Positions 1 to 64,000 of a stretch of DNA of 64,000 nucleotides are shown in pieces. Every line of letters starts with the position of its first letter. The first letter of the stretch is position 1. Origin of the DNA: an uncultured Planctomycetota bacterium (GTDB lineage: Bacteria; Planctomycetota; Planctomycetia; Isosphaerales; Isosphaeraceae); assembly GCA_963737655.1 (NCBI GenBank), contig CAVTTN010000002.1, forward strand, positions 3,264,001 to 3,328,000, in the 5' to 3' direction. The notes beneath the pieces were generated by a model. The model had not been told where the DNA came from. It saw only the letters and a list, made by a program, of their open reading frames with translations, and did not search any database. A program made the translations under genes and the position numbers.

Positions 1-1
1 G

Positions 2-787
2 GACCTCCTGCCCCTCCTCGTCGTGGCGGCGGCCGGGCTGATCCTGGCGAACCAGCAGGTGGTCAGCGGCCTTCAGATCGAGAATTTCCATTGGGGCTAC
101 GTGTGGGGACCGTTCACGTATCTGCTCCTCCTGGCGATGTGGATCGGCCCCGGGGCCGGGCGGCTCGCAAGGTCTCGGGCGGGCGCCGCGGCCCTGGTCG
201 CCGCGAGCTTGGCGGTCTATGTCGATGGCGTGTGGCTTCGGGTCGTCGAGGTCCAGAGGACGGCCGAAACTCGGTCGATCCAGGCGGATCTTCAGCACTT
301 CCGACGGCTCCTGGCCAGTCCCGAGGGTTCGGCCCTGGCCCCTCAAGCGGTCGTGGCCGGGGAGCGGGAATTCCTCGAACTGGCGCCGATCCTCGCCGAC
401 CTCCGCCCTCTCGACCACTATTCCGCCATGTTCAGCCCGTCGATCGACGAGCCTCATCGCGAGGAGAGGCTGGACCTCAACGCGATGCTCTCGGGCGAGT
501 CGCGAGAGGCCCTGATGGAGCGATCGAGTCGCCAGATCCTCCTGAGCGGGTGGGGACCGTGGGCGCGATCGACCCTGGAACGCGATCGAAAGCTGGCTCG
601 GATGGGGGCGACCTACGACCGGATCGCGGCCGATCTCCCTGAGCAGATCGCCAGCCACCGGGTCCGCTACCTCGCCCTTCGCGCGGGATCTCCCCGCCCG
701 AGCCTCCCCGGCCGATGGATGCCTCGATCGCTGGGCCCCCGATGGGACGTGTACGAACGGACGAGCGGAGACACCGATGGACGGTGA
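2..787 (+). CDS. Membrane protein, C-terminal part (runs off the left edge); possibly a glycosyltransferase-associated membrane protein
   Basis: Frame is open from position 2. Hydrophobic helices (WGYVWGPFTYLLLLAMWIG; AAALVAASLAVYV) are followed by a soluble domain. The stop overlaps the gpsA start. Confidence 0.55.
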   Translation, partial: DLLPLLVVAAAGLILANQQVVSGLQIENFHWGYVWGPFTYLLLLAMWIGPGAGRLARSRAGAAALVAASLAVYVDGVWLRVVEVQRTAETRSIQADLQHFRRLLASPEGSALAPQAVVAGEREFLELAPILADLRPLDHYSAMFSPSIDEPHREERLDLNAMLSGESREALMERSSRQILLSGWGPWARSTLERDRKLARMGATYDRIAADLPEQIASHRVRYLALRAGSPRPSLPGRWMPRSLGPRWDVYERTSGDTDGR

Positions 788-1796
788 GACGGCCGGTCCG
801 CCCCGGCGAGTCGCGATCCTGGGCGCCGGGGGGATGGGGACCGCCCTGGCGCTGCTCTTCGCCGGCTCGGCCGAGTCCGTCCGGCTCTGGTCCCGATCCG
901 CCGAGAGGGCGGAGGCGATGCGAGCGACCCGCCGCAACGCCCTTCACCTGCCCGAGGCCGTCCTTCCCGGGAATGTCCGGCCGACCGGAGACCCGTTCGA
1001 GGCGGTCGCAGGGGCCGACTTGCTCGTGGCGGCGATCCCGACCGCGTTCCTCCGCCAGACCCTCGCCGCGATCGCGCCGGCCGTCCCGGCGGGCCTGCCG
1101 ATCCTGTCGGCCGTCAAGGGGATCGAGATCGCCACGTTCGCCCGGCCGACGGAGATCCTCGCCGAGATACTGGGGCCACGATCCTCGGCCGTCCTGAGCG
1201 GGCCCAGCCACGCGGAGGAGATCGCCCGGGGGCTGCCGGCGTCGGTCGTCGTCGCGGGCGAGGACGAAGCGTTGAATGCGGCGGTCCAGGACGCCCTGAA
1301 TGGCCCGGCCTTCCGCGTGTACACCAATTCGGACCTGCTCGGCGTCGAGCTGGCCGGCGCCCTGAAGAACATCCTGGGAGTCGCGGCGGGGATTTGCGAC
1401 GGGCTGGGATTCGGCGATAATGCCAAGGCGGCCCTGTTGACTCGCGGTCTGATCGAGATCGCGCGATTCGCCTGCGATCACGGGGCCCGCCCGGCCACGT
1501 TCCTCGGTCTGGCGGGCGTGGGCGACGTGATCACCACCTGCTACAGTCCCTTCGGCCGAAACCGCGCCGTGGGGATCAAGGTCGGCCGGGGGGCGACGCT
1601 CGCCGAGGCGCTCGCCGGGATGACCGCGGTGGCCGAAGGGGTGACCACGACCCGGAGCGTCCACGATCGGGCGGCCCTCCGGGGGATCGACATGCCAATC
1701 ACCGCGGAAGTCTATAGAATCCTCTACGAAGACAAGCCGCCGAGGGCGGCCGTCACCGACCTGATGCAGAGGCTCCCGAAGGTCGAATGGACCTGA
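777..1796 (+). CDS. gpsA: NAD(P)H-dependent glycerol-3-phosphate dehydrogenase
   Basis: GAGGMGTALA Rossmann motif, LSGPSHAEE, GVELAGALKN, GDNAKAALLTRG, GLAGVGD...S..GRNR, AEGV. Confidence 0.96.
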   Translation: MDGETAGPPRRVAILGAGGMGTALALLFAGSAESVRLWSRSAERAEAMRATRRNALHLPEAVLPGNVRPTGDPFEAVAGADLLVAAIPTAFLRQTLAAIAPAVPAGLPILSAVKGIEIATFARPTEILAEILGPRSSAVLSGPSHAEEIARGLPASVVVAGEDEALNAAVQDALNGPAFRVYTNSDLLGVELAGALKNILGVAAGICDGLGFGDNAKAALLTRGLIEIARFACDHGARPATFLGLAGVGDVITTCYSPFGRNRAVGIKVGRGATLAEALAGMTAVAEGVTTTRSVHDRAALRGIDMPITAEVYRILYEDKPPRAAVTDLMQRLPKVEWT

Positions 1797-2368
1797 CCGA
1801 CTCGATCGCCCTCGACGCGTCCTCCGTCGCCTTCAAGGAATGGGCCGGCGTGTGCGAGGCCGTCGGCTCCGGCCGGCAAACGCTCCTGTTCCGCAAGGGG
1901 GGGATCGCCGAGGAATCCGGCCGGTTCCGACCCGAACATCCGGCGTTCTGGCTCTATCCCACCGCCGTCCACCAGGCCGAACAGGGCCTCCGAGAGGGGT
2001 TCGACCGGATCGACCCCGCCGGGCAGGCCGGCTCCATCGACCTGACCGCGTTCGTCGTGGTCTCGTCGATCCGATTCGTGGAGAGCGAGGCCACGCTCCG
2101 GGCCCTGGAACCGTTCCACGTCTGGGATGCCTCGACCGTCTCGAAGAAGTTCGGGTATCGGCGGCCGGGGCTGTGGGTCCTGGGCGTCCGGGCGTATCGC
2201 CAGTCCCCTCCCCGGCGGGTGGCGGTCCGCCCGGAGTTCGCCGGGTGCAAGACGTGGGTCAACCTCGGAGATTCGCTGGCGACGGCCGGCCTGGTTCCGG
2301 TCCTGGGCGACGCCGAGGCGGCCCATCGGGAGGCGGCGATGGCCTCGGCCCTCGGCCGGACGGCATGA
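1787..2368 (+). CDS. DUF1802 family protein
   Basis: AFKEWA..C.A..SGRQTLLFRKGGIAE, FWLYPT..HQ and GCKTWV motifs typical of DUF1802. Confidence 0.85.
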   Translation: MDLTDSIALDASSVAFKEWAGVCEAVGSGRQTLLFRKGGIAEESGRFRPEHPAFWLYPTAVHQAEQGLREGFDRIDPAGQAGSIDLTAFVVVSSIRFVESEATLRALEPFHVWDASTVSKKFGYRRPGLWVLGVRAYRQSPPRRVAVRPEFAGCKTWVNLGDSLATAGLVPVLGDAEAAHREAAMASALGRTA

Positions 2369-3543
2369 GCGACCTCCTCGAAGACGCCCGGGAGAACCCC
2401 ACGACTTACGGTCTCGGCGCCCTGTGGGTGGCGGTTTACCTCGCGATGATCGTCCATCAAGGGGCGTTCCCGATCCCGTCGTGGCGTCAGGCCCTGGCCG
2501 GCTGGCCCGTGATGACGATCGGCTCGGTCTCCGTCCCCACCGCCCGCCTCTTCGGCGACCTCAACCCGGTGGACCTCCGCGCCGGCGAGGGCTGGCGAGT
2601 GCTGACCGCGACCTTCATTCACTTCAGCCTGCTGCACCTGCTCTGCAACCTCGTGGCCCTGATCCGGCTGGGCGGGCTGGTGGAAAGCTGGTACGGCCGC
2701 GGACCGTTCCTGCTCGTTTACCTCGGCCTCGGGGCGGCCGGCAATGGCCTTTCCCTGGTGGGACGGAGGCTCCTGGGCGCCTCGGAGATGTTCCAGAGCG
2801 CGGGGGGATCGACGGTCCTGTTCGGCCTGGTGGCGCTGATCGGGGTGGTCGGCTGGCGGTCTCGGACGCGGTTCGGCGCCTACGTGGCGAAGGAAATGGG
2901 GATGGTCCTCCTGCTCTTCGGGGTCATCATGGGGCTGATCGCCCACGGCTACCTCGACAACTACGCCCACGGAGGGGGCACGATCGCCGGGGCGGCGGGT
3001 GCTCTCCTCCATCGTCGGCTGGTTCGGCGGGCGGATTCGAAGCCGGGGCGGCTCGCCGGGGGGATCGGCCTGGCGATCCTGACGGCCTCCGCGCTGCTCC
3101 AGGGAAGCTCGGCCCGGGCCGAGGCCGACGCCTTGGCCCGGCTCCGCGACGATCTGGCGAGGCGCGCGCGGATCTATCAAGAACTCAGGGAAACCTCGCT
3201 GGAGTTCGAGGAGATCCTGCGATTCTGGATGGGCCGAGGGCCCTATCGGACCGACCGGACCGAGCCGATCCGCGCCGACCTCGCCCGACGGCTCGACGCC
3301 CTCGACCGCGACCTCGGCGGAGCCGCCCCGGGCGAGGAGACGGCGGCCTTCGAGGCGTGGAGGCGGACCCTCCGAGGCGCGACTCGGGGACGATTCGTCA
3401 GCGATGACCTTCGCCACGTCGCCGAGGTCTACGATCGCCTCGCCCAGGGTGCCAGCAAGGATTTATTCCAGGCCGGAGACCGGCTCCGGGCCGCCGAGTC
3501 CGGCCGAGCCGTCCTCCAACCAGCGAAGCTCAAGGGCCGGTGA
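2365..3543 (+). CDS. Rhomboid-family intramembrane serine protease with C-terminal helical extension
   Basis: ATG at 2365 overlaps the DUF1802 stop (ATGA). GEGWRVLTATFIHFSLLHLLCN, catalytic SAGGST and DNYAHGGG. Confidence 0.85.
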   Translation: MSDLLEDARENPTTYGLGALWVAVYLAMIVHQGAFPIPSWRQALAGWPVMTIGSVSVPTARLFGDLNPVDLRAGEGWRVLTATFIHFSLLHLLCNLVALIRLGGLVESWYGRGPFLLVYLGLGAAGNGLSLVGRRLLGASEMFQSAGGSTVLFGLVALIGVVGWRSRTRFGAYVAKEMGMVLLLFGVIMGLIAHGYLDNYAHGGGTIAGAAGALLHRRLVRRADSKPGRLAGGIGLAILTASALLQGSSARAEADALARLRDDLARRARIYQELRETSLEFEEILRFWMGRGPYRTDRTEPIRADLARRLDALDRDLGGAAPGEETAAFEAWRRTLRGATRGRFVSDDLRHVAEVYDRLAQGASKDLFQAGDRLRAAESGRAVLQPAKLKGR

Positions 3544-3580
3544 GCCGGCCCCTCGCTCCCGGGAACCCGGCGATCGCGGG

Positions 3581-5116
3581 TCAGCCCCCGGCGAGCTCGG
3601 CCATCTTGCGGAACGTCCCCTTGAGGTCCTGATAGACCTGGCGGTAGATCGGATAGAGCCGATCGTAGATCGCCTTCGACTCCGGGACCATCGCCGTGGT
3701 CTCGACGACCTGGATCGTGGCGTCGCACGCTTCCGCGACGGTCGAAAACCCGCCGGTCCCCACCTGGGCGAGCAACGCCACGCCGAACGCGGGCCCCTCG
3801 CTCGCGTTGATCGTGACCACGTCCTGGCCATAGATATCGGCCTGGATCTGCTTCCACAGGGGATTGCGGGCGCCACCGCCCGAGAGCCGGATCTGCGACA
3901 GATCGACGCCCATCTCGCGGACGAGCTCCAGGCAGTCCCTCATCGCGAACGTGGCCCCTTCGAGGACCGAGCGGATCAGGTGCTCCCGGCCGTGGCGGAC
4001 GGTCAGGCCGACCCATCCACCCCGGGCGAACGGGTCGAAATGCGGCGTCCGCTCGCCGGTCAAGTACGGCAGGAACACCAGCCCTTCGCAGCCCGGACCG
4101 GCGAGCGCGGCCTCATCGGTCAGGAGGTTGTACGGGTCGGTGTGGCGGGCCTTGGCGGCCTCGATTTCCAGGTCGCCGAGCTCATTGCGGAGCCACTGGA
4201 AGCTGCCCCCGGCCGCCAGGACCACGCCGAACGCGCACGATTCGCCGGGGACCGCATGGCAGAAGCGCTGGAGCCTTCCCAGGGGGTCGAACCCCGACTC
4301 GGCCGTGTGGGCGAAGATCACGCCCGAGGTCCCCATCGTCGCCGAGACCACCCCGGGCCGGACGATCCCGTTGCCCACGGCGCCGGCCTGCTGGTCGCCT
4401 CCTCCGCCGACGATCGGCGTGCCGACCGCCAGGCCTGTGGCCTCCGAGCCGATCGAGGAGACGACCGACGACGTATGAGGGCTCTCGAAGCACTCGGGCA
4501 GCAAGCTCGGGTCGAGGTCGAGCTTGTCGAGCAATTCCCGGCTCCATCGCCGGTTGGCCACGTCCAGGAGGAGCGTGCCCGAGGCGTCGCTGACCTCCGT
4601 GGCATAGGTCCCGCTCAGGCGATAGCGGATGTAATCCTTCGGCAGGAGGACCTGGCGGACCTTCTCCCAGGACTTCGGCTCATTCTCGCGGACCCAGAGG
4701 ATCTTGGGCGCGGTGAACCCGGTGAGCGCGGGGTTGCGGACCATCCGGATCAGGGCCTCGCGGCCCCCGGCCTTCTCCTCGATCTCGGCGCACTGGGCGG
4801 AGGTCCTCTGGTCGTTCCAGAGCAGGGCGGGGCGGATCACGTGGCCGTCGGCGTCGAGGAAGACCGAGCCGTGCATCTGCCCGCTGAGGCCCACGCCGGT
4901 CACTTCCGCCGGCTTCAGCTCGGCCGAGGCCAGGACGTCTCGGATCGTGGCGACCGTCGCGGCCCACCACAGGTCCGGGTCCTGCTCCGACCAGCCCGGC
5001 CGGGGGTGCGAACACGGATAGGACGACGACGCCGAGGCGAGGATCTTGCCCGTCTCGTCGATCGCCAGCGTCTTCGTCCCCGACGTCCCGATATCGATCC
5101 CCAGCGTCACGCCCAC
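3581..5116 (-). CDS. xylB: Xylulokinase (FGGY carbohydrate kinase)
   Basis: [58 protein letters not shown]. Confidence 0.93.
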
Positions 5117-5268
5117 GGCCTGGACCTCCCGGCATCCGATGACCGACCGCGACGAAACCCCGCGATCGACGAAAGCTTACCAGATCGGCCGGGCGGTTGC
5201 CCCGGGGTCGATCGCGAAACGGCGAAACTTGGCGGATCCACCGCCAGGAACGCCCTTTGATGGGGAAG

Positions 5269-5492
5269 GGAGATGAACCGCCAGGACGCCAAGGGCGCCA
5301 AGAGGAGAGGAGAAGAGGAGCGGAAAAGGAGGAGGAGTTCGAAACGCAGATTTCGCAGATTTCAACATGCGATTCGTTTTCAAATCCGCGAAATCTGCGT
5401 TTCGAATTTCTACCTCTTCAACTCTTCCTCCGCTCCTCTTCTCCTCTTCTCCTCTCCTCTTGGCGCCCTTGGCGTCCTGGCGGTTCATCTCC
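5269..5492. repeat. Nested long inverted repeat (hairpin within hairpin), REP/MITE-like extragenic palindrome
   Basis: Outer arms 5269-5320 and 5441-5492 are exact reverse complements (52 bp). Inner arms 5338-5362 and 5382-5406 match at 24/25. Confidence 0.92.
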
Positions 5493-5496
5493 TTCT

Positions 5497-6354
5497 TCAT
5501 CGGGCCGGAACGATCCACCGCTCCCCGCACCGAAGAACCTTAGCCGCCACCCCATCCGGGAGCCGCCGGGCTTCCGCCTCGAAGTCGCCCACCGGAGCGG
5601 TGTTGAAGGTGAACATGTCGAAGTGATGCGGGACGACGAACCTGGGGCGGATCGCGGAGGCGAAATCGACGGCCTCGGCCGCCGTCATGTTGCCGGGGAC
5701 TCCTCGCGACGGGTCCCGGCCATTGATCGGCAGGAACAGCACGTCGAACGGCTCGGGCCCGAGCCAACCGGCCAGGTCGTCGAACGGGACGGTGTCGCCC
5801 GAATGGTAGACTCGGAGTCCGTCGGCCTCGACGACGTAGCCGAGGTAGAGATTCCGCCCATGATCGTCGATGTCGAGCCCTTCATGGGCCGAGGGGACCG
5901 CCCGGACGAGGAACCCGGTCTGCGCGTGGAGGTCGCCGCTCTCCATCGCCAGAAGCCGCTCATGCTCGATCCCCATCGACCGGGCATGGTCGAATTGCGA
6001 GCACGGCACGATCAGGGTGGCGCCCTGCGAGCACGCCAGGAGGTCGGGCAACGTCCCGGGGTCCATGTGGTCGGAATGCTTGTGGCTGACGAGGATCAGG
6101 TCCACGCGCGGGAGGTCGGCCCCTCGCAGCGGAGCCTCGGTCATCCGAACGTGCGGCTTGTTCGTGTTTGCATACTTCGTTGTCAAATGTTCGGAGAGAT
6201 AAGGATCGAAGACCAGCATCCCGCGACGGGTCTTCAGGACATATCCGCTCTGCCCCAGCCACCAGACCGCGGCCGAGCCGGGTTCGGGGACTGTCGATGC
6301 GATCTCTTCGACGAGATCATGCCCGCTTCGGACGGGCCGGATGAGGTCGGTCAT
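5497..6354 (-). CDS. Metallo-beta-lactamase-fold hydrolase (UlaG/L-ascorbate-6-P lactonase-like)
   Basis: WWLGQSG, DPYLS, SHKHSDHMD, YHSGDT, LPINGRD, PHHFDMF. Confidence 0.85.
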   Translation of the reverse strand: MTDLIRPVRSGHDLVEEIASTVPEPGSAAVWWLGQSGYVLKTRRGMLVFDPYLSEHLTTKYANTNKPHVRMTEAPLRGADLPRVDLILVSHKHSDHMDPGTLPDLLACSQGATLIVPCSQFDHARSMGIEHERLLAMESGDLHAQTGFLVRAVPSAHEGLDIDDHGRNLYLGYVVEADGLRVYHSGDTVPFDDLAGWLGPEPFDVLFLPINGRDPSRGVPGNMTAAEAVDFASAIRPRFVVPHHFDMFTFNTAPVGDFEAEARRLPDGVAAKVLRCGERWIVPAR

Positions 6355-6932
6355 GGCCCGGTCGCTCCTGCGGGCCTCCGGACCTTCCGTTCGAGGAACA
6401 GAGCCAGAAGTCCGCCGGTGATCCCGTGGGCAAAGATCGCCAGAGCGTGCCCGATCCGTTGAAATGTGTCCAGATCTAGATCAGGGGCAGGCGGCGGTGG
6501 AGCAGGCGGCGGTGCGGGCGCCGGTGCCGCGACGTCGGGTGCGATCAACGCCTCTCGATCGATCGACTCGACGGGAGGTGAAGACTGAGGTTGCGGATGG
6601 ATACGCTCATACAACGCGTCGAGGAGGTCCGTCGTGACCAGGTAGTGGGCGTGCCCGTACTCGGGATTCAGGGTGTAGTGGGGGTGACCGTACCAGGTCT
6701 GCAGCCCGAATGCGAGAAATGCATAACCCCCTCCCACAATCACGAAGCCTACCCAGAAGGTTCGCCCATAGCCGACGAATGCAGCGACAAGACCGAACAG
6801 TATCATGGTCATGGCGAGCGTGAAGAGCACGCTGAAGACCAGGTCCGATAGCGACCGCAACGCAGCCGCCGCGACACCGCACGCAGCAACCAGGACCATG
6901 AGACCACCGACCGTCAGGATCGCTTTCCTCAC
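6351..6932 (-). CDS. Hypothetical multi-pass membrane protein with Pro/Ala-rich linker
   Basis: GTG at 6932 overlaps the upstream stop (GTGA). Four hydrophobic segments and a PAPAPPPAPPPP linker. Visibly lower GC than the flanks. Confidence 0.7.
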   Translation of the reverse strand: MRKAILTVGGLMVLVAACGVAAAALRSLSDLVFSVLFTLAMTMILFGLVAAFVGYGRTFWVGFVIVGGGYAFLAFGLQTWYGHPHYTLNPEYGHAHYLVTTDLLDALYERIHPQPQSSPPVESIDREALIAPDVAAPAPAPPPAPPPPAPDLDLDTFQRIGHALAIFAHGITGGLLALFLERKVRRPAGATGP

Positions 6933-7969
6933 GAACCACCCCCGAAACGTTCGTTCCTGACCAGCCGGACCCCTTCGACCATCGCCTTCGCCTTGGCCAC
7001 CGTCACATGCCGGGCCGTCTGCGAGAACCCGCAGTCGGGCGTGACCGTGACCCGGGTAGCGTCCACGAATTTCAGGACGGTCCGCAAGCGATCGGCCACG
7101 AGCTCGGGCGGCTCGATCCACGTATTCTTGACGTCCACCAGCCCCACGGCGACGTCCATCGTCTCGGGAAGTTCGCGGAGGAGCTCGATTTCGGCCATCT
7201 CGCGAGAGGCGAACTCCAGCGCCAGTTGATTCACCTTCGCCCGGCCGATGTGGGGGAACAGCGGGCGATAGGACCGCCAGCCCACCGCCCTCCCGCGGTA
7301 GTTGCCGAAGCACATGTGCATGCTGACGTGGGCGGAGACGCCCTCGACCGTCCGGGCGATCACGTCCAGGAACGCCTCGGGGTCGTCGGGGTGGCAGGCG
7401 AAGCTGGGTTCGTCGAGCTGGAGGAACGCGATCCCGGCGGCCTCGGCGGCGCGAAGCTCGGCGTTCACGATCGGGATCAGGGCTTCCGTGACGGCCATCC
7501 GGTCTTTGTAAACGTCGCCCCCGGCGATGCATCCGGCCAGGGTGAACGGGCCGGGGATGGGCATTTTCGACGGGGCCGACGTGATCGTTCGAAATCGGCG
7601 ATATTCGGCGACGGTGCCGAGGCCCGAGGGGGCCCGGATTGGCTCGACGCAGCGATATTTGCTGCGCTGGTCGTGAGCCGGTGGTCCGAGCTTGCGGGCC
7701 GTGGGGATCGGTTCGAGGCCGAGGATGTGGTCGTAAAAGCCCAGGTTGAAATCGACCCGTTGCATCTCGCCGTCGGTGATGATGTCCAGGCCGACGCGAA
7801 GCTGGTCGTCCACGACGATGCGGACGGCGTCCAGCAGGGCTTCCTCGCGGTCGGCCGGGCCGAATTCCGAGGGATACGAGGCGACGTCGGCGATGAATCG
7901 CTCGTACCAGCCCGGGAACGACCAACTGCCGATCACCGAGGCCGGGATCATCGGGGGTTTGGGGTTCAT
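6929..7969 (-). CDS. Cobalamin-independent methionine synthase II family (single-barrel, MetE C-terminal-like)
   Basis: GLDIITDGEMQR, PGPFTL, LQLDEP, Zn ligands HMC..GN, LEF, PDCGF; start taken at MNPKPP. Confidence 0.85.
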   Translation of the reverse strand: MNPKPPMIPASVIGSWSFPGWYERFIADVASYPSEFGPADREEALLDAVRIVVDDQLRVGLDIITDGEMQRVDFNLGFYDHILGLEPIPTARKLGPPAHDQRSKYRCVEPIRAPSGLGTVAEYRRFRTITSAPSKMPIPGPFTLAGCIAGGDVYKDRMAVTEALIPIVNAELRAAEAAGIAFLQLDEPSFACHPDDPEAFLDVIARTVEGVSAHVSMHMCFGNYRGRAVGWRSYRPLFPHIGRAKVNQLALEFASREMAEIELLRELPETMDVAVGLVDVKNTWIEPPELVADRLRTVLKFVDATRVTVTPDCGFSQTARHVTVAKAKAMVEGVRLVRNERFGGGS

Positions 7970-8039
7970 CGCGGGGGCCTCGCACGTGGGAGACGGACGC
8001 CGCCAGGATGACAGGGACGGAGCCGGATTGCAAACCGAG

Positions 8040-8060
8040 GGCACATTTCATGCGCCCTAC
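8040..8060 (-). repeat. GTAG-type REP element (family A), solo copy
   Basis: Minus strand reads GTAG-GGCGCAT-GAA-ATGTGCC; near-identical to the copies at 15854 and 16000. Confidence 0.7.
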
Positions 8061-8167
8061 TCGACATGGTCGCCCTCCGGGCCGTACCCTGGACCTTTCC
8101 CGCCAGAGGCCCCTCCGATTCGGCCCGTTCCCGGATCCGAGGGCCTCGCCCGAGGGTTCGACGATTC

Positions 8168-8809
8168 ATGGCGAAGATCGATCATCACGTCCATACGACG
8201 CGACACTCGCCCGATAGCTCGATCGACCCCGACGAACTCGTCGAATCCGCCCTCGCCGCCGGCCTGGACGGCGTGGTCATCACGGAACATGACACGCAAT
8301 GGGGCGCCGACGAGCTGGCCGACCTCAACGCCCGGAGTCGGGGCCTGGTGGTGCTCTCCGGCGCCGAGATCTCGGCCCGGGAAGGGCATTTCCTCGTCTA
8401 TGGCCTCCCCGACCTGGAGGAGACGCCTCCGGGGATCGGCATCCTGGAGCTCCTGAAGGTGGTCCGACGCCACGGAGCGGCCATCGTCGCGGCCCATCCG
8501 TTCCGCTGGGACCAGGACTTCTCCGCCATCGTCGCCACGACCGGCCCGGCCTTCGACGCTCTGGAACTCGTGAGCAACAACGTGACTCCCGAGACCCGTG
8601 CGAAGGCCGAGGCCCTCTTGAAGGCGCATCCCTCGATGGGCCGGACCGGCTCCAGCGACGGCCACGAGTCGCCGATCGTGGGCTGCTACTTCTCCGAATT
8701 CCCCGGGCCGATCCGCTCGATGGCCGACTTCGTCTCGGCGTTGAAAGCCCGATCCGGAAAGCCCGGTCATACTCCGGGAAAACCCTCGACGAGCGGCCCT
8801 GTGGGATGA
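8168..8809 (+). CDS. PHP-domain metal-dependent phosphoesterase
   Basis: DHHVHT..HSPDS, ITEHD, GAEI, GHFLVYG, AHPFR, GSSDGH. Confidence 0.88.
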   Translation: MAKIDHHVHTTRHSPDSSIDPDELVESALAAGLDGVVITEHDTQWGADELADLNARSRGLVVLSGAEISAREGHFLVYGLPDLEETPPGIGILELLKVVRRHGAAIVAAHPFRWDQDFSAIVATTGPAFDALELVSNNVTPETRAKAEALLKAHPSMGRTGSSDGHESPIVGCYFSEFPGPIRSMADFVSALKARSGKPGHTPGKPSTSGPVG

Positions 8810-8859
8810 ATCCCCGGACGGTGGCGGAGTCCGGATCTCCATCGAATCGGAGACAACCG

Positions 8860-9687
8860 ATGAGGAATACGCAACGCATTCTCGTCGTCGATGCGTTCGC
8901 CGATCGGCCGTTCGCCGGCAATCCGGCGGCCGTTTGCGTCCTGGAGAGGCCCGCTCCGGAAGAGTGGATGCGGCTGGTGGCGCGGGAGATGAACCTCTCG
9001 GAGACCGCGTTCCTCCACCGACTGAACGACGACGACGCCTATGCCCTCCGCTGGCTCACGCCGACGATCGAGGTGGACCTTTGCGGCCATGCCACGCTCG
9101 CCTCGGCCCATGTCCTGTGGACCGAGGGGCATGAACCGGCCGATCGCCCTCTTCGATTCCGAACTCGGAGCGGAGTCCTCTCCGCGGTTCGCGACGGCGA
9201 GGAGATCGAGCTGGATTTCCCCGCGTGCCCTGCGACGAGATCGGTCGATCTCGCGACGCTTGCCGCGCTTTCCGAAGCCCTCGGCGTTCGGGTTCGGTTC
9301 GTCGGCGCGAACGGCATGGATTGGCTCGCCGAGCTGGATTCCGAGGCGGTGGTCCGAGGCTTGGTGCCGTCGTTCGACGGGCTCACGAAGCTCGGAGGGC
9401 GGGGGATCATCGTCACGAGCCGATCGGACGATCCGGAGTTCGATTTCGTCTCCCGGTTCTTCGCGCCGAATGCCGGCGTGAACGAGGACCCGGTCACCGG
9501 ATCGGCCCATTGCGCCCTCGCGCCGTTCTGGGCGGATCGGCTGGGGAAGACGAGCCTGGTCGGGTTTCAGGCGTCGGCGAGAGGGGGCCGAGTCCGGGTG
9601 CGTCTCGACGGAGATCGCGTGAAACTCGGCGGAGGCGCCGTCACGATGCTTCGAGGCGAGATGATGGGTCCGCCGTCCGCGGGATGA
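8860..9687 (+). CDS. PhzF-family isomerase/epimerase
   Basis: VDAFADRPFAGNPAAV, EMNLSETAF, EVDLCGHATLA, SRFFAP..GVNEDPVTGSAH. Confidence 0.92.
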   Translation: MRNTQRILVVDAFADRPFAGNPAAVCVLERPAPEEWMRLVAREMNLSETAFLHRLNDDDAYALRWLTPTIEVDLCGHATLASAHVLWTEGHEPADRPLRFRTRSGVLSAVRDGEEIELDFPACPATRSVDLATLAALSEALGVRVRFVGANGMDWLAELDSEAVVRGLVPSFDGLTKLGGRGIIVTSRSDDPEFDFVSRFFAPNAGVNEDPVTGSAHCALAPFWADRLGKTSLVGFQASARGGRVRVRLDGDRVKLGGGAVTMLRGEMMGPPSAG

Positions 9688-9767
9688 GGGCCGGCTCCGT
9701 CTCGCCGGACCGAACGGAGTGGATTTCTCGCACCCGACGGATCAGAACGAGTCCTGGAGGAAGAGCC

Positions 9768-11847
9768 GTGGCCCGCCGCGATCGACGTCCCCGGCCTTCG
9801 GCGACACCCTCGGCCCCAACCCCCGTGGCCCCGGAGACCTCGACGCCTCCCGCCCCGCCGACGCCACCGATCCGCTCGCGAGTGCTGATCTTGCTGGTGG
9901 CCGGGATGCTGTCGCTTCATTATGGGTTGGCCGCGTCCAGCCTGGTTCGGGAGAACCCGACGGTGGACGAGGTGAACCACCTTCCGGCGGGCGTTTCGTA
10001 CTTCGAAACCGGCTCATTCCGGCTGTATCACCACAACCCGCCGCTGGTCAAGCTCGCGGCGGCGTTGCCCGTGGTCCTGGCCGGCGGGACCATGCGAGGC
10101 TCGTTCGATTCCCCCGTCTGGAAGGAGGAATCGATCCCGCAGGCCCCCTACGGACTCATGTTCGCGATCCTGAATTCCGCCCAGTATTTCGAGCTCTTCC
10201 GCCTGGCGCGCCTCGTGATGCCCTTGTTCTCGGTCCTGGGCGGCCTGGTGGTGTTCTTCTGGTCGAGACGGCTGTTCGGCGACCGGGGGGGCCTCCTGAG
10301 CCTGGCGTTGTGGTGCCTTTGCCCGAACGTCCTGGCTCACGGGCGGCTGATCACGTCGGACGTGGCCGGGGCGGCGATCGGCTCGGCGGCAACGTATGCG
10401 TTCTGGCGGTATCTTCATGCCCCGACCTGGCTCCGGGCCGGGATCGCCGGAGTGGTCCTCGGCCTGGCCCAGTTGACGAAGTTCAGCATGCTCTTGCTCT
10501 ATCCGCTCTGGCCGGTCCTCTGGATCGTCTTCGAGCTTTGCGAAGGCGGCTGGAAGGGGCCGCTCCGGCATGGGCTCTGCGCGACGGTCCAGGGGGCGCC
10601 GTCGTGGCGCTGAGCGTCCTCGTCATCAACCTCGGCTACGGCTTCGAGGGGACGGGGCGCCCCCTCGGGGATTTTCGGTTCGCGAGCGGAGGTCTGCTGA
10701 CCAGGCCGGGGTTCACTCCGCATCGGAGCAAGAACGAGCTGATCGACCTCTCCTGGTCCCACCGCGTGAATCGATTCCGGGGGACGTGGCTGGGCCGGTT
10801 GCCGACCCCCCTGCCCTCTCACTACTTGCTGGGGTTTGACGAGCAGAAGATCGAGGCCGACGGGCTTCCCCTGATCTGGTTTTATGAACGAGACCCCCGC
10901 GCCTTCGCGAAGAAGCCCTCGCCCGACGAGACGACCGGCTACACGGTCTACCTCGACGGCGTCCTCCGCCGGACCGGCTGGCGGTCGTATTACGCGAGGA
11001 CGATCCTGTACAAGACGCCGGAGGGTACGCTGGCGCTGATGGTGCTGGCCCTGGTGGCGATCGCGACGGCCCGGCGGGCCGGGCCCCGGTCGGCGACGAG
11101 CTGGTGTTGATCCTGCCTCCGCTGGCGTTTTTCGGGGCGATGACGTTCCTGACGGACATCAACATCGGCCTTCGCTACGTCCTGCCCGCCTTCCCTTATG
11201 CGTTCGTGTTCGCCGGCAGGCTCGCGCCCTGGGCCGATCGGGGGCCGATCCGGCGGATCGCCTGGGGCGGGATCGTCGCGTGTTTCGCGGCCACGGTCCT
11301 GGCGGTCGGGACGATCCATCCGCACTACCTTGCTTATCTGAACGCCGCCTCGGGCGGCCCCGATCGGGAACCGCCCCGGCTGATCGACAGCAACCTCGAT
11401 TGGGGCCAGGACCTCACCAATCTCCGCGAGTGGCTCCGCGAGCACCCCGAGGAGAAGACGGTCGGCCTGGCGTATTTCGGTCAGATCCCGCCGGGCCTCT
11501 TCTCGTGGAGAGGGGACGGATTCCCCTGGTTCCTGCCCCCGTCGCGGGCCGGGACGATGTTCCCGATGGGGGACACGTCGCGGATGGCGGGCCCGGCAAG
11601 AACGGTCCGGCCGGGGCTTTACGCGGTCAGCGCGACCCTCCGCGAGGGGCTTTCCTGGCGCGTCTACGACCCCTCCCTGACCATCCCGGGCGCCACCTGG
11701 AACGTTCGGGACCGGGGTTATGACTATTTCCGCCTGGCCCGCCCGTTCGACCGGATCGGCCATTCGATCTTGCTCTTCCGCCTCTCGGAAAAAGACGCCG
11801 CGAGGCTGGAGGCGGACCGGCTGAGGCCGGCGGATTCGCCTCGGTAG
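9768..11847 (+). CDS. ArnT/PMT-like GT-C glycosyltransferase (family 39); two apparent -1 frameshifts (about 10595 and 11085)
   Basis: GTG start after GGAGG. PTVDEVNH..AG, HNPPLVKL, ARL, CPNVLAHGRLITSD, LAQLTKF; continues in a second frame (INLGYGFEG...KTPEG) and a third (NIGLRYVLP, DSNLDWGQDL). Confidence 0.8.
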
Positions 11848-11868
11848 TCCTCCGCGTCTTCCGATCGT

Positions 11869-13191
11869 TCAAAGAATCGCCCGGAACGCATCCTCGGCCG
11901 CCCGGATGGTCTGATCGACGTCGTCGCGGGAGTGGGCGGCGGAGACGAACGCGGCCTCGAACTGGCTGCACGGGAGATAGACGCCCCGGGCGAGCATCTC
12001 CCAGAAGAACCGGCCGAATCGCTTCGTATCGCTCTCCTTGGCCTCCTCGTAGTTCGTCACGGGGCCGTCGTGGAAGAAGAGGGTGAGCATGCTGCCAACC
12101 CTCTGGACGACGTGGGGCACCTTCGCGTCGCTCGCCGCGCGATGGAGGCCCTCCGCCAGCCGTCCCGAGAGCGTTTCCAGGCGTTCATAGGGGGAGTCCT
12201 CGGCCAGCTCGTGGATCGTCGCCAGTCCCGCCGCCATCGCCAAGGGGTTTCCCGAGAGCGTCCCGGCCTGGTAGATCGGCCCGGAAGGCGAGACGTGGTC
12301 CATCACCCGGGCGCTGGCCCCATACGCCGCCGCCGGCAGCCCTCCGCCGATGATCTTGCCCAGGGCGGTCAGGTCGGGAGCGATCCCGAACCGTTCCTGG
12401 GCGCCGCCCAGGGCCAGGCGGAAGCCGGTCATGACCTCGTCGAAGAACAGCAAGGCGCCGTCCCTCTCGGTGATCTCGCGGAGGGCCTCGAGATAGCCGC
12501 TCCGAGGGGGGACCAGGCCCATGTTGCCCGCCACCGGCTCCAGGAGGACCGCGGCGACCTGCCCCGGATGGTCCTGGAACGCCCGGCGGACGGCCTCGAT
12601 GTCGTTGAACGGGACGAGGATGGTATCGGCCACCGCCCCGGGGGTGACGCCCGGGCTATTCGGCGTCCCCAGGGTCGTCGCGGCCGATCCGGCCTGGACG
12701 AGCAGGGCATCGACGTGGCCGTGATAATGCCCCGTCATCTTGATGAGCTTGGTCCGACCCGTGACCCCGCGAGCCACCCTCACGGCCGACATCGCCGCCT
12801 CGGTCCCCGACGAGACGAACCGGACCTTCTCGATCGACGGCACCGCCGAGACGACGGCCTCGGCGATGTCGCTTTCGCGGACCGTCGGCGCCCCGAAGCT
12901 CGTCCCGGACTCCAACGCCTCGGCGATCGCCTTCTTGACCTTCGGATGGCCATGACCCAGGATCATCGGTCCCCAGGAACCGATGTAGTCGATATACTTG
13001 TGACCGTCGATATCGAAGAGGTAGGCCCCTTCGGCGCGGCTCATGAACGGAGGCTCCCCGCCGACGGCCCCGAAGGCGCGGGCCGGGCTGTTCACCCCTC
13101 CGGGGATCGTCCGGTTGGCGCGGACGAACGCGGCGTGGCTCTCGGGCAACTGGTAGTCGGGTCGCGAGAGGGCGGGCGTGGTGGCGGTCAT
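11869..13191 (-). CDS. hemL: Glutamate-1-semialdehyde 2,1-aminomutase
   Basis: IPGGVNSPARAF, DYIGSWGP, SGTEAAM, YHGH, FDEVMTGFR, GKIIGGGLP, YQAGTLSGNP. Confidence 0.96.
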   Translation of the reverse strand: MTATTPALSRPDYQLPESHAAFVRANRTIPGGVNSPARAFGAVGGEPPFMSRAEGAYLFDIDGHKYIDYIGSWGPMILGHGHPKVKKAIAEALESGTSFGAPTVRESDIAEAVVSAVPSIEKVRFVSSGTEAAMSAVRVARGVTGRTKLIKMTGHYHGHVDALLVQAGSAATTLGTPNSPGVTPGAVADTILVPFNDIEAVRRAFQDHPGQVAAVLLEPVAGNMGLVPPRSGYLEALREITERDGALLFFDEVMTGFRLALGGAQERFGIAPDLTALGKIIGGGLPAAAYGASARVMDHVSPSGPIYQAGTLSGNPLAMAAGLATIHELAEDSPYERLETLSGRLAEGLHRAASDAKVPHVVQRVGSMLTLFFHDGPVTNYEEAKESDTKRFGRFFWEMLARGVYLPCSQFEAAFVSAAHSRDDVDQTIRAAEDAFRAIL

Positions 13192-13227
13192 GAGGAAAAG
13201 GCTCGGGACTCGGTGGGAGGAGGGCGA

Positions 13228-13632
13228 TCAGTGCCACGGCATGAAATCGTGACTCAAGGCGTGAATCGAGAGGCCGGCGATCGGCACGGAAATGAGCATG
13301 CCGATCCCGAACAGGCCACGCCGGATCCAGGTCCGGGGCAGGCCGAGCCTCGCCAGGTAGAATTCGGCCACCACGCCCGTGCTGAAGCACACGTTCGCCG
13401 CGAGACAGGCGATGGCCAGGGCGAGCAGACATCCGGGATTGGTGAGGAGCGGGGAGCGCAGGACGGCCGTGCCGATCAGGACCTCGGCCCCGAGGATGAG
13501 GTTGTAGACCAGGCGGAGCCGCTCCCAGGCCACGAGGGACCCCTCGTCCTCTCGCGCGACATCGATCCCCTCCGCCTCCGGAGGCGCGTAGTACGGGGCC
13601 GCATCGTCGAAATCCCAATCTTGGTCACCCAT
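13228..13632 (-). CDS. Hypothetical small membrane protein
   Basis: GGAGG upstream of the ATG. PYYAPP motif, [12 protein letters not shown], three hydrophobic segments. Confidence 0.65.
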
Positions 13633-14690
13633 GCCACACCTCCTGCCCTTCCCGGTCGCTCGCCTCGATCGATCCCGGGACCCTTCGCTCGAGCGCCCTG
13701 GTCCTTCAGCCATCGGGCGGCATCGAGGGCGTGATAGGTCAGGATCATGTCCGCGCCGGCTCGTTTGAATCCCGTGAGCGTCTCCAGGACAACCCGTTTC
13801 TCGTCGATCCATCCGTTCCTCGCGGCGGCCTTGACCATCGCGTACTCGCCCGAGACGTTGTAGACGGCCGTGGGGACGCCGAATCGGTCCTTCACCCGGC
13901 GGATGATGTCCATGTAGGCCAGCCCCGGCTTGACCATGACGAGGTCGGCCCCCTCCTCCAGGTCGAGGGCCACTTCTCTCATGGCCTCGTCGCCATTGGC
14001 CGGGTCCATCTGGTAGGTCCGGCGGTCGCCGAAGCTCGGGGCGCTCTCGGCGGCGTCCCGGAACGGGCCGTAGTAGCCGCTGGCGAACTTCGCCGCGTAG
14101 GAGAGGATCGGCACGCCCGAAAACCCCGAGGAATCCAGCCCTCGACGGATCGCGCCGACCATCCCATCCATCATCCCCGACGGGGCCACCACGTCGGCGC
14201 CGGCCCGGGCGTGGCTGACCGCCTGCCTGGCCAGGAGGGGGAGCGTGGCGTCATTATCGACGTCCAGGCCGCCCGAGGGATGCTCTCGGAGCGGGCCGCA
14301 ATGGCCGTGGTCGGTATATTCGCAGAAGCAGACGTCGGTGATCACCAGGGTCTCCGGCGACCGTTTCTTGACCAGCCGAATGGCCTCCTGGACGATCCCG
14401 CCGTCGTCCCACGAGGCCGATCCCGAGGCATCCTTTTCGGCCGGAATCCCGAACAGCAACAGGGCCGGGATTCGCCACTCCGCCGCCTCGTCGATCGCTT
14501 CGCCCAGTCGATCCAGCGACCACTGAAACTGCCCCGGCATCGACGAGATCTCTCGACGCAGGCCGTTCCCGTGGTAGACGAACAGGGGGAAGACCAGGTC
14601 ATCGACGGTCAATCGGTGCTCGCGGACCATGTCCCTCAAGCGGGGGTGGCCCCGGAGCCGTCTCGGTCGATGGATTGGTGCGTCATTCAT
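13476..14690 (-). CDS. hemB: Porphobilinogen synthase (delta-aminolevulinate dehydratase); the last ~70 codons may be artefactual read-through
   Basis: [21 protein letters not shown] (Zn site), [36 protein letters not shown]. Confidence 0.95.
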
Positions 14691-14743
14691 GGCGATCAGT
14701 CTATCTCCCGGGGACTTCGAGGAGGAAGGCTGCCGGCCTCGCA

Positions 14744-15787
14744 TCAACTCAGGACCGCCAGGGTGCCGCACGCGGCCTGGATGTCGGCGCCTCCGGAGTA
14801 TCTTCGGACGATCGGTTGCCCGAGATGTCGCGACAGGGCGTCTCGGAAGGCTTGCAGCTCTTGCGAGGAGGGCGGCCGGAAGCGTCCGGAGGGGTCGGTG
14901 ACCTCGATCAGGTCGAACCTCACGGGCGTGTCGCCGATGAGCTCACCGAGGGCCCGGGCGTCGTCCTCCGAGCAGTTCTCGCCCCCGATGCAGACGTAGG
15001 AGAGCATCACGCGGCCCCCTCGGGCCTGGGCGTGGCGGCGGGCGGCGGCCATGACCTCCGCGATGGGGGTCCGCGAGGCCACCGGGACGAGCTTCGCCCT
15101 CTGGGCGTCGGTCGCGGCGCCGAGGCTGATCGAGAGGCGGAAGCGGCGGCCCTCGGCCGTGAAGCGGTCGATCTCGGGGACCAGCCCCACGGTGCTGATC
15201 GTGATCCCCTTCGCCGCCATCGAACCGCCGAACGAGCATCGCAGCAGCTCGGCCGCGGCCAGGACGCGGTCGTAATTGAGGAACGGCTCGCCCATCCCCA
15301 TGAAGACGGCCCCCGTGACCCGCCGGCCTTGCTCCTGGGCGATCTCGCGGCCCTGCATCCACTGGTCGATGATTTCCCAGGTCGCGAGGTTGCGGCGAGT
15401 CGGCATCGAGGCCGTGGCGCAGAAGGCGCAGGCCATCGGGCAGCCGACCTGTGACGAGAGGCAGACGCTGACCGCGCCGGGCTTGTGCAGGGGGATCAGG
15501 ACCGTTTCGATCGGCAGGCCGTCGGGCAATCGGAACAGGATCTTCTGGAAGCCGTCTCGGGGCGAGATGACGCTCTTTTCTCGGCGGAGCCGGGGCAAAT
15601 CGGGCAGGAGGTCCGACATCCGCTTCGGAACCTGGTGCTCGCGACCCCAGGAGGCGCGATCGTGGACCCCTCGGCCGAGCAGGGCCGCGAGCAGGCGCCT
15701 CGAAGCCTCGTCCGAAACGCCGATCCGCCGGCCCCAGTCGAGAAACGCCTCGGGAGGCTGGTCGCGAGGGTCCGTCACGTCAAGCAT
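14744..15787 (-). CDS. RlmN/Cfr-family radical SAM RNA methyltransferase, divergent
   Basis: [50 protein letters not shown]. Confidence 0.85.
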
Positions 15788-15850
15788 CGCCGTCGAATCT
15801 CCGCCTCCGGGCCGAGGGTCGCCGAATATTGTACCGGAATCCGCGAAGAC

Positions 15851-16003
15851 CCTGTAGGGTGCATGAAATGCCGCATCCCCCCTCGCGGGTGCAGCCCGCG
15901 ACCCCACCTTGCCGATCTCGCAATCGAAATGGAAGACGGGAGAGCCGGGGAAAGGCTCCGGCCTCTCGACTGCGTTCGTGGTGCATTTCATGCATCCTCC
16001 AGG
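15851..16003. repeat. REPIN-like doublet of GTAG/GGAG REP elements (family A) in inverted orientation
   Basis: cctGTAGGGTGCATGAAATGC (15851-15871) versus the reverse complement of 15983-16003, cctGGAGGATGCATGAAATGC: 19/21 identical. About 110-nt spacer with small hairpins. Confidence 0.75.
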
Positions 16004-16153
16004 TCGAAGAATTGCCGATTTTTCGCCGCCTGGTCAGGAACTTTTCTCTCTCGTCGGTCGTACAGGTATGGAGACGAGGCCTGGGCCGGCAAGTGAGTTC
16101 GACGCGGCCCGACCGTCTTCCAGTCCCTAATGTGATTCAGGAGAACACCTTCG

Positions 16154-17734
16154 ATGAAGCGTAATGCGATCGCGTGGGCCGCCCTGGCGTTCTCGGTGGC
16201 CGCGTTCGTCGGATCGCGGGGGGTCTCGAAGCCCGCCACGGCCGTCCAGGAAATCCCCGCCGAGGGTCAGAAGACCGCTCGCGCGCTGTCCGAGGCATTC
16301 CACGCCGTCGCCGAATTCGCGCGCCCGTCGGTCGTGCAGATCACCGTCCAGAAGAAGGCCGGCGCCAATCTGGGCCGCTCGCGAGCTCCCGGCCGGGGCC
16401 AGCTCCCGGACAACGTGGACCCGAAGGACCTGGAGGACATGCTCAAGCGGTTCTTCGGCCCCGGTCAGACGCCGAAGTTCGAGAAGCAGCAGTTCGGCGT
16501 GGCCGAGGGCACGGGTTCCGGGTTCGTCTACGACGACAAGGGCCATATCCTGACCAACAACCACGTCGTCTCCGGGGCCGAACGGATCGTCGTGACGTTC
16601 CACGACGGCGAGACCGCCCCGGCGAAGGTCGTCGGCACCGATCCCAAGGCCGACGTCGCCGTGATCCAGGTCGAAACCACGAGCTACCCCGCCCTGCCCC
16701 GAGGCGATAGCGAAAAGCTGAAGGTCGGCGAATGGGTGATCGCCGTCGGTTCCCCGTTCGGCCTGGAGCAGACGGTCACCAGCGGGATCATCTCCGCCAC
16801 GGAGCGGGGGAACCTCGGGATCATCGGCGAGGACGGCTCTTACGAGAATTTCCTCCAGACGGATGCCGCGATCAACCCCGGCAACTCGGGCGGCCCGCTG
16901 ATCGACATGAACGGGCGGGTCGTGGGCATCAACACGGCCATCGCCACCGGCAACCGCACCAACGCCGGCGTCGGGTTCGCGATCCCGATCGACATGGCGG
17001 GCGTCCTGGCCGACAAGCTGATCAAGGACGGCAAGGTCAACCGGATGCGCGTCGGCCTGAAGCTGGCCATGCAACCCCTGACGCCGACCCTGGCCAGGAA
17101 GCTGGGCGTGGGCAAGGACGTCCATGGCGTGGTCGTCGATGAAGTCGTGGCCGACAGCCCCGGCGCCAAGGCGGGCATCCAGCCGGGCGACGTGATCGTC
17201 GAGTTCCAGGGCCATCCGGTCCACAACGTCGCCGGGTTCCGCAACCTGGTTTCGGCCAGCGACGAGGGCAAGTCCTACGCGGTCCGCCTCTTCCGGGACG
17301 GCAAGCCGACGAGCGTGACCGTCACCCCGGCCCCCGAGGACTCGGTGCAGTTCGCCTTCGAGAAGGAGGCCCAGAAGCTTCGCGCCGGGCAGACCAAGCT
17401 GGAGCCGTTCGGCTTCAGCGTCCAGCCGGTCAAGCCGGCCGACACCCAGCAACTGGGCTATCCCGAGGGGACCGAGGGCCTCATGATCACCGGAGTGAAG
17501 GACGGCATGCCCGCCGCCAACGCCGGCCTGGAAGAGGGTGACCTCATCACCAAGGTCATCAAGGACAAGAAAATCGAGCCGGCGAAGTCCGTCGAGGACC
17601 TGGTCTCCGCGGCCAATGGGGCCAAGGACCTGGCCATCTTCGTCAAGGACGTTCGCAACCCCGAAAAGGAGGCTCAGATCGTCACCCTGACCATCAAGGC
17701 CGAAAAGTCCGCCAAGCAAGAGAAGAACAACTAA
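16154..17734 (+). CDS. DegP/HtrA (Do/DeqQ) serine endoprotease with two PDZ domains
   Basis: Signal anchor, GTGSGF, ILTNNHVV, DVAV, QTDAAINPGNSGGPL, two PDZ-like repeats. Confidence 0.94.
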   Translation: MKRNAIAWAALAFSVAAFVGSRGVSKPATAVQEIPAEGQKTARALSEAFHAVAEFARPSVVQITVQKKAGANLGRSRAPGRGQLPDNVDPKDLEDMLKRFFGPGQTPKFEKQQFGVAEGTGSGFVYDDKGHILTNNHVVSGAERIVVTFHDGETAPAKVVGTDPKADVAVIQVETTSYPALPRGDSEKLKVGEWVIAVGSPFGLEQTVTSGIISATERGNLGIIGEDGSYENFLQTDAAINPGNSGGPLIDMNGRVVGINTAIATGNRTNAGVGFAIPIDMAGVLADKLIKDGKVNRMRVGLKLAMQPLTPTLARKLGVGKDVHGVVVDEVVADSPGAKAGIQPGDVIVEFQGHPVHNVAGFRNLVSASDEGKSYAVRLFRDGKPTSVTVTPAPEDSVQFAFEKEAQKLRAGQTKLEPFGFSVQPVKPADTQQLGYPEGTEGLMITGVKDGMPAANAGLEEGDLITKVIKDKKIEPAKSVEDLVSAANGAKDLAIFVKDVRNPEKEAQIVTLTIKAEKSAKQEKNN

Positions 17735-17755
17735 CCCGCGACCTTTCTCGACCGA

Positions 17756-17790
17756 ACGACGGCCCGGCGCATCCCGCGTCGGGCTGTCGT
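17756..17790 (+). terminator. Stem-loop after the degP-like gene (terminator or stabiliser)
   Basis: ACGACGGCCCGGCGC-ATCCC-GCGTCGGGCTGTCGT: 15-bp stem with two G-U pairs, no U-tract. Confidence 0.5.
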
Positions 17791-17823
17791 CATTACATGG
17801 CTCGCCGGGGGAGTCCAGGCCGC

Positions 17824-18234
17824 ATGGAGAGCTTCTCGATTTTCGCCCACGGCCGGGAGCTCGACGTGGATCGGCTGGTCCGCGAAGTCCCGTTGCCGTT
17901 CGATCGGGTCTGGAGGAGGGGGGAGCCTCTGCCGACCTGCGGGCTGGGCGAGTATCCGACCAGCGGCGCGGAGATCGTCCTGGGCTGCGGGAAGACGCTG
18001 GCCATCCGCGTTCAAGAACGGATCGCCGAGGAGTTCCTCGCCTCCCATCGAGGGCCTCTCCTGGAAATGGTCCGGGCAGAGGGCATCGAATGTTGCGTCC
18101 TCGGCCTTCAGTATCACCTGTCGTTTCAGCCGGACCGCCGCAGGTTCTGCGTCAGCCCTTCGACCAAATTCCTTCGGGCCGCCCTGGACCTGGGAATTCG
18201 GCCGGTGATTTACGGCACCCTCGACCCCGCGTGA
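17824..18234 (+). CDS. Hypothetical protein
   Basis: ORF with globular composition filling the gap between the degP-like and cobB-like genes; alternative start at 17797. Confidence 0.5.
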   Translation: MESFSIFAHGRELDVDRLVREVPLPFDRVWRRGEPLPTCGLGEYPTSGAEIVLGCGKTLAIRVQERIAEEFLASHRGPLLEMVRAEGIECCVLGLQYHLSFQPDRRRFCVSPSTKFLRAALDLGIRPVIYGTLDPA

Positions 18235-18266
18235 AAGCCGGCCACCAGGTGTAGCCATGCCCGGCT

Positions 18267-19613
18267 CTACTTCCCGCTCGGCGAGATCACGCCCTCGCAA
18301 AGGAGCCCGGTGAAGGCGGAGACGACTTCCGGTAGCGATGCCAGGTGCAGATGGACGAGGCTCCCCACGGCATTGTACCGAAAGACCATGTCGCGACGGT
18401 CGGCCAGAGGGCCGGACCGGGCCGGGCAGTCGCCGGGTTCGGGGGCCGGGTGGAGCCGCCACCGGCCGGAGAGATAGCCCCGGATCGCGGTGCCCCGGGG
18501 CCCGAGCCAGCCGGATCGATTCAAACGGCGGAGGACCGGCCGAGGCCGGGGGGTCCGCGAGGCGAGTTCGGCGTCGAACGGGAAGATCCCGGCTCCGGAG
18601 GTCCGCCGGCCCTCAACGATCAAGGAACGCCCGAGGTAGGCGGCGCCTCCCCCTTCGGCGTAGATCCGATGCCCCCGGCAGACGTGGTCCCGGAGAGACG
18701 CCACCAGGCTGAAGTTCCCGGCGAGCTCCTCGGCGAAGCGGTCGGGAAGGCCGGCGCCAATCATCACGAGGTCCGCGTTCTCCGGAAGTGTCTCGTCCCT
18801 CAAAGGCGAGAAGTCCACGAGCTCGGCCCCGAGTCCTTCGAGGGCTTCCAGGGTGTCCGGGAAATAGTTGCCGAACGCCTCATCGTGAGCGTAGGCGACG
18901 CGAAATCGAGGGCCGGGTTGGGTCGCCGGTGGCTCCGGCAGGCAGGAACGGCCCCGAGCGATCCCGAGCAGGGCGTCCAGGTCGGCGAACCGGAGGAAAC
19001 TCGCCCCCAGCTTCGCGAACACGGCCAGGGGCGTGGGATGCTCCGCCGAGTTTTCGGCGAGCTCGGCCCGAAGGCCGTCGAGCCGCTCGACGCCGCCGAT
19101 CACCGGCTTGCCCGACAGGACCTCGACGACCTTCTTCAACGCGGGGAAGGTGTCCGGTTCTTCCACCCCGTCGATCAGGAGGGCCTCGACGCCGGGAGGC
19201 AGGGGCGGCAGGTGGAAGGCCAGGGCCGGCGACCAGGGGACCATCGCGACGATCGGGAGGTCCAGGGCCGCGACCAGAGGGCCAAGCCGTCCGGGTCGGA
19301 GGTGAGGAGGGGCCGAGGGCGGCCAGGGGCTCTCGTCCAGGGTGCCTTCCACCACGGCAAGGTCGGCCCCTCGGGCGCCTCGGCCGAAGGCGGCCAGGCG
19401 AGCCTCGGGCGCCATCAGCCAGGGGTCGAGCTGCCGGCCCGGGAGGCCCGTGATCCGCCCGATGGCCGGTTCGCTGAGCGGCCGGGCGCGGGCGGCGAAG
19501 TGCTGGACGGTCCACCGCTTCATCGCCAGGCCCGCGAGCAAGGCAAGGCCGGCGGGCGACGGCTCGGGGCCGGCGGACGGCGTGGCCAGGGCCAGACGGG
19601 GCGGGCGGTTCAT
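18267..19613 (-). CDS. Cobyrinate a,c-diamide synthase (CobB/CbiA) homologue with degenerate catalytic motifs
   Basis: Fold landmarks RLALA, LDPWLM, ADLAVVEG, VAYAHDEAF, GAELVDFSPLRDETLP, IYAE.GG..YLG, VHLH. P-loop and glutaminase Cys are absent. Confidence 0.8.
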   Translation of the reverse strand: MNRPPRLALATPSAGPEPSPAGLALLAGLAMKRWTVQHFAARARPLSEPAIGRITGLPGRQLDPWLMAPEARLAAFGRGARGADLAVVEGTLDESPWPPSAPPHLRPGRLGPLVAALDLPIVAMVPWSPALAFHLPPLPPGVEALLIDGVEEPDTFPALKKVVEVLSGKPVIGGVERLDGLRAELAENSAEHPTPLAVFAKLGASFLRFADLDALLGIARGRSCLPEPPATQPGPRFRVAYAHDEAFGNYFPDTLEALEGLGAELVDFSPLRDETLPENADLVMIGAGLPDRFAEELAGNFSLVASLRDHVCRGHRIYAEGGGAAYLGRSLIVEGRRTSGAGIFPFDAELASRTPRPRPVLRRLNRSGWLGPRGTAIRGYLSGRWRLHPAPEPGDCPARSGPLADRRDMVFRYNAVGSLVHLHLASLPEVVSAFTGLLCEGVISPSGK

Positions 19614-19759
19614 CGGGGCACCGGCATCGGGCGGGGGGGCGCGCCGGGGAATCCCGGGCGCGAGATCGTTCGCCGGCATCGTGCCGGGCGGAGCATCCGC
19701 AAGGCCGGGACGGCTTCGGTCCTCGGCCCCCGGGACAGAGCGGCTGGCAGGTCGTCTCA

Positions 19760-19787
19760 ATCATAGAGAGGCCGGTCCGGGCGTCAA
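19760..19787 (-). promoter_or_regulatory. Sigma70-type promoter upstream of the cobB-like gene
   Basis: Minus strand TTGACG-16 nt-TATGAT. Confidence 0.6.
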
Positions 19788-20028
19788 GCCGGTTTAGCGG
19801 CCGAAGCCCGGGCGTCCTCGCCTCACGAGCCTTTCGAGGCGTCAGGACCACGGAATGCGAATGGGCGAGCATGCATCGATGCCTCGCAAGGGCCAGCGCG
19901 GCGATTCCGCTTGTCGACGGAGGGGGCTTGGGCTACCCTGACCGCCCCTCGGGCGGAACCATCAGACCACGGACGGCCTGGCTCCGGTGACGGAGCGGAC
20001 GACCTCTCGCTCTGGAGGAGCGCGAACG

Positions 20029-21822
20029 ATGCGATGGATCGCGGCCGGAACCGTCGTGCTCGCGGCGACGACGGGGCTCGTCATCGAGGCCCGGGGCCAG
20101 AACAGACCGTCTTCCCGAGATCGCCCGATCGAAGCCGGGAGCTCGACAACCAGGGCCGAAGGGGAAGCCCCGCTATCGCCCGAGGCGTCGTCCGCGAGGC
20201 TGGCGACCCTCGAACGGCTCCATGCGCTGGGGGATCCCGCCGATGCCGCCCGCGACAAGCCGAAGGACAAGGCGGCCGAGGCCCGCGCGAAGGTCCTCCG
20301 CGAGATCTACCAGGAGAGGCTCCGGTTGATCGTCGAGTGGGACAAGGCGAGCCAGGCGGCCCGGGGGGACGACAGGCCCTCGGCGTCTCCGGAGGCCGAG
20401 TCCGCCGAGCTCAAGGCGACCATCGAATCGGCCAAGGCGGCGCTCGCTCAGGCCGCGAAGAACCCGACGAGTCTCTTGCCCGAAGCCTTCCGGTCGCCCT
20501 CGGCGTCGGTGGCGGAATCGGCCCTGACCGAGATGAATGAGGCGATTCGCCGGGCCCAGGAAACCGTCGAGGACCTGGGAAAGGGTCTCGAATCGCTGAC
20601 CGTCGCCTCGGGCCGCAAGGACTCGCCGACGGTCTCCGCCGCGAAGGCCGAGCGCGAGGACTCGCGGAAGAAGGTGGCCGCCCTCGCCCCTCGCCGGGAC
20701 CAGCTCCAGGCCGCCCTGGCGAAGGCGGCCTCGTTGGAGGCTCGCGAGCTCGCCCGGGAACGGCTCGCGAACCTTGAATGGGAGGGGAAGGTCGAGGCCG
20801 AGAGGCTCCGCCAGGTCGATTCGCGGCTGGAGGTCGAGGGCCGGCGTGCCGCCATGTCCGAGACCCGGATCGAGGCCCAGAAACTCCGGCTGGAACTCGC
20901 CCGGGCCACCCTGGCGGCGCTCCAATCGACCTATAAGACCCGGGTCGATCGCCGAGAGAAAGAGCTGAAGCAGGCCGCCGCCTCCGCGCAGGTCCGCGCC
21001 AACAAGACGGGCGACCCCCTGGAAAAGTACCGGGCCCGCCGCGAGAAGGAGCTGGCCGACCAGCAGGCCCTCGAAACCGAGCGCCGGAGCGAGCTGGCCA
21101 CTCCGGCCCTCTCGCTCCAGGAACAGACGGACAAGGCCGACCGCGCCCTCCACGAGTTCCAGAGGCTCAAGGAGCTCGTCGCCGGAGGGCGATCGGCGGC
21201 GATCGTCGCCCAGAGGCTCAACAACAGCTATCGCCGCCTGGCCTCGGAGCGGGCCGCCCTCCTCCGCAATGAGATGGCCCAGGTTTCCTTGCTCATGGGC
21301 CGCTATGAGAACGAGCTCACCGACGTCGAGCTCGACCAGCTCGACGACGTCCGGGGGGACAGGGCCCTCCGCGAGAACCTCCTGGCGATCCTGCCCGAGT
21401 CCCGGAGGAAGCAGGCCACGGACCTCTTCGAGGACGCCGAGAGGAAGCAGCGGGCCGTCCTGGAGAAGCGCCGGGAAGTCCTGATGGAACTCTCGGCCCG
21501 GACCGAGGAGACCCGTCGCGAGATCGCCCGGAGGCTCCAGATCCTCGACGATCAGCACGCCTTCCTCCGGACCCACCTGTTCTGGATCCGCGACCTTCCG
21601 CCGATCGGCGCGGAAACGATCGACCAGATGAAACGGGAGGGCCGGGACCTCGGGCGGACGGCCCTGGGGATGGCCTCCGAGGCATGGAATCCGTCGGGCT
21701 GGGGCGGAGTCTCGCCGTTATTCGTCCTCTGCGGGATCGGCCTGACGGTCTTGCCCTTCGGGCTCCACCGGGCCCGCAAGGCGCTCCGCTCGCACATGGA
21801 TCGAGCGACCGCGCCGATTTGA
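20029..21822 (+). CDS. Exported long coiled-coil protein, MscK/MscM N-terminal-like, with one C-terminal TM helix
   Basis: N-terminal signal (WIAAGTVVLAATTGLV), heptad-rich Ala/Glu/Arg/Leu helices, HLFWIRD..PI motif as found before the TM region of MscK-type channels. Confidence 0.7.
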   Translation: MRWIAAGTVVLAATTGLVIEARGQNRPSSRDRPIEAGSSTTRAEGEAPLSPEASSARLATLERLHALGDPADAARDKPKDKAAEARAKVLREIYQERLRLIVEWDKASQAARGDDRPSASPEAESAELKATIESAKAALAQAAKNPTSLLPEAFRSPSASVAESALTEMNEAIRRAQETVEDLGKGLESLTVASGRKDSPTVSAAKAEREDSRKKVAALAPRRDQLQAALAKAASLEARELARERLANLEWEGKVEAERLRQVDSRLEVEGRRAAMSETRIEAQKLRLELARATLAALQSTYKTRVDRREKELKQAAASAQVRANKTGDPLEKYRARREKELADQQALETERRSELATPALSLQEQTDKADRALHEFQRLKELVAGGRSAAIVAQRLNNSYRRLASERAALLRNEMAQVSLLMGRYENELTDVELDQLDDVRGDRALRENLLAILPESRRKQATDLFEDAERKQRAVLEKRREVLMELSARTEETRREIARRLQILDDQHAFLRTHLFWIRDLPPIGAETIDQMKREGRDLGRTALGMASEAWNPSGWGGVSPLFVLCGIGLTVLPFGLHRARKALRSHMDRATAPI

Positions 21823-21885
21823 AACGGGTACAGGCCGGGCAATGGGTCGGACGCCGCGGGACGGACCGGGAATCGAGGCCCCTTC

Positions 21886-23706
21886 ATGAGAGCGTTCAAG
21901 AATTTTTCGATCCAGGTTGCGATCTCGGCCCTGTGGCCGTCGTACCTCGCGCTGATGGCCCTGGCGGCGAGGGTCGGACCGTGGAGCCGGGAGCTGGCGA
22001 GGCCGGCGTCGTTCGTCCTCTGGGTCCTCGCGCTGGCCCTGTTCCTGGCCGCGCTGGCGAGGTTCCTGTTCGGTCCTCGGGGGTGGGCCGAGGACACCCT
22101 CAAGGCCCCTCCGCCCGCCGCCCGACAGATCCGCCGCGCGTGCTGGTCGCTGGCGATCGGGATGATCGTGTTCCTCCTGCCGTCGTGGCTCCTGAATCGC
22201 GGGCTGATCGCCCACGGAGACCGTCCGGTCACGGCCCCGGCCGTCTCGCGGTTCCTGGTTCTAGGGTTCGAGGTCCTGATCGGGATCGTCGCCCTCCGAG
22301 TGCTCCGCCCTCGAAGCTCGTTCATGACGTGGATCGGTGGCGGCGAGACCGGCGGCAACGCCCTGGGCCGGCATCGCCGGGTCGCGGCGCTGCTGGTCCT
22401 CGTCCTGATCGGCGCGATCATCACGCTCGACTCCCTCGGCTACTCCTACACCGCCCGAAGGGTCTCCACGGCGATCCTCCAGGCGGTCGGATTGGCGTCG
22501 GCGTGCTGGCTGCTCCATCGACTGATCGTCCGCGCGATCGACGGCCACGCCTGGCGATGGATGAAGCCCGGGGCCTCGGGCGGAGGCGCGGTCGCCCCGG
22601 GCGATCACGTCTCGGCCGACGACACGGCCGGCCGCCTGAAGAGGCTCTCCGCCTGGGTGATTCCGCTCCTGGGACTGGGGATCGGCGCCTGGTACTGGAA
22701 TTTCGATGGCGCCCTGGTCCGCGCCCTGGCCGATCGCTCGATCGTCCCGGGATCGGCCTACGCCCTGACCGTGGGCGACGCCTTCAAGGCCGTCGTGATC
22801 TTCACGCTGACCGGAGTGGCCTGGCGGCACCTCGGCGCGTTCTTCTCTCTGGTGGTCTTCCCGAGGATGGCCGACGACCCGGGCATCCGATTCGCGGTGC
22901 TCACCCTCTGCCGATACCTCGTCCTTGGGGCGGGGCTGATCCTGGGGATGACGGCCCTGCACTTCGGGCTGGACCGGATCGGCGTCGGCCTGGCCGCCCT
23001 GGGCGTCGGCCTGGGATTCGGGCTCCAGGAGATCGTCTCGAACTTCGTCAGCGGGATCATCTTGTTGCTGGAACGGCCGATCCGGGTGGGTGACATCGTC
23101 ACCGTCGCCGGGATGAGCGGCAAGGTCGAGCGGATCAACATCCGGGCCACCACGATCATCAACGCCGACAACCAGAGCCTGATCGTCCCCAATCGCGAGT
23201 TCATCACGGCAAACCTGGTGAACTGGACCCACAAGGACCGGGTGCTCCGCATCTCGATCCCCGTGGGCGTGGGCTACGGGAGCGACCCGGACAACGTGGC
23301 CGAGCTCCTCCTGGCGATCGCCCGGGCCGATGCGGACGTCCTCCGCAACCCGGTGCCGACGGCGATCATGGAAGGGTTCGGCGACTCGGCGCTGAACTTC
23401 ACGCTCCACGCCCACGTGCCCGACCCCAGCCTCGCCGGGAGGGTCAAGCACCGGTTGTGCGCCGAGATTCAGAGACGCTTCAAGGCGCAGGGGATCTCGA
23501 TCCCGATGCCGTCGCGAGAGATTCTCGTCAAGTCGGCCGGTCACGATCACGATCACAATCACGAGCAAGCCGCGGGAGGCCGTCAACTGGGGCCGTTCTG
23601 GAGAGCGGACGGCCCGGCGACGGTTCCCCCACCGCCAACGCCGTCGAGATGCCCGGTCTGCTTCCCAGAGCCGGCGGAGCCGTTGCATCGGGGCGTCGAT
23701 GAGTGA
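21886..23706 (+). CDS. MscS-family mechanosensitive channel (MscK-like TM region and core)
   Basis: Multiple TM helices then ALGVGLGFGLQEIVSNFVSGIILLLERPIRVGD, RATTI, IVPN, VNWT, VGVGYGSD, FGDSAL. Confidence 0.92.
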   Translation: MRAFKNFSIQVAISALWPSYLALMALAARVGPWSRELARPASFVLWVLALALFLAALARFLFGPRGWAEDTLKAPPPAARQIRRACWSLAIGMIVFLLPSWLLNRGLIAHGDRPVTAPAVSRFLVLGFEVLIGIVALRVLRPRSSFMTWIGGGETGGNALGRHRRVAALLVLVLIGAIITLDSLGYSYTARRVSTAILQAVGLASACWLLHRLIVRAIDGHAWRWMKPGASGGGAVAPGDHVSADDTAGRLKRLSAWVIPLLGLGIGAWYWNFDGALVRALADRSIVPGSAYALTVGDAFKAVVIFTLTGVAWRHLGAFFSLVVFPRMADDPGIRFAVLTLCRYLVLGAGLILGMTALHFGLDRIGVGLAALGVGLGFGLQEIVSNFVSGIILLLERPIRVGDIVTVAGMSGKVERINIRATTIINADNQSLIVPNREFITANLVNWTHKDRVLRISIPVGVGYGSDPDNVAELLLAIARADADVLRNPVPTAIMEGFGDSALNFTLHAHVPDPSLAGRVKHRLCAEIQRRFKAQGISIPMPSREILVKSAGHDHDHNHEQAAGGRQLGPFWRADGPATVPPPPTPSRCPVCFPEPAEPLHRGVDE

Positions 23707-23783
23707 AAAAGCTGACGACAGGAGCGTGGGCATCCGGCTCAGTCAGAACCGGACTTCAGGGGATCGCTCTCGGATCGCGTCTC

Positions 23784-23842
23784 CGTAAGGCAGGCCTTGG
23801 GCTGCCGTCGCCACGAATCGGCAGGCCAAGGCCTGCCCTACG
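23784..23842. repeat. REPIN-like doublet of GTAG REP elements (family B)
   Basis: Right arm on the minus strand reads GTAG-GGCAGGCC-TT-GGCCTGCC; the left arm 23784-23807 matches at 22/24; 11-nt spacer; between convergent genes. Confidence 0.8.
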
Positions 23843-23924
23843 AAGTGCCGTCGTGCTCGATCCGTGAGTGTTCCGCAGCAGGTTGGCGGGTCGTCGCCCT
23901 GACGTCCGTACCCGGACCAGGCGG

Positions 23925-25550
23925 TCATTTCCCCTCTGCGGCGGCCTTCGGTGGGGTCGGCGAGGTTGGGGTCTCGGCGTCGGCGTAGAAGACCTCGCAG
24001 AGCTTGCCGAGGAGGCGCCCGGCCTCGGCGGTGGCTTCGGTCACGTCGTTGTCGGGCGTGGCTAGCGGGACGTTGTTCACGAAGAAGGCGAAGGCGAGGT
24101 TCTTGCCCGAGGCCGTCTCCATGTAGCCGGCCAGGGCCTTGCTCGTGAGGATGGCCCGGCCGTTCAGGCCGTTGCCCACCCAGTACGTACCCGTCTTGGC
24201 GCGGACGTGCCCTTTCGCCGGGCTATCGGTCGGGACGGCCGTCGCCAGTGTTCCGTCTCGACCCAGGATGGGCAACGCCGCTTCATAGGCCGGGAAGCCG
24301 GGTCGGGTGGTCATGGAGCGAAGCAGGGCGACCGTCGCCCTCGGCGTGACGAGGTCCGCCCTCGCGCCTCCGGCCCCTCCTCCGAAGGCGATCGTGGAGG
24401 TATCGACGCCCAGCTCCTGAAGCAGCGTCCCTTCGCGGCGGAGGCCATCGGCCAGCGTCTTCTCGCCGTGGTGGGCCGCCACGAGCAGGGGGAGCGTGCT
24501 GGCGTGAAGGTTCTGGCTGACCTTGAGGATCACCTTGATGTATTCCGAGAACGGCGGCGAGGTGTATTCGGCCACCTTCGCGAGCTTCGCGACCTCCGAC
24601 GGCATCGGCAGGTCGCCGCTCGGGTTGTCGGCCAGGGGAGACGCCGAGACCTTGATCCCCTGTCCTCGAAGGCTCTCCAGGAACATGGTCCGGGCGAATG
24701 AGGCCGGATCTTGCACCTCGTAAATCTTGACCGCCGGCTTGTGCCCGACGGGCAGCTTGCCGCGGACCGAGAACCGCCGAGGGGCCTGCGAGATCACGTC
24801 CAGGGAGGGCGCGACGCCTTCGGGAACGGTCTCCACCGAGGTCTCGAACGTGGCGAAGGCGGTCTCGGGGACGATCGCCACGGTCGCCGGCTCGCCGGCC
24901 CTGGCCGCCGGGGTCACCCGGACGTCGATCACGTTGTCGTTGACCACCATCGGCGAGACGCGAGAGGGCCCGCTGCCGGTGCTGGGGGCGGACTCGAACA
25001 GGCGGTCATCGACGATCACCTCGCCCGTCACCCGCTTGATCCCGGCGTCCTTGATCTCCCGGGCCAGGTAGTCGAGCCCTCCTCGGGGATTGGCCGGGAC
25101 GAGCGTGGCCTTGAAACTCCCTCCGGCGTAGGAGTGGTCGTTGTCCTCGAAAAGCAGGGTGCCCTCGGGGCCGGTCCGGCCTCCCAGGCTGAGGTCTCCC
25201 GAGGCCACCAGGATCAGGTCGCCCGAGAGGGTCCCGTCCGCCGAGACGTCTCCCCGGCGAACCACCCGGGTCTTGAAGCGATAATCCGGGCCAAGATCGG
25301 TCAGGGCCGAGGCGCAGCTGAAGAGCTTCGTGACCGACGCCGGGCAGAACATCCGGTCGGCGTTCTTCTCGAAGACGACCTTTCCGGTCTTGACCTCGAC
25401 GACCAGCACGCCCCATGCGCCCTGGGAATACGTGGGCGTCTTCAGGACCGCTTCGACCCGGGCCTCCAGAGGTTCGGCCGATCGCGAGGACCGGGCGGCC
25501 AGGAGGCAGAGGATCGGGATTGCCAGGGAAGCGGCCCGTCGTCGGATCAT
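23925..25550 (-). CDS. dacB: D-alanyl-D-alanine carboxypeptidase/endopeptidase (PBP4, peptidase S13)
   Basis: PASVTK (SxxK), SQN (SxN), AKTGT (KTG), GDLILVASGD; signal peptide. Confidence 0.92.
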   Translation of the reverse strand: MIRRRAASLAIPILCLLAARSSRSAEPLEARVEAVLKTPTYSQGAWGVLVVEVKTGKVVFEKNADRMFCPASVTKLFSCASALTDLGPDYRFKTRVVRRGDVSADGTLSGDLILVASGDLSLGGRTGPEGTLLFEDNDHSYAGGSFKATLVPANPRGGLDYLAREIKDAGIKRVTGEVIVDDRLFESAPSTGSGPSRVSPMVVNDNVIDVRVTPAARAGEPATVAIVPETAFATFETSVETVPEGVAPSLDVISQAPRRFSVRGKLPVGHKPAVKIYEVQDPASFARTMFLESLRGQGIKVSASPLADNPSGDLPMPSEVAKLAKVAEYTSPPFSEYIKVILKVSQNLHASTLPLLVAAHHGEKTLADGLRREGTLLQELGVDTSTIAFGGGAGGARADLVTPRATVALLRSMTTRPGFPAYEAALPILGRDGTLATAVPTDSPAKGHVRAKTGTYWVGNGLNGRAILTSKALAGYMETASGKNLAFAFFVNNVPLATPDNDVTEATAEAGRLLGKLCEVFYADAETPTSPTPPKAAAEGK

Positions 25551-25647
25551 CACTCGCAGCCTCCGAAGGAACGGCCCGCCTCGGGCCTCGACGCCGACAT
25601 CATAACCGACGATCCTCCCGACCTGTAGGGTCCTCGGCACCGAGGCT

Positions 25648-25677
25648 TTGAAGCCGGGGGGATCGGTCTGCTAGAGT
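25648..25677 (+). promoter_or_regulatory. Possible sigma70 promoter for the MutS-like gene
   Basis: TTGAAG-18 nt-TAGAGT with a TG extension. Confidence 0.4.
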
Positions 25678-25730
25678 GCTCGTTCACGCCTGTCCCGAGA
25701 CCCTCTTCCCGCGATGAGGCATTCAGTCCG

Positions 25731-27521
<1,791 letters not shown>

Positions 27522-27686
27522 CGGGCCTCCGCTCTCCAATTATGGCCCAGATTGGCATCCCGGAGACCGCCCCTCCGCGCCGGGCCCTCGTGGCCTCTCC
27601 TCGGCTCGGGACTTGCGGGGAGCCTCGGCGGCCCTGGCCTCGCCTCGCGTCCATACGATCCGTTTGCCCGACGGGACTTCCGACCC

Positions 27687-28361
27687 ATGCCCGCCCGCAA
27701 CGAAGACCTCCACGGCAACGCGCCCGACAAGTCGCCCGTGGTCCTTCTTCTGATCGACTGGATCAATTCGTTGGATTTCCCCGAGGGCCGGAGCCTCCTG
27801 GAACAGGCCCTCCCGGCCGCCGATCGGGCCGCCGAGCTCCGGCGAAAGGCCCGGGAGGCGCGCGTTCCGACGATTTATGTCAACGACAACTTCGGCCGCT
27901 GGCGGTCAGACTTCCGCTCCCAGGTCGATCATTGCCTGAAGGACGGCTGCCTCGGCCGCCCCCTGGTCGAGAAGCTGGCCCCGGGCCCCGACGATTATTT
28001 CGTCTTGAAGCCGAAACATTCGGGATTTTTCTCGACGACTCTGGATCTCCTGCTCGAATACCTGGGCGCCAGGACCCTCGTCCTCTCCGGGATTGCCGGG
28101 AATATCTGCGTCCTGTTCACGGCCAATGATGCCTATCTTCGCGATTTCGACCTCTGCGTTCCGAGCGACGCGACCGCCTCGAACCGAGCCGAGGACAATG
28201 CCCATGCCATCGGCCAGATGGCGAAGATCCTCAAGGCCGATACCTCACCGACCGCCGACCTGGATTTCCTCGACCTGAAGGATAGAACAGCCCGGAGAGG
28301 CGGCCCGCCGAGACCCCGGGACGAGGATCTTGGGGCCGGGCCGTCGCGGACCCAGGCCTAG
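27687..28361 (+). CDS. Isochorismatase-family cysteine hydrolase
   Basis: LLLID.IN, IYVNDNFG.W, KPKHSGF, GIAGNICVLFTANDAY. Confidence 0.9.
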   Translation: MPARNEDLHGNAPDKSPVVLLLIDWINSLDFPEGRSLLEQALPAADRAAELRRKAREARVPTIYVNDNFGRWRSDFRSQVDHCLKDGCLGRPLVEKLAPGPDDYFVLKPKHSGFFSTTLDLLLEYLGARTLVLSGIAGNICVLFTANDAYLRDFDLCVPSDATASNRAEDNAHAIGQMAKILKADTSPTADLDFLDLKDRTARRGGPPRPRDEDLGAGPSRTQA

Positions 28362-28371
28362 GGGGCCGGCG

Positions 28372-28866
28372 ATGCCAGGTCGTCGAATCGAGCCGAAACC
28401 GGGGCAGGAATCGGTCTGGGACTATCCGAGGCCGCCATCACTCGTGCCGTCTCCGGCGGAAGTCCGGGTTGAGTTCGGGGGGCAGGTGGTGGCCGAGACT
28501 CGAAAGGCGTTTCGAGTCCTGGAGACGAGCCATCCGCCGGTCTTCTATCTACCGCCGGAAGACGTGAGGGACGAGTTCGTGGTCCGATCGGCTCGCTCGT
28601 CGTTCTGCGAGTTCAAGGGCCGGGCGTTGTACTTCGACCTGCTCGTCGGAGATCGGCGATCGAAGGACGTAGGGTGGTTCTATCCGTCGCCGACCCGCGA
28701 ATTCGCCCCCATCGCCGGCTTCCTGGCCTTTTATCCCGGCCGGGTCGATGCGTGTTTCGTCGATGGCGAGCGGGTCCAGGCCCAGGAGGGGGATTTTTAC
28801 GGAGGCTGGATCACGGGGGCGATCGTCGGGCCGTTCAAGGGAGGCCCGGGGACGCGGGGATGGTAG
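28372..28866 (+). CDS. DUF427 domain protein
   Basis: QESVWDYPRPP, RVLETSHPP.FYLP, SFCEFKG.A, QEGDFYGGWIT. Confidence 0.9.
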   Translation: MPGRRIEPKPGQESVWDYPRPPSLVPSPAEVRVEFGGQVVAETRKAFRVLETSHPPVFYLPPEDVRDEFVVRSARSSFCEFKGRALYFDLLVGDRRSKDVGWFYPSPTREFAPIAGFLAFYPGRVDACFVDGERVQAQEGDFYGGWITGAIVGPFKGGPGTRGW

Positions 28867-28897
28867 GGGCCGGCTCGGCTCTTGGGCCGGGAAACGA

Positions 28898-28935
28898 CGC
28901 GACCCGCCCCGACCATGAAGTCGGGGCGGGTCGCG
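28898..28935. terminator. Bidirectional terminator-like hairpin between convergent genes
   Basis: CGCGACCCGCCCCGAC-CATGAA-GTCGGGGCGGGTCGCG: perfect 16-bp stem. Confidence 0.65.
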
Positions 28936-28963
28936 AGGATCGTTCAGGACTCCGAAGCGGGCG

Positions 28964-30259
28964 TCAGCTCGTCCGTTGGGCCGAGTTCTGACGGCGGCGG
29001 AGGCCGTTGTTCATCGGGACGCTATTGCCTCGCCGGGGCGGGGCCATCCGTCGGCCTCGACCGAACCCGGGGCGACCTCCGGGCTTGCGACCCGGTGCGA
29101 CGGGACGGGGGAACGTCGGTACGTTCTCGACCTCGTCGCGGTCGATCTGCCGGGAGATGGCCTTCTCGATCTGGTCGAGTAGCTTCCCCTGGTCGGCCAG
29201 GACGAACGTGATCGCCGCTCCGTCGTTGCCCATCCGGCCGGTCCGGCCGATCCGGTGGACGTAGTGCTCGGGGTCTTCGGGGATGTCGAAATTGACGACG
29301 TGGGAGATGCCGGGGACGTCAATCCCTCGGCCCACGACGTCGGTGGCCACCAGGATGTTCAATCTCCCGGCGCGGAACGCGTGAAGGACGCGGTTCCTCT
29401 GGCTCTGCGAGAGGTCGCCGTGCATGGCCTCGGCCTTGAAGCCGTCGGCCCGGAGGAGGTTGCCCACCTTGTCGGCGCCGTGCTTGGTCCGGCAGAAGAC
29501 GATGGCCCGCTCCGGGGTCTCTCGCTGGAGGAGCTCGTAGAGCAGCTCCAGCTTCCTCTCCGGGTTGACCATGATGTACGCCTGGCGGATCGCCGGGATC
29601 GTGGCGTCCTGGTCCTCCCGGATCAGGCGGACGTCGGCCGGGTCCTTCAGGTAGCGACGGGTCAGGTCGCGGACTTCTTTCGGCATGGTGGCCGAGAGCA
29701 GGAGCGTCTGACGGGGCTCGGGGCAGGCTTCCAGGATCGCCTCGACGGCCGGTCGGAACCCGATGTCGAGCATCTGGTCGGCCTCGTCCAGGACCACGGT
29801 CGAGACCCGGTCGAGCCGGATCGCGTCGCGGTCCATGAGGTCCATCAGCCGCCCCGGGGTGGCGATCACGATCTGGGTGCCGCCCTGCAGGAGCTTGATC
29901 TGGCGGAAGATGGACTCGCCGCCCACGACGGCCGCGGCGCGGATGCGCCGGCCTCGCGACAGCTTCTCGAATTCCCGGCCGATCTGGTGGGCCAGCTCGC
30001 GGGTCGGCACGAGGATCAGGGCCTGGGCGAACCGGCCTTTCTCGTCGATTTTTTCGATGATCGGCAGCAAGAACGCGGCGGTCTTGCCCGTCCCGGTCGG
30101 CGCGTTGCCCAGGCAATCACGCCCGGCCAGCGCAGGGGGGACGAGCTGGGCCTGGACGGGGCTCGGCTCGTTGAAGCCGGAGGCCGCCAGGGCCGCGAGG
30201 GTCACTTCGCTCAATCCGAGGCCGGCGAACCCGGCCTCCTCAATGGTCGTCTCCAACAC
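28964..30259 (-). CDS. DEAD-box ATP-dependent RNA helicase
   Basis: Q motif, TGTGKT, PTRELA, TPGRL, DEAD, SAT, HRIGRTGR; basic RG-rich tail. Confidence 0.95.
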   Translation of the reverse strand: MLETTIEEAGFAGLGLSEVTLAALAASGFNEPSPVQAQLVPPALAGRDCLGNAPTGTGKTAAFLLPIIEKIDEKGRFAQALILVPTRELAHQIGREFEKLSRGRRIRAAAVVGGESIFRQIKLLQGGTQIVIATPGRLMDLMDRDAIRLDRVSTVVLDEADQMLDIGFRPAVEAILEACPEPRQTLLLSATMPKEVRDLTRRYLKDPADVRLIREDQDATIPAIRQAYIMVNPERKLELLYELLQRETPERAIVFCRTKHGADKVGNLLRADGFKAEAMHGDLSQSQRNRVLHAFRAGRLNILVATDVVGRGIDVPGISHVVNFDIPEDPEHYVHRIGRTGRMGNDGAAITFVLADQGKLLDQIEKAISRQIDRDEVENVPTFPRPVAPGRKPGGRPGFGRGRRMAPPRRGNSVPMNNGLRRRQNSAQRTS

Positions 30260-30492
30260 AAAACTCCTTCACACCCCGACTTGTGGCGATGCGGAGGCGA
30301 CGCGAACGGTCGCCCCACGTCTTAAAACGCGGAGTCCAGGCTGGCCGGGTCGCGCCACAACAAACCGGGGACCTCGTCCGGCAAAACCGGACGAGGAGGG
30401 AGGAGGCTAGCGCGGGAGGCCAACGGGCGGAGGCTCGCGAGAGGGAATGCCCCAAGCCGGCGGGGTCGAACGGGGATTTCTTCAGCCGCAAC

Positions 30493-30521
30493 AGTGTATC
30501 ATCCCGGTCAAGGATTGCGAA
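30493..30521 (-). promoter_or_regulatory. Sigma70-type promoter for the DEAD-box helicase
   Basis: Minus strand TTCGCA-17 nt-TACACT, about 230 nt upstream of the start. Confidence 0.5.
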
Positions 30522-30604
30522 CCCCCAATCGTGCGGGGATTCCCCGGGTTCGCGCGACTTGACGATCCTACGCATTGCGACGGCCCAAGGTTCGAAAACA
30601 CCCG

Positions 30605-31746
30605 ATGCAATTGGTGATCGACGGCCGGAGACTGGTCGCCAAACGAACCGGGGTCGGCCGCTATCTCGAAATCCTCCTGGACGTCTGGTCACGTACCGGC
30701 TGGCCGACCGATGCGACCCGGGTCGTCCTCGCCGATCCGGCCGGTCTTCGGAGGATACCTTCGGGGCTTCGCGCGGACGTCCTGATGGCGGGCGCTCCCG
30801 GACTGATCTGGGAAACGTTCGGTCTCGGCCGGGTTCTCCGCGAGGGCGACGTGCTCTTCGCGCCGGCCAACCTCATCCCGATCTCCTGGCGAGGTCCCAC
30901 GGTCCTCGTCCTCCACGACGTCCTGATCGAAGCTCGGCCCGGCGATTTTTCGAGGTGGACGCGCTCAATTACGCCCCTCGCTACCGATGGGCGGCGAAGA
31001 GGGCCTCGAGAATCCTCGTGCCGTCCTCCGCCACGGCCCGCGACGTCGTTTCTGCATACGGGATCGAGCCGGCAAAGATTCAGGTCGTCCCCCTCGCGCC
31101 TGCCCCCACATTTCTGGACCGATCGGGGCTGCCGGATGAGCTGGCCCGGCTCCGGGCCGAGGTGCCCTCGATCGCGGATCGACCGTTCTTTCTGTTCGTG
31201 GGGAAGACTTCAAGACGGAGGCACGTCCAGGAAATCCTGGAGGCTCGCCGCCGATTGTCGGGGTTTCAGGTTTCGCTGGTTTTCGTGGGGCCGGATGCCG
31301 CGATGCCGGCCGAGCCTGGCGTGGAAGTCCTGGGCCACGTGGCGGAGGGACGATTGCAGGCTCTCTACGCCTCCGCGGCCGCTCTTCTTTATCCGAGCGA
31401 ACAGGAAGGGTTCGGCCTGCCGGTCGTCGAGGCGATGGCGATGGGTTGCCCGGTGATCGCCCTCAGGCGAGACGCCCTGGTCGAGGTCGGCGGCGACGCC
31501 CCCATCTACCTGGAAGAGGCCAAGGCCGAATCGATCGCCCTGGCCATGGCCTCGATCCTCGCCGACGCGGCCCTCCGAGCGCGATGCCGGGAGCTCGGCC
31601 TGGCGCAAGCCTCGAAATTCCGGCCCGAAGCCTTCGCCGCCAGGGTCCGAGACGAGATTCGCACCTTGTTGGTTACATGCACGGCAGCACCAGGCGGCGG
31701 CCATGGACCGCTTACCGATTCCTCGGGGTCGATTCCGGCGCCGTGA
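30605..31746 (+). CDS. Glycosyltransferase family 4 (one apparent -1 frameshift near 30965)
   Basis: MQLVIDGRRL..KRTGVGRY and VLHD in one frame; LNYAPRYRW...FLFVG, YPSEQEGFGLPVVEAMAMGCPVI in the next. Confidence 0.85.
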
Positions 31747-33046
31747 AGGAATGCGGGGAAGGTCGCGGCCCTTGGGACGCCGCAGGTTTGGCGGGTTTCA
31801 CCCGCCCTGCCGATCGGCGCCGTTCATGAGCCTTCCGGGAGGCGCCTCGGCCTTCGATCAGGTCGAAATACCTCTTCAAATGCTCCTCTTCCGACCAGAT
31901 TCCCCGGCGGGCCGCCCGGCCGTTGGCTCCGAGTTCATTCCGGAGGGTCGGGTCGGCGACGATCCGGTCGATGGCGTCGATCAGGCCGCCGAGGGAATCG
32001 AACACGAGTCCTCCACCGCTTTCATTCACCAGCTCCGGCAGGGCCCCGAGGTCGCGAACGACGACCGGTGTCCCCTCGTGGAACGCTTCCAGGACCACAT
32101 AGCCGAACGTTTCGTAGACGAGAGAAGGCACGACAAGCGCTCGGGCCCCCCGGAACAGGGAGGCGGTCCCGGCCGCGGTCAATCGACCCTCGAAATGGAC
32201 GTTCGCCATGCCTTCGGCCTGCTTCCGCAGGTCGGTCTCGTACCGGCCGGAGCCGGCGATCCGGAGGTCGATGCCGGGGAGGTGCCTCATGGCGTCGATC
32301 GCGTCCTGAAACCCCTTGATCTTCTCCAGGCGACCGGCCGCCGCGACATACGGGCGATCGAATCGCGGTGTTTCGACATGAAACCCCCGGCCATAGTCGT
32401 CCGGGAGGAAGTAGGGCAGGAAGGTCGAAGGGGCCTGGATGCCCCGGCGGGCATGCTCGCGCTGGGTGGAGCGGCTCGGGCAGATCAGGGCGTCCAGGTG
32501 GCGGAGCGAGCGGTCCCGGAGCGACGTCTCTCGCCAGAGTTGCGGCGGACGCCTCGACGTAAAACAGCATTTTACGCACTCTGTCCGTTCGCAGACGCCT
32601 GCATCGAACTTCCAGAGGACGGAGAGCGGGCAGACCAGCCAGTGTTCGTGGGTCGTCATCAGCTTGACTGCCCCGTCGGCCGGCAGGGCGAGGAGCCCGG
32701 GGCCGCCGATCAGGGAGATATTGTGGAAGTGGACGACGTCGGGCCGGATCTCGCGATAGAGCCGGCGGATCGCCGCGGCCTTGAAGGCGGGAATCCCGAG
32801 CTGATGGGTGGCCAGGGGCGAGAGAGGGCCAACGGCGCTCTGGAGAGCATGAACGATCACTCCGGGATGCGGGTCGAACGGTCGCGGCTGCTCGTCGCCG
32901 CGGACCGTCTCGTAAGCGTCCCGGCAGTAGACGACATGGACCTCGTGCCCCAGCCCCGCCAGGGCCCGAGAGAGCCGATCGACGAACGCGGCGTCTCCGC
33001 CGAAGCTGTGGGGGCCGAAGAAGGTCGTCATCATGCAGAACTTCAT
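31712..33046 (-). CDS. Glycosyltransferase family 4
   Basis: PDVVHFHN, THEHWLVCP, AGRLEKIKG, VPSLVYETFGYVVLEAF..GTPVV. Confidence 0.9.
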   Translation of the reverse strand: MKFCMMTTFFGPHSFGGDAAFVDRLSRALAGLGHEVHVVYCRDAYETVRGDEQPRPFDPHPGVIVHALQSAVGPLSPLATHQLGIPAFKAAAIRRLYREIRPDVVHFHNISLIGGPGLLALPADGAVKLMTTHEHWLVCPLSVLWKFDAGVCERTECVKCCFTSRRPPQLWRETSLRDRSLRHLDALICPSRSTQREHARRGIQAPSTFLPYFLPDDYGRGFHVETPRFDRPYVAAAGRLEKIKGFQDAIDAMRHLPGIDLRIAGSGRYETDLRKQAEGMANVHFEGRLTAAGTASLFRGARALVVPSLVYETFGYVVLEAFHEGTPVVVRDLGALPELVNESGGGLVFDSLGGLIDAIDRIVADPTLRNELGANGRAARRGIWSEEEHLKRYFDLIEGRGASRKAHERRRSAGRVKPAKPAASQGPRPSPHSFTAPESTPRNR

Positions 33047-34227
33047 GCGGCCTCTCCGCGAGCCGGTCGGCCCAGGACGTCGTCGAACAGAGAGATCAGC
33101 GCGCGGGCCGACGCCTCCCAGGAATACCTCCGGGACCGTTCCAGGGCCCGAGCGGCCATCGCCGATCGCCTCTCGGGCTCCGCGAACAGGCCCCGGATCG
33201 CCGCCGCGATTCCGCCGACGTTCGTCGGGTCGAAGAACGTGCCGGCCCCGCCGATGACCTCGGGCAACGAACCGGCCCGGCTCGCCAGGACGGGCGTCCC
33301 GCACGCCATCGCCTCGACCGGCGGCAGCCCGAACCCCTCCATCAACGACGGCTGGATCAGCGCGAATGCCCGGTTGTAAAAGTGAGCGAGGTCATCGTCG
33401 GGCACGAATCCCGTGAACCGGACCCGACCGACGAGCCCGGACCGATCGACGGCATTCCGCAACTCCGGAACGTGCGTGAGGAACACGTCGCCGAGGTCGC
33501 CGACGAGCACCAGCTCGGCCTCTTCTGGCGCCCCGATCGCGAATGCCTCGATCAGCCTCACGAGGTTCTTGTGGGGGCTGAGTCCGCCGACGTAGAGCAG
33601 GAACGGACGGCCCGGATCGACGCCGAATCGCCCGAGCACCTCGTCGGACTTTCGGCCCGGCGCGATCGGTCGGAATACTCGTTCGGGCCCTTCCGGGATG
33701 ACCACAATGCGCGACTCGGGCAGGCCGAACCAGGTCAGCAGATCGCGCCGGGCCGACCACGACACCGTGGCGATCCGGTCCGCCCACATCACGGCGGCGT
33801 GCTCCTTCACGGCCCAGGCGAACCGGCCTTTCCACGACGGGAAGACCAGCCCGGGATGGGCGAGGGCGAGCGTGTCGTGCATCGTCACGACGACCCTCGG
33901 CACGTTCCACACGGGAAAGAAGCTGTAGGAGGCGGGGAAATACATCAGGTCGAGGCGACTCTTCGAGGCGGCCCGGCCCATCGCCAGGAGGTCGCGGACC
34001 CCCCTTCGCCCCGAGGCCGAGGCGGCCCGGCTCGGCGCCTCTCGGACGTTCACGGCCACTGTCTCGAACCCGGCCGGCACGCGGACGGACTCCAGAGACG
34101 GCCGGTCGACGAGGACGACGAACTCATGGGGCGGGTTCGCCTCGGCAAGGGCGCCGACGACCCCTCGGGCGAATCGGCCAAACCCCCGACGATTGGAGAG
34201 GCACCCGCCGTCGATCCCGATCCTCAT
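33043..34227 (-). CDS. Glycosyltransferase family 4
   Basis: MRIGIDG, GFGRF, TMHD, YVGGLSPHKN, PSLMEGFGLPPVEAMACGTPV. Confidence 0.92.
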   Translation of the reverse strand: MRIGIDGGCLSNRRGFGRFARGVVGALAEANPPHEFVVLVDRPSLESVRVPAGFETVAVNVREAPSRAASASGRRGVRDLLAMGRAASKSRLDLMYFPASYSFFPVWNVPRVVVTMHDTLALAHPGLVFPSWKGRFAWAVKEHAAVMWADRIATVSWSARRDLLTWFGLPESRIVVIPEGPERVFRPIAPGRKSDEVLGRFGVDPGRPFLLYVGGLSPHKNLVRLIEAFAIGAPEEAELVLVGDLGDVFLTHVPELRNAVDRSGLVGRVRFTGFVPDDDLAHFYNRAFALIQPSLMEGFGLPPVEAMACGTPVLASRAGSLPEVIGGAGTFFDPTNVGGIAAAIRGLFAEPERRSAMAARALERSRRYSWEASARALISLFDDVLGRPARGEAA

Positions 34228-35009
34228 CGTCGATCCTCCGAAGGCTTTCGGGCGAGGACCAGGGTGCTATGCCCGACCGGCAATCGCAGGCCGAATCGGC
34301 CCACGGCGATGGCCTCGATGCTCGCGACCGCCCCCATCCACCGACTTGCCCACGAGGGGCCGCATTTCGCCCTCAAACCGGCTCCCGACGGATGCCCCCC
34401 CGCCCTTCCCAACGTCGCCAAGCCCACCAACTCCGAGATGACCGCCGGGACAGCGTTCACGGACGAGGCCCGGACGATCCGCATCCCCGACCGACGGACG
34501 ACCGCCGAGAGTTCTCGAAGCCGGTAAGGCCGGGAGCCCTCGCGATCGTCCGGCCAGATCCCCCGGCCGTTGGCCCGGATCAAGGCGAATCCGCCTGGTC
34601 GTAGGACCCGGACGAGTTCGGCCGCCGCGATTGCATCCGAACCGGCGGGCAGGTGCTGGAAGACGTCGAAACAGGTCACGAGGTCGAAGCATGATCCGGG
34701 GAACGGCAATTCCAGGGCGTCTCCCGGTAGGACGATCGCCCGAGCGACCTTGCGGGCGAGATCTCGGGCCGCCGGGTTCGGGTCGATGCCGATGACCTCA
34801 CGGAATTCGGCGCGAGCGACCAGTCGCGAGAGCGTCCCGCCGGCCCCGCAACCGACGTCCAGGGCCGACAGGCCGGTCTCGCCCGCCATCGCCCGATCGA
34901 TCCAGGCCGAGGCGATTTGCCACATCGCCCGCGGCCACCAGTGGGCTTGCTCTCTCGTGTGGAGCAGGTCGAAATACCGAGGGTCGTCCAGCGAGAGCCC
35001 GGCGCTCAT
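34224..35009 (-). CDS. Class I SAM-dependent methyltransferase
   Basis: E.AHWW, LDVGCGAG, LPFP..FDLVTCFDVFQH, RVLRPGG. Confidence 0.88.
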   Translation of the reverse strand: MSAGLSLDDPRYFDLLHTREQAHWWPRAMWQIASAWIDRAMAGETGLSALDVGCGAGGTLSRLVARAEFREVIGIDPNPAARDLARKVARAIVLPGDALELPFPGSCFDLVTCFDVFQHLPAGSDAIAAAELVRVLRPGGFALIRANGRGIWPDDREGSRPYRLRELSAVVRRSGMRIVRASSVNAVPAVISELVGLATLGRAGGHPSGAGLRAKCGPSWASRWMGAVASIEAIAVGRFGLRLPVGHSTLVLARKPSEDRR

Positions 35010-36427
35010 CCCAAGGCCCTCCGCATCGTCGGCCAGCGAACGAGGCCGAAGGCCGACGCCCCTCCAAGACTCGCCGCCCAGATCGGCAGCGGTCTCATCG
35101 CGAGGACGACGGCGGCCATCACGACGCATCCGAAGGCCGTCTCGCGATCGATCGGGCCGATTCGGGTCGTCATCCCGAGCTTCGCGAGGCGAGCACGTCC
35201 CAGGAACGCCCCGAACGCCTCGACCCCGATCATCGCGACCGCCGCCCCGATCGGCCCGGCGAACGTCGCGGCCAGTCCCACGGCGAGCCCGGCGAGTCCG
35301 GCCTGAATCACGGCGATTCGCATCGATTCTCCCTCGAGGCGGACGGCGACCAGCGCGGCCTGATCCAGCGTCGTGGCGAGCAAGAACGGCGTCCTCGCGG
35401 CGATGAGGGCGAGGCAGACGCCTCCTCCGCGGTAGCCCAGGCCGAAGAGGAAGGACATCCAGCCCTCGGCGGTCAGGACCAGCCCGAGGCTGGCCGGGAC
35501 CGCCCAGCCCAGGAGCCCTCGTCTCGCCCGGCCGATCGCCTCGCCGGCCGCCTCGGGGCCCTGGAGGAACGCTCGGGCGATCTTCGGGGCGACCGCCCCC
35601 GGGACGATGATCCCCACGGCCACCACCGCGAAGACCACCCGCCGGGCCGCCGCATACGGACCGGTCCCGGCGGTCCCCATCGCCCCCAGAAGGAGGACGT
35701 CCGCTCCATAGCAGGCGACCCGGGCGAACCGCGAGACGCTCGCGACCAGGCCGCGACGGGTCAGGACGACGAGGCTTCGGACGTGAGGAAGCCGTCGGGG
35801 AATCGCGAATGCCCCCCTCGTCGTCGCGAAGAACGCCGCCAGGACGACCTCGGCAATCGCCGGACAGGACGCCGCGACGAGAAGGTCGTCCGGGTCATTC
35901 ACCAGCAGGAAGCCGGCCGAGGCCAGGGCCAGCGTTCGCAAGACCTGAGCCATCGCCACCAGCCCGAGTCGTCCCAGGGCCCGGGGCGTGACGTCCGCAA
36001 CCAGGGCAGACGGCACGAGCATGAGGCCCGAGACCGCCAGGACGCCTCGGCCCCGATCCGCCATCAGCGCCGCCGCCAGCGTCATCATCAGGCCAATCGC
36101 CGCCCCGAGGAGCTTTAAACCGAGCAAAGCCGAGGTGATCGGCCGGGCGATTCGGTGATTCCTGGCGATTTCGCGGATCGCGATCGTCTCGGCCCCGCTT
36201 CGGACCCAGAGGAGCATCATCGCCGTCAACGCCGAAGCAAATTCCAGGCTCGCGAACGACCTGGGGCCGAGGGTCCTCGCGAGGTGGATCGTCACGCCGA
36301 AACCGACGAGGCCGGCGATCGCTTCGGACGCGACCAGGCAGGCGAGTCCGAACGAGGATCGACCCGAGGCGCCTCCCCGCGAGGCGGGCGTAATCCGCGA
36401 AGGTCGCCGCGAGGCGAGAGTGGTCAT
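35006..36427 (-). CDS. Oligosaccharide/polysaccharide flippase (Wzx/MOP family)
   Basis: LARTLGP..F, IREIAR, DVLLLG, G.YAAARR; about 12 hydrophobic helices; inside the GT cluster. Confidence 0.82.
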   Translation of the reverse strand: MTTLASRRPSRITPASRGGASGRSSFGLACLVASEAIAGLVGFGVTIHLARTLGPRSFASLEFASALTAMMLLWVRSGAETIAIREIARNHRIARPITSALLGLKLLGAAIGLMMTLAAALMADRGRGVLAVSGLMLVPSALVADVTPRALGRLGLVAMAQVLRTLALASAGFLLVNDPDDLLVAASCPAIAEVVLAAFFATTRGAFAIPRRLPHVRSLVVLTRRGLVASVSRFARVACYGADVLLLGAMGTAGTGPYAAARRVVFAVVAVGIIVPGAVAPKIARAFLQGPEAAGEAIGRARRGLLGWAVPASLGLVLTAEGWMSFLFGLGYRGGGVCLALIAARTPFLLATTLDQAALVAVRLEGESMRIAVIQAGLAGLAVGLAATFAGPIGAAVAMIGVEAFGAFLGRARLAKLGMTTRIGPIDRETAFGCVVMAAVVLAMRPLPIWAASLGGASAFGLVRWPTMRRALG

Positions 36428-37416
36428 TCCGCCCCCGCTTTCTCGGCGGTCACCTGCCAGACCGGGCCGAACTCGCAGGCCATCCGGCGAGCGACGGGCA
36501 CGCGGCGGCCGACCTCATAGAGCCGGCGGAGCCAACCCGGGACGGCCCCGACCGGGCACTCGGGAGCCGAGGTGACGACCCGGCTCCAGCCGGCCCGAGA
36601 GGCCATTCGCGAGGCGTCCGTCGCCGAAGCCGGGCGCACTTTCCACTCCCGCCCGGTCTTCTTGCGGACGATCCGTTCCTGACGCCTCCGGGAGCGCCAG
36701 CCCAGGCCCCAGATGCCGGTATGAGGGTCGGGGAGCAAGCTCCGTCGATTCGGGCCCCAGAGGACCAGGCGGCCTCCGGGACGAGCGACGCGGAGGCATT
36801 CGGCGAGGGCCCCCGATGGGTCATCCAGATGTTCCAGGAGGCTATCGGCGACTACCGCCGAAAAGATCCCATCGGGCCACGGCAGGGCCGAGGCATGCGC
36901 GACCGTCAGCCGGACATCGGCCGATTCGAGCCGTTTTCGAGCGACGACGAGCCATCGCGAGGCCACGTCGGCCCCCTCGATCGCGACCCCTCGACGGTTC
37001 GCCGAGGCGAGCAAGCCGCCGGTCCCGCAACCGACCTCCAGGACCGGGCCTTCGATCGGCAAGAGCCGGGCCAGGACGTCTCCCCGACGCTCCGCACCGG
37101 CGATATGCGCGAGGAATCGGAGCCGGGACGCGCCTTCCACGTCGGGTGTCCGGTCATAATACGCGGAGGCCAGGCCGATCAGGTCGAGCCCGGGAGCGAT
37201 CTCGGCGAGCTCCTCGGCCTTCTTCCGTTCGGCGAAGAGGGGCAAGTAACGATCGGACCGGAGGCGGAGGTCGGGCATCCCGGCGACCGTCGGATAAATC
37301 CGCAAGCACGGCCGACACGCCAGCCCCACGAGCGGCGCCCGGCATTTCGGACAGGCCAGGGGCGTCCTCGGCGGCGAGGCAGCCGGTCCGGAGGCCGGGA
37401 CTTGGCGGCGGTCCAT
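36424..37416 (-). CDS. Class I SAM-dependent methyltransferase with N-terminal Trm112-like CxxC/CxxC module
   Basis: LACPKCR...CRPC..YP..GMPDL, LEVGCGTG, LPWPD, LLEHL, RVARPGG. Confidence 0.82.
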   Translation of the reverse strand: MDRRQVPASGPAASPPRTPLACPKCRAPLVGLACRPCLRIYPTVAGMPDLRLRSDRYLPLFAERKKAEELAEIAPGLDLIGLASAYYDRTPDVEGASRLRFLAHIAGAERRGDVLARLLPIEGPVLEVGCGTGGLLASANRRGVAIEGADVASRWLVVARKRLESADVRLTVAHASALPWPDGIFSAVVADSLLEHLDDPSGALAECLRVARPGGRLVLWGPNRRSLLPDPHTGIWGLGWRSRRRQERIVRKKTGREWKVRPASATDASRMASRAGWSRVVTSAPECPVGAVPGWLRRLYEVGRRVPVARRMACEFGPVWQVTAEKAGAE

Positions 37417-37512
37417 CGAAGCGACGCTCCTCCCTGAGCGCATTCCGGCTCCATCCCGAAGGCGACGCCCGACGATACCCGCCCCGGCCCGATCCGGCAA
37501 CGCCGATGTGGC

Positions 37513-40500
37513 CTAGCCCATGCCCCCCGCCGACTGAACGGCCATCGGCTCGGCCAGGTCCAGGTCGGGGGCGAACCCTCGCCTCATAGTGTTTTCGGTG
37601 ACCGTCCTCGTCAGGAGGAATTCGCGGAGGTAATCCGTACCGCCGGCCTTCGTGCCGATCCCGGAGAGCTTGAAGCCGCCGAACGGCTGGCGATCGACCA
37701 GGGCCCCGGTGATCGAGCGGTTGATGTACAGGTTGCCGACCCGGAATTCCCGTTTCACGCGGTCGATATGGGCCGGGCTCCTCGAGAAGAGGCCGCCGGT
37801 CAGGGCGTATTCGGTCCCGTTGGCAATCTTCAGGGCGTCGTCGAGGTCCCGGGCGCGGATCACCGCGAGGATCGGCCCGAAAATCTCTTCCTGGGCGACT
37901 CTCGCCGAGGGAGAGACGTCCGCGACGACCAGAGGGCCGACGAAATGCCCCTTGCCGGCGAGGTCTCCGGCCTCGACCTTCGCCACGACCCGCCCTTCCC
38001 TCTCGGCGATCGCCTGATACCGCTCGATCCGGGCGCGAGCGTCGGCGTCGATCACGGGGCCGACGTCCGTGGCGGGGTCGTCGGCCGGGCCGACCTTGAG
38101 GCCCTTCGTGGCCTCGGCCAGACGGGTCACGAAGGCGTCGTACAGGCCGTCCAGGACGATCGCCCGCGAGCACGCCGAACACTTCTGGCCCGAGTAGCCG
38201 AACGCCGCCTGCACCACGCCGACCACCGCTTCATCCAGGTCGGCGTCGTCGTCGATGATCGTGGCGTTCTTGCCGCCCATCTCGGCGATCACTCGTTTGA
38301 CGTGGTCCTGGCCCGGCTTCGTCTCGGCCGCCCGGCGGTTGATTTCCAAACCCACGGCCCGGCTGCCGGTGAAGCTGATCAGGTCCACGGCCGGATGATC
38401 GACCAGCGCCTGGCCAACGACCTCTCCTCGCCCCGGCAGGAAGCTCAATACCCCGTCCGGGAGGCCGGCTTCCTTCAAGGCACGGACCAGTTCCCAGGCG
38501 ATGACCGGCGACTGCTCGGCCGGCTTCAGGATCACCGCGTTCCCCGCCACCAGGGCCGCGACGGTCATCCCGCAGGGGATCGCCAGCGGGAAATTCCAGG
38601 GAGGGATGACCACGACGACCCCCCGGGCGATGTGCTCGATCCGGTTCGTCTCTCCGGGGACGTCGCGGGCCTGGGGGGAGTCGAGACGGATCATCTCCCG
38701 AGCGTAAAACTCGCAAAAGTCGATCGCTTCGGCGAGGTCGGCGTCGGCTTCTCGCCACGGCTTGCCGCATTCGACGACTTCGACGGCCGCCAGCTCGAAC
38801 TTCTTCCTGCGGAGGACGTCCGCGGCCCGGATCAAGACATCGGCCCGATCGCGGGCCGGGGTGATCGACCAGGACGAGAAAGCAGTTCGGGCGATCTTGA
38901 CCGCCATGTCGGCGTCTTCGGCGGTCCCGGACGCGGTCCGGCTGACGATTTGACCCAGGTCGTTTGGGCTGGCGACCTCCAAGATCTCGCCCCGGGCCTG
39001 GTGATCCTCCCAGAGTCGGAGAGGGACGGCGATCGGGCCTCGGCCCAGCCTCTCGGAGAGCGAGGCCAGGGCCTTCCTCATCGCCTCTCGGTGCTCGGGC
39101 CGCGTGAAGTCGGTCAACGGCTCGTTGCGGAACGGTGTCAAGGGACCGGACGCTTCGGCCCTGGCGGGACGCTTCCGACCGAACATCGCTCCGGTCTCCT
39201 CGGGGTTCCTCAGCAACTCGTCAATCTTCCTCTTGCCCGACGCGCTGGCCTTCAAGAACGACTCGTTCGACGTGTTTTCCAGGAGCCGGCGGACGAGATA
39301 AGCCATCCCCGGCAGCATGGCGCCATAGGGGGTGTAGACCCGGCACCGAAGGCCCTCGGCGGCCAGGGCCCGCGCGATCGGCTCGCCCATCCCGTGGAGC
39401 ACCTGGACCTCGAACGCATCGCGAGGGACGCCGAACGCCTCGGCCGCCGCCATCCCGGCCGCGAGGCTGCGGACGTTGTGACTTCCCAGGGCGGGGCGGA
39501 GGGTCCGGTAATGCTCCATCAGGAACCGGGCGCAGCGTTCGTAATTGGCGTCGGACTGCCACTTCTCGGTATAGACCGGGATCGGCCAGCCCAGCTGCTG
39601 GGCGTGGAGCACCTCGTAATCCCAGTACGCCCCCTTGACCAGCCGGATCGTGATCGGAGTTCCTCGCGAGCGGACCCAGTCGCGGAGCCGTTCGAGGTCG
39701 GCCATCGCCTCGGGCAGATACGCCTGGCAGACGATCCCCGCGTGGGGCCAGTCGCGGAACTCCGGTTCTTCCAGGACGGTTCGGAAGATCGAGTAGGTCA
39801 GATCCTTGTGAGCGTACTGCTCCATGTCGACGTTCACGAACGCGCCGACTTCCTTCGCCGTCCGCAAGATCGGCCGGAGCCGCTGGAGGACGGCCGCGGA
39901 GGTCGTCTCGGCGTGGATGGCGTCGAAACGTGTCGTGAGGCTTGTGAGCTTCAGGGAGAGATTGACGCGAGGGATGGGGCCGTCGTGGCCGCGGTCGATC
40001 GTGGGGATTTCGGCCGCGGAGTTCAGGGGGCCGGCGAGCCCTCGGAGCAGGTCGAGGCAGGTCTTCTGATAGACGTCGGCCTCGGTCTCGGAGATCACGG
40101 CCTCGCCCAGGAGGTCGGCGGTGAAGGCCAGGCCCTTGCGACGAAGCCCCTGAACGGTGACGAACGCCTCCTCGGGCGTCGATCCCGCGATGAAGCGCCG
40201 GGCCATGGTCGTTGCCGCGAACCGGGCGAGCCCGGCGAGCATGGCGTCTCCCAGGGGGCCCGGCGGGGTCAGGGCCATGGGCCCCCGGATCAGGCCCGGG
40301 ACGCGGTCGCCGGCTTCGTCCAGGTACTCGGCCAGGTGCCTCCGGGCCGATCGGGCCGAGGCGAGGGTGGGCAAGGCGTCGATGAACCGGAAAAGCTGGA
40401 CCTTGGCCTCGTCGTGGCCCATCGTCAGGCCCATCAGGCGGTCGTCCCACCAGGCCCGTTGCCAGGGGGCCGGCCCGCGGCCAATCCGGGCGAACAGGTC

Positions 40501-40557
40501 GCGGCCGATCTGCCTGGTGCGACCCTCCAGGTCCTCCGTCGTTGAGATCACCGCCAT
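37513..40557 (-). CDS. putA: Bifunctional proline dehydrogenase / L-glutamate gamma-semialdehyde dehydrogenase
   Basis: QLFRFIDALP, DLLGE, VDME, RLVKGAYWD, AYLVRRLLEN, PPWNFP, FTGS, EMGGKN, GQKCSACSR, EEIFGP, QPFGG. Confidence 0.96.
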   Translation of the reverse strand: MAVISTTEDLEGRTRQIGRDLFARIGRGPAPWQRAWWDDRLMGLTMGHDEAKVQLFRFIDALPTLASARSARRHLAEYLDEAGDRVPGLIRGPMALTPPGPLGDAMLAGLARFAATTMARRFIAGSTPEEAFVTVQGLRRKGLAFTADLLGEAVISETEADVYQKTCLDLLRGLAGPLNSAAEIPTIDRGHDGPIPRVNLSLKLTSLTTRFDAIHAETTSAAVLQRLRPILRTAKEVGAFVNVDMEQYAHKDLTYSIFRTVLEEPEFRDWPHAGIVCQAYLPEAMADLERLRDWVRSRGTPITIRLVKGAYWDYEVLHAQQLGWPIPVYTEKWQSDANYERCARFLMEHYRTLRPALGSHNVRSLAAGMAAAEAFGVPRDAFEVQVLHGMGEPIARALAAEGLRCRVYTPYGAMLPGMAYLVRRLLENTSNESFLKASASGKRKIDELLRNPEETGAMFGRKRPARAEASGPLTPFRNEPLTDFTRPEHREAMRKALASLSERLGRGPIAVPLRLWEDHQARGEILEVASPNDLGQIVSRTASGTAEDADMAVKIARTAFSSWSITPARDRADVLIRAADVLRRKKFELAAVEVVECGKPWREADADLAEAIDFCEFYAREMIRLDSPQARDVPGETNRIEHIARGVVVVIPPWNFPLAIPCGMTVAALVAGNAVILKPAEQSPVIAWELVRALKEAGLPDGVLSFLPGRGEVVGQALVDHPAVDLISFTGSRAVGLEINRRAAETKPGQDHVKRVIAEMGGKNATIIDDDADLDEAVVGVVQAAFGYSGQKCSACSRAIVLDGLYDAFVTRLAEATKGLKVGPADDPATDVGPVIDADARARIERYQAIAEREGRVVAKVEAGDLAGKGHFVGPLVVADVSPSARVAQEEIFGPILAVIRARDLDDALKIANGTEYALTGGLFSRSPAHIDRVKREFRVGNLYINRSITGALVDRQPFGGFKLSGIGTKAGGTDYLREFLLTRTVTENTMRRGFAPDLDLAEPMAVQSAGGMG

Positions 40558-40756
40558 GCGTGCGAGGCCTCCCCCGGGTCGTCTCCCCCTCTTAGTGTAC
40601 GCTGGGCGGGTCGGGAAGGGTCGCAAATCCGAGGTCTTCGGGTCGGCGGACCGTTACCTTCGTCACGGATTGGTGTTTCAATGACGCTCGCCCCTCCTCG
40701 GGTGGTCCGCCGAGGGGCGCCGTCCGCATCCTTGCAAGGAAGAGGGAGCCTGACCG

Positions 40757-41107
40757 ATGCAGAGCCGCCGCCGCTTCGCCCGGGTCCTCGTCTGTGGGGT
40801 GGCCGTCCTGGCCGTCCTGGTCGTGCCCGTCCTGGCCGACGAGCTGATCGGGACCGTCAAGTCCGTCGACGTCGATGCCAAGAAGCTCGTGGTCCTGGAG
40901 AAGGAAACGGACAAGGAGATCACCGTCACCGTCACCGACACCACCGAGTACGAGAGCGCCAAGGGGAAGACCAGCAAGGTGGACCTGGAGAAGATGAAGG
41001 GGAACGTCGAGAAGGCCAAGGGGAAATACGCGGTGACGATCACCCACGAGGGCGGGGTGGCGTCGAAGATCAAGGCCACGCCGAAGAAGAAGACCGAGGC
41101 GAGGTGA
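40757..41107 (+). CDS. Small secreted Lys/Thr-rich beta-domain protein (DUF5666/OB-like)
   Basis: Signal peptide ending VLA-D; GTVKSVD..KKLVV...EITVTVTDTT pattern; SD GGGAG. Confidence 0.7.
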   Translation: MQSRRRFARVLVCGVAVLAVLVVPVLADELIGTVKSVDVDAKKLVVLEKETDKEITVTVTDTTEYESAKGKTSKVDLEKMKGNVEKAKGKYAVTITHEGGVASKIKATPKKKTEAR

Positions 41108-41245
41108 TCTCCCGGCCGAGCAATCCGGGATTGCCCGGAATCGGGCCTCCTGGTATCGAAGGGCCTCGGGTCCGGCCCTCGGCGGCGTCTGAGCCGTTCG
41201 GGGGAGGCCGGGTCCGGCCCTCTTGATGCAGGAGGCACGTCCTCG

Positions 41246-41503
41246 ATGAAGAACCTGACGAGGCGAGCGGCCGTCGTGGCCGGGACGATCGGCCTGATGG
41301 CCCCCGCGGCGATGGCCCAGAAGGCCCCCAAGCCCCGCAAGTACGCGAGGCTCCACAAGGCCGTCGAAGACATGGCCGCCGCCAAGGAATGGCTCAAGAA
41401 GTCCCCCGACGTCTTCGGCGGGCACAAGCAGAAGTCGATCGAGGCCATCGACGCCGCCATCGCCGAGGTCCGCGCCGGCCTGATCTACGCCAAGGACCTG
41501 TGA
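41246..41503 (+). CDS. Small secreted helical protein with twin-arginine-like signal
   Basis: SD GGAGG; MKNLTRRAAVV signal; FGGHKQK.IEAID.AI.E helical-hairpin motif. Confidence 0.7.
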   Translation: MKNLTRRAAVVAGTIGLMAPAAMAQKAPKPRKYARLHKAVEDMAAAKEWLKKSPDVFGGHKQKSIEAIDAAIAEVRAGLIYAKDL

Positions 41504-41548
41504 TCGGTCCCTCACGATCGAAATTCGCCCCGGGAACGGCCCCGCCGC

Positions 41549-41578
41549 TTGACGCGAGGCCCCTTCCCGGGGTACACT
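41549..41578 (+). promoter_or_regulatory. Sigma70 promoter upstream of the riboswitch
   Basis: TTGACG-18 nt-TACACT, about 22 nt before the aptamer. Confidence 0.65.
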
Positions 41579-41600
41579 TCCGGCATCATAATTCGGTGCG

Positions 41601-41745
41601 CATCTTATCCAGAGTGGCTGAGGGACGGGCCCGATGACGCCACAGCAACCGGTCCGCCATCATGGCGGACGCAGGTGCTAACTCCTGCCTGGGTCTTTTC
41701 GGACGGCTTTGCCGATCCGAGGAGGTCGCCGGGATAGATAAGATG
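41601..41745 (+). ncRNA. SAM-I (S-box) riboswitch
   Basis: P1 CATCTTATC / GATAAGATG. Conserved ATCCAGAG..GAGGGA.GGCCC.ATGA....CAGCAACC, P3 GTCCGCCA-TCA-TGGCGGAC, GGTGCTAA.TCC, extended P4. Confidence 0.93.
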
Positions 41746-41882
41746 GTCGAGGTCGGCCGCCTCGTCTCTTGAGGGCCGAGCCGATCCCCCCTTATCCATC
41801 CTGAACGTTCCCCGGGCCCTCTCGCAGGGTTCCTGGATCGAGACGCGCATCGGGCGGCCCTCGATCCCGGAGTCCCCAAGCG

Positions 41883-43142
41883 GTGAGCACCGACCTCGTC
41901 CTCGGCCTCAAGTGTCGCCTCTGCGGCAAGCTCTACCCCAAGGCCGCCCTGAACTTCTGCACGGACGACTTCGGCCCGTTGGAAGTGGTCTACGACTACG
42001 ACGCCGTCGGCCGGACGCTCAACCGGGCCGCCATCGCCGCCCGACCCCGCACCATGTGGCGTTACCGCGAGCTCCTGCCCGTCGATGGCGAGCCCACCGT
42101 CGGCCTCCACGTCGGCGGCACGCCGCTGGTGAAGGCCGACCGCCTCGCCCGGGCCCTGGGCGTCTCCGAGCTTTACGTCAAGAACGACGCCGTGAACTAC
42201 CCCACGCTCTCGTTCAAGGATCGCGTGGTGGCGGTGGCCCTGTCGAAGGCCGTCGAGCTCGGGTTTAGCACCGTCGGATGCGCCTCGACCGGCAACCTCG
42301 CCGGGAGCGTGGCCGCCAACGCCGCCGCCGCCGGGCTCGAAGCCTACATCCTGATCCCCGACAACCTCGAGGCCGGCAAGGTCCTCGGCGCCACGATCTA
42401 CGGCGCGAAGGTCATCGCGGTCCAGGGCAATTACGACCACGTCAACCGCCTCTGCTCGCAGATCGCCTTCCGGTTCGGCTGGGGGTTCGTGAACGTGAAC
42501 CTCCGGCCGTTCTACGCCGAGGGCTCGAAGTCGATGGGCTTCGAGATCGCCGAGGACCTGGGCTGGCGGGCCCCGGATGCCGTGGTCGCGCCGATGGCCG
42601 GCGGCAGCCTGATCGGCAAGCTGTTCAAGTCCTTCAAGGAGTTCGAGACCCTCGGCCTGATCGGCCCGGTCACGACAAAAATGTTCGGGGCCCAGGCCAC
42701 CGGCTGCAACCCGATCACCAACACGGTCAAGACCGACTCGTTCAAGGTCAAGCCGGTCCGCAACCCGAACACGATCGCCAAGAGCCTGGCCATCGGCGAC
42801 CCGGCCGACGGCCTGTTCGCCTCGCAGCTCATGAGGGAAACCGGCGGCTGGGGCGAGGACGTCTCCGACGACGAGATCGTCGACGGGATGAAGCTCCTGG
42901 CGGAGACCGAAGGGATCTTCACCGAGACCGCCGGAGGCGTGACCGTGGCCGTGGCGAAGCGGCTGATCGAGCAGGGCAAGATCGACCGCGAGGGCTCCAC
43001 GGTGATCTGCATCACGGGCAACGGCCTGAAGACGCAGGAGGCCCTGCACGGCAAGGTCGCCGCCCCCGTGGTGATCCGTCCGAACCTCGAAGAGTTCGAG
43101 GCGCTCGTCGGCCTCGAAACGGGCGTCCTGGTCGGGGCCTGA
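41883..43142 (+). CDS. thrC: Threonine-synthase-like fold-type II PLP enzyme (probably O-phosphohomoserine sulfhydrylase rather than true ThrC)
   Basis: N-terminal CRLC..C, MWRYRELLP, GGTPL, NYPTLSFKDR (PLP Lys), CASTGN, EGSKSMGFE, ITGNGLK; context of SAM riboswitch and sulfur carrier. Confidence 0.85.
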   Translation: MSTDLVLGLKCRLCGKLYPKAALNFCTDDFGPLEVVYDYDAVGRTLNRAAIAARPRTMWRYRELLPVDGEPTVGLHVGGTPLVKADRLARALGVSELYVKNDAVNYPTLSFKDRVVAVALSKAVELGFSTVGCASTGNLAGSVAANAAAAGLEAYILIPDNLEAGKVLGATIYGAKVIAVQGNYDHVNRLCSQIAFRFGWGFVNVNLRPFYAEGSKSMGFEIAEDLGWRAPDAVVAPMAGGSLIGKLFKSFKEFETLGLIGPVTTKMFGAQATGCNPITNTVKTDSFKVKPVRNPNTIAKSLAIGDPADGLFASQLMRETGGWGEDVSDDEIVDGMKLLAETEGIFTETAGGVTVAVAKRLIEQGKIDREGSTVICITGNGLKTQEALHGKVAAPVVIRPNLEEFEALVGLETGVLVGA

Positions 43143-43195
43143 ACCGGGTTTTTCCGCGCACTCTCCACCCTCTCCCGAAGTCAGGAACCGCCAAG

Positions 43196-43465
43196 ATGGC
43201 CCTGGTCCGAATCCCCACGCCCCTCCGCCCCCACGCCGACGGCCAGGACTCCATCGAGGCCGCCGGCTCCACGGTCGGAGAAGTCCTGATCGCCCTGACC
43301 ACGGCCCACCCCGCGCTCAAGGAGCGAATCCTCGAGGGCGGAGAGGTCCGCCGGTTCGTCAACGTCTTCGTGAACAACGAGGACATCCGCTACCTCGACG
43401 ACCTGGCGACCCCCGTCGCCGAAAAGGACGAGGTCAGCATCATCCCGGCGATCGCCGGAGGGTGA
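43196..43465 (+). CDS. MoaD/ThiS/CysO-family ubiquitin-like sulfur carrier
   Basis: VRIPTPLR, RRFVNVFVNNEDIR, C-terminal IIPAIAGG (free di-Gly). Confidence 0.95.
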   Translation: MALVRIPTPLRPHADGQDSIEAAGSTVGEVLIALTTAHPALKERILEGGEVRRFVNVFVNNEDIRYLDDLATPVAEKDEVSIIPAIAGG

Positions 43466-43472
43466 GGCCCGC

Positions 43473-44519
43473 ATGTCCGCCGCACCCCGACCCGCTCGCC
43501 CTCGCCGACGATTCGGCCTCCGACTTCGGGGGCTCATGTTCGTCGTTCTGTTGATCGGCCTGGGGCTCGGAGATCTCCGGCACCGGATCGTGACCCAGAG
43601 GGAGGCCGTTGCCGGCATCGAGCGAGGGGGCGGTTTCATCACTTACGACTACGCGGTTGGAAATGAGACCAGCACGAAAGAGCCTCCGGGACCCGCCTGG
43701 CTCCGCGAAATCGTCGGCGACGAGCTCTTCCAGGAGGTCGCCGAAGTGGAGTTCCCACAGATCTTTCACGGGGGGCCCAACGGACCGATCGATGATGCAA
43801 CGCTCTCTCACCTCGAAAACTTTCTTGAGCTGCGAAGCCTCTCCGTTCGTCGAGACGTCTCCGGCGACAGCGACATTTGCCGACATCTGGGTAGACTGAC
43901 GAAGCTCGAACACCTGGAACTGCTCGGCATTCCCGTTGGCGATGTGGGGTTGGCGAAGCTTTCGGGCTTGAAACTCCTCAAATATCTCGATCTAAGCGGT
44001 TCAGACCTCACCGCTGATGGGATCGGGCAGTTGCGCACGCTCACGAATCTGGAGGATCTCGACCTCAGCGACACGGCAATCAAGGACGAATCGTTGAGAA
44101 TTCTGGAGAATATGGTCCACTTGAAGCATCTGAGTTTGCGACGGAATTCCCCGGAGGGTCATTCGATCACAGATATCGGCCTCTCACGCCTGGCCCATCT
44201 CACCGGTCTAGAGGAACTGGACCTGGCCGGAACCGAGATTTCCGACGGCGGACTGGTTTACCTGCGTCGAATGAAAAAACTCGAACACATCGATTTATCA
44301 TATACGAATATAGGCGACCGCGGGATGGACGAGATCGCCAGGTTGAAGACACTGATTAACCTGAACCTATGCGAGACAGGGGTTGGGAACGACGGCATCC
44401 TGAAACTGAAGCCCCTTGTATCGCTTCGCATGCTGAGCATCAGCGGCACGACCATCAGCGGTCCCGCCGTCACAGAGTTGAAGAGGTCACTACCGTCACT
44501 CGTCGTGTCTCGCAACTGA
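43473..44519 (+). CDS. Signal-anchored leucine-rich repeat protein
   Basis: RRFGLRLRGLMFVV leader, PAWLR..GD.LF motif, about 9 repeats of L..L.L..T.I.D.GL..L; lower GC than the neighbours. Confidence 0.9.
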   Translation: MSAAPRPARPRRRFGLRLRGLMFVVLLIGLGLGDLRHRIVTQREAVAGIERGGGFITYDYAVGNETSTKEPPGPAWLREIVGDELFQEVAEVEFPQIFHGGPNGPIDDATLSHLENFLELRSLSVRRDVSGDSDICRHLGRLTKLEHLELLGIPVGDVGLAKLSGLKLLKYLDLSGSDLTADGIGQLRTLTNLEDLDLSDTAIKDESLRILENMVHLKHLSLRRNSPEGHSITDIGLSRLAHLTGLEELDLAGTEISDGGLVYLRRMKKLEHIDLSYTNIGDRGMDEIARLKTLINLNLCETGVGNDGILKLKPLVSLRMLSISGTTISGPAVTELKRSLPSLVVSRN

Positions 44520-44559
44520 TAGCAAATCGATGCCTCACTCGCAGACAGGAACCGCCTCG

Positions 44560-45612
44560 ATGGCCTTCGCCTCGAATCCCGATGACCCGCTCGACCGCTA
44601 CTCCCGCCAGGTCCGCTTCCTCGGCATGGGAGAGGACGGCCAGCGGCGCTTGATGGCCTCTCGCGTGACGATCTGCGGATGCGGGGCCCTGGGCACCGTC
44701 CTGGCCAATCATCTCGTCCGCGCGGGCGTGGGGTTCGTTCGGATCATCGACCGCGACTTCATCGAGACGCATAATCTCCAGAGGCAGATCCTGTTCGACG
44801 AGCAGGACGTGGCCGACAATCTCCCCAAGGCCGAGGCCGCCGCTCGGAAGCTCCGCAAGATCAATAGCGCCGTCACCATCGAGCCGATCGTCACCGACAT
44901 CGATCATACGAACATTGAGGCGTTCGCCTCCGACGTGGATTTGCTCCTGGACGGCACGGACAACTTCGAGACCCGCTACCTGATCAACGACGCCGCCGTG
45001 AAGCTCGGCAAGCCTTGGATTTTTGGCGGGGTGATCGGCAGCGAAGGCCAGACGATGACGATCCTGCCCGGGCAGACGCCCTGCATCCGGTGCGTCGTGG
45101 AGGACACGCCGCCCCCCGGGATGGCGCCGACGTGTGAGACGGCCGGCGTCCTCGGGCCGGCGGTGGCCGTCGTCGCGTCGTTCGAGGCCGCCGAGGCGCT
45201 GAAGATCCTCGCCGGCCGGACCGAGCAGTTGAACAAGAAGCTGATCATGTTCGACATCTGGGACTGGTCGTTCCGCGAGCTCAAGATCGCGGCGTTGAGG
45301 GACAAGGTCGATTGCCCCTGCTGCAAGCACAGGCAGTTCGAGTGGCTCGACGGCAAGCTCGGCTCGCACACGACCACCCTTTGCGGGCGGAACGCCGTTC
45401 AGGTCGCCACCCGGCGGAATCAGCCGCTGAACTTCGCCGAGATGGCCGGCCGGCTCGCCCCTCTGGGCGAGGTCCGGCACAATGCCTTCATGCTCCGGTT
45501 CGCGGCCGAGGGGCACGAGTTCACCGTCTTCCCCGACGGCCGGGCGATCATCAAGGGCACCAACGACATCGCCAAGGCCCGGACGCTCTACGCCCAGTTC
45601 GTCGGCAGTTGA
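44560..45612 (+). CDS. ThiF/MoeB/E1-family adenylyltransferase
   Basis: RYSRQ, GCGALG, DRDFIE..NLQRQ, DGTDNFETRY, PCIRC, TCETAGVLG, CPCC; C-terminal LCGRNAVQ/FPDGRAII domain. Confidence 0.93.
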   Translation: MAFASNPDDPLDRYSRQVRFLGMGEDGQRRLMASRVTICGCGALGTVLANHLVRAGVGFVRIIDRDFIETHNLQRQILFDEQDVADNLPKAEAAARKLRKINSAVTIEPIVTDIDHTNIEAFASDVDLLLDGTDNFETRYLINDAAVKLGKPWIFGGVIGSEGQTMTILPGQTPCIRCVVEDTPPPGMAPTCETAGVLGPAVAVVASFEAAEALKILAGRTEQLNKKLIMFDIWDWSFRELKIAALRDKVDCPCCKHRQFEWLDGKLGSHTTTLCGRNAVQVATRRNQPLNFAEMAGRLAPLGEVRHNAFMLRFAAEGHEFTVFPDGRAIIKGTNDIAKARTLYAQFVGS

Positions 45613-45625
45613 GCATGGCCGTCCT

Positions 45626-45735
45626 CCGATCCACCACAAAGCCACGAAGGACTCGAAGGAAGACACAAAGAAGACAAGGGCTCCCCTCTTCTTTGTGTCT
45701 TCCTTCGAGTCCTTCGTGGCTTTGTGGTGAATCGG
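45626..45735. repeat. Long perfect hairpin (43-bp arms), REP/MITE-like extragenic palindrome
   Basis: 45632-45674 is the exact reverse complement of 45687-45729 with a 12-nt loop; extends 5 bp further after one mismatch; between convergent genes. Confidence 0.92.
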
Positions 45736-45884
45736 CCAGCCGAGTGTGACTTTGCCGCCGGCCCGGGGATCCCGACCCGCGACAGTCGCCGTGCCTTCCC
45801 CCCCGGGAGCACGACGCCTGAACGCGGGCCGGGATCCTCGGGCCGGCGGTCCGGCTCCGAGTCCTGGCGATCTCTGCGGATCGA

Positions 45885-47411
45885 TCAGGGCCAGACGTTC
45901 TTGATCCAGGAAGCGATCTGAATGTAGATCGGGATGCCGATGGTGACGTTGAACGAGAACGTGAGTCCGAGCGAGGCCGCCAGGGGCAGAGTCGGGCTGG
46001 CCTCGGGGATCGCCAGCCTCTGGACGGCCGGGACCGCGATGTAGCTTGCCGCGGCACAGAGGACTGCGAACAGGACGTAGGTGCCCGGCTGGAAGTCCGA
46101 GTGGGTGAACTTCGAGTAGGCGTGGGCCACGAAGATGCCGATCGTCGCGAACAGGATCGGCCCGGCGATCCCGAAGACGATGTAGCCCCAGCCGGCCGTC
46201 TTCAGGTCCTTCAGCTTCCTCGACGCCGTCATCCCCATCTCCAGGAGGAAGAGGCAGAGGATGCCCTGGAACAGGTTGAGGAAGAAGTTGTCGTCCTCCC
46301 TCGTCACGGCGGCCCCTTGCTTGCCCGAGATGAACCCGATCAGGATGCCGCCGAAGAGGAGGTAGAGGCCCGGGTTGAGGAAGACCTCGTGGAGGAGCTG
46401 CGGGCTGAATCCACCCTTCTTCTTCGGAGTCCCATTGCCGTGGCCGTTGCCCTCGCCGACGACCTCCATCGACATCTTCTTCTCGTCCTGGACGCCGTGG
46501 GCGTCGCCCTCGCCGTGACCTCCGCCGTGGCCGTGCTCGCCAAGGGAGATCGGAGGCTTGGCGTTCGGGTCATAGCCCGGCTCGTCGGGCATGGTGCCGG
46601 CCGGGTCCATCCCCTGATTCCTCAGCCGGGACACCAGATAGAGCGCCACGAGGCAGCCGGGGATTTCCATCACGGCCAACATCACGGGCATGTACGCATC
46701 GTACTGCATGTTGATCGACGCCAGGACGCCGAGGCAGGTCACGAACGTGCCCGCCGAGTCCGAGCCGTAGTAGCCCGCGACCGTCGCCTTGTCGATCCGC
46801 CTCATCCGCGTCATCAAGGAGAGCCCGATATAAGCCAGCACTCCGATGACGAAGTTCGTCATGAACCCCGTGAGCATGAATCCCAACGCCTTGCCGAGGA
46901 TGCTCGAATCCAGGTTCGCGAGCTCCTCGCCCCCGTGCCAGCCGATCGCCACCAGCAGGTAGATGACCAGGGCCTGATAGACGACATACGGGAACTCGAA
47001 CTTCACGCGTAAGATCGGGACGAGGAAGCCCATGTAGAAAAAGAGGAGCAACGGCTTGAACAGGTTGTGCGTGAAATTGTGCCAGAACTCCAGGAGGGGC
47101 GGCCGATACGGCGGGAGCGGGATCGTGTGAACCTCTCCGGCGATCGCCGCGTTGGTGATGCTGACCCGCTGATCCACCTGAAGCTCTTCGAATTTCAGGG
47201 GTTCGGACTCGCCCTTGGCGAACGTCGTGTTCTCGGGGATGGCGATCCGGATCTCCTTGTGGAGCGCGCCTCCCTCGGGTTTCAGCGTGATGATCCTCTT
47301 CTCGCGATCGATTTTCTTGATGGTCCCCTTGTATTCCTGGGCGGAGGCCGTGGCGGCGGCGAGGCCGAGGAGCAGCGCGGTCATCGCGCAGGCGGTCGAG
47401 CGCAGACGCAT
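45885..47411 (-). CDS. sbtA: SbtA-family sodium-dependent bicarbonate permease with N-terminal secreted beta-domain
   Basis: PLLLFF.MG, YLLVAIGWHGG, AGYYGSDSAGTF, MEIPG, LFLLEMGM, AASYIAVPA, LAASLGLTFSFNVTIGIP. Confidence 0.85.
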   Translation of the reverse strand: MRLRSTACAMTALLLGLAAATASAQEYKGTIKKIDREKRIITLKPEGGALHKEIRIAIPENTTFAKGESEPLKFEELQVDQRVSITNAAIAGEVHTIPLPPYRPPLLEFWHNFTHNLFKPLLLFFYMGFLVPILRVKFEFPYVVYQALVIYLLVAIGWHGGEELANLDSSILGKALGFMLTGFMTNFVIGVLAYIGLSLMTRMRRIDKATVAGYYGSDSAGTFVTCLGVLASINMQYDAYMPVMLAVMEIPGCLVALYLVSRLRNQGMDPAGTMPDEPGYDPNAKPPISLGEHGHGGGHGEGDAHGVQDEKKMSMEVVGEGNGHGNGTPKKKGGFSPQLLHEVFLNPGLYLLFGGILIGFISGKQGAAVTREDDNFFLNLFQGILCLFLLEMGMTASRKLKDLKTAGWGYIVFGIAGPILFATIGIFVAHAYSKFTHSDFQPGTYVLFAVLCAAASYIAVPAVQRLAIPEASPTLPLAASLGLTFSFNVTIGIPIYIQIASWIKNVWP

Positions 47412-47676
47412 CGAAACATCTCCTTCGATCCGAGGGGGGGGAAGCGACTCGTCGCCGGTCCGCTCCCGGGACGGAAGCGTATGAGGGACCAGGGCGACTC
47501 GGACGGGCCTCGGTCGATCCACGAAGGGCGAGGTCCAGGACCACGGCCAGGTCGTCAAGGGATCGAGGGCAAGACCAACGGCGAGCTCTGTCTCGCGGCC
47601 TCGCATCGCCGGAGGTGCCCCGACGCGCGAGAAGTGGACCGAGCCCGCCGGGAATGGTGGCGGGGCCGCGTCGCCA

Positions 47677-48024
47677 TCAGCAACGGAGAGAGCGGCGGTG
47701 GGATGAGCGATCGATCCCGGGCAGGAGCCGACACTCCTGGACCACCCACGACCTGGGCCCGAGACCCGAGATCGAGGACGAGCTGTCGGCCGCCGGCAGG
47801 GATCGCGAAGGCTCGTCGTCCTCTTCGGCCTGGACCTCGCCCTCGTCGGTCGAGAGGCAGAAGTCCTTCAGAGGGATCGACGAATCCTCGTCCACGGCCG
47901 CGAAGGCGATCGGCGCGGGCGATGGTGCCGCGTGGCACGCAGACCCCATCGCCGAGGGGCCAGCCGGGGCTGCCGGGCCCGACGTTGTCCACGCCAACAA
48001 TGTCGCCGCGATCGCCATCAGCAT
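47677..48024 (-). CDS. Hypothetical small protein with signal-like N-terminus and acidic stretch
   Basis: MLMAIAATLLAW start, DEGEVQAEEDDE, ends LRC; fills a ~900-bp gap. Confidence 0.35.
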   Translation of the reverse strand: MLMAIAATLLAWTTSGPAAPAGPSAMGSACHAAPSPAPIAFAAVDEDSSIPLKDFCLSTDEGEVQAEEDDEPSRSLPAADSSSSISGLGPRSWVVQECRLLPGIDRSSHRRSLRC

Positions 48025-48322
48025 GGGAGGGCTGTCGCCTCGGCATCGGAACTTGCGGTGAGTGTCACTGTAGGGCGCTTCATCACGAGTTGCAAGATGC
48101 GAGCCGGATCAAGGTTCGGTTCGGCTCAGGCGGTCTCTCAAACCGCGCGAAACCGCATTCGACCGCGCATGAGAGGTCAGTCGAAATCCCGACCGCCGGG
48201 CCGACACGATTCCGAAAAAAGTTTCCGCTGGCCGGGGCCCGAGCGGACGGATTACTCTGGACCCTGCCCCGATCGATGTTTGCTCGCCGTCCTTCGCGTC
48301 CTGGCCGACCGGAGTCCTCGTC

Positions 48323-49648
48323 GTGTTGAAATCCCCTCTCGTTCTGCTCGGCACCGTGCTCGCCTGCGGTTCCATCGCGATTGCCGATTCCCCGCTCGAT
48401 CGTGCCTCGCCCGAGGCCCGACGACGATTCGAGGATGTCGCCTCTGCCTACAAGTCGTTGGCCGCCTACGCCGATGCCGGAACCTTCACCCGATCCACGT
48501 CCGCCGGGGAGGCGCCTCGGGTCGAGACCGCGCCGCTCTCGGTCCGCTTCGTCAGGCCCAACCGGATTGTCCTGGACGCCGGGGAAGTCCGGATCGTCGG
48601 CGACGGTAAGCTGCTGACGACCCTGCTGGTCCCGACGAAGAAGTTCCTCTCCGCCCCCAGCCCGGCCAGCCTCTCGATCACGCCGATCGCCGACGGGCCG
48701 GCCGGAGCGATCCTCCTGGGAGGGCCGAGCGGATCGGCCGCCCAGCTCGTCTTGAAGCTGGTCCTGGGGGCCGAACCCGTCGATGCCTTGCCCGATCGCG
48801 CGACGGGATTGGCCGTCGAGGATGACCGACCGATCGAGGGCAAACCGTTCCAGGTCCTGAGGATCGATCAGGGCGAGGAACCCGCCATCCGTCTCCTGAT
48901 CGACCCGCAGTCTCGCCTGATCCGCCGGGTGGAGACGGTGTTGGACGACGCCTCCGTCGCGGCGAAATCCCCCTCGGGCTCGGGACTCAAAGGGATGACG
49001 ATGGCATGGGATTCCGGCCCGATCGCCACCGACGCGCCGAAGGACGACGCCTTCCGCTTCCAGGAGCCGGCCGGGTTCGCCCGGATCAAGGCCCCCGAGC
49101 CCAAGCCCGCCGCCGCCGAGGCCAAGAACGAATTCGTCGGCAAGATCTCGCCCGATTTTACGCTGACCGTCCTCGACGGACCCGGCAAGACGAAGAAGGT
49201 GACTCGTGCCGACCTGGCCGGCAAGGTCGTCGTCCTGGACTTCTGGGCCACCTGGTGCGGCCCTTGCATGCAGGAGCTTCCGGAGATCCAGAAGCTCGCA
49301 GAGTCCTACGCGAAGGCGAAGAAGACCGAGGTCGTGATCCTCGCGGTGAGCCAGGACCGCGCCCCGGAAGACGGCAAGGACGTCCGCAAGCTCGTGGAGG
49401 ACACCCTGGAAGCCAAGAAGCTCGACCTGCTCGGGGGCCCGATCGCCCGGGTGGCCCTGGACCCGGAGCAGGCCGTCGGCGAGCTCTTCAAGGTCGAAGG
49501 CATCCCCACCGTCGTGATCCTCGACGCCAAGGGGGTGGTCCAGTCGGTCCATGTCGGCTACTCGGAGGACGTGAAGGACGTCCTGGCGGGCGAGATTGAC
49601 GCCCTCCTCGAAGGGAAGGCCCTCGCTCCCGCGGAACCGAAGAAATAG
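48323..49648 (+). CDS. Exported TlpA/redoxin-family thiol-disulfide oxidoreductase with N-terminal LolA-like (DUF2092-like) domain
   Basis: Signal peptide; RPNRI, LLIDPQSRLIRR, F.F.EP; PDFTL, GKVVVLDFWATWCGPC, GIPT. Confidence 0.88.
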   Translation: MLKSPLVLLGTVLACGSIAIADSPLDRASPEARRRFEDVASAYKSLAAYADAGTFTRSTSAGEAPRVETAPLSVRFVRPNRIVLDAGEVRIVGDGKLLTTLLVPTKKFLSAPSPASLSITPIADGPAGAILLGGPSGSAAQLVLKLVLGAEPVDALPDRATGLAVEDDRPIEGKPFQVLRIDQGEEPAIRLLIDPQSRLIRRVETVLDDASVAAKSPSGSGLKGMTMAWDSGPIATDAPKDDAFRFQEPAGFARIKAPEPKPAAAEAKNEFVGKISPDFTLTVLDGPGKTKKVTRADLAGKVVVLDFWATWCGPCMQELPEIQKLAESYAKAKKTEVVILAVSQDRAPEDGKDVRKLVEDTLEAKKLDLLGGPIARVALDPEQAVGELFKVEGIPTVVILDAKGVVQSVHVGYSEDVKDVLAGEIDALLEGKALAPAEPKK

Positions 49649-49917
49649 TCGGCATTTCCGGCAAGAATGCCCGCGCCGGGAGCCCCCGTTCGATCCTTCT
49701 CTCCAATTCTTCTCCCGGGATTCGAAGTCGTTTCACCACGGACCTATACATTTCTTGGGAGAAGATATCGTCGGGTGCGTGGGATGCTCCATCCGTGATC
49801 CTCAAGAAAGGATGACGCAGGCCATGCACCCGACCTCCGAGACGCCCTTGTTTTCTGAACGTCTGGCCAGTAGAATCGGGCGGTGACGGACCGTCCAGAC
49901 GCGAAGGGAGGGGGACG

Positions 49918-50864
49918 ATGGGCCTCGAAAGTTCCGTCCTCGACATGCCGATGCCTTCGGCCGGGGAGGCCCCGCCGAGGCTGATTCGAACGTCCCGGCG
50001 AGGCCCGGTTTTGAGGCCCTCGCCGGCCCTGGCCGGGGTCTATGGATTGGACCTGACGGCCGGCTGCATCCACGGTTGTCCGTATTGCTACATCCGAGGC
50101 TCGTCACGCTTCCCGGGAGACGGCCGGGTCCTCTTCGACCCGTTCGTTGTGGAGCGATTGGTCGAGGCGCTCGATGGCATGGAGATGGCGCCGTCTCGCG
50201 TGGTTTTGAGCCCGTCCAGCGATCCTTTGCCACCGAGCCGGGAGGTTCGGGCCTCGGCCGTGGAGGCCGTCCGCGTCCTGATCAGTCGGGAAATCCCGGT
50301 TGTGTTGATGACCCGGGGGCGCATCCCCGGGAAGTTAGTGGACATCCTGGCGAACGAGTCCGGCGGACGAAAGTCAATTGTCTGCCTGGGGATCACGACG
50401 CTCGACCGCTCCCTGAGCCGACGCCTCGAACCGCGGGCGGGCTCCCTACGGGAAGGCTCAGCGACCTGGCCCGACTGGTCGAGGCGGGGGTTGAGGTCGA
50501 AGCTCGACTGGAACCCTTGATTCCCGACCTGACCGACACGACCGAGAGTCTCCGCCCGTTGCTGTCGGCCCTGGCGAGGGCCGGGGCCCGGCGGGTCGTC
50601 GCGCATTCGTTATTCCTTCACCCCGCGATGACCGAATCGCTCGATGCGACACTCGCCCCTCTGGGCCTGACCGAACGGCTGCACGATGCTTACGAGGGCG
50701 GTCACGCGTTCCGTCTCGGCAGCATCGGCATGACCAAGCACCTCCCTCTGGAGGCCCGACGTCTCGCGCTGGCCCGTTTGATCGCCCTGGGGGCCCAGTT
50801 CGGCCTGACCGTCACGACCGGGGCAGCGCAGAATCCGGACCTCCCGCTCGTTGAGCCCGTTTGA
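49918..50864 (+). CDS. Spore-photoproduct-lyase-like radical SAM protein (apparent -1 frameshift near 50445)
   Basis: GCIHGCPYCY, SSDP, ITTLD..LSRRLEP then RL..L..L.EAGV...EPLIPDLTD in the next frame. Confidence 0.8.
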
Positions 50865-50891
50865 TCAGGCCGCTCGGGTCCATTTCCAGAA

Positions 50892-52087
50892 TTACTTCGG
50901 CGGGATGAGCAATTCCAGGTCGCGGACATGGATCAACCGTGCCTGGAGGTCGTCGTCATACCGCGCGTCGCCCGAGACACCCACACGGTGGGCAAGAAGC
51001 GATCGGTACGGAATGCCTGGAGGGACCAGGAGAAAGGCCGCAACCGCTCCATCATCGCCAATCACCGCCAGGAGGCGTCGCCCCTCGGATTCCCGGGCCG
51101 AAGTCTGGAGCAACCCCGTGGCCTCATAAGGGGATGGGTCCGCGGCGGTCCTCGCCATGCTGGCGGCGGCCCGGGCCGATCGCGTCCCGCCGTCCCGGTC
51201 TCGGCTCTTCTGGATCAAAGCAGAGACCCGGCGGGCCGCCTCGGCCGCCTTCACCTGCCGGCCGAGATGGTCCAACCTCCGGCGGACCAGGCTGGCCTCC
51301 TCCGCCGACGGGTTCCTCGCGAGGATCGACTCGTACGCGGCCTTCGCGGTCGCCAGATTCCAGGCATCCATCGGCCCGGAGAGGCCCCGTTCATGGAGGT
51401 CCGAGGCCCGGCCAAAATTCGACGCAAACTCGGCCGAGAACGTAGCGGGATCGCCCAAAGGCCCTATCCTGGCGAGATTTCGGTCGATCGGTCCCGGCGA
51501 GATCGGCGTCCGGGGATCGTCCGAAGGGGGTGGAAGCATAAGCGACGACGCGAGGGAAGCGCGACGGCCGGGAGGCTGGGCGTCGGGTTCAGGCGCAAGA
51601 TCCGAGAGGTCATCCAGGCGGACAAATCGCCGCTCGTCCCGGGGTGGGACGATGGCCTTCCAGGTTCGCGATTGTCCCGACTGCCGGAGGACCAGCGGCT
51701 TTTGATCGAGTAGGCGGACGAGGCTGCCCCGGGTTAGCCTGACCCCGGGGGGGCCCGGCAGGCGAGCGCCCGCCCGGCCGGGCCTGACCGCCGCGACCCT
51801 GGCGGTAATCCGCGCGCGTGACCCGTCGATTTCCTCGATCTGGTCGTCCTCGATGAGACTGAAGGCCCCCGGAGGAGGCTCGATCTCGGCCCAGCCGCCG
51901 GGGACCTCGTCGCGGACCACCACGCGAGTTCCGACCGTCAGCCGGCCGGTCGAAAATGCCGCATCATCGGGTGAAACCAGGACTTCCACCGAGTCTTCCC
52001 GGGCATATGCAACGCGCGTGCGACCCCCGGCCGGGCCGGAGGGGCCGCGAGGATCGCCACCGCCACGAGCCACCCAGGACTAGTCAT
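50892..52087 (-). CDS. Exported hypothetical protein with SH3-like domains (apparent -1 frameshift near 52035)
   Basis: Signal MTSPGWLVAVAILAA in one frame; GWAEIEPPPG and WKAIVPP SH3b-like motifs, helical region and C-terminal OB-like segment in the next. Confidence 0.65.
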
Positions 52088-52277
52088 GACCGGCCATGAT
52101 GTCTTCCCCGCGACCCGGTCGAAGGACCGGACCTGTCGCGAACCGGCGGTATAGTCGTCTTCGATCCAACCGTCAACCCCGTCCGTCGGACGAGAAAAGA
52201 TCGATCGCCGGGGTGTTTTGTGCCGATCATTCGGGTTGCGACGAGTGGCCGGTGCGGGGTGGATCGGAGGGCGATTC

Positions 52278-52789
52278 ATGAGGCGATTCTTCCGATTCCG
52301 AGCGGACACGACCCGACGCCGGTCGGCGGTTCAGGTTGCGGTCCTCGGCCTCGAAAACCGTTTCATGCCCTTGACTTACATCTCGCTGATGACCGTGACG
52401 CCCAATATCCTCAACCCGCCGAACAACCGATTCGTGAAGGTCGAGGTCAAGGGCACCATCGTCGAGACCAAGACCACGGTGCCCAAGGTGCAATATCATA
52501 TCGTCGATGAATACCGGCGGATTGAGCCTCGGGCCCGGTTTCGATCACCAAGACCGCGCCGAACGCCTATAGCTATGACTTCACCGTCGTCCTCCAGGCG
52601 AAACGCTCGTCGGTGGATTATTCCGGGCGGCAGTACTATGTGATCATGGGGACGGAGGACAACGAGAATTCCGAGGGGCAGACGTTGCCGATCATCGTGC
52701 CTTATAACACGTTGAAGCCGGGGCAGACGATCCTGCCGCACTCGGTCACGCACCCGGTCCCGCCCAAGCACAAGCCCCACAAGAAGTGA
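52278..52789 (+). CDS. Hypothetical secreted protein with LExR-type leader and PPN-motif Ig-like domain (apparent -1 frameshift near 52532)
   Basis: SD GGAGG; RRR...LGLENRFMP; TPNILNPPNNRFVKVEV; continues as VLQAKRS...GRQYYV in the next frame. Confidence 0.6.
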
Positions 52790-52802
52790 CGAAACCGAGA
52801 GC

Positions 52803-53477
52803 TCAGCCCTGCCGACGCAAGGTATTGACCGTCTCATGGGCAAGCCTCGCCGGCTGAGGCAATCGCCATTTTCCCAGGGCGGATTCCACCGTCGAGACCG
52901 CGCCTTCGAGGTCGCAGAGGTGGCCCGGCGAGACGAACAGCGGCCTGGTCCGCGACCGCGATCGATATACCGCCCCGATCGTCTCGCCACGATCGATCAG
53001 GGGAGATCGATTGCCCCGCTCCGCACCGGGTTCGTCGTAAGTCCCGCAAAGTCGACTCTTGGCGCAGCCGATGGTGGGGATTTCGAGGAAGAGGCCCAGG
53101 TGCGACGCCAGGCCGAGCCGCCTGGGATGGGCGATCCCCTGGCCGTCGCAAAGGACGGCGTCGGGCGTCGTCTCCAGGCGAGCGAACGCCTCCAGGACGG
53201 CCGGGGCCTCCCGGAACGACAGCAAGCCCGAAATATAGGGGAACGGGGCGGGGGCCTTCACGCCCACGGTTTCGAGGACCTCGAATCCCGGCAGGCGGAC
53301 CACGACCACGGCCGCGAAGAGGTGAGGCGCGAACTTGTCATAGGACACATCGGCCGCGGCCAGGATCGTCGGCGGCGCGAGCGGCCGGGAGACATCGACC
53401 GACCTGGCGAGCTCAACCTGGAGCGCGCGAGCCTCCGCCGGGGTCAGGTCCCAGCCATGGAGCGGGCGGATCGTCAC
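52803..53477 (-). CDS. nfi: Endonuclease V
   Basis: AADVSY, FPYISGLLSFREAP, CDGQGIAHPRRLGLASHLG, IGCAKSRL, PLFVSPGH, RLPQP.RLAH. Confidence 0.95.
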   Translation of the reverse strand: MTIRPLHGWDLTPAEARALQVELARSVDVSRPLAPPTILAAADVSYDKFAPHLFAAVVVVRLPGFEVLETVGVKAPAPFPYISGLLSFREAPAVLEAFARLETTPDAVLCDGQGIAHPRRLGLASHLGLFLEIPTIGCAKSRLCGTYDEPGAERGNRSPLIDRGETIGAVYRSRSRTRPLFVSPGHLCDLEGAVSTVESALGKWRLPQPARLAHETVNTLRRQG

Positions 53478-53494
53478 GACGGGCCCTCCTCGGA

Positions 53495-54544
53495 TCAGGA
53501 GGAAACGATCGACGGGGCGAGCCCTCGGACCGCGTCGGCCGCCTTCAAGACGTCCTCTCGGGACACGTCCAGATGGGTGCAGGCGCGGAGGGTCTGCGGA
53601 CCCAGGGCGCTCATCAAAACCCCTTCGGCACGGAGCCTCGCGGAGAGGTCGGCGGCCGTCCCGAGCGACGGATCGACGGTGATCCACACCAGGTTCGTCT
53701 CCACCGGACCCGACTCCAGGCTCAATCCTTCGGTCTGCTCCACCGCTTTCGCCAGGAGCTGGGCGTTCGCATGGTCCTCGGCCAGCCGATCCACGTGGTG
53801 ATCCAGGGCGAACAACGCCGCGGCGGCGATCACTCCGGCTTGCCTCATCCCGCCGCCAAAGACCTTGCGGAGCCGGTGGGCCTTGCGAATTAGATCCTTC
53901 GGGCCGACCAGCGCCGAGCCAATCGGGGCGCCCAGGCCCTTGGAATAGCAGATGGAGACCGTGTCGAACGACGTCGCCCAGCGATCGGCCGGAATCCCCG
54001 AGGCGACCACGGCATTCATGATCCGGGCGCCATCGCAGTGCATGGCCAGCCCGTTGGACCGCGCCCAGGACGAGATGGCGGCCACGTCGTCGATCGGATG
54101 GACCCGACCCCCGGCGCGGTTGTGCGTGTTTTCGAGACAGACCAGGCGGGTCCGGGCATAATGGCCGTCGTCGGGCCGGACCTTCCCTCGGATGTCGCCC
54201 AGGGAGATCATCCCCAGGTCGCCCGGGAAGGTTCGGGCCGTCGCTCCGGAAAGGCGAGCGATCCCTCCGCCTTCCCAGACGAAAATATGGGCGGTCTCTC
54301 CGCAAAGCAGCTCGTCGCCCGGTCCGCAATGGACGCCGATGGCGATCTGGTTGGCCATCGTCCCGGAAGGGACGAAGAGAGCGGCCTCCTTGCCGAAAAG
54401 CGCCGCCGTCCTCTCTTCGAGGGCCCGAACGGTCGGGTCCTCGCCATAAACATCGTCGCCGACCTCCGCCTCGGCCATCGCTCTGCGCATGGCCGGGGTC
54501 GGTCGGGTCACGGTGTCGGAACGAAGGTCGATCGGACTGGGCAT
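53495..54544 (-). CDS. ltaE: Low-specificity L-threonine aldolase
   Basis: [53 protein letters not shown]. Confidence 0.93.
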
Positions 54545-54603
54545 CGTTCGAATCTCGGAAGGTGCAGGAGACGCGCCGGCTTCGATCCCCGGCCCGAGCC
54601 GTC

Positions 54604-56451
54604 TCAATCGCCGATCCAGGCCTTCAAGTGGGCCTTCTGGGCCTCCGACGCATCGGGCCGGACCTCCAGGGCCCAGCTTTCGGCCGGCTCGGTGCCGAAG
54701 GTGGCGTCGAGCCGGACGAGCTTCTCCCGGCGGGCGACGAGCACGGAAACCTTCTCGTTCGGGCGGAACTGCTCCATGCGGTCGGACCACTGCTCGGGAA
54801 TGATGCGAAAGTCCTCGATCCCGACGATCTCATCGCCCACGTTGAACCCGGCGGCGGCCCCCGGGGTCTCTCGGCGCACCGTCGTGACCATCAGCCGTCC
54901 GTTCTCGGCCTTGGTCACCAGCCCGAGCCACGCCCTGGGCGGCTTGCCGTCCTTGGGTTTCTCCTTTTCCTTGAAGCGAAGGCCGTACCAGTCGAGCGCG
55001 TCGGCGAAGTCGAGCTCGTCGGTCGTCTCCAGGGCCCGATGGAACCACTCCGCAAGGTCGATCCCGGCGACCTCCGAGGCCAGCGCGCGGAACTCGGCCG
55101 ACGTGTACCCCTTTTCGCCGGAAAACCGGTCGAAGGCGATCCTCATCACGTCGTCCAGCGACCTCCGGCCGTCGGTGGCCCGGCGGATCCTGGCGTCGAG
55201 GAGGAAGCCGACGACGGCCCCCTTCGCATAATAAGACACTCCGGTGTTCCGGGTGTTCTCATCCGGGCGATAGTACTTGATCCAGGCGTCATACGAGGCC
55301 GTTTCGAGCGGCTGGACCTTGCGGCCGAAGGTCATCTGGAGTTGGCCAATCTCCGTCGGCGCCTCGTCGCCTCCGGGCTTGCCCGACGGCTCCTGGCCGA
55401 GGTATTGCTCTCGGGTCGAGAGGCCCGCTCGCCGGACCAGCAGGCGGCCGTAGTACTCGGTCAGGCCCTCGGCGATCCAGAGGGACTTCGTGTGGACCTC
55501 GTTCTCGTAGTCGAACGGCCCGAGCTCGACGGGACGGAGCCTCTTGACGTTCCACACGTGAAAGAATTCGTGACTGACGAGGTCCAGCCACGACCGATAC
55601 GCCTTGGACGTCCGGGTGGCCCATCGGCTGGACATCAGGACCGTCGAATCCTTGTGCTCCAGCCCGCCGCCGGCCTCGACCAGCAAGTTGAAGAAGTGAT
55701 AATGTTCATACGGAAGCGATCCCCAGAGCTTGCGATGCTCGCGGACGATCGCCTCGACGTCCCGGGCCGAGCGGGGGCCGTCCCACACCCCCCCTTCCCC
55801 CTCGTTCACCAGGAAATGCCGCTTGCCATCGACGGTGAACTCATAGACCGTCGGGTTGCCCGCGACGATCGGGCCGTCCACCAGCGCGTCATAATCGGCG
55901 GCCAGATAATGATGGGGGGCGCCATCGGGCGCGGCGGGAAGGCCCGTCAAGCTCTTCAGCCAGCCGGCCGGGAACTCCAGGCGGACGTCATGCGGCCTCG
56001 GAGGCGAATCGGCGAGGGTCAGGAACGTCGGGGCGCCGTTGAGGAGTGCGAACGAGGCATCGACCCAGTTGGTCCGGACCGACATCTCCCGGCAATACAC
56101 CCGATAGTTCAGGACGACCGTCTCGGCCCCCTCCGCGCGGATTTTCCAGCGGTTTTTCCGCACTTTTTCGACGGCCAGGGGCTTTCCTTCCGGCGTCTTC
56201 GCCGACAGTCCCTCCACGTTCCGGGCGAACTCGCGGACGAGGTACGAGCCGGGCGTCCAGACCGCCATCATCGCGACCACTTCGGCCTTCCCCTCGGTCG
56301 GGAACGACGCCTCGACCTCGACGTAATGCGTCTTCGGATCGGGGAATCGGACGACGTAGCGAATCGGCGAAGGAGCGGGCGGCATGGCGAATCCGAGGAC
56401 CAAGGCGGCGGCGAGGGACGAACTCATAAAAGGCCCCAAATGCGTCATCAT
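54604..56451 (-). CDS. M61-family glycyl aminopeptidase with PDZ domain
   Basis: [47 protein letters not shown]-terminal PDZ. Confidence 0.92.
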
Positions 56452-56526
56452 CCCGGCGATCGTCCCATCCTAACGGCCAGGTCCTCGGGCGGGTAGGGTC
56501 TGGAATCGAGCACGAGCAAAGTCGGC

Positions 56527-56553
56527 CCGCAAATGACGCAGGTTACGCAGAAT
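56527..56553. repeat. Solo arm of the 9-nt-periodic palindrome family
   Basis: CCGCAAATG-ACGCAGGTT-ACGCAGAAT resembles the inner arm ACGCAGATT-TCGCAGATT at 5344; immediately 3' of the msrA stop. Confidence 0.45.
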
Positions 56554-56559
56554 CCCTCC

Positions 56560-57033
56560 TCAGATCCCGCAACTCGTGCGGCCGTGCTTTTCCATGTAGC
56601 GTTGGTGGTATTCCTCGGCGCGGTAGAAGGTGGTGGCGGGTTCGATCTTCGTGACGATGGGGCGGCGGTAGTGGCCGCTGGCGTCCTGCTGGGCCCGGGA
56701 GGCTTCGGCCGCCGCTTTCTGCTCGTCGTCGTGGACGAAGATGACCGATCGGTACTGGCTGCCGACGTCCGGGCCCTGGCGGTTCGGCGTGGTGGGGTCG
56801 TGGATCGTCCAGAAGAGGTCCAGGAGCCGATCGAAGCCGACCTTTTCCGGGTCGTACTCGACCTCGACGACCTCGGCGTGGCCCGTGGTATCGGTGCAGA
56901 CGTCGCGATAGGACGGGTCCTTGAGCGTCCCGCCCTCGTAGCCCACGGCCACATCGACGACGCCGGGGACCTGCCGGAACGCGGCCTCGATGCCCCAGAA
57001 ACAACCCGCGCCGAACGTCGCTCGCCTGGTCAT
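56560..57033 (-). CDS. msrA: Peptide-methionine (S)-S-oxide reductase
   Basis: [44 protein letters not shown]. Confidence 0.96.
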
Positions 57034-57151
57034 GATCCGGTCTCCCTGTCCCGAGGTCTCCCCTCTCGTTTTAGGGTCGAGGCCGGGGCGGGACAAGGGC
57101 CGCGCCCCCGGGTAAAATGACGGGGACTTGCCCCGCCGGAGGCCCCGATTC

Positions 57152-57577
57152 ATGATCCATGCCCAGACGTTTCACGTCCGCACCCACGGCCGGGGGACTC
57201 GCGAGATCACCGACGAGGTCCAGAGGGCCGTCAGTGAGGGGCGGATCGAACGGGGCCTGTGCCTGGTGTTCGTCCACCACACCAGCGCCTCGTTGATCGT
57301 CTGCGAGAACGCCGATCCGACCGTCCGAAGCGACCTGGAACGCTTCCTCGCCCGGCTCGTGCCCGACGGCGACCCGCTCCATCACCACTCGGCCGAGGGG
57401 CCCGACGACATGCCGGCCCACATCCGGGCCATCCTCACGACGAATTCCTTGACCCTGCCCGTGGCCGGCGGCCGGTGCGACCTCGGGACCTGGCAGGGGA
57501 TCTTCCTGTATGAGCATCGCACCGACCCCCACCGCAGGCGCGTTTCGGTCACCGTGATGGGCGATGACGGTGGCTGA
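57152..57577 (+). CDS. yjbQ: YjbQ (UPF0047) secondary thiamine-phosphate synthase family
   Basis: [35 protein letters not shown]. Confidence 0.92.
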
Positions 57578-57592
57578 CCGGCCTGGACCGAT

Positions 57593-58474
57593 TCAGGACC
57601 GACCCTGGGAGGAGTGGGTCGGCAGGCCCACGATCTCCTCGCTGAACGCCCAGAGCTTCCTGGCCGCCTCGCCATCCTCGGCGGCCCGGGAAACCCTGGC
57701 CGGTTGTTTCTGAAGATAATAACCGCCCGTGATCCCCTGGACTTCGGGCGACGTGGCGAGGTAAACGCTCGTCTCGGCCCCCTTGTCGGGACCGATCAGG
57801 AACGGCTTGACCAGGAGCCTCCAGAAGATCCCGCTCACGCCGTTTCCGCCGAGAATGTTCGTCGCCACGACTCCCGGATGCAGCGCATTGACCGTCACGC
57901 CCGTGTTTTCCAGCCTCCGGGCCAGTTCGCGAGTGAACAGGATGTTCGCCAGCTTCGACTGGGCATAGGCGCGGAACCCGGCATGGCCTCGGGGTCCGGT
58001 CAGGTTCTCGTAGTCGATCCCCAGGGTGTAATGATGCGCCTGGGACGAGACGACCACGATCCGCCCCGCCGCGTCCTTCACGCGGTCGAGGACCAGGCTC
58101 GTCAGGAGGAAGTAGGCCAGGTGATTGAGGGCGAAGGTCATCTCGATGCCATCGGCCGAGAGCTGCCTCTTGGCGAAGACGGCGCCGGCGTTGTTCACCA
58201 GGACGTCCAGCCGCTCCCACCGGGCGAGGAACTCGTCGGCGACCCGACGGACGTCGTCCTGCCGGGACAGGTCGCCGATCAGCGCCTCGACGGCCGCGTT
58301 CCCGGTGTCTCGGCGGATCGAAGCGACGGTGTGGGCCGATTTCTCGGGATTCCTGCCGACGATCACCACCGAGGCCCCTTGCGAGGCCAGCTCCCGGGCC
58401 GTGACCTGGCCGATCCCCGAGGTGGCGCCCGTGACGAGGCAGGTCTTGCCCGACATCGATGCTTCGGAATTCAT
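57593..58474 (-). CDS. SDR oxidoreductase (retinol dehydrogenase-like)
   Basis: TGATSGIG, LVNNAG, FALNHLAYFLLT, YAQSKLAN, LHPGVVAT. Confidence 0.92.
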   Translation of the reverse strand: MNSEASMSGKTCLVTGATSGIGQVTARELASQGASVVIVGRNPEKSAHTVASIRRDTGNAAVEALIGDLSRQDDVRRVADEFLARWERLDVLVNNAGAVFAKRQLSADGIEMTFALNHLAYFLLTSLVLDRVKDAAGRIVVVSSQAHHYTLGIDYENLTGPRGHAGFRAYAQSKLANILFTRELARRLENTGVTVNALHPGVVATNILGGNGVSGIFWRLLVKPFLIGPDKGAETSVYLATSPEVQGITGGYYLQKQPARVSRAAEDGEAARKLWAFSEEIVGLPTHSSQGRS

Positions 58475-58540
58475 GAGTTCGTCTCCCCGTTCGGGGGAGA
58501 TTGTGCGAGAGGGAGGCGGAATTGTCCAGGGGCGCGGGCC

Positions 58541-59922
58541 TCAGGCCGTGACGGAACCGGAGTAGAGCGCCTCGATCGGCGATCCCTTGGTCAGGGCGAG
58601 GGGGCGGGCCAGGCGGTCGCGGATCTCGGTCTGGGGATCGATGCCCAGGGCCGAATAGATCGTCGCCGCGAGGTCGGCCGGGGCGAACGAGGGGCTCGCC
58701 GGATAGGCGCCATTCTTGTCCGACTGGCCGATGTGCTGCCCTCCGCGGACCCCGGCTCCGGCCAGGACCGAGGTGAAGACCGCCGACCAGTGGTCGCGGC
58801 CCGGGACCGCGTTGGGCCTCTGCTTCGTGAGCTTCGGCGCCCGGCCGAACTCGCCGGTGATCACGACCAGCGTCTCGTCCAGGAGGCCGGTCGCCGCCAG
58901 GTCGTCGAGCAAGGCGGAGATCGCGCGGTCCGTCGGCGGAAGGAGGTCCTTCTTGAGCCTTCGGAAGATGTCCTCGTGGGAATCCCAGGTCTGGACCGCA
59001 CCCAGGTTCGCCTGGACGATCGGCACGCCGGCCTGGATCAGCCTCCGGGCCAGCAGGAGCGACTGGCCGTACGTGTGCCGGCCGTAGCGGTCGCGGGTCT
59101 TGGGGTCTTCTTTCGCCAGGTCGAGGGCGCGGGCGACCTTGCCGGAGAGCAGGAGCGAGTAGGCGGATTCTCGCTGGGGGGTCATCGGGTCGCCGTCGGC
59201 GGCCTCGGCCAGGCTGTCTCGCTTCGAGGCGAGCTCGTCGAGCAACCTTCGGCGCCCCTGAAGCCTCTCGACGCTGAACCCGACGGGCAGGGAGAGGCTG
59301 TCGTCCCGGAACGCGGGCGAATTCGGGTCTCGGCGGATCTGCCACGGGTCGTGACGAGGGCCGAGGAACCCCGAGTGCTGGCCGGGCCAGACCAAGGGTC
59401 CTTCCATCAGGAACGTCGGCAGCATCACGCCGCTCGGGATGCCGTCCCTCCGGGGGCGGAGGTAATCGAGCGCCGAGGCGTAGCAGGGATAATCGTCGCG
59501 AGAGGCGATCTTGTCGAACGTGGCGTTCGGCTGGGGGTGGCCGGTCAGCAGTTCGTGGGTCGCATTCAGGTGGTTCAGGAACGGATGCGACATCGACCGG
59601 ACCACGGCGAGCTTGTCGGCCCTCGCCGCAAGTCCCGGCAGGTGTTCACAATACGAAATGCCGGGCACGTTCGTCGCGATCGGCTTGTACTCGCCCCGGA
59701 TGCCCTCGGGGGCCGACGGCTTCATGTCGAACGTGTCGAGATGGCTCGTGCGCCGGTCAGGAAGACGAGCAAAACCGACTTCGCCCGAGCCGTCGGTTGC
59801 GAGACGGCCTCCGCCCTCTTCGCCAGGAGGCCCGGCAGGGTCATCCCCAGGAAGCCCGAGAAGCCCACCTGGAGGAACTCCCGGCGGACGAGGCCCCGGT
59901 CGTGGTGATGACCCGGATTCAT
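58541..59922 (-). CDS. DUF1501 domain protein (apparent -1 frameshift near 59750)
   Basis: RREFLQVG, AKSVLLVFLTG[G.SHLDTFD]MKP, RYGR, LLARRL, WDSH, GEFGR.P, GRDHW. Confidence 0.9.
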
Positions 59923-60022
59923 GGCGGACCGTCCCCGTCTTCCTCGCGGAATTGTTTGATATCCTTCCAACATAGCCCGTCCCCGGCCGATCGGCAAGAG
60001 GGATCGGCCCGGGGTCGGCGAC

Positions 60023-60661
60023 TCAGGGTTCGAGCCGTTCGAGAATCCACGCGCCGACCTCGTCGCGACGGTAGCGGAGGCGATCGTGGAGCCGGCTGGG
60101 GCGGCCTTGCCAGAATTCGATGGCGCGGGGCCAGACTCGGTAGCCCCCCCAGTGGGGCGGCCTCGGGGGCGCGCCTTCGGGGTAGCTGCGTTCGAGGTCT
60201 CTTTGACGCTTCTCGAACGTCTCGCGGTCGGGGGCGACCTGGCTTTGATGCGAGGCCCAGGCCCCGAGCCTCGATCCCGGGGGCCGGCTCAGATAATAGG
60301 CGTCGGACTCCTCGGCCGAGACCTTTTCGACCGTGCCCTCGATGCGGACCTGGCGTTCGAGCGTCGGGTAGAACAGGACGAGGGCCGCCAGGGGGTTTTC
60401 CTCGATCTCCTGCCCCTTGCGGCTCTCATAATTGGTGAAGAACGCGAAGCCTCGCGGGTCGAACGCCTTCAGGAGGACGATCCGGGCCGACGGGCGGCCG
60501 TCGGCCGTGGAGGTGGCGAGGGTCATGGCGTTGGGCTCGGGAAGGCCGAGCGCCAGGGCCTCGTCGAACCAGACCCGGAACTGGTCGATCGGGTCGCCGC
60601 AGACCTCCGACTCCAGCAGGTGGCCCCGGGTGTATTCCTGGCGGATGTCGGAGACGCTCAT
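60023..60661 (-). CDS. pdxH: Pyridoxine/pyridoxamine 5'-phosphate oxidase
   Basis: EPNAMTLAT, PSARIVLLK, FFTNYESRKG, RQVRIEG, WGGY, EFWQGRPSRLHDR. Confidence 0.96.
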   Translation of the reverse strand: MSVSDIRQEYTRGHLLESEVCGDPIDQFRVWFDEALALGLPEPNAMTLATSTADGRPSARIVLLKAFDPRGFAFFTNYESRKGQEIEENPLAALVLFYPTLERQVRIEGTVEKVSAEESDAYYLSRPPGSRLGAWASHQSQVAPDRETFEKRQRDLERSYPEGAPPRPPHWGGYRVWPRAIEFWQGRPSRLHDRLRYRRDEVGAWILERLEP

Positions 60662-60735
60662 GAGACGGGTCCGGGCCGGTTGGGGGGCGGATTCCCTGGG
60701 GGATCAGATCCATCGCGACGACGATCACCACGGAT

Positions 60736-61803
60736 TCACGGGGCCGACCGAGAATCCCGGACCAGATGGGGGACGGGCTCCTCGTCCGCGAGGTGGGCGT
60801 CCCCATTTGGCTCTTGTCCGGGATTCCGAAGGCCCCGGACCTGCCGGAGGTTCGCAAGGTAGACGAACACGCTGAGGAGGCCGCTGCCGTACATGATGAC
60901 TCGATAACCGAGCATCGCCACCACGCCGCCGGAGAAGCCAACGAGGGTCCGAAAGAGGACCTCGCTGACGCCCTCGGTCACCCCGAGCGCCCCGAACGGC
61001 ATCGGGATGGCCGTCGAGAAGAGGACCAGAGGCACGACCTCGAAATGCGAGGCCAGAGACGGGGCCTCGGCGTGGAATAACGCCCGGCTGGAGCAGTAGA
61101 ACGAGACGACATACATCGCGTGGCCCAGGACGGCCATCCCCAGCGCCAGGAAGACCACGCCGAGCCGATCGCGATAGGCGGAGGCCATCGTCACGAGTTC
61201 CCCCAGAATCTTGCCAATCCGTCCCTCGGGGTGGAACACCGAAAGCAACGGGCGGTAGAGCGGAGGAGAGAACAGGACGGCCAGTCCCAGAGTCCCGGCC
61301 GCGACCATCCCCCAGGCGAAGACGATCTGGCGACGGACATCGATCGAGGCGCCGTTCCAGGCGATCGCCCCGACGATCCCCGCGAGGACGAACAGGCCGA
61401 GGAGCCCGAGGGCTCGGTCGATCACCATCGACGCCACCGCCTGAGTCTTCTTCTCCTGCTCCCGGCAGAGGAAGGCGGCCTTGATCACGTCTCCGCCGAC
61501 CGCTCCGGGGATCACCAGGTTGAACACATTGCCGATGAAGCCGAGACGGACGGCGTCGCGGACCCGGAAGGGCAGGCCCAGAGCCCGGACCAGGCGATGC
61601 CAGCGGAGGAACGTGACGAGGAGGGCCGACACGTAGACCGCCACTCCCAGGACGATCAGGCCCGGGTCGGGCTGCTTCGCCCGGACTTCCTCGATCTGGC
61701 CTCGGTTCCTCCAGACCATCACCGAGAGCAGGCCGAAGGCGAGGAGGGTCAGGACGACGTTGACGATCGCCCCGGTCCGGGAGGGCCTCGTCGGCTCGGT
61801 CAT
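60736..61803 (-). CDS. Lysylphosphatidylglycerol-synthase TM domain (UPF0104) flippase-like protein
   Basis: RW..L, FN.VIPGAVGGDVIK, DRALGL, P.PFGALGVTE. Confidence 0.88.
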   Translation of the reverse strand: MTEPTRPSRTGAIVNVVLTLLAFGLLSVMVWRNRGQIEEVRAKQPDPGLIVLGVAVYVSALLVTFLRWHRLVRALGLPFRVRDAVRLGFIGNVFNLVIPGAVGGDVIKAAFLCREQEKKTQAVASMVIDRALGLLGLFVLAGIVGAIAWNGASIDVRRQIVFAWGMVAAGTLGLAVLFSPPLYRPLLSVFHPEGRIGKILGELVTMASAYRDRLGVVFLALGMAVLGHAMYVVSFYCSSRALFHAEAPSLASHFEVVPLVLFSTAIPMPFGALGVTEGVSEVLFRTLVGFSGGVVAMLGYRVIMYGSGLLSVFVYLANLRQVRGLRNPGQEPNGDAHLADEEPVPHLVRDSRSAP

Positions 61804-62393
61804 GACAGCGTCCCCTTGGTCGATGGCACGCCCTGAACCCTCGGGTCGATCTCGCAGGCAGACCTCAACGCCCGGGCCGACGCCTTGAACACCGCCTCGA
61901 TCACGTGATGGGTGTTCCGGCCGTAATGGACGATCGCGTGATAGTTCATCCGCCCGTGGGTCGCGACGGCCTGCCAGAAGTCGGCGGCGAGCTCGGAGTC
62001 GAAATCGCCCACGCGAGGCGTCGGCATGGCGACGTTCCAGGCCCAGAACGGCCGTCCGCCCAGGTCCACGGCGACGGTGGCCAGCGTCTCGTCCATCGGC
62101 AAGATGCAATGGCCGTACCGGCGGAGGCCCGCCTTGTCCCCCAGGGCCTTGTCGATGGCCGATCCCAGGGCGATCCCGAGATCCTCGGTCGTGTGGTGGG
62201 CATCGACGTGGACATCTCCCCGACAGGAGACCTCCAGGTCGAACAGCCCATGCTTGGCGAACAGGTCGAGCATGTGGTCGAGGAACCCGACGCCCGAGGC
62301 GACCGTCGATCGGCCGGAGCCGTCGAGGTCCAGGGCCAGGCGGATCTCGGTCTCTCGGGTCGTCCGGCGGATCTCGGCGGTTCGGCTGGCCAC
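61800..62393 (-). CDS. hisB: Imidazoleglycerol-phosphate dehydratase
   Basis: [41 protein letters not shown]. Confidence 0.96.
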
Positions 62394-62575
62394 GGCGCGG
62401 TCTCGGGCGGAGTTCGGTCCCGGCTGGCGATCCCCATCGCGCCGGGGGATGGATTCTAACAAAATCCCGGCCGAGAGGCGCCGGGTCATCGAGGAATGAC
62501 CCGTGGCAAACTTGGACCGCCCGCGATACACTCGGAGGGACGCTTGAAGGCCCACTCCGTCGAGGCGACCCGACC

Positions 62576-63382
62576 ATGTGCCCTCCCGATCGCCCGCCGA
62601 GCCGCCGTCCCGCCCGCGGGTTTACCTTGATCGAGCTCCTCGTGGTGATTGCGATCATCGGCGTCCTCGTCGCCCTGATCCTCCCGGCGGTCCAGAACGC
62701 GAGGGAGGCGGCCCGGCGGATGGATTGCCTGAGCCACCTCCACCAGGTCGGCCTGGGCACGATGCAGTATTTCGACGACTGGGGCGGCCAGTTCTTCCTC
62801 CACCACCCGTTCGACGCCGACGTGACCGCCCAGCTCGACGCCGCCGACTCGTTCGCCGAGATCTACTGGGAAGACAAGATCATGCCCTACGTCAACCCGG
62901 GCATGGCCAACGAGGCGACCGCCCAGGGCGGCGTCTCCTCGTATGACGAGAAGATCTATCGCTGCATGACCGACGCCTCCCGCCCCCGCCCGTTCCAGCA
63001 GGACGACGGCACCATCGACGGCATCTCCGACCGCACCAGCTATCTCATGAATTCCCTGCTGAGCCACAAGACCCGCCGATACGGCCGCTGGACCCTGCCC
63101 CGGTTCCAGCAAGAAATCGGCCTCTCGAACATAGTCGCCTTCAACGAACGGAGCGCCGAGGGGATCGCCGCCGATCCCGACGCCGACCCCCGCCAGGACG
63201 ATTACGACATCTGGCTCGGCACCAACACGCTCGACCGCTGGATCGCCTGGAAACGGCACGGGACCACGTCCAACGTCCTCTACCTGGACGGCCACGCGAA
63301 ATCCGTGACCAGGCAGGAGGCGTTGATGGGCATGTATCCCGGGGGCCAGATCCTCACCGACCCGCAGTTTTATCCGAAGTGA
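62576..63382 (+). CDS. DUF1559 prepilin-type N-terminal cleavage / H-X9-DG protein
   Basis: [36 protein letters not shown]-terminal [12 protein letters not shown]. Confidence 0.92.
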
Positions 63383-64000
63383 GGGGGCTGGGACCGACCA
63401 GCTCGGCCATCCGCTCGATCAACTGGTCAATCTCCGCATCGGTCCCGACGGTGATCCGCAGGCCCGGGTCTCGGCCGGGGTAGCGCATCAGGCGGACGAG
63501 GATCTTCGCGGCTTTCAGAGCCTCGTACACGTCCGGGGCCGGCGGCCCTCCCTCGCACCAGACGAAGTTGGCCGAGCTGGGCGGCACGCGGTAACCGAGG
63601 TCGCGCATCGCCCGGGAGAGCCGTTCGCGGGTGGCGAGGATTCTGGCTCGGGATTGCTCGCGATACGCCGAATCGTCGAGCGCCGCCGCGGCCCCGACGA
63701 GGCTCAGCGAGTCGCAATTGTACGAGTCCTTCACCTTCAGCAAACCGGCGATGATCTCCGGCCGGGCGATCGCGTAGCCGACCCGGAGGCCGGCGAGGCT
63801 CGACCCCTTGCTCATCGTCCGGGTCACGATCACGTTGGGGAGCCGCTCGACCAGCCCCACGCAGTCCGAATCGGCGAAGTCGGCATAAGCTTCGTCGAGA
63901 ATCAGGGGGCAATCGAGCCCCCGAGCAATCTCCTCGACGGCCTCGGGCGGCAGGGTGGTTCCCGACGGGCTGTTCGGGTTCGCGAGGAAGGCGAGCCGGG
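63354..64000 (-). CDS. hisC: Histidinol-phosphate aminotransferase (5' end beyond the window)
   Basis: [42 protein letters not shown]. Confidence 0.93.

Follow-up and report, generated by a model that had tools for sequence, protein, structure and literature searches.

In the window (the whole stretch of 64,000 nucleotides that was analysed), a run of genes at 41549-45612 raises the question of why an enzyme of the threonine synthase family should lie behind a SAM riboswitch and beside a sulfur carrier and an E1-type adenylyltransferase. From sequence comparisons, the ThrC-like enzyme and the Gly-Gly carrier, with the E1 as their loader, probably form an orthologue of the Streptomyces MetM/MetO route, which leads from O-phosphohomoserine to homocysteine. 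The core of this pathway is already published (Streptomyces, 2024), and the planctomycete version differs in its loader. All elements lie on the forward strand, in the order promoter-like site, SAM-I aptamer, PLP enzyme, carrier, leucine-rich-repeat (LRR) gene and E1:

41549..41578, +, putative sigma-70-type promoter, TTGACG-18 nt-TACACT (identified by consensus)
41602..41744, +, SAM-I riboswitch aptamer (RF00162; 79.0 bits, E 6.2e-17)
41791..41796, +, second CTTATC, predicted competitor for the 3' strand of P1 in the aptamer (leader comparison)
41883..43142, +, ThrC-like PLP enzyme of 419 aa, likely MetM, a carrier-thiocarboxylate-dependent homocysteine synthase (family models, tree, motifs)
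43196..43465, +, ThiS/MoaD-family sulfur carrier of 89 aa, likely MetO (family match; C-terminus IPAIAGG-stop)
43473..44519, +, leucine-rich-repeat protein of 348 aa with an N-terminal hydrophobic stretch (ORF and family match)
44560..45612, +, ThiF/MoeB-type E1 adenylyltransferase without rhodanese (family match; start 44530 according to the ORF finder)
45331..45609, +, E1 C-terminal domain, TBP-like by predicted fold; it has a conserved Cys in LCGRNAVQ (codon 45382-45384; fold prediction and alignment)
45626..45735, no strand, 110-nt palindromic dispersed repeat directly 3' of the E1 stop (30 places in the genome)

An earlier, sequence-only reading of this DNA had listed the promoter, the SAM-I aptamer, a fold-type II PLP enzyme, a MoaD/CysO-like protein with a free GG end and a MoeB/ThiF adenylyltransferase without rhodanese domain, all on one strand. 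These parts are all present, the promoter as a putative site, and the E1 indeed gives no rhodanese match. The same reading missed the LRR gene between carrier and E1, and it overlooked the ≈90 aa domain at the C-terminus of the E1.

The promoter-like site matches 9 of 12 consensus positions, and two such sites were found where 0.4 would be expected in shuffled sequences. The aptamer covers the whole RF00162 model and scores well above its gathering threshold of 44.4 bits, as the earlier SAM-I assignment implied. It is the sole SAM-I element found in the genome (150 of 770 candidates scored), and all 16 related loci tested have an Rfam SAM-I match. A second CTTATC is found 29–60 nt past P1 in 42 of 64 related leaders (1.3 expected); here it is followed by a C-rich, G-poor tract, and a consensus anti-P1 helix is present in seven leaders. 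No intrinsic terminator was found downstream of the aptamer, and just 6 of the 64 leaders have a U tract. Judging from this anatomy, SAM binding would favour helix P1 over the competing CTTATC and thus lower expression. The output may be either termination of the Rho type or control of translation. Folding gave no support to translational switching, with access to the ribosome site at 0.19 whatever the state of P1.

The PLP enzyme scores 295 bits on TIGR00260 (thrC; cut-off 167), a model that cannot tell MetM from ThrC, and databases label these ThrC-like proteins threonine synthase. In the phylogeny the enzyme is homologous to ThrC but lies outside the ThrC clade. It falls within a clade of 10 rows (support 100/100) that includes a Nonomuraea protein from an actinomycete locus with SAM riboswitch, enzyme and carrier. 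The two proteins are 52% identical, and the Nonomuraea protein served in the tree as a stand-in for S. albulus MetM. Forcing the enzyme together with the ThrC of a hom-thrC-thrB locus and the second ThrC of this genome was rejected (p-AU 2.4e-7). The motif N[LIM]R[PA][FY]Y.EG.K is found in all 42 aligned orthologues and the ThrC-type motif NP[YF]R.EG in none of them.

The enzyme might instead be a second, SAM-controlled threonine synthase/deaminase that steers O-phosphohomoserine, with carrier and E1 being mere molybdopterin or thiamine neighbours. Besides the TIGR00260 score, this would fit the E1 being the only canonical one found in the genome, and the best solved relatives being threonine synthases; a sequence search turned up no solved MetM structure. 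It would also fit a Microcystis homologue sharing 51.6% identity with MetM, for which threonine synthase and deaminase activity is described; it yielded threonine and α-ketobutyrate in vitro and was judged not fully MetM-like in cells (PMC12172450). We nevertheless consider this explanation improbable. The tree rejects the grouping with ThrC, and repression by SAM suits methionine supply. The genome encodes a separate ThrC, which scores over the cut-off, lies beside dapB and groups with the hom-thrC-thrB ThrC. The earlier reading would have been refuted by an enzyme that was the genome's sole ThrC, which is not the case; a separate ThrC is likewise found in 48 of 50 genomes of the host family. 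ThiS and MoaD have genes of their own, beside thiG-type and moaA-type neighbours. Finally, the one examined genome that has lost the enzyme (G182) has also lost the GG end of the carrier, which there ends in ARG; this genome has MetX and MetY and has kept the E1 and the desulfurase described below.

Production of cysteine, from O-phosphoserine as by CysM/CysO, or of another sulfur metabolite instead of homocysteine would use the same chemistry known for the family, a carrier thiocarboxylate and a fold-type II PLP enzyme, and a JAMM peptidase gene does follow cysK elsewhere in the genome. The chance of this is very slight, as the enzyme reaches only 42–44 bits on cysteine synthase models (cut-offs 344–413) and 63 bits on the cysteate synthase model (cut-off 325), against 295 for ThrC. 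The genome moreover has a CysK over the cut-off, and searches of it turned up no alternative way to homocysteine by homoserine activation.

This brings the MetM/MetO reading to the rest of methionine metabolism. HomK is present (508 bits, cut-off 446), and neither type of ThrB was found in the genome. The bypass of MetA suggested earlier is consistent with our searches, which turned up neither MetA nor MetY, nor a MetX of full length; these absences are soft because the assembly is 87.7% complete. A MetX-like match was rejected as a partial match to another α/β-hydrolase family. The genome also has one Cys/Met-metabolism PLP enzyme without assigned family, which we counted against the MetM reading. 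Searches of the genome for MetH and for a full-length MetE came up empty and gave only a core-type methionine synthase-like gene, a further point against the MetM reading.

Within the host family, the ThrC-like enzyme is present in 48 of 50 genomes, as compared with 8 for MetY, 7 for full-length MetX and 1 for MetA. The enzyme and MetY do not strictly exclude each other, since seven of the eight family genomes with MetY carry the enzyme too. In a sample of 150 genomes from the phylum, 20 have the enzyme and 28 have MetY with zero overlap, although related genomes in this sample are not independent.

Among 80 related loci, the carrier is linked to the enzyme in 75, the E1 in 71 and the SAM pattern in 76. 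Most of the misses are accounted for by contig ends. The carrier adjoining the enzyme has a free GG C-terminus in 71 of the 75 cases. Across the phylum, 7 of 20 orthologues of the enzyme show no carrier and no SAM aptamer within 1.5 kb, which was counted against the MetM/MetO reading. Such orthologues, and the displaced and frameshifted desulfurase gene of this assembly, would fit an enzyme that makes homocysteine from O-phosphohomoserine mainly with free sulfide or cysteine, with the carrier relay as an accessory. The close linkage of GG-ended carriers in the 80 loci and, more weakly, the predicted complex make this a most unlikely explanation.

In this prediction, the enzyme, the carrier and PLP together scored 0.52 compared to 0.00 for the best control, with at least 64% of the contacts agreeing between runs and a partner pLDDT of at least 84. 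The mark applied is reached by 116 of 157 solved pairs and 2 of 215 mismatched pairs; with a score of 0.60 or less it is reached by just 18 of the 157 solved pairs, yet by both of the mismatched ones. The modelled complex thus lends weak backing to the pairing of enzyme and carrier. A structure of the CysM-CysO complex has been solved, and the score may stem from likeness to it.

The LRR gene was probably inserted as a passenger. Its GC3 is 0.69 compared to 0.91–0.95 in its neighbours, it has many paralogous matches, and just one of the 80 related loci has it between carrier and E1. On these grounds it was ruled out as a part of the pathway.

The E1 likely starts at ATG 44560, because the surrounding 33 nt repeat the start region of the carrier at 82%. 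No MoeZ-type loader (E1 plus rhodanese) was found in this genome. Elsewhere in the host family a second canonical E1 is present in 24 of 50 genomes, and it is MoeZ-like in the one scanned. The C-terminal domain of the E1 has no Pfam match and no Foldseek match at E≤0.001, and all Atlas leads were below 0.9. Its predicted fold resembles that of TBP (Z 9.5, rmsd 3.8, 82 residues aligned), and 135 of 139 aligned homologues retain its Cys.

A gene for a TIGR01977-family cysteine desulfurase lies past the E1 in 50 of the 80 related loci. In this genome it lies 2.2 Mb from the gene run; the 110-nt repeat sits where relatives have the desulfurase gene, and one copy of the repeat is found ≈140 nt upstream of the displaced gene. 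From these positions, the desulfurase gene was likely parted from the E1 at the dispersed palindromic repeat. It carries three frame changes here, and frame changes occur in 3 of 15 orthologue-like places in the assembly, the desulfurase included. The sequence-only reading had the sulfur source lie elsewhere or work differently. Relatives' loci provide a candidate: it is likely the desulfurase that follows the E1 there. The conserved Cys of the TBP-like domain may then hand on the sulfur, a task usually done by a rhodanese, and the E1 and desulfurase likely serve ThiS and MoaD as well. The wider proposal, that in Isosphaeraceae and Gemmataceae a rhodanese-free relay runs from the TIGR01977 desulfurase, which would persulfurate the TBP-domain Cys, to MetO, and for about half of the family's members to ThiS and MoaD as well, is tentative, and we hold it to be possible rather than probable. 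Burroughs et al. reportedly noted E1s bearing a TBP-like domain with a cysteine, for which they proposed a role in sulfur transfer; if so, the relay would be less new.

Taken as a pathway, HomK, encoded elsewhere and with the activity known for its family, would provide O-phosphohomoserine, and the E1, as is usual for its family, would adenylate the C-terminal glycine of the carrier. Gene linkage and conservation suggest that cysteine sulfur would reach the adenylate through the TIGR01977-family desulfurase, possibly relayed by the Cys on the TBP-like domain. By analogy with the Streptomyces pathway, elimination of phosphate by the PLP enzyme would be followed by addition of the thiocarboxylate at the γ-carbon, after which homocysteine would be released and the carrier recycled, with or without a JAMM peptidase. 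The sequence-only reading had placed this release elsewhere, or by other means, for want of a JAMM/Mec gene here. A search of the genome did locate one JAMM gene, away from the locus and adjoining cysK. Mec maturation is needless for a carrier that already ends in GG, and the part of this peptidase, if any, would be in release.

Proteins called threonine synthase in databases are thus likely MetM, and the route is likely the main one to homocysteine in a whole planctomycete family, most of whose genomes lack MetY, MetX and MetA. The role of the TBP-like domain on bacterial MoeB becomes testable. If true, the rhodanese-free relay would be the first function for the MoeB-TBP domain and for the TIGR01977 desulfurase family, and a loader for thiamine and molybdopterin would sit behind a SAM riboswitch that works without an intrinsic terminator. 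No planctomycete account of such a route was found in the literature searched, with subscription papers and supplements outside its scope.

Compared with ThrC (TIGR00260), the enzyme shares the fold, the PLP lysine motif SFKDR and a score over the cut-off. It differs in having NLRPFYAEGSK where ThrC has SVNPFRIEGQK and MAGGSL where ThrC has VGNAGN, in its separate clade, and in being SAM-controlled and carrier-linked. The Streptomyces route mentioned in the sequence-only reading does exist, and the route it proposed matches the thiocarboxylate pathway of S. albulus with MetM, MetO, MoeZ and Mec (Hasebe et al., 2024, Appl Environ Microbiol 90:e01247-24; cited via 10.1101/2024.10.14.618325 and PMC12172450). 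According to these sources, metM is frequently misannotated as threonine synthase; a SAM riboswitch lies upstream of it (PMC12172450), and Mec is required to mature MetO (10.1101/2024.10.14.618325). As far as the route is described there, both systems have a ThrC-homologous enzyme adjoining a ubiquitin-like sulfur carrier, a SAM riboswitch ahead, an E1-type loader and a source of O-phosphohomoserine. The planctomycete E1 in contrast lies within the same run and has a TBP-like domain instead of a rhodanese, the carrier ends in a free GG and makes Mec maturation unnecessary, relatives show linkage to a TIGR01977 desulfurase, and O-phosphohomoserine would derive from HomK, ThrB not having been found in this genome.

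The CysM/CysO/MoeZ/Mec cysteine route of Mycobacterium (PMC3227635) likewise has a carrier thiocarboxylate that donates sulfur to a fold-type II PLP enzyme and a single E1 for several carriers; here the enzyme is ThrC-like, its would-be substrate is O-phosphohomoserine and the E1 is rhodanese-free. MoeB homologues that carry a TBP domain at the C-terminus, for which PMC3597702 states that there is no experimental information, resemble our protein in having a single TBP-like domain after the E1 domain. In our case this architecture is tied to a homocysteine operon and a desulfurase, and its Cys is nearly invariant.

The window holds a single Rfam element, a SAM-I aptamer at 41602–41744 (79.0 bits, E 6.2e-17), which bears out the aptamer seen in the sequence-only reading. 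A promoter-like site lies 24 nt ahead of it, and the following genes come after it:

41883–43142, +, PLP enzyme, 419 aa
43196–43465, +, ThiS-family protein (carrier), 89 aa, C-terminal end IPAIAGG
43473–44519, +, LRR protein, 348 aa
ending at 45612, +, ThiF/MoeB-type E1

The enzyme, carrier and E1 had been listed earlier and are indeed present on the + strand, while the intervening LRR gene was missing from that list. The LRR gene has a GC3 of 0.69 versus 0.91–0.95 for its neighbours and many paralogous matches. The carrier and E1 genes resemble each other at their starts, where 33 nt (43169–43201 and 44533–44565) are 82% identical and have the CAGGAACCGCC motif in common. An SbtA-type sodium-dependent bicarbonate transporter gene (45885–47606, −) is convergent on the operon.

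Among the best 80 of 359 related loci, the carrier was found in 75, the E1 in 71 and the SAM pattern in 76, the misses being mostly at contig ends; only one (L019) has an LRR gene between carrier and E1. Rfam confirmed the aptamer in all 16 related loci tested, and 71 of the 75 carriers end in a free GG. In L053 (5677–6024) and 16 other loci, mostly from Gemmataceae, carrier and E1 are separated by the gene of a conserved ~116-aa protein that matches nothing in Pfam or NCBIfam. In L099, L100, L101 and L102 a NIL-type domain is fused behind the Gly-Gly of the carrier (Pfam NIL confirmed for L099), and a peptidase would be needed to expose the GG.

The window's enzyme, whose closest relatives come from named Isosphaeraceae and Gemmataceae, scores above the thrC model cut-off (295 bits vs 167). 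The sequence-only reading had assigned this ThrC-like enzyme to homocysteine synthesis, and a separate thrC does exist: a second protein above the cut-off (223 bits) is encoded beside dapB in the source genome. In a tree of 19 rows, taken from a 48-row set, the window's enzyme falls in a 10-row clade (support 100/100) together with a Nonomuraea protein, and the second protein clusters with the ThrC of a Brevibacillus hom-thrC-thrB operon. Forcing the window's enzyme together with these two was rejected (p-AU 2.4e-7); judged by this phylogeny, it is not the ThrC. The Nonomuraea protein (52% identical), whose gene has a SAM-I aptamer on one side and a GG-ended carrier on the other, served as stand-in for Streptomyces albulus MetM. 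The motif N[LIM]R[PA][FY]Y.EG.K occurs in 42/42 aligned orthologues and the ThrC-type NP[YF]R.EG in 0/42. One more ThrC-like protein, the third, belongs to the PRK08197 family (L002:4591–5859; G000:C2:3855590–3856858, −, on contig C2 of source genome G000) and forms its own long-branch clade.

For S. albulus, GapMind 2026 (10.1101/2024.10.14.618325) lists homocysteine synthesis from O-phosphohomoserine by a thiocarboxylate route, with MetO as carrier, Mec for MetO maturation, MoeZ as loader and MetM as synthase; MetM is described there as often misannotated as threonine synthase. A SAM riboswitch is reported upstream of S. albulus metM (PMC12172450). The core of the route is already published, and the window's system acts like, and very probably is, this MetM/MetO route. 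The main published caution against this assignment is a Microcystis homologue (51.6% to MetM), which is reported to have threonine synthase and deaminase activity and in cells fell short of full MetM function (PMC12172450).

The genome context fits the MetM/MetO assignment. The source genome (7.63 Mb, 3 contigs, 87.7% complete) encodes HomK (508 bits, cut-off 446), a family that forms O-phosphohomoserine according to GapMind 2026. ThrB was not found in this 87.7% complete genome. MetA, MetY and full-length MetX were likewise not found in it, in keeping with the proposed bypass; one further, unassigned Cys/Met PLP enzyme is encoded. MetH and full MetE were also not found in it, and a core-type (C-terminal-only) methionine synthase-like gene in the window (6929–8044, −), below NCBIfam cut-offs, makes it plausible that this gene performs the final methionine step.

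Across 50 Isosphaeraceae genomes the enzyme and a separate ThrC were each found in 48, MetY in 8 (7 of which also have the enzyme), full-length MetX in 7 (partial in 3 more) and MetA in 1. The family genome G182, without the enzyme, has MetX and MetY and has kept the E1 and desulfurase, with an adjoining carrier ending in ARG; it is one natural swap of route. Among 150 Planctomycetota genomes, in which kin are not independent, the enzyme (≥56%) occurs in 20, MetY in 28, both in 0 and neither in 102. The carrier lies within 1.5 kb in 12 of these 20 and a SAM aptamer in 12; seven orthologues (L104–L110, 56–61% identity) have neither within that distance.

No rhodanese domain was found on the window's E1. 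Its last ~90 residues are conserved to the same degree as the catalytic part, and the Cys of TTLCGRNAVQ is present in 62/62 close rows and 135/139 aligned distant homologues. The predicted fold of this domain (pLDDT 86) resembles TBP (Z 9.5, rmsd 3.8, 82 aligned; next unrelated row 6.3), and MoeB-TBP fusions have been described without a function (PMC3597702). Of the best 80 loci (out of 359), 50 have a TIGR01977 cysteine desulfurase gene 3' of the E1; this desulfurase, found in 49/50 family genomes, would hand persulfide to the conserved Cys of the TBP-like domain.

In the source genome the desulfurase lies at C2:1080069–1081224, followed by the same gene as in the related loci L009 and L010. 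A dispersed palindromic repeat of ~110 nt, like a MITE or REP family, stands directly past the E1 stop (45626–45735) and at 29 other places in C2; the 80 related loci contain almost none of it. Since a second copy precedes the displaced gene by ~140 nt, recombination between repeats probably split the operon. The desulfurase gene has three frame changes, likely an assembly error because 3 of 15 orthologue-like places of the assembly, this one included, change frame.

The predicted complex of enzyme, carrier and PLP scored 0.52 vs 0.00 for the best control, with contacts agreeing at ≥64% and partner pLDDT ≥84. The mark was reached by 116/157 solved and 2/215 mismatched pairs. Of the pairs reaching it, just 18 solved ones and both mismatches scored 0.60 or less. 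The model hints that the enzyme may bind the carrier; the score is possibly due to likeness to the solved CysM-CysO complex.

As for riboswitch output, 42/64 leaders, against 1.3 expected, have a second CTTATC 29–60 nt past the aptamer helix P1. After it comes a tract rich in C and poor in G, and 6/64 leaders have a U tract. In the consensus fold of 7 leaders the second CTTATC pairs with the P1 3' strand, in a helix whose six core pairs are invariant and therefore lend no covariation support. Folding of the window's leader left ribosome-site access unchanged by P1 state. SAM would repress the operon, and Rho-dependent termination is our guess for the output.

The source genome also encodes ThiS and MoaD, and as the window's E1 is the only canonical E1 found there, it likely serves several carriers, as does mycobacterial MoeZR (PMC3227635). 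Among the matches listed, at least 24 of the 50 family genomes show a second canonical E1, which is MoeZ-like in the one scanned. In the source genome, a second E1-family gene lies close to a small ubiquitin-like ORF and to a JAMM gene (G000:C2:6876433–6884145) and looks like part of a bacterial ubiquitin-like conjugation cluster. Elsewhere, cysK has a gene for a JAMM/Mec-like peptidase immediately behind it (L005:4598–6537; G000:C2:3710597–3712536, −), a candidate for carrier recycling, and a fourth MoaD-like protein with a GG end (G000:C2:6461131–6461420, −) was missed by the ThiS profile search. Compared with the S. albulus scheme as outlined in the sources cited, the window's E1 is rhodanese-free and carries a TBP-like domain, a desulfurase gene is linked to the E1 in related loci, and the window's carrier needs no trimming.
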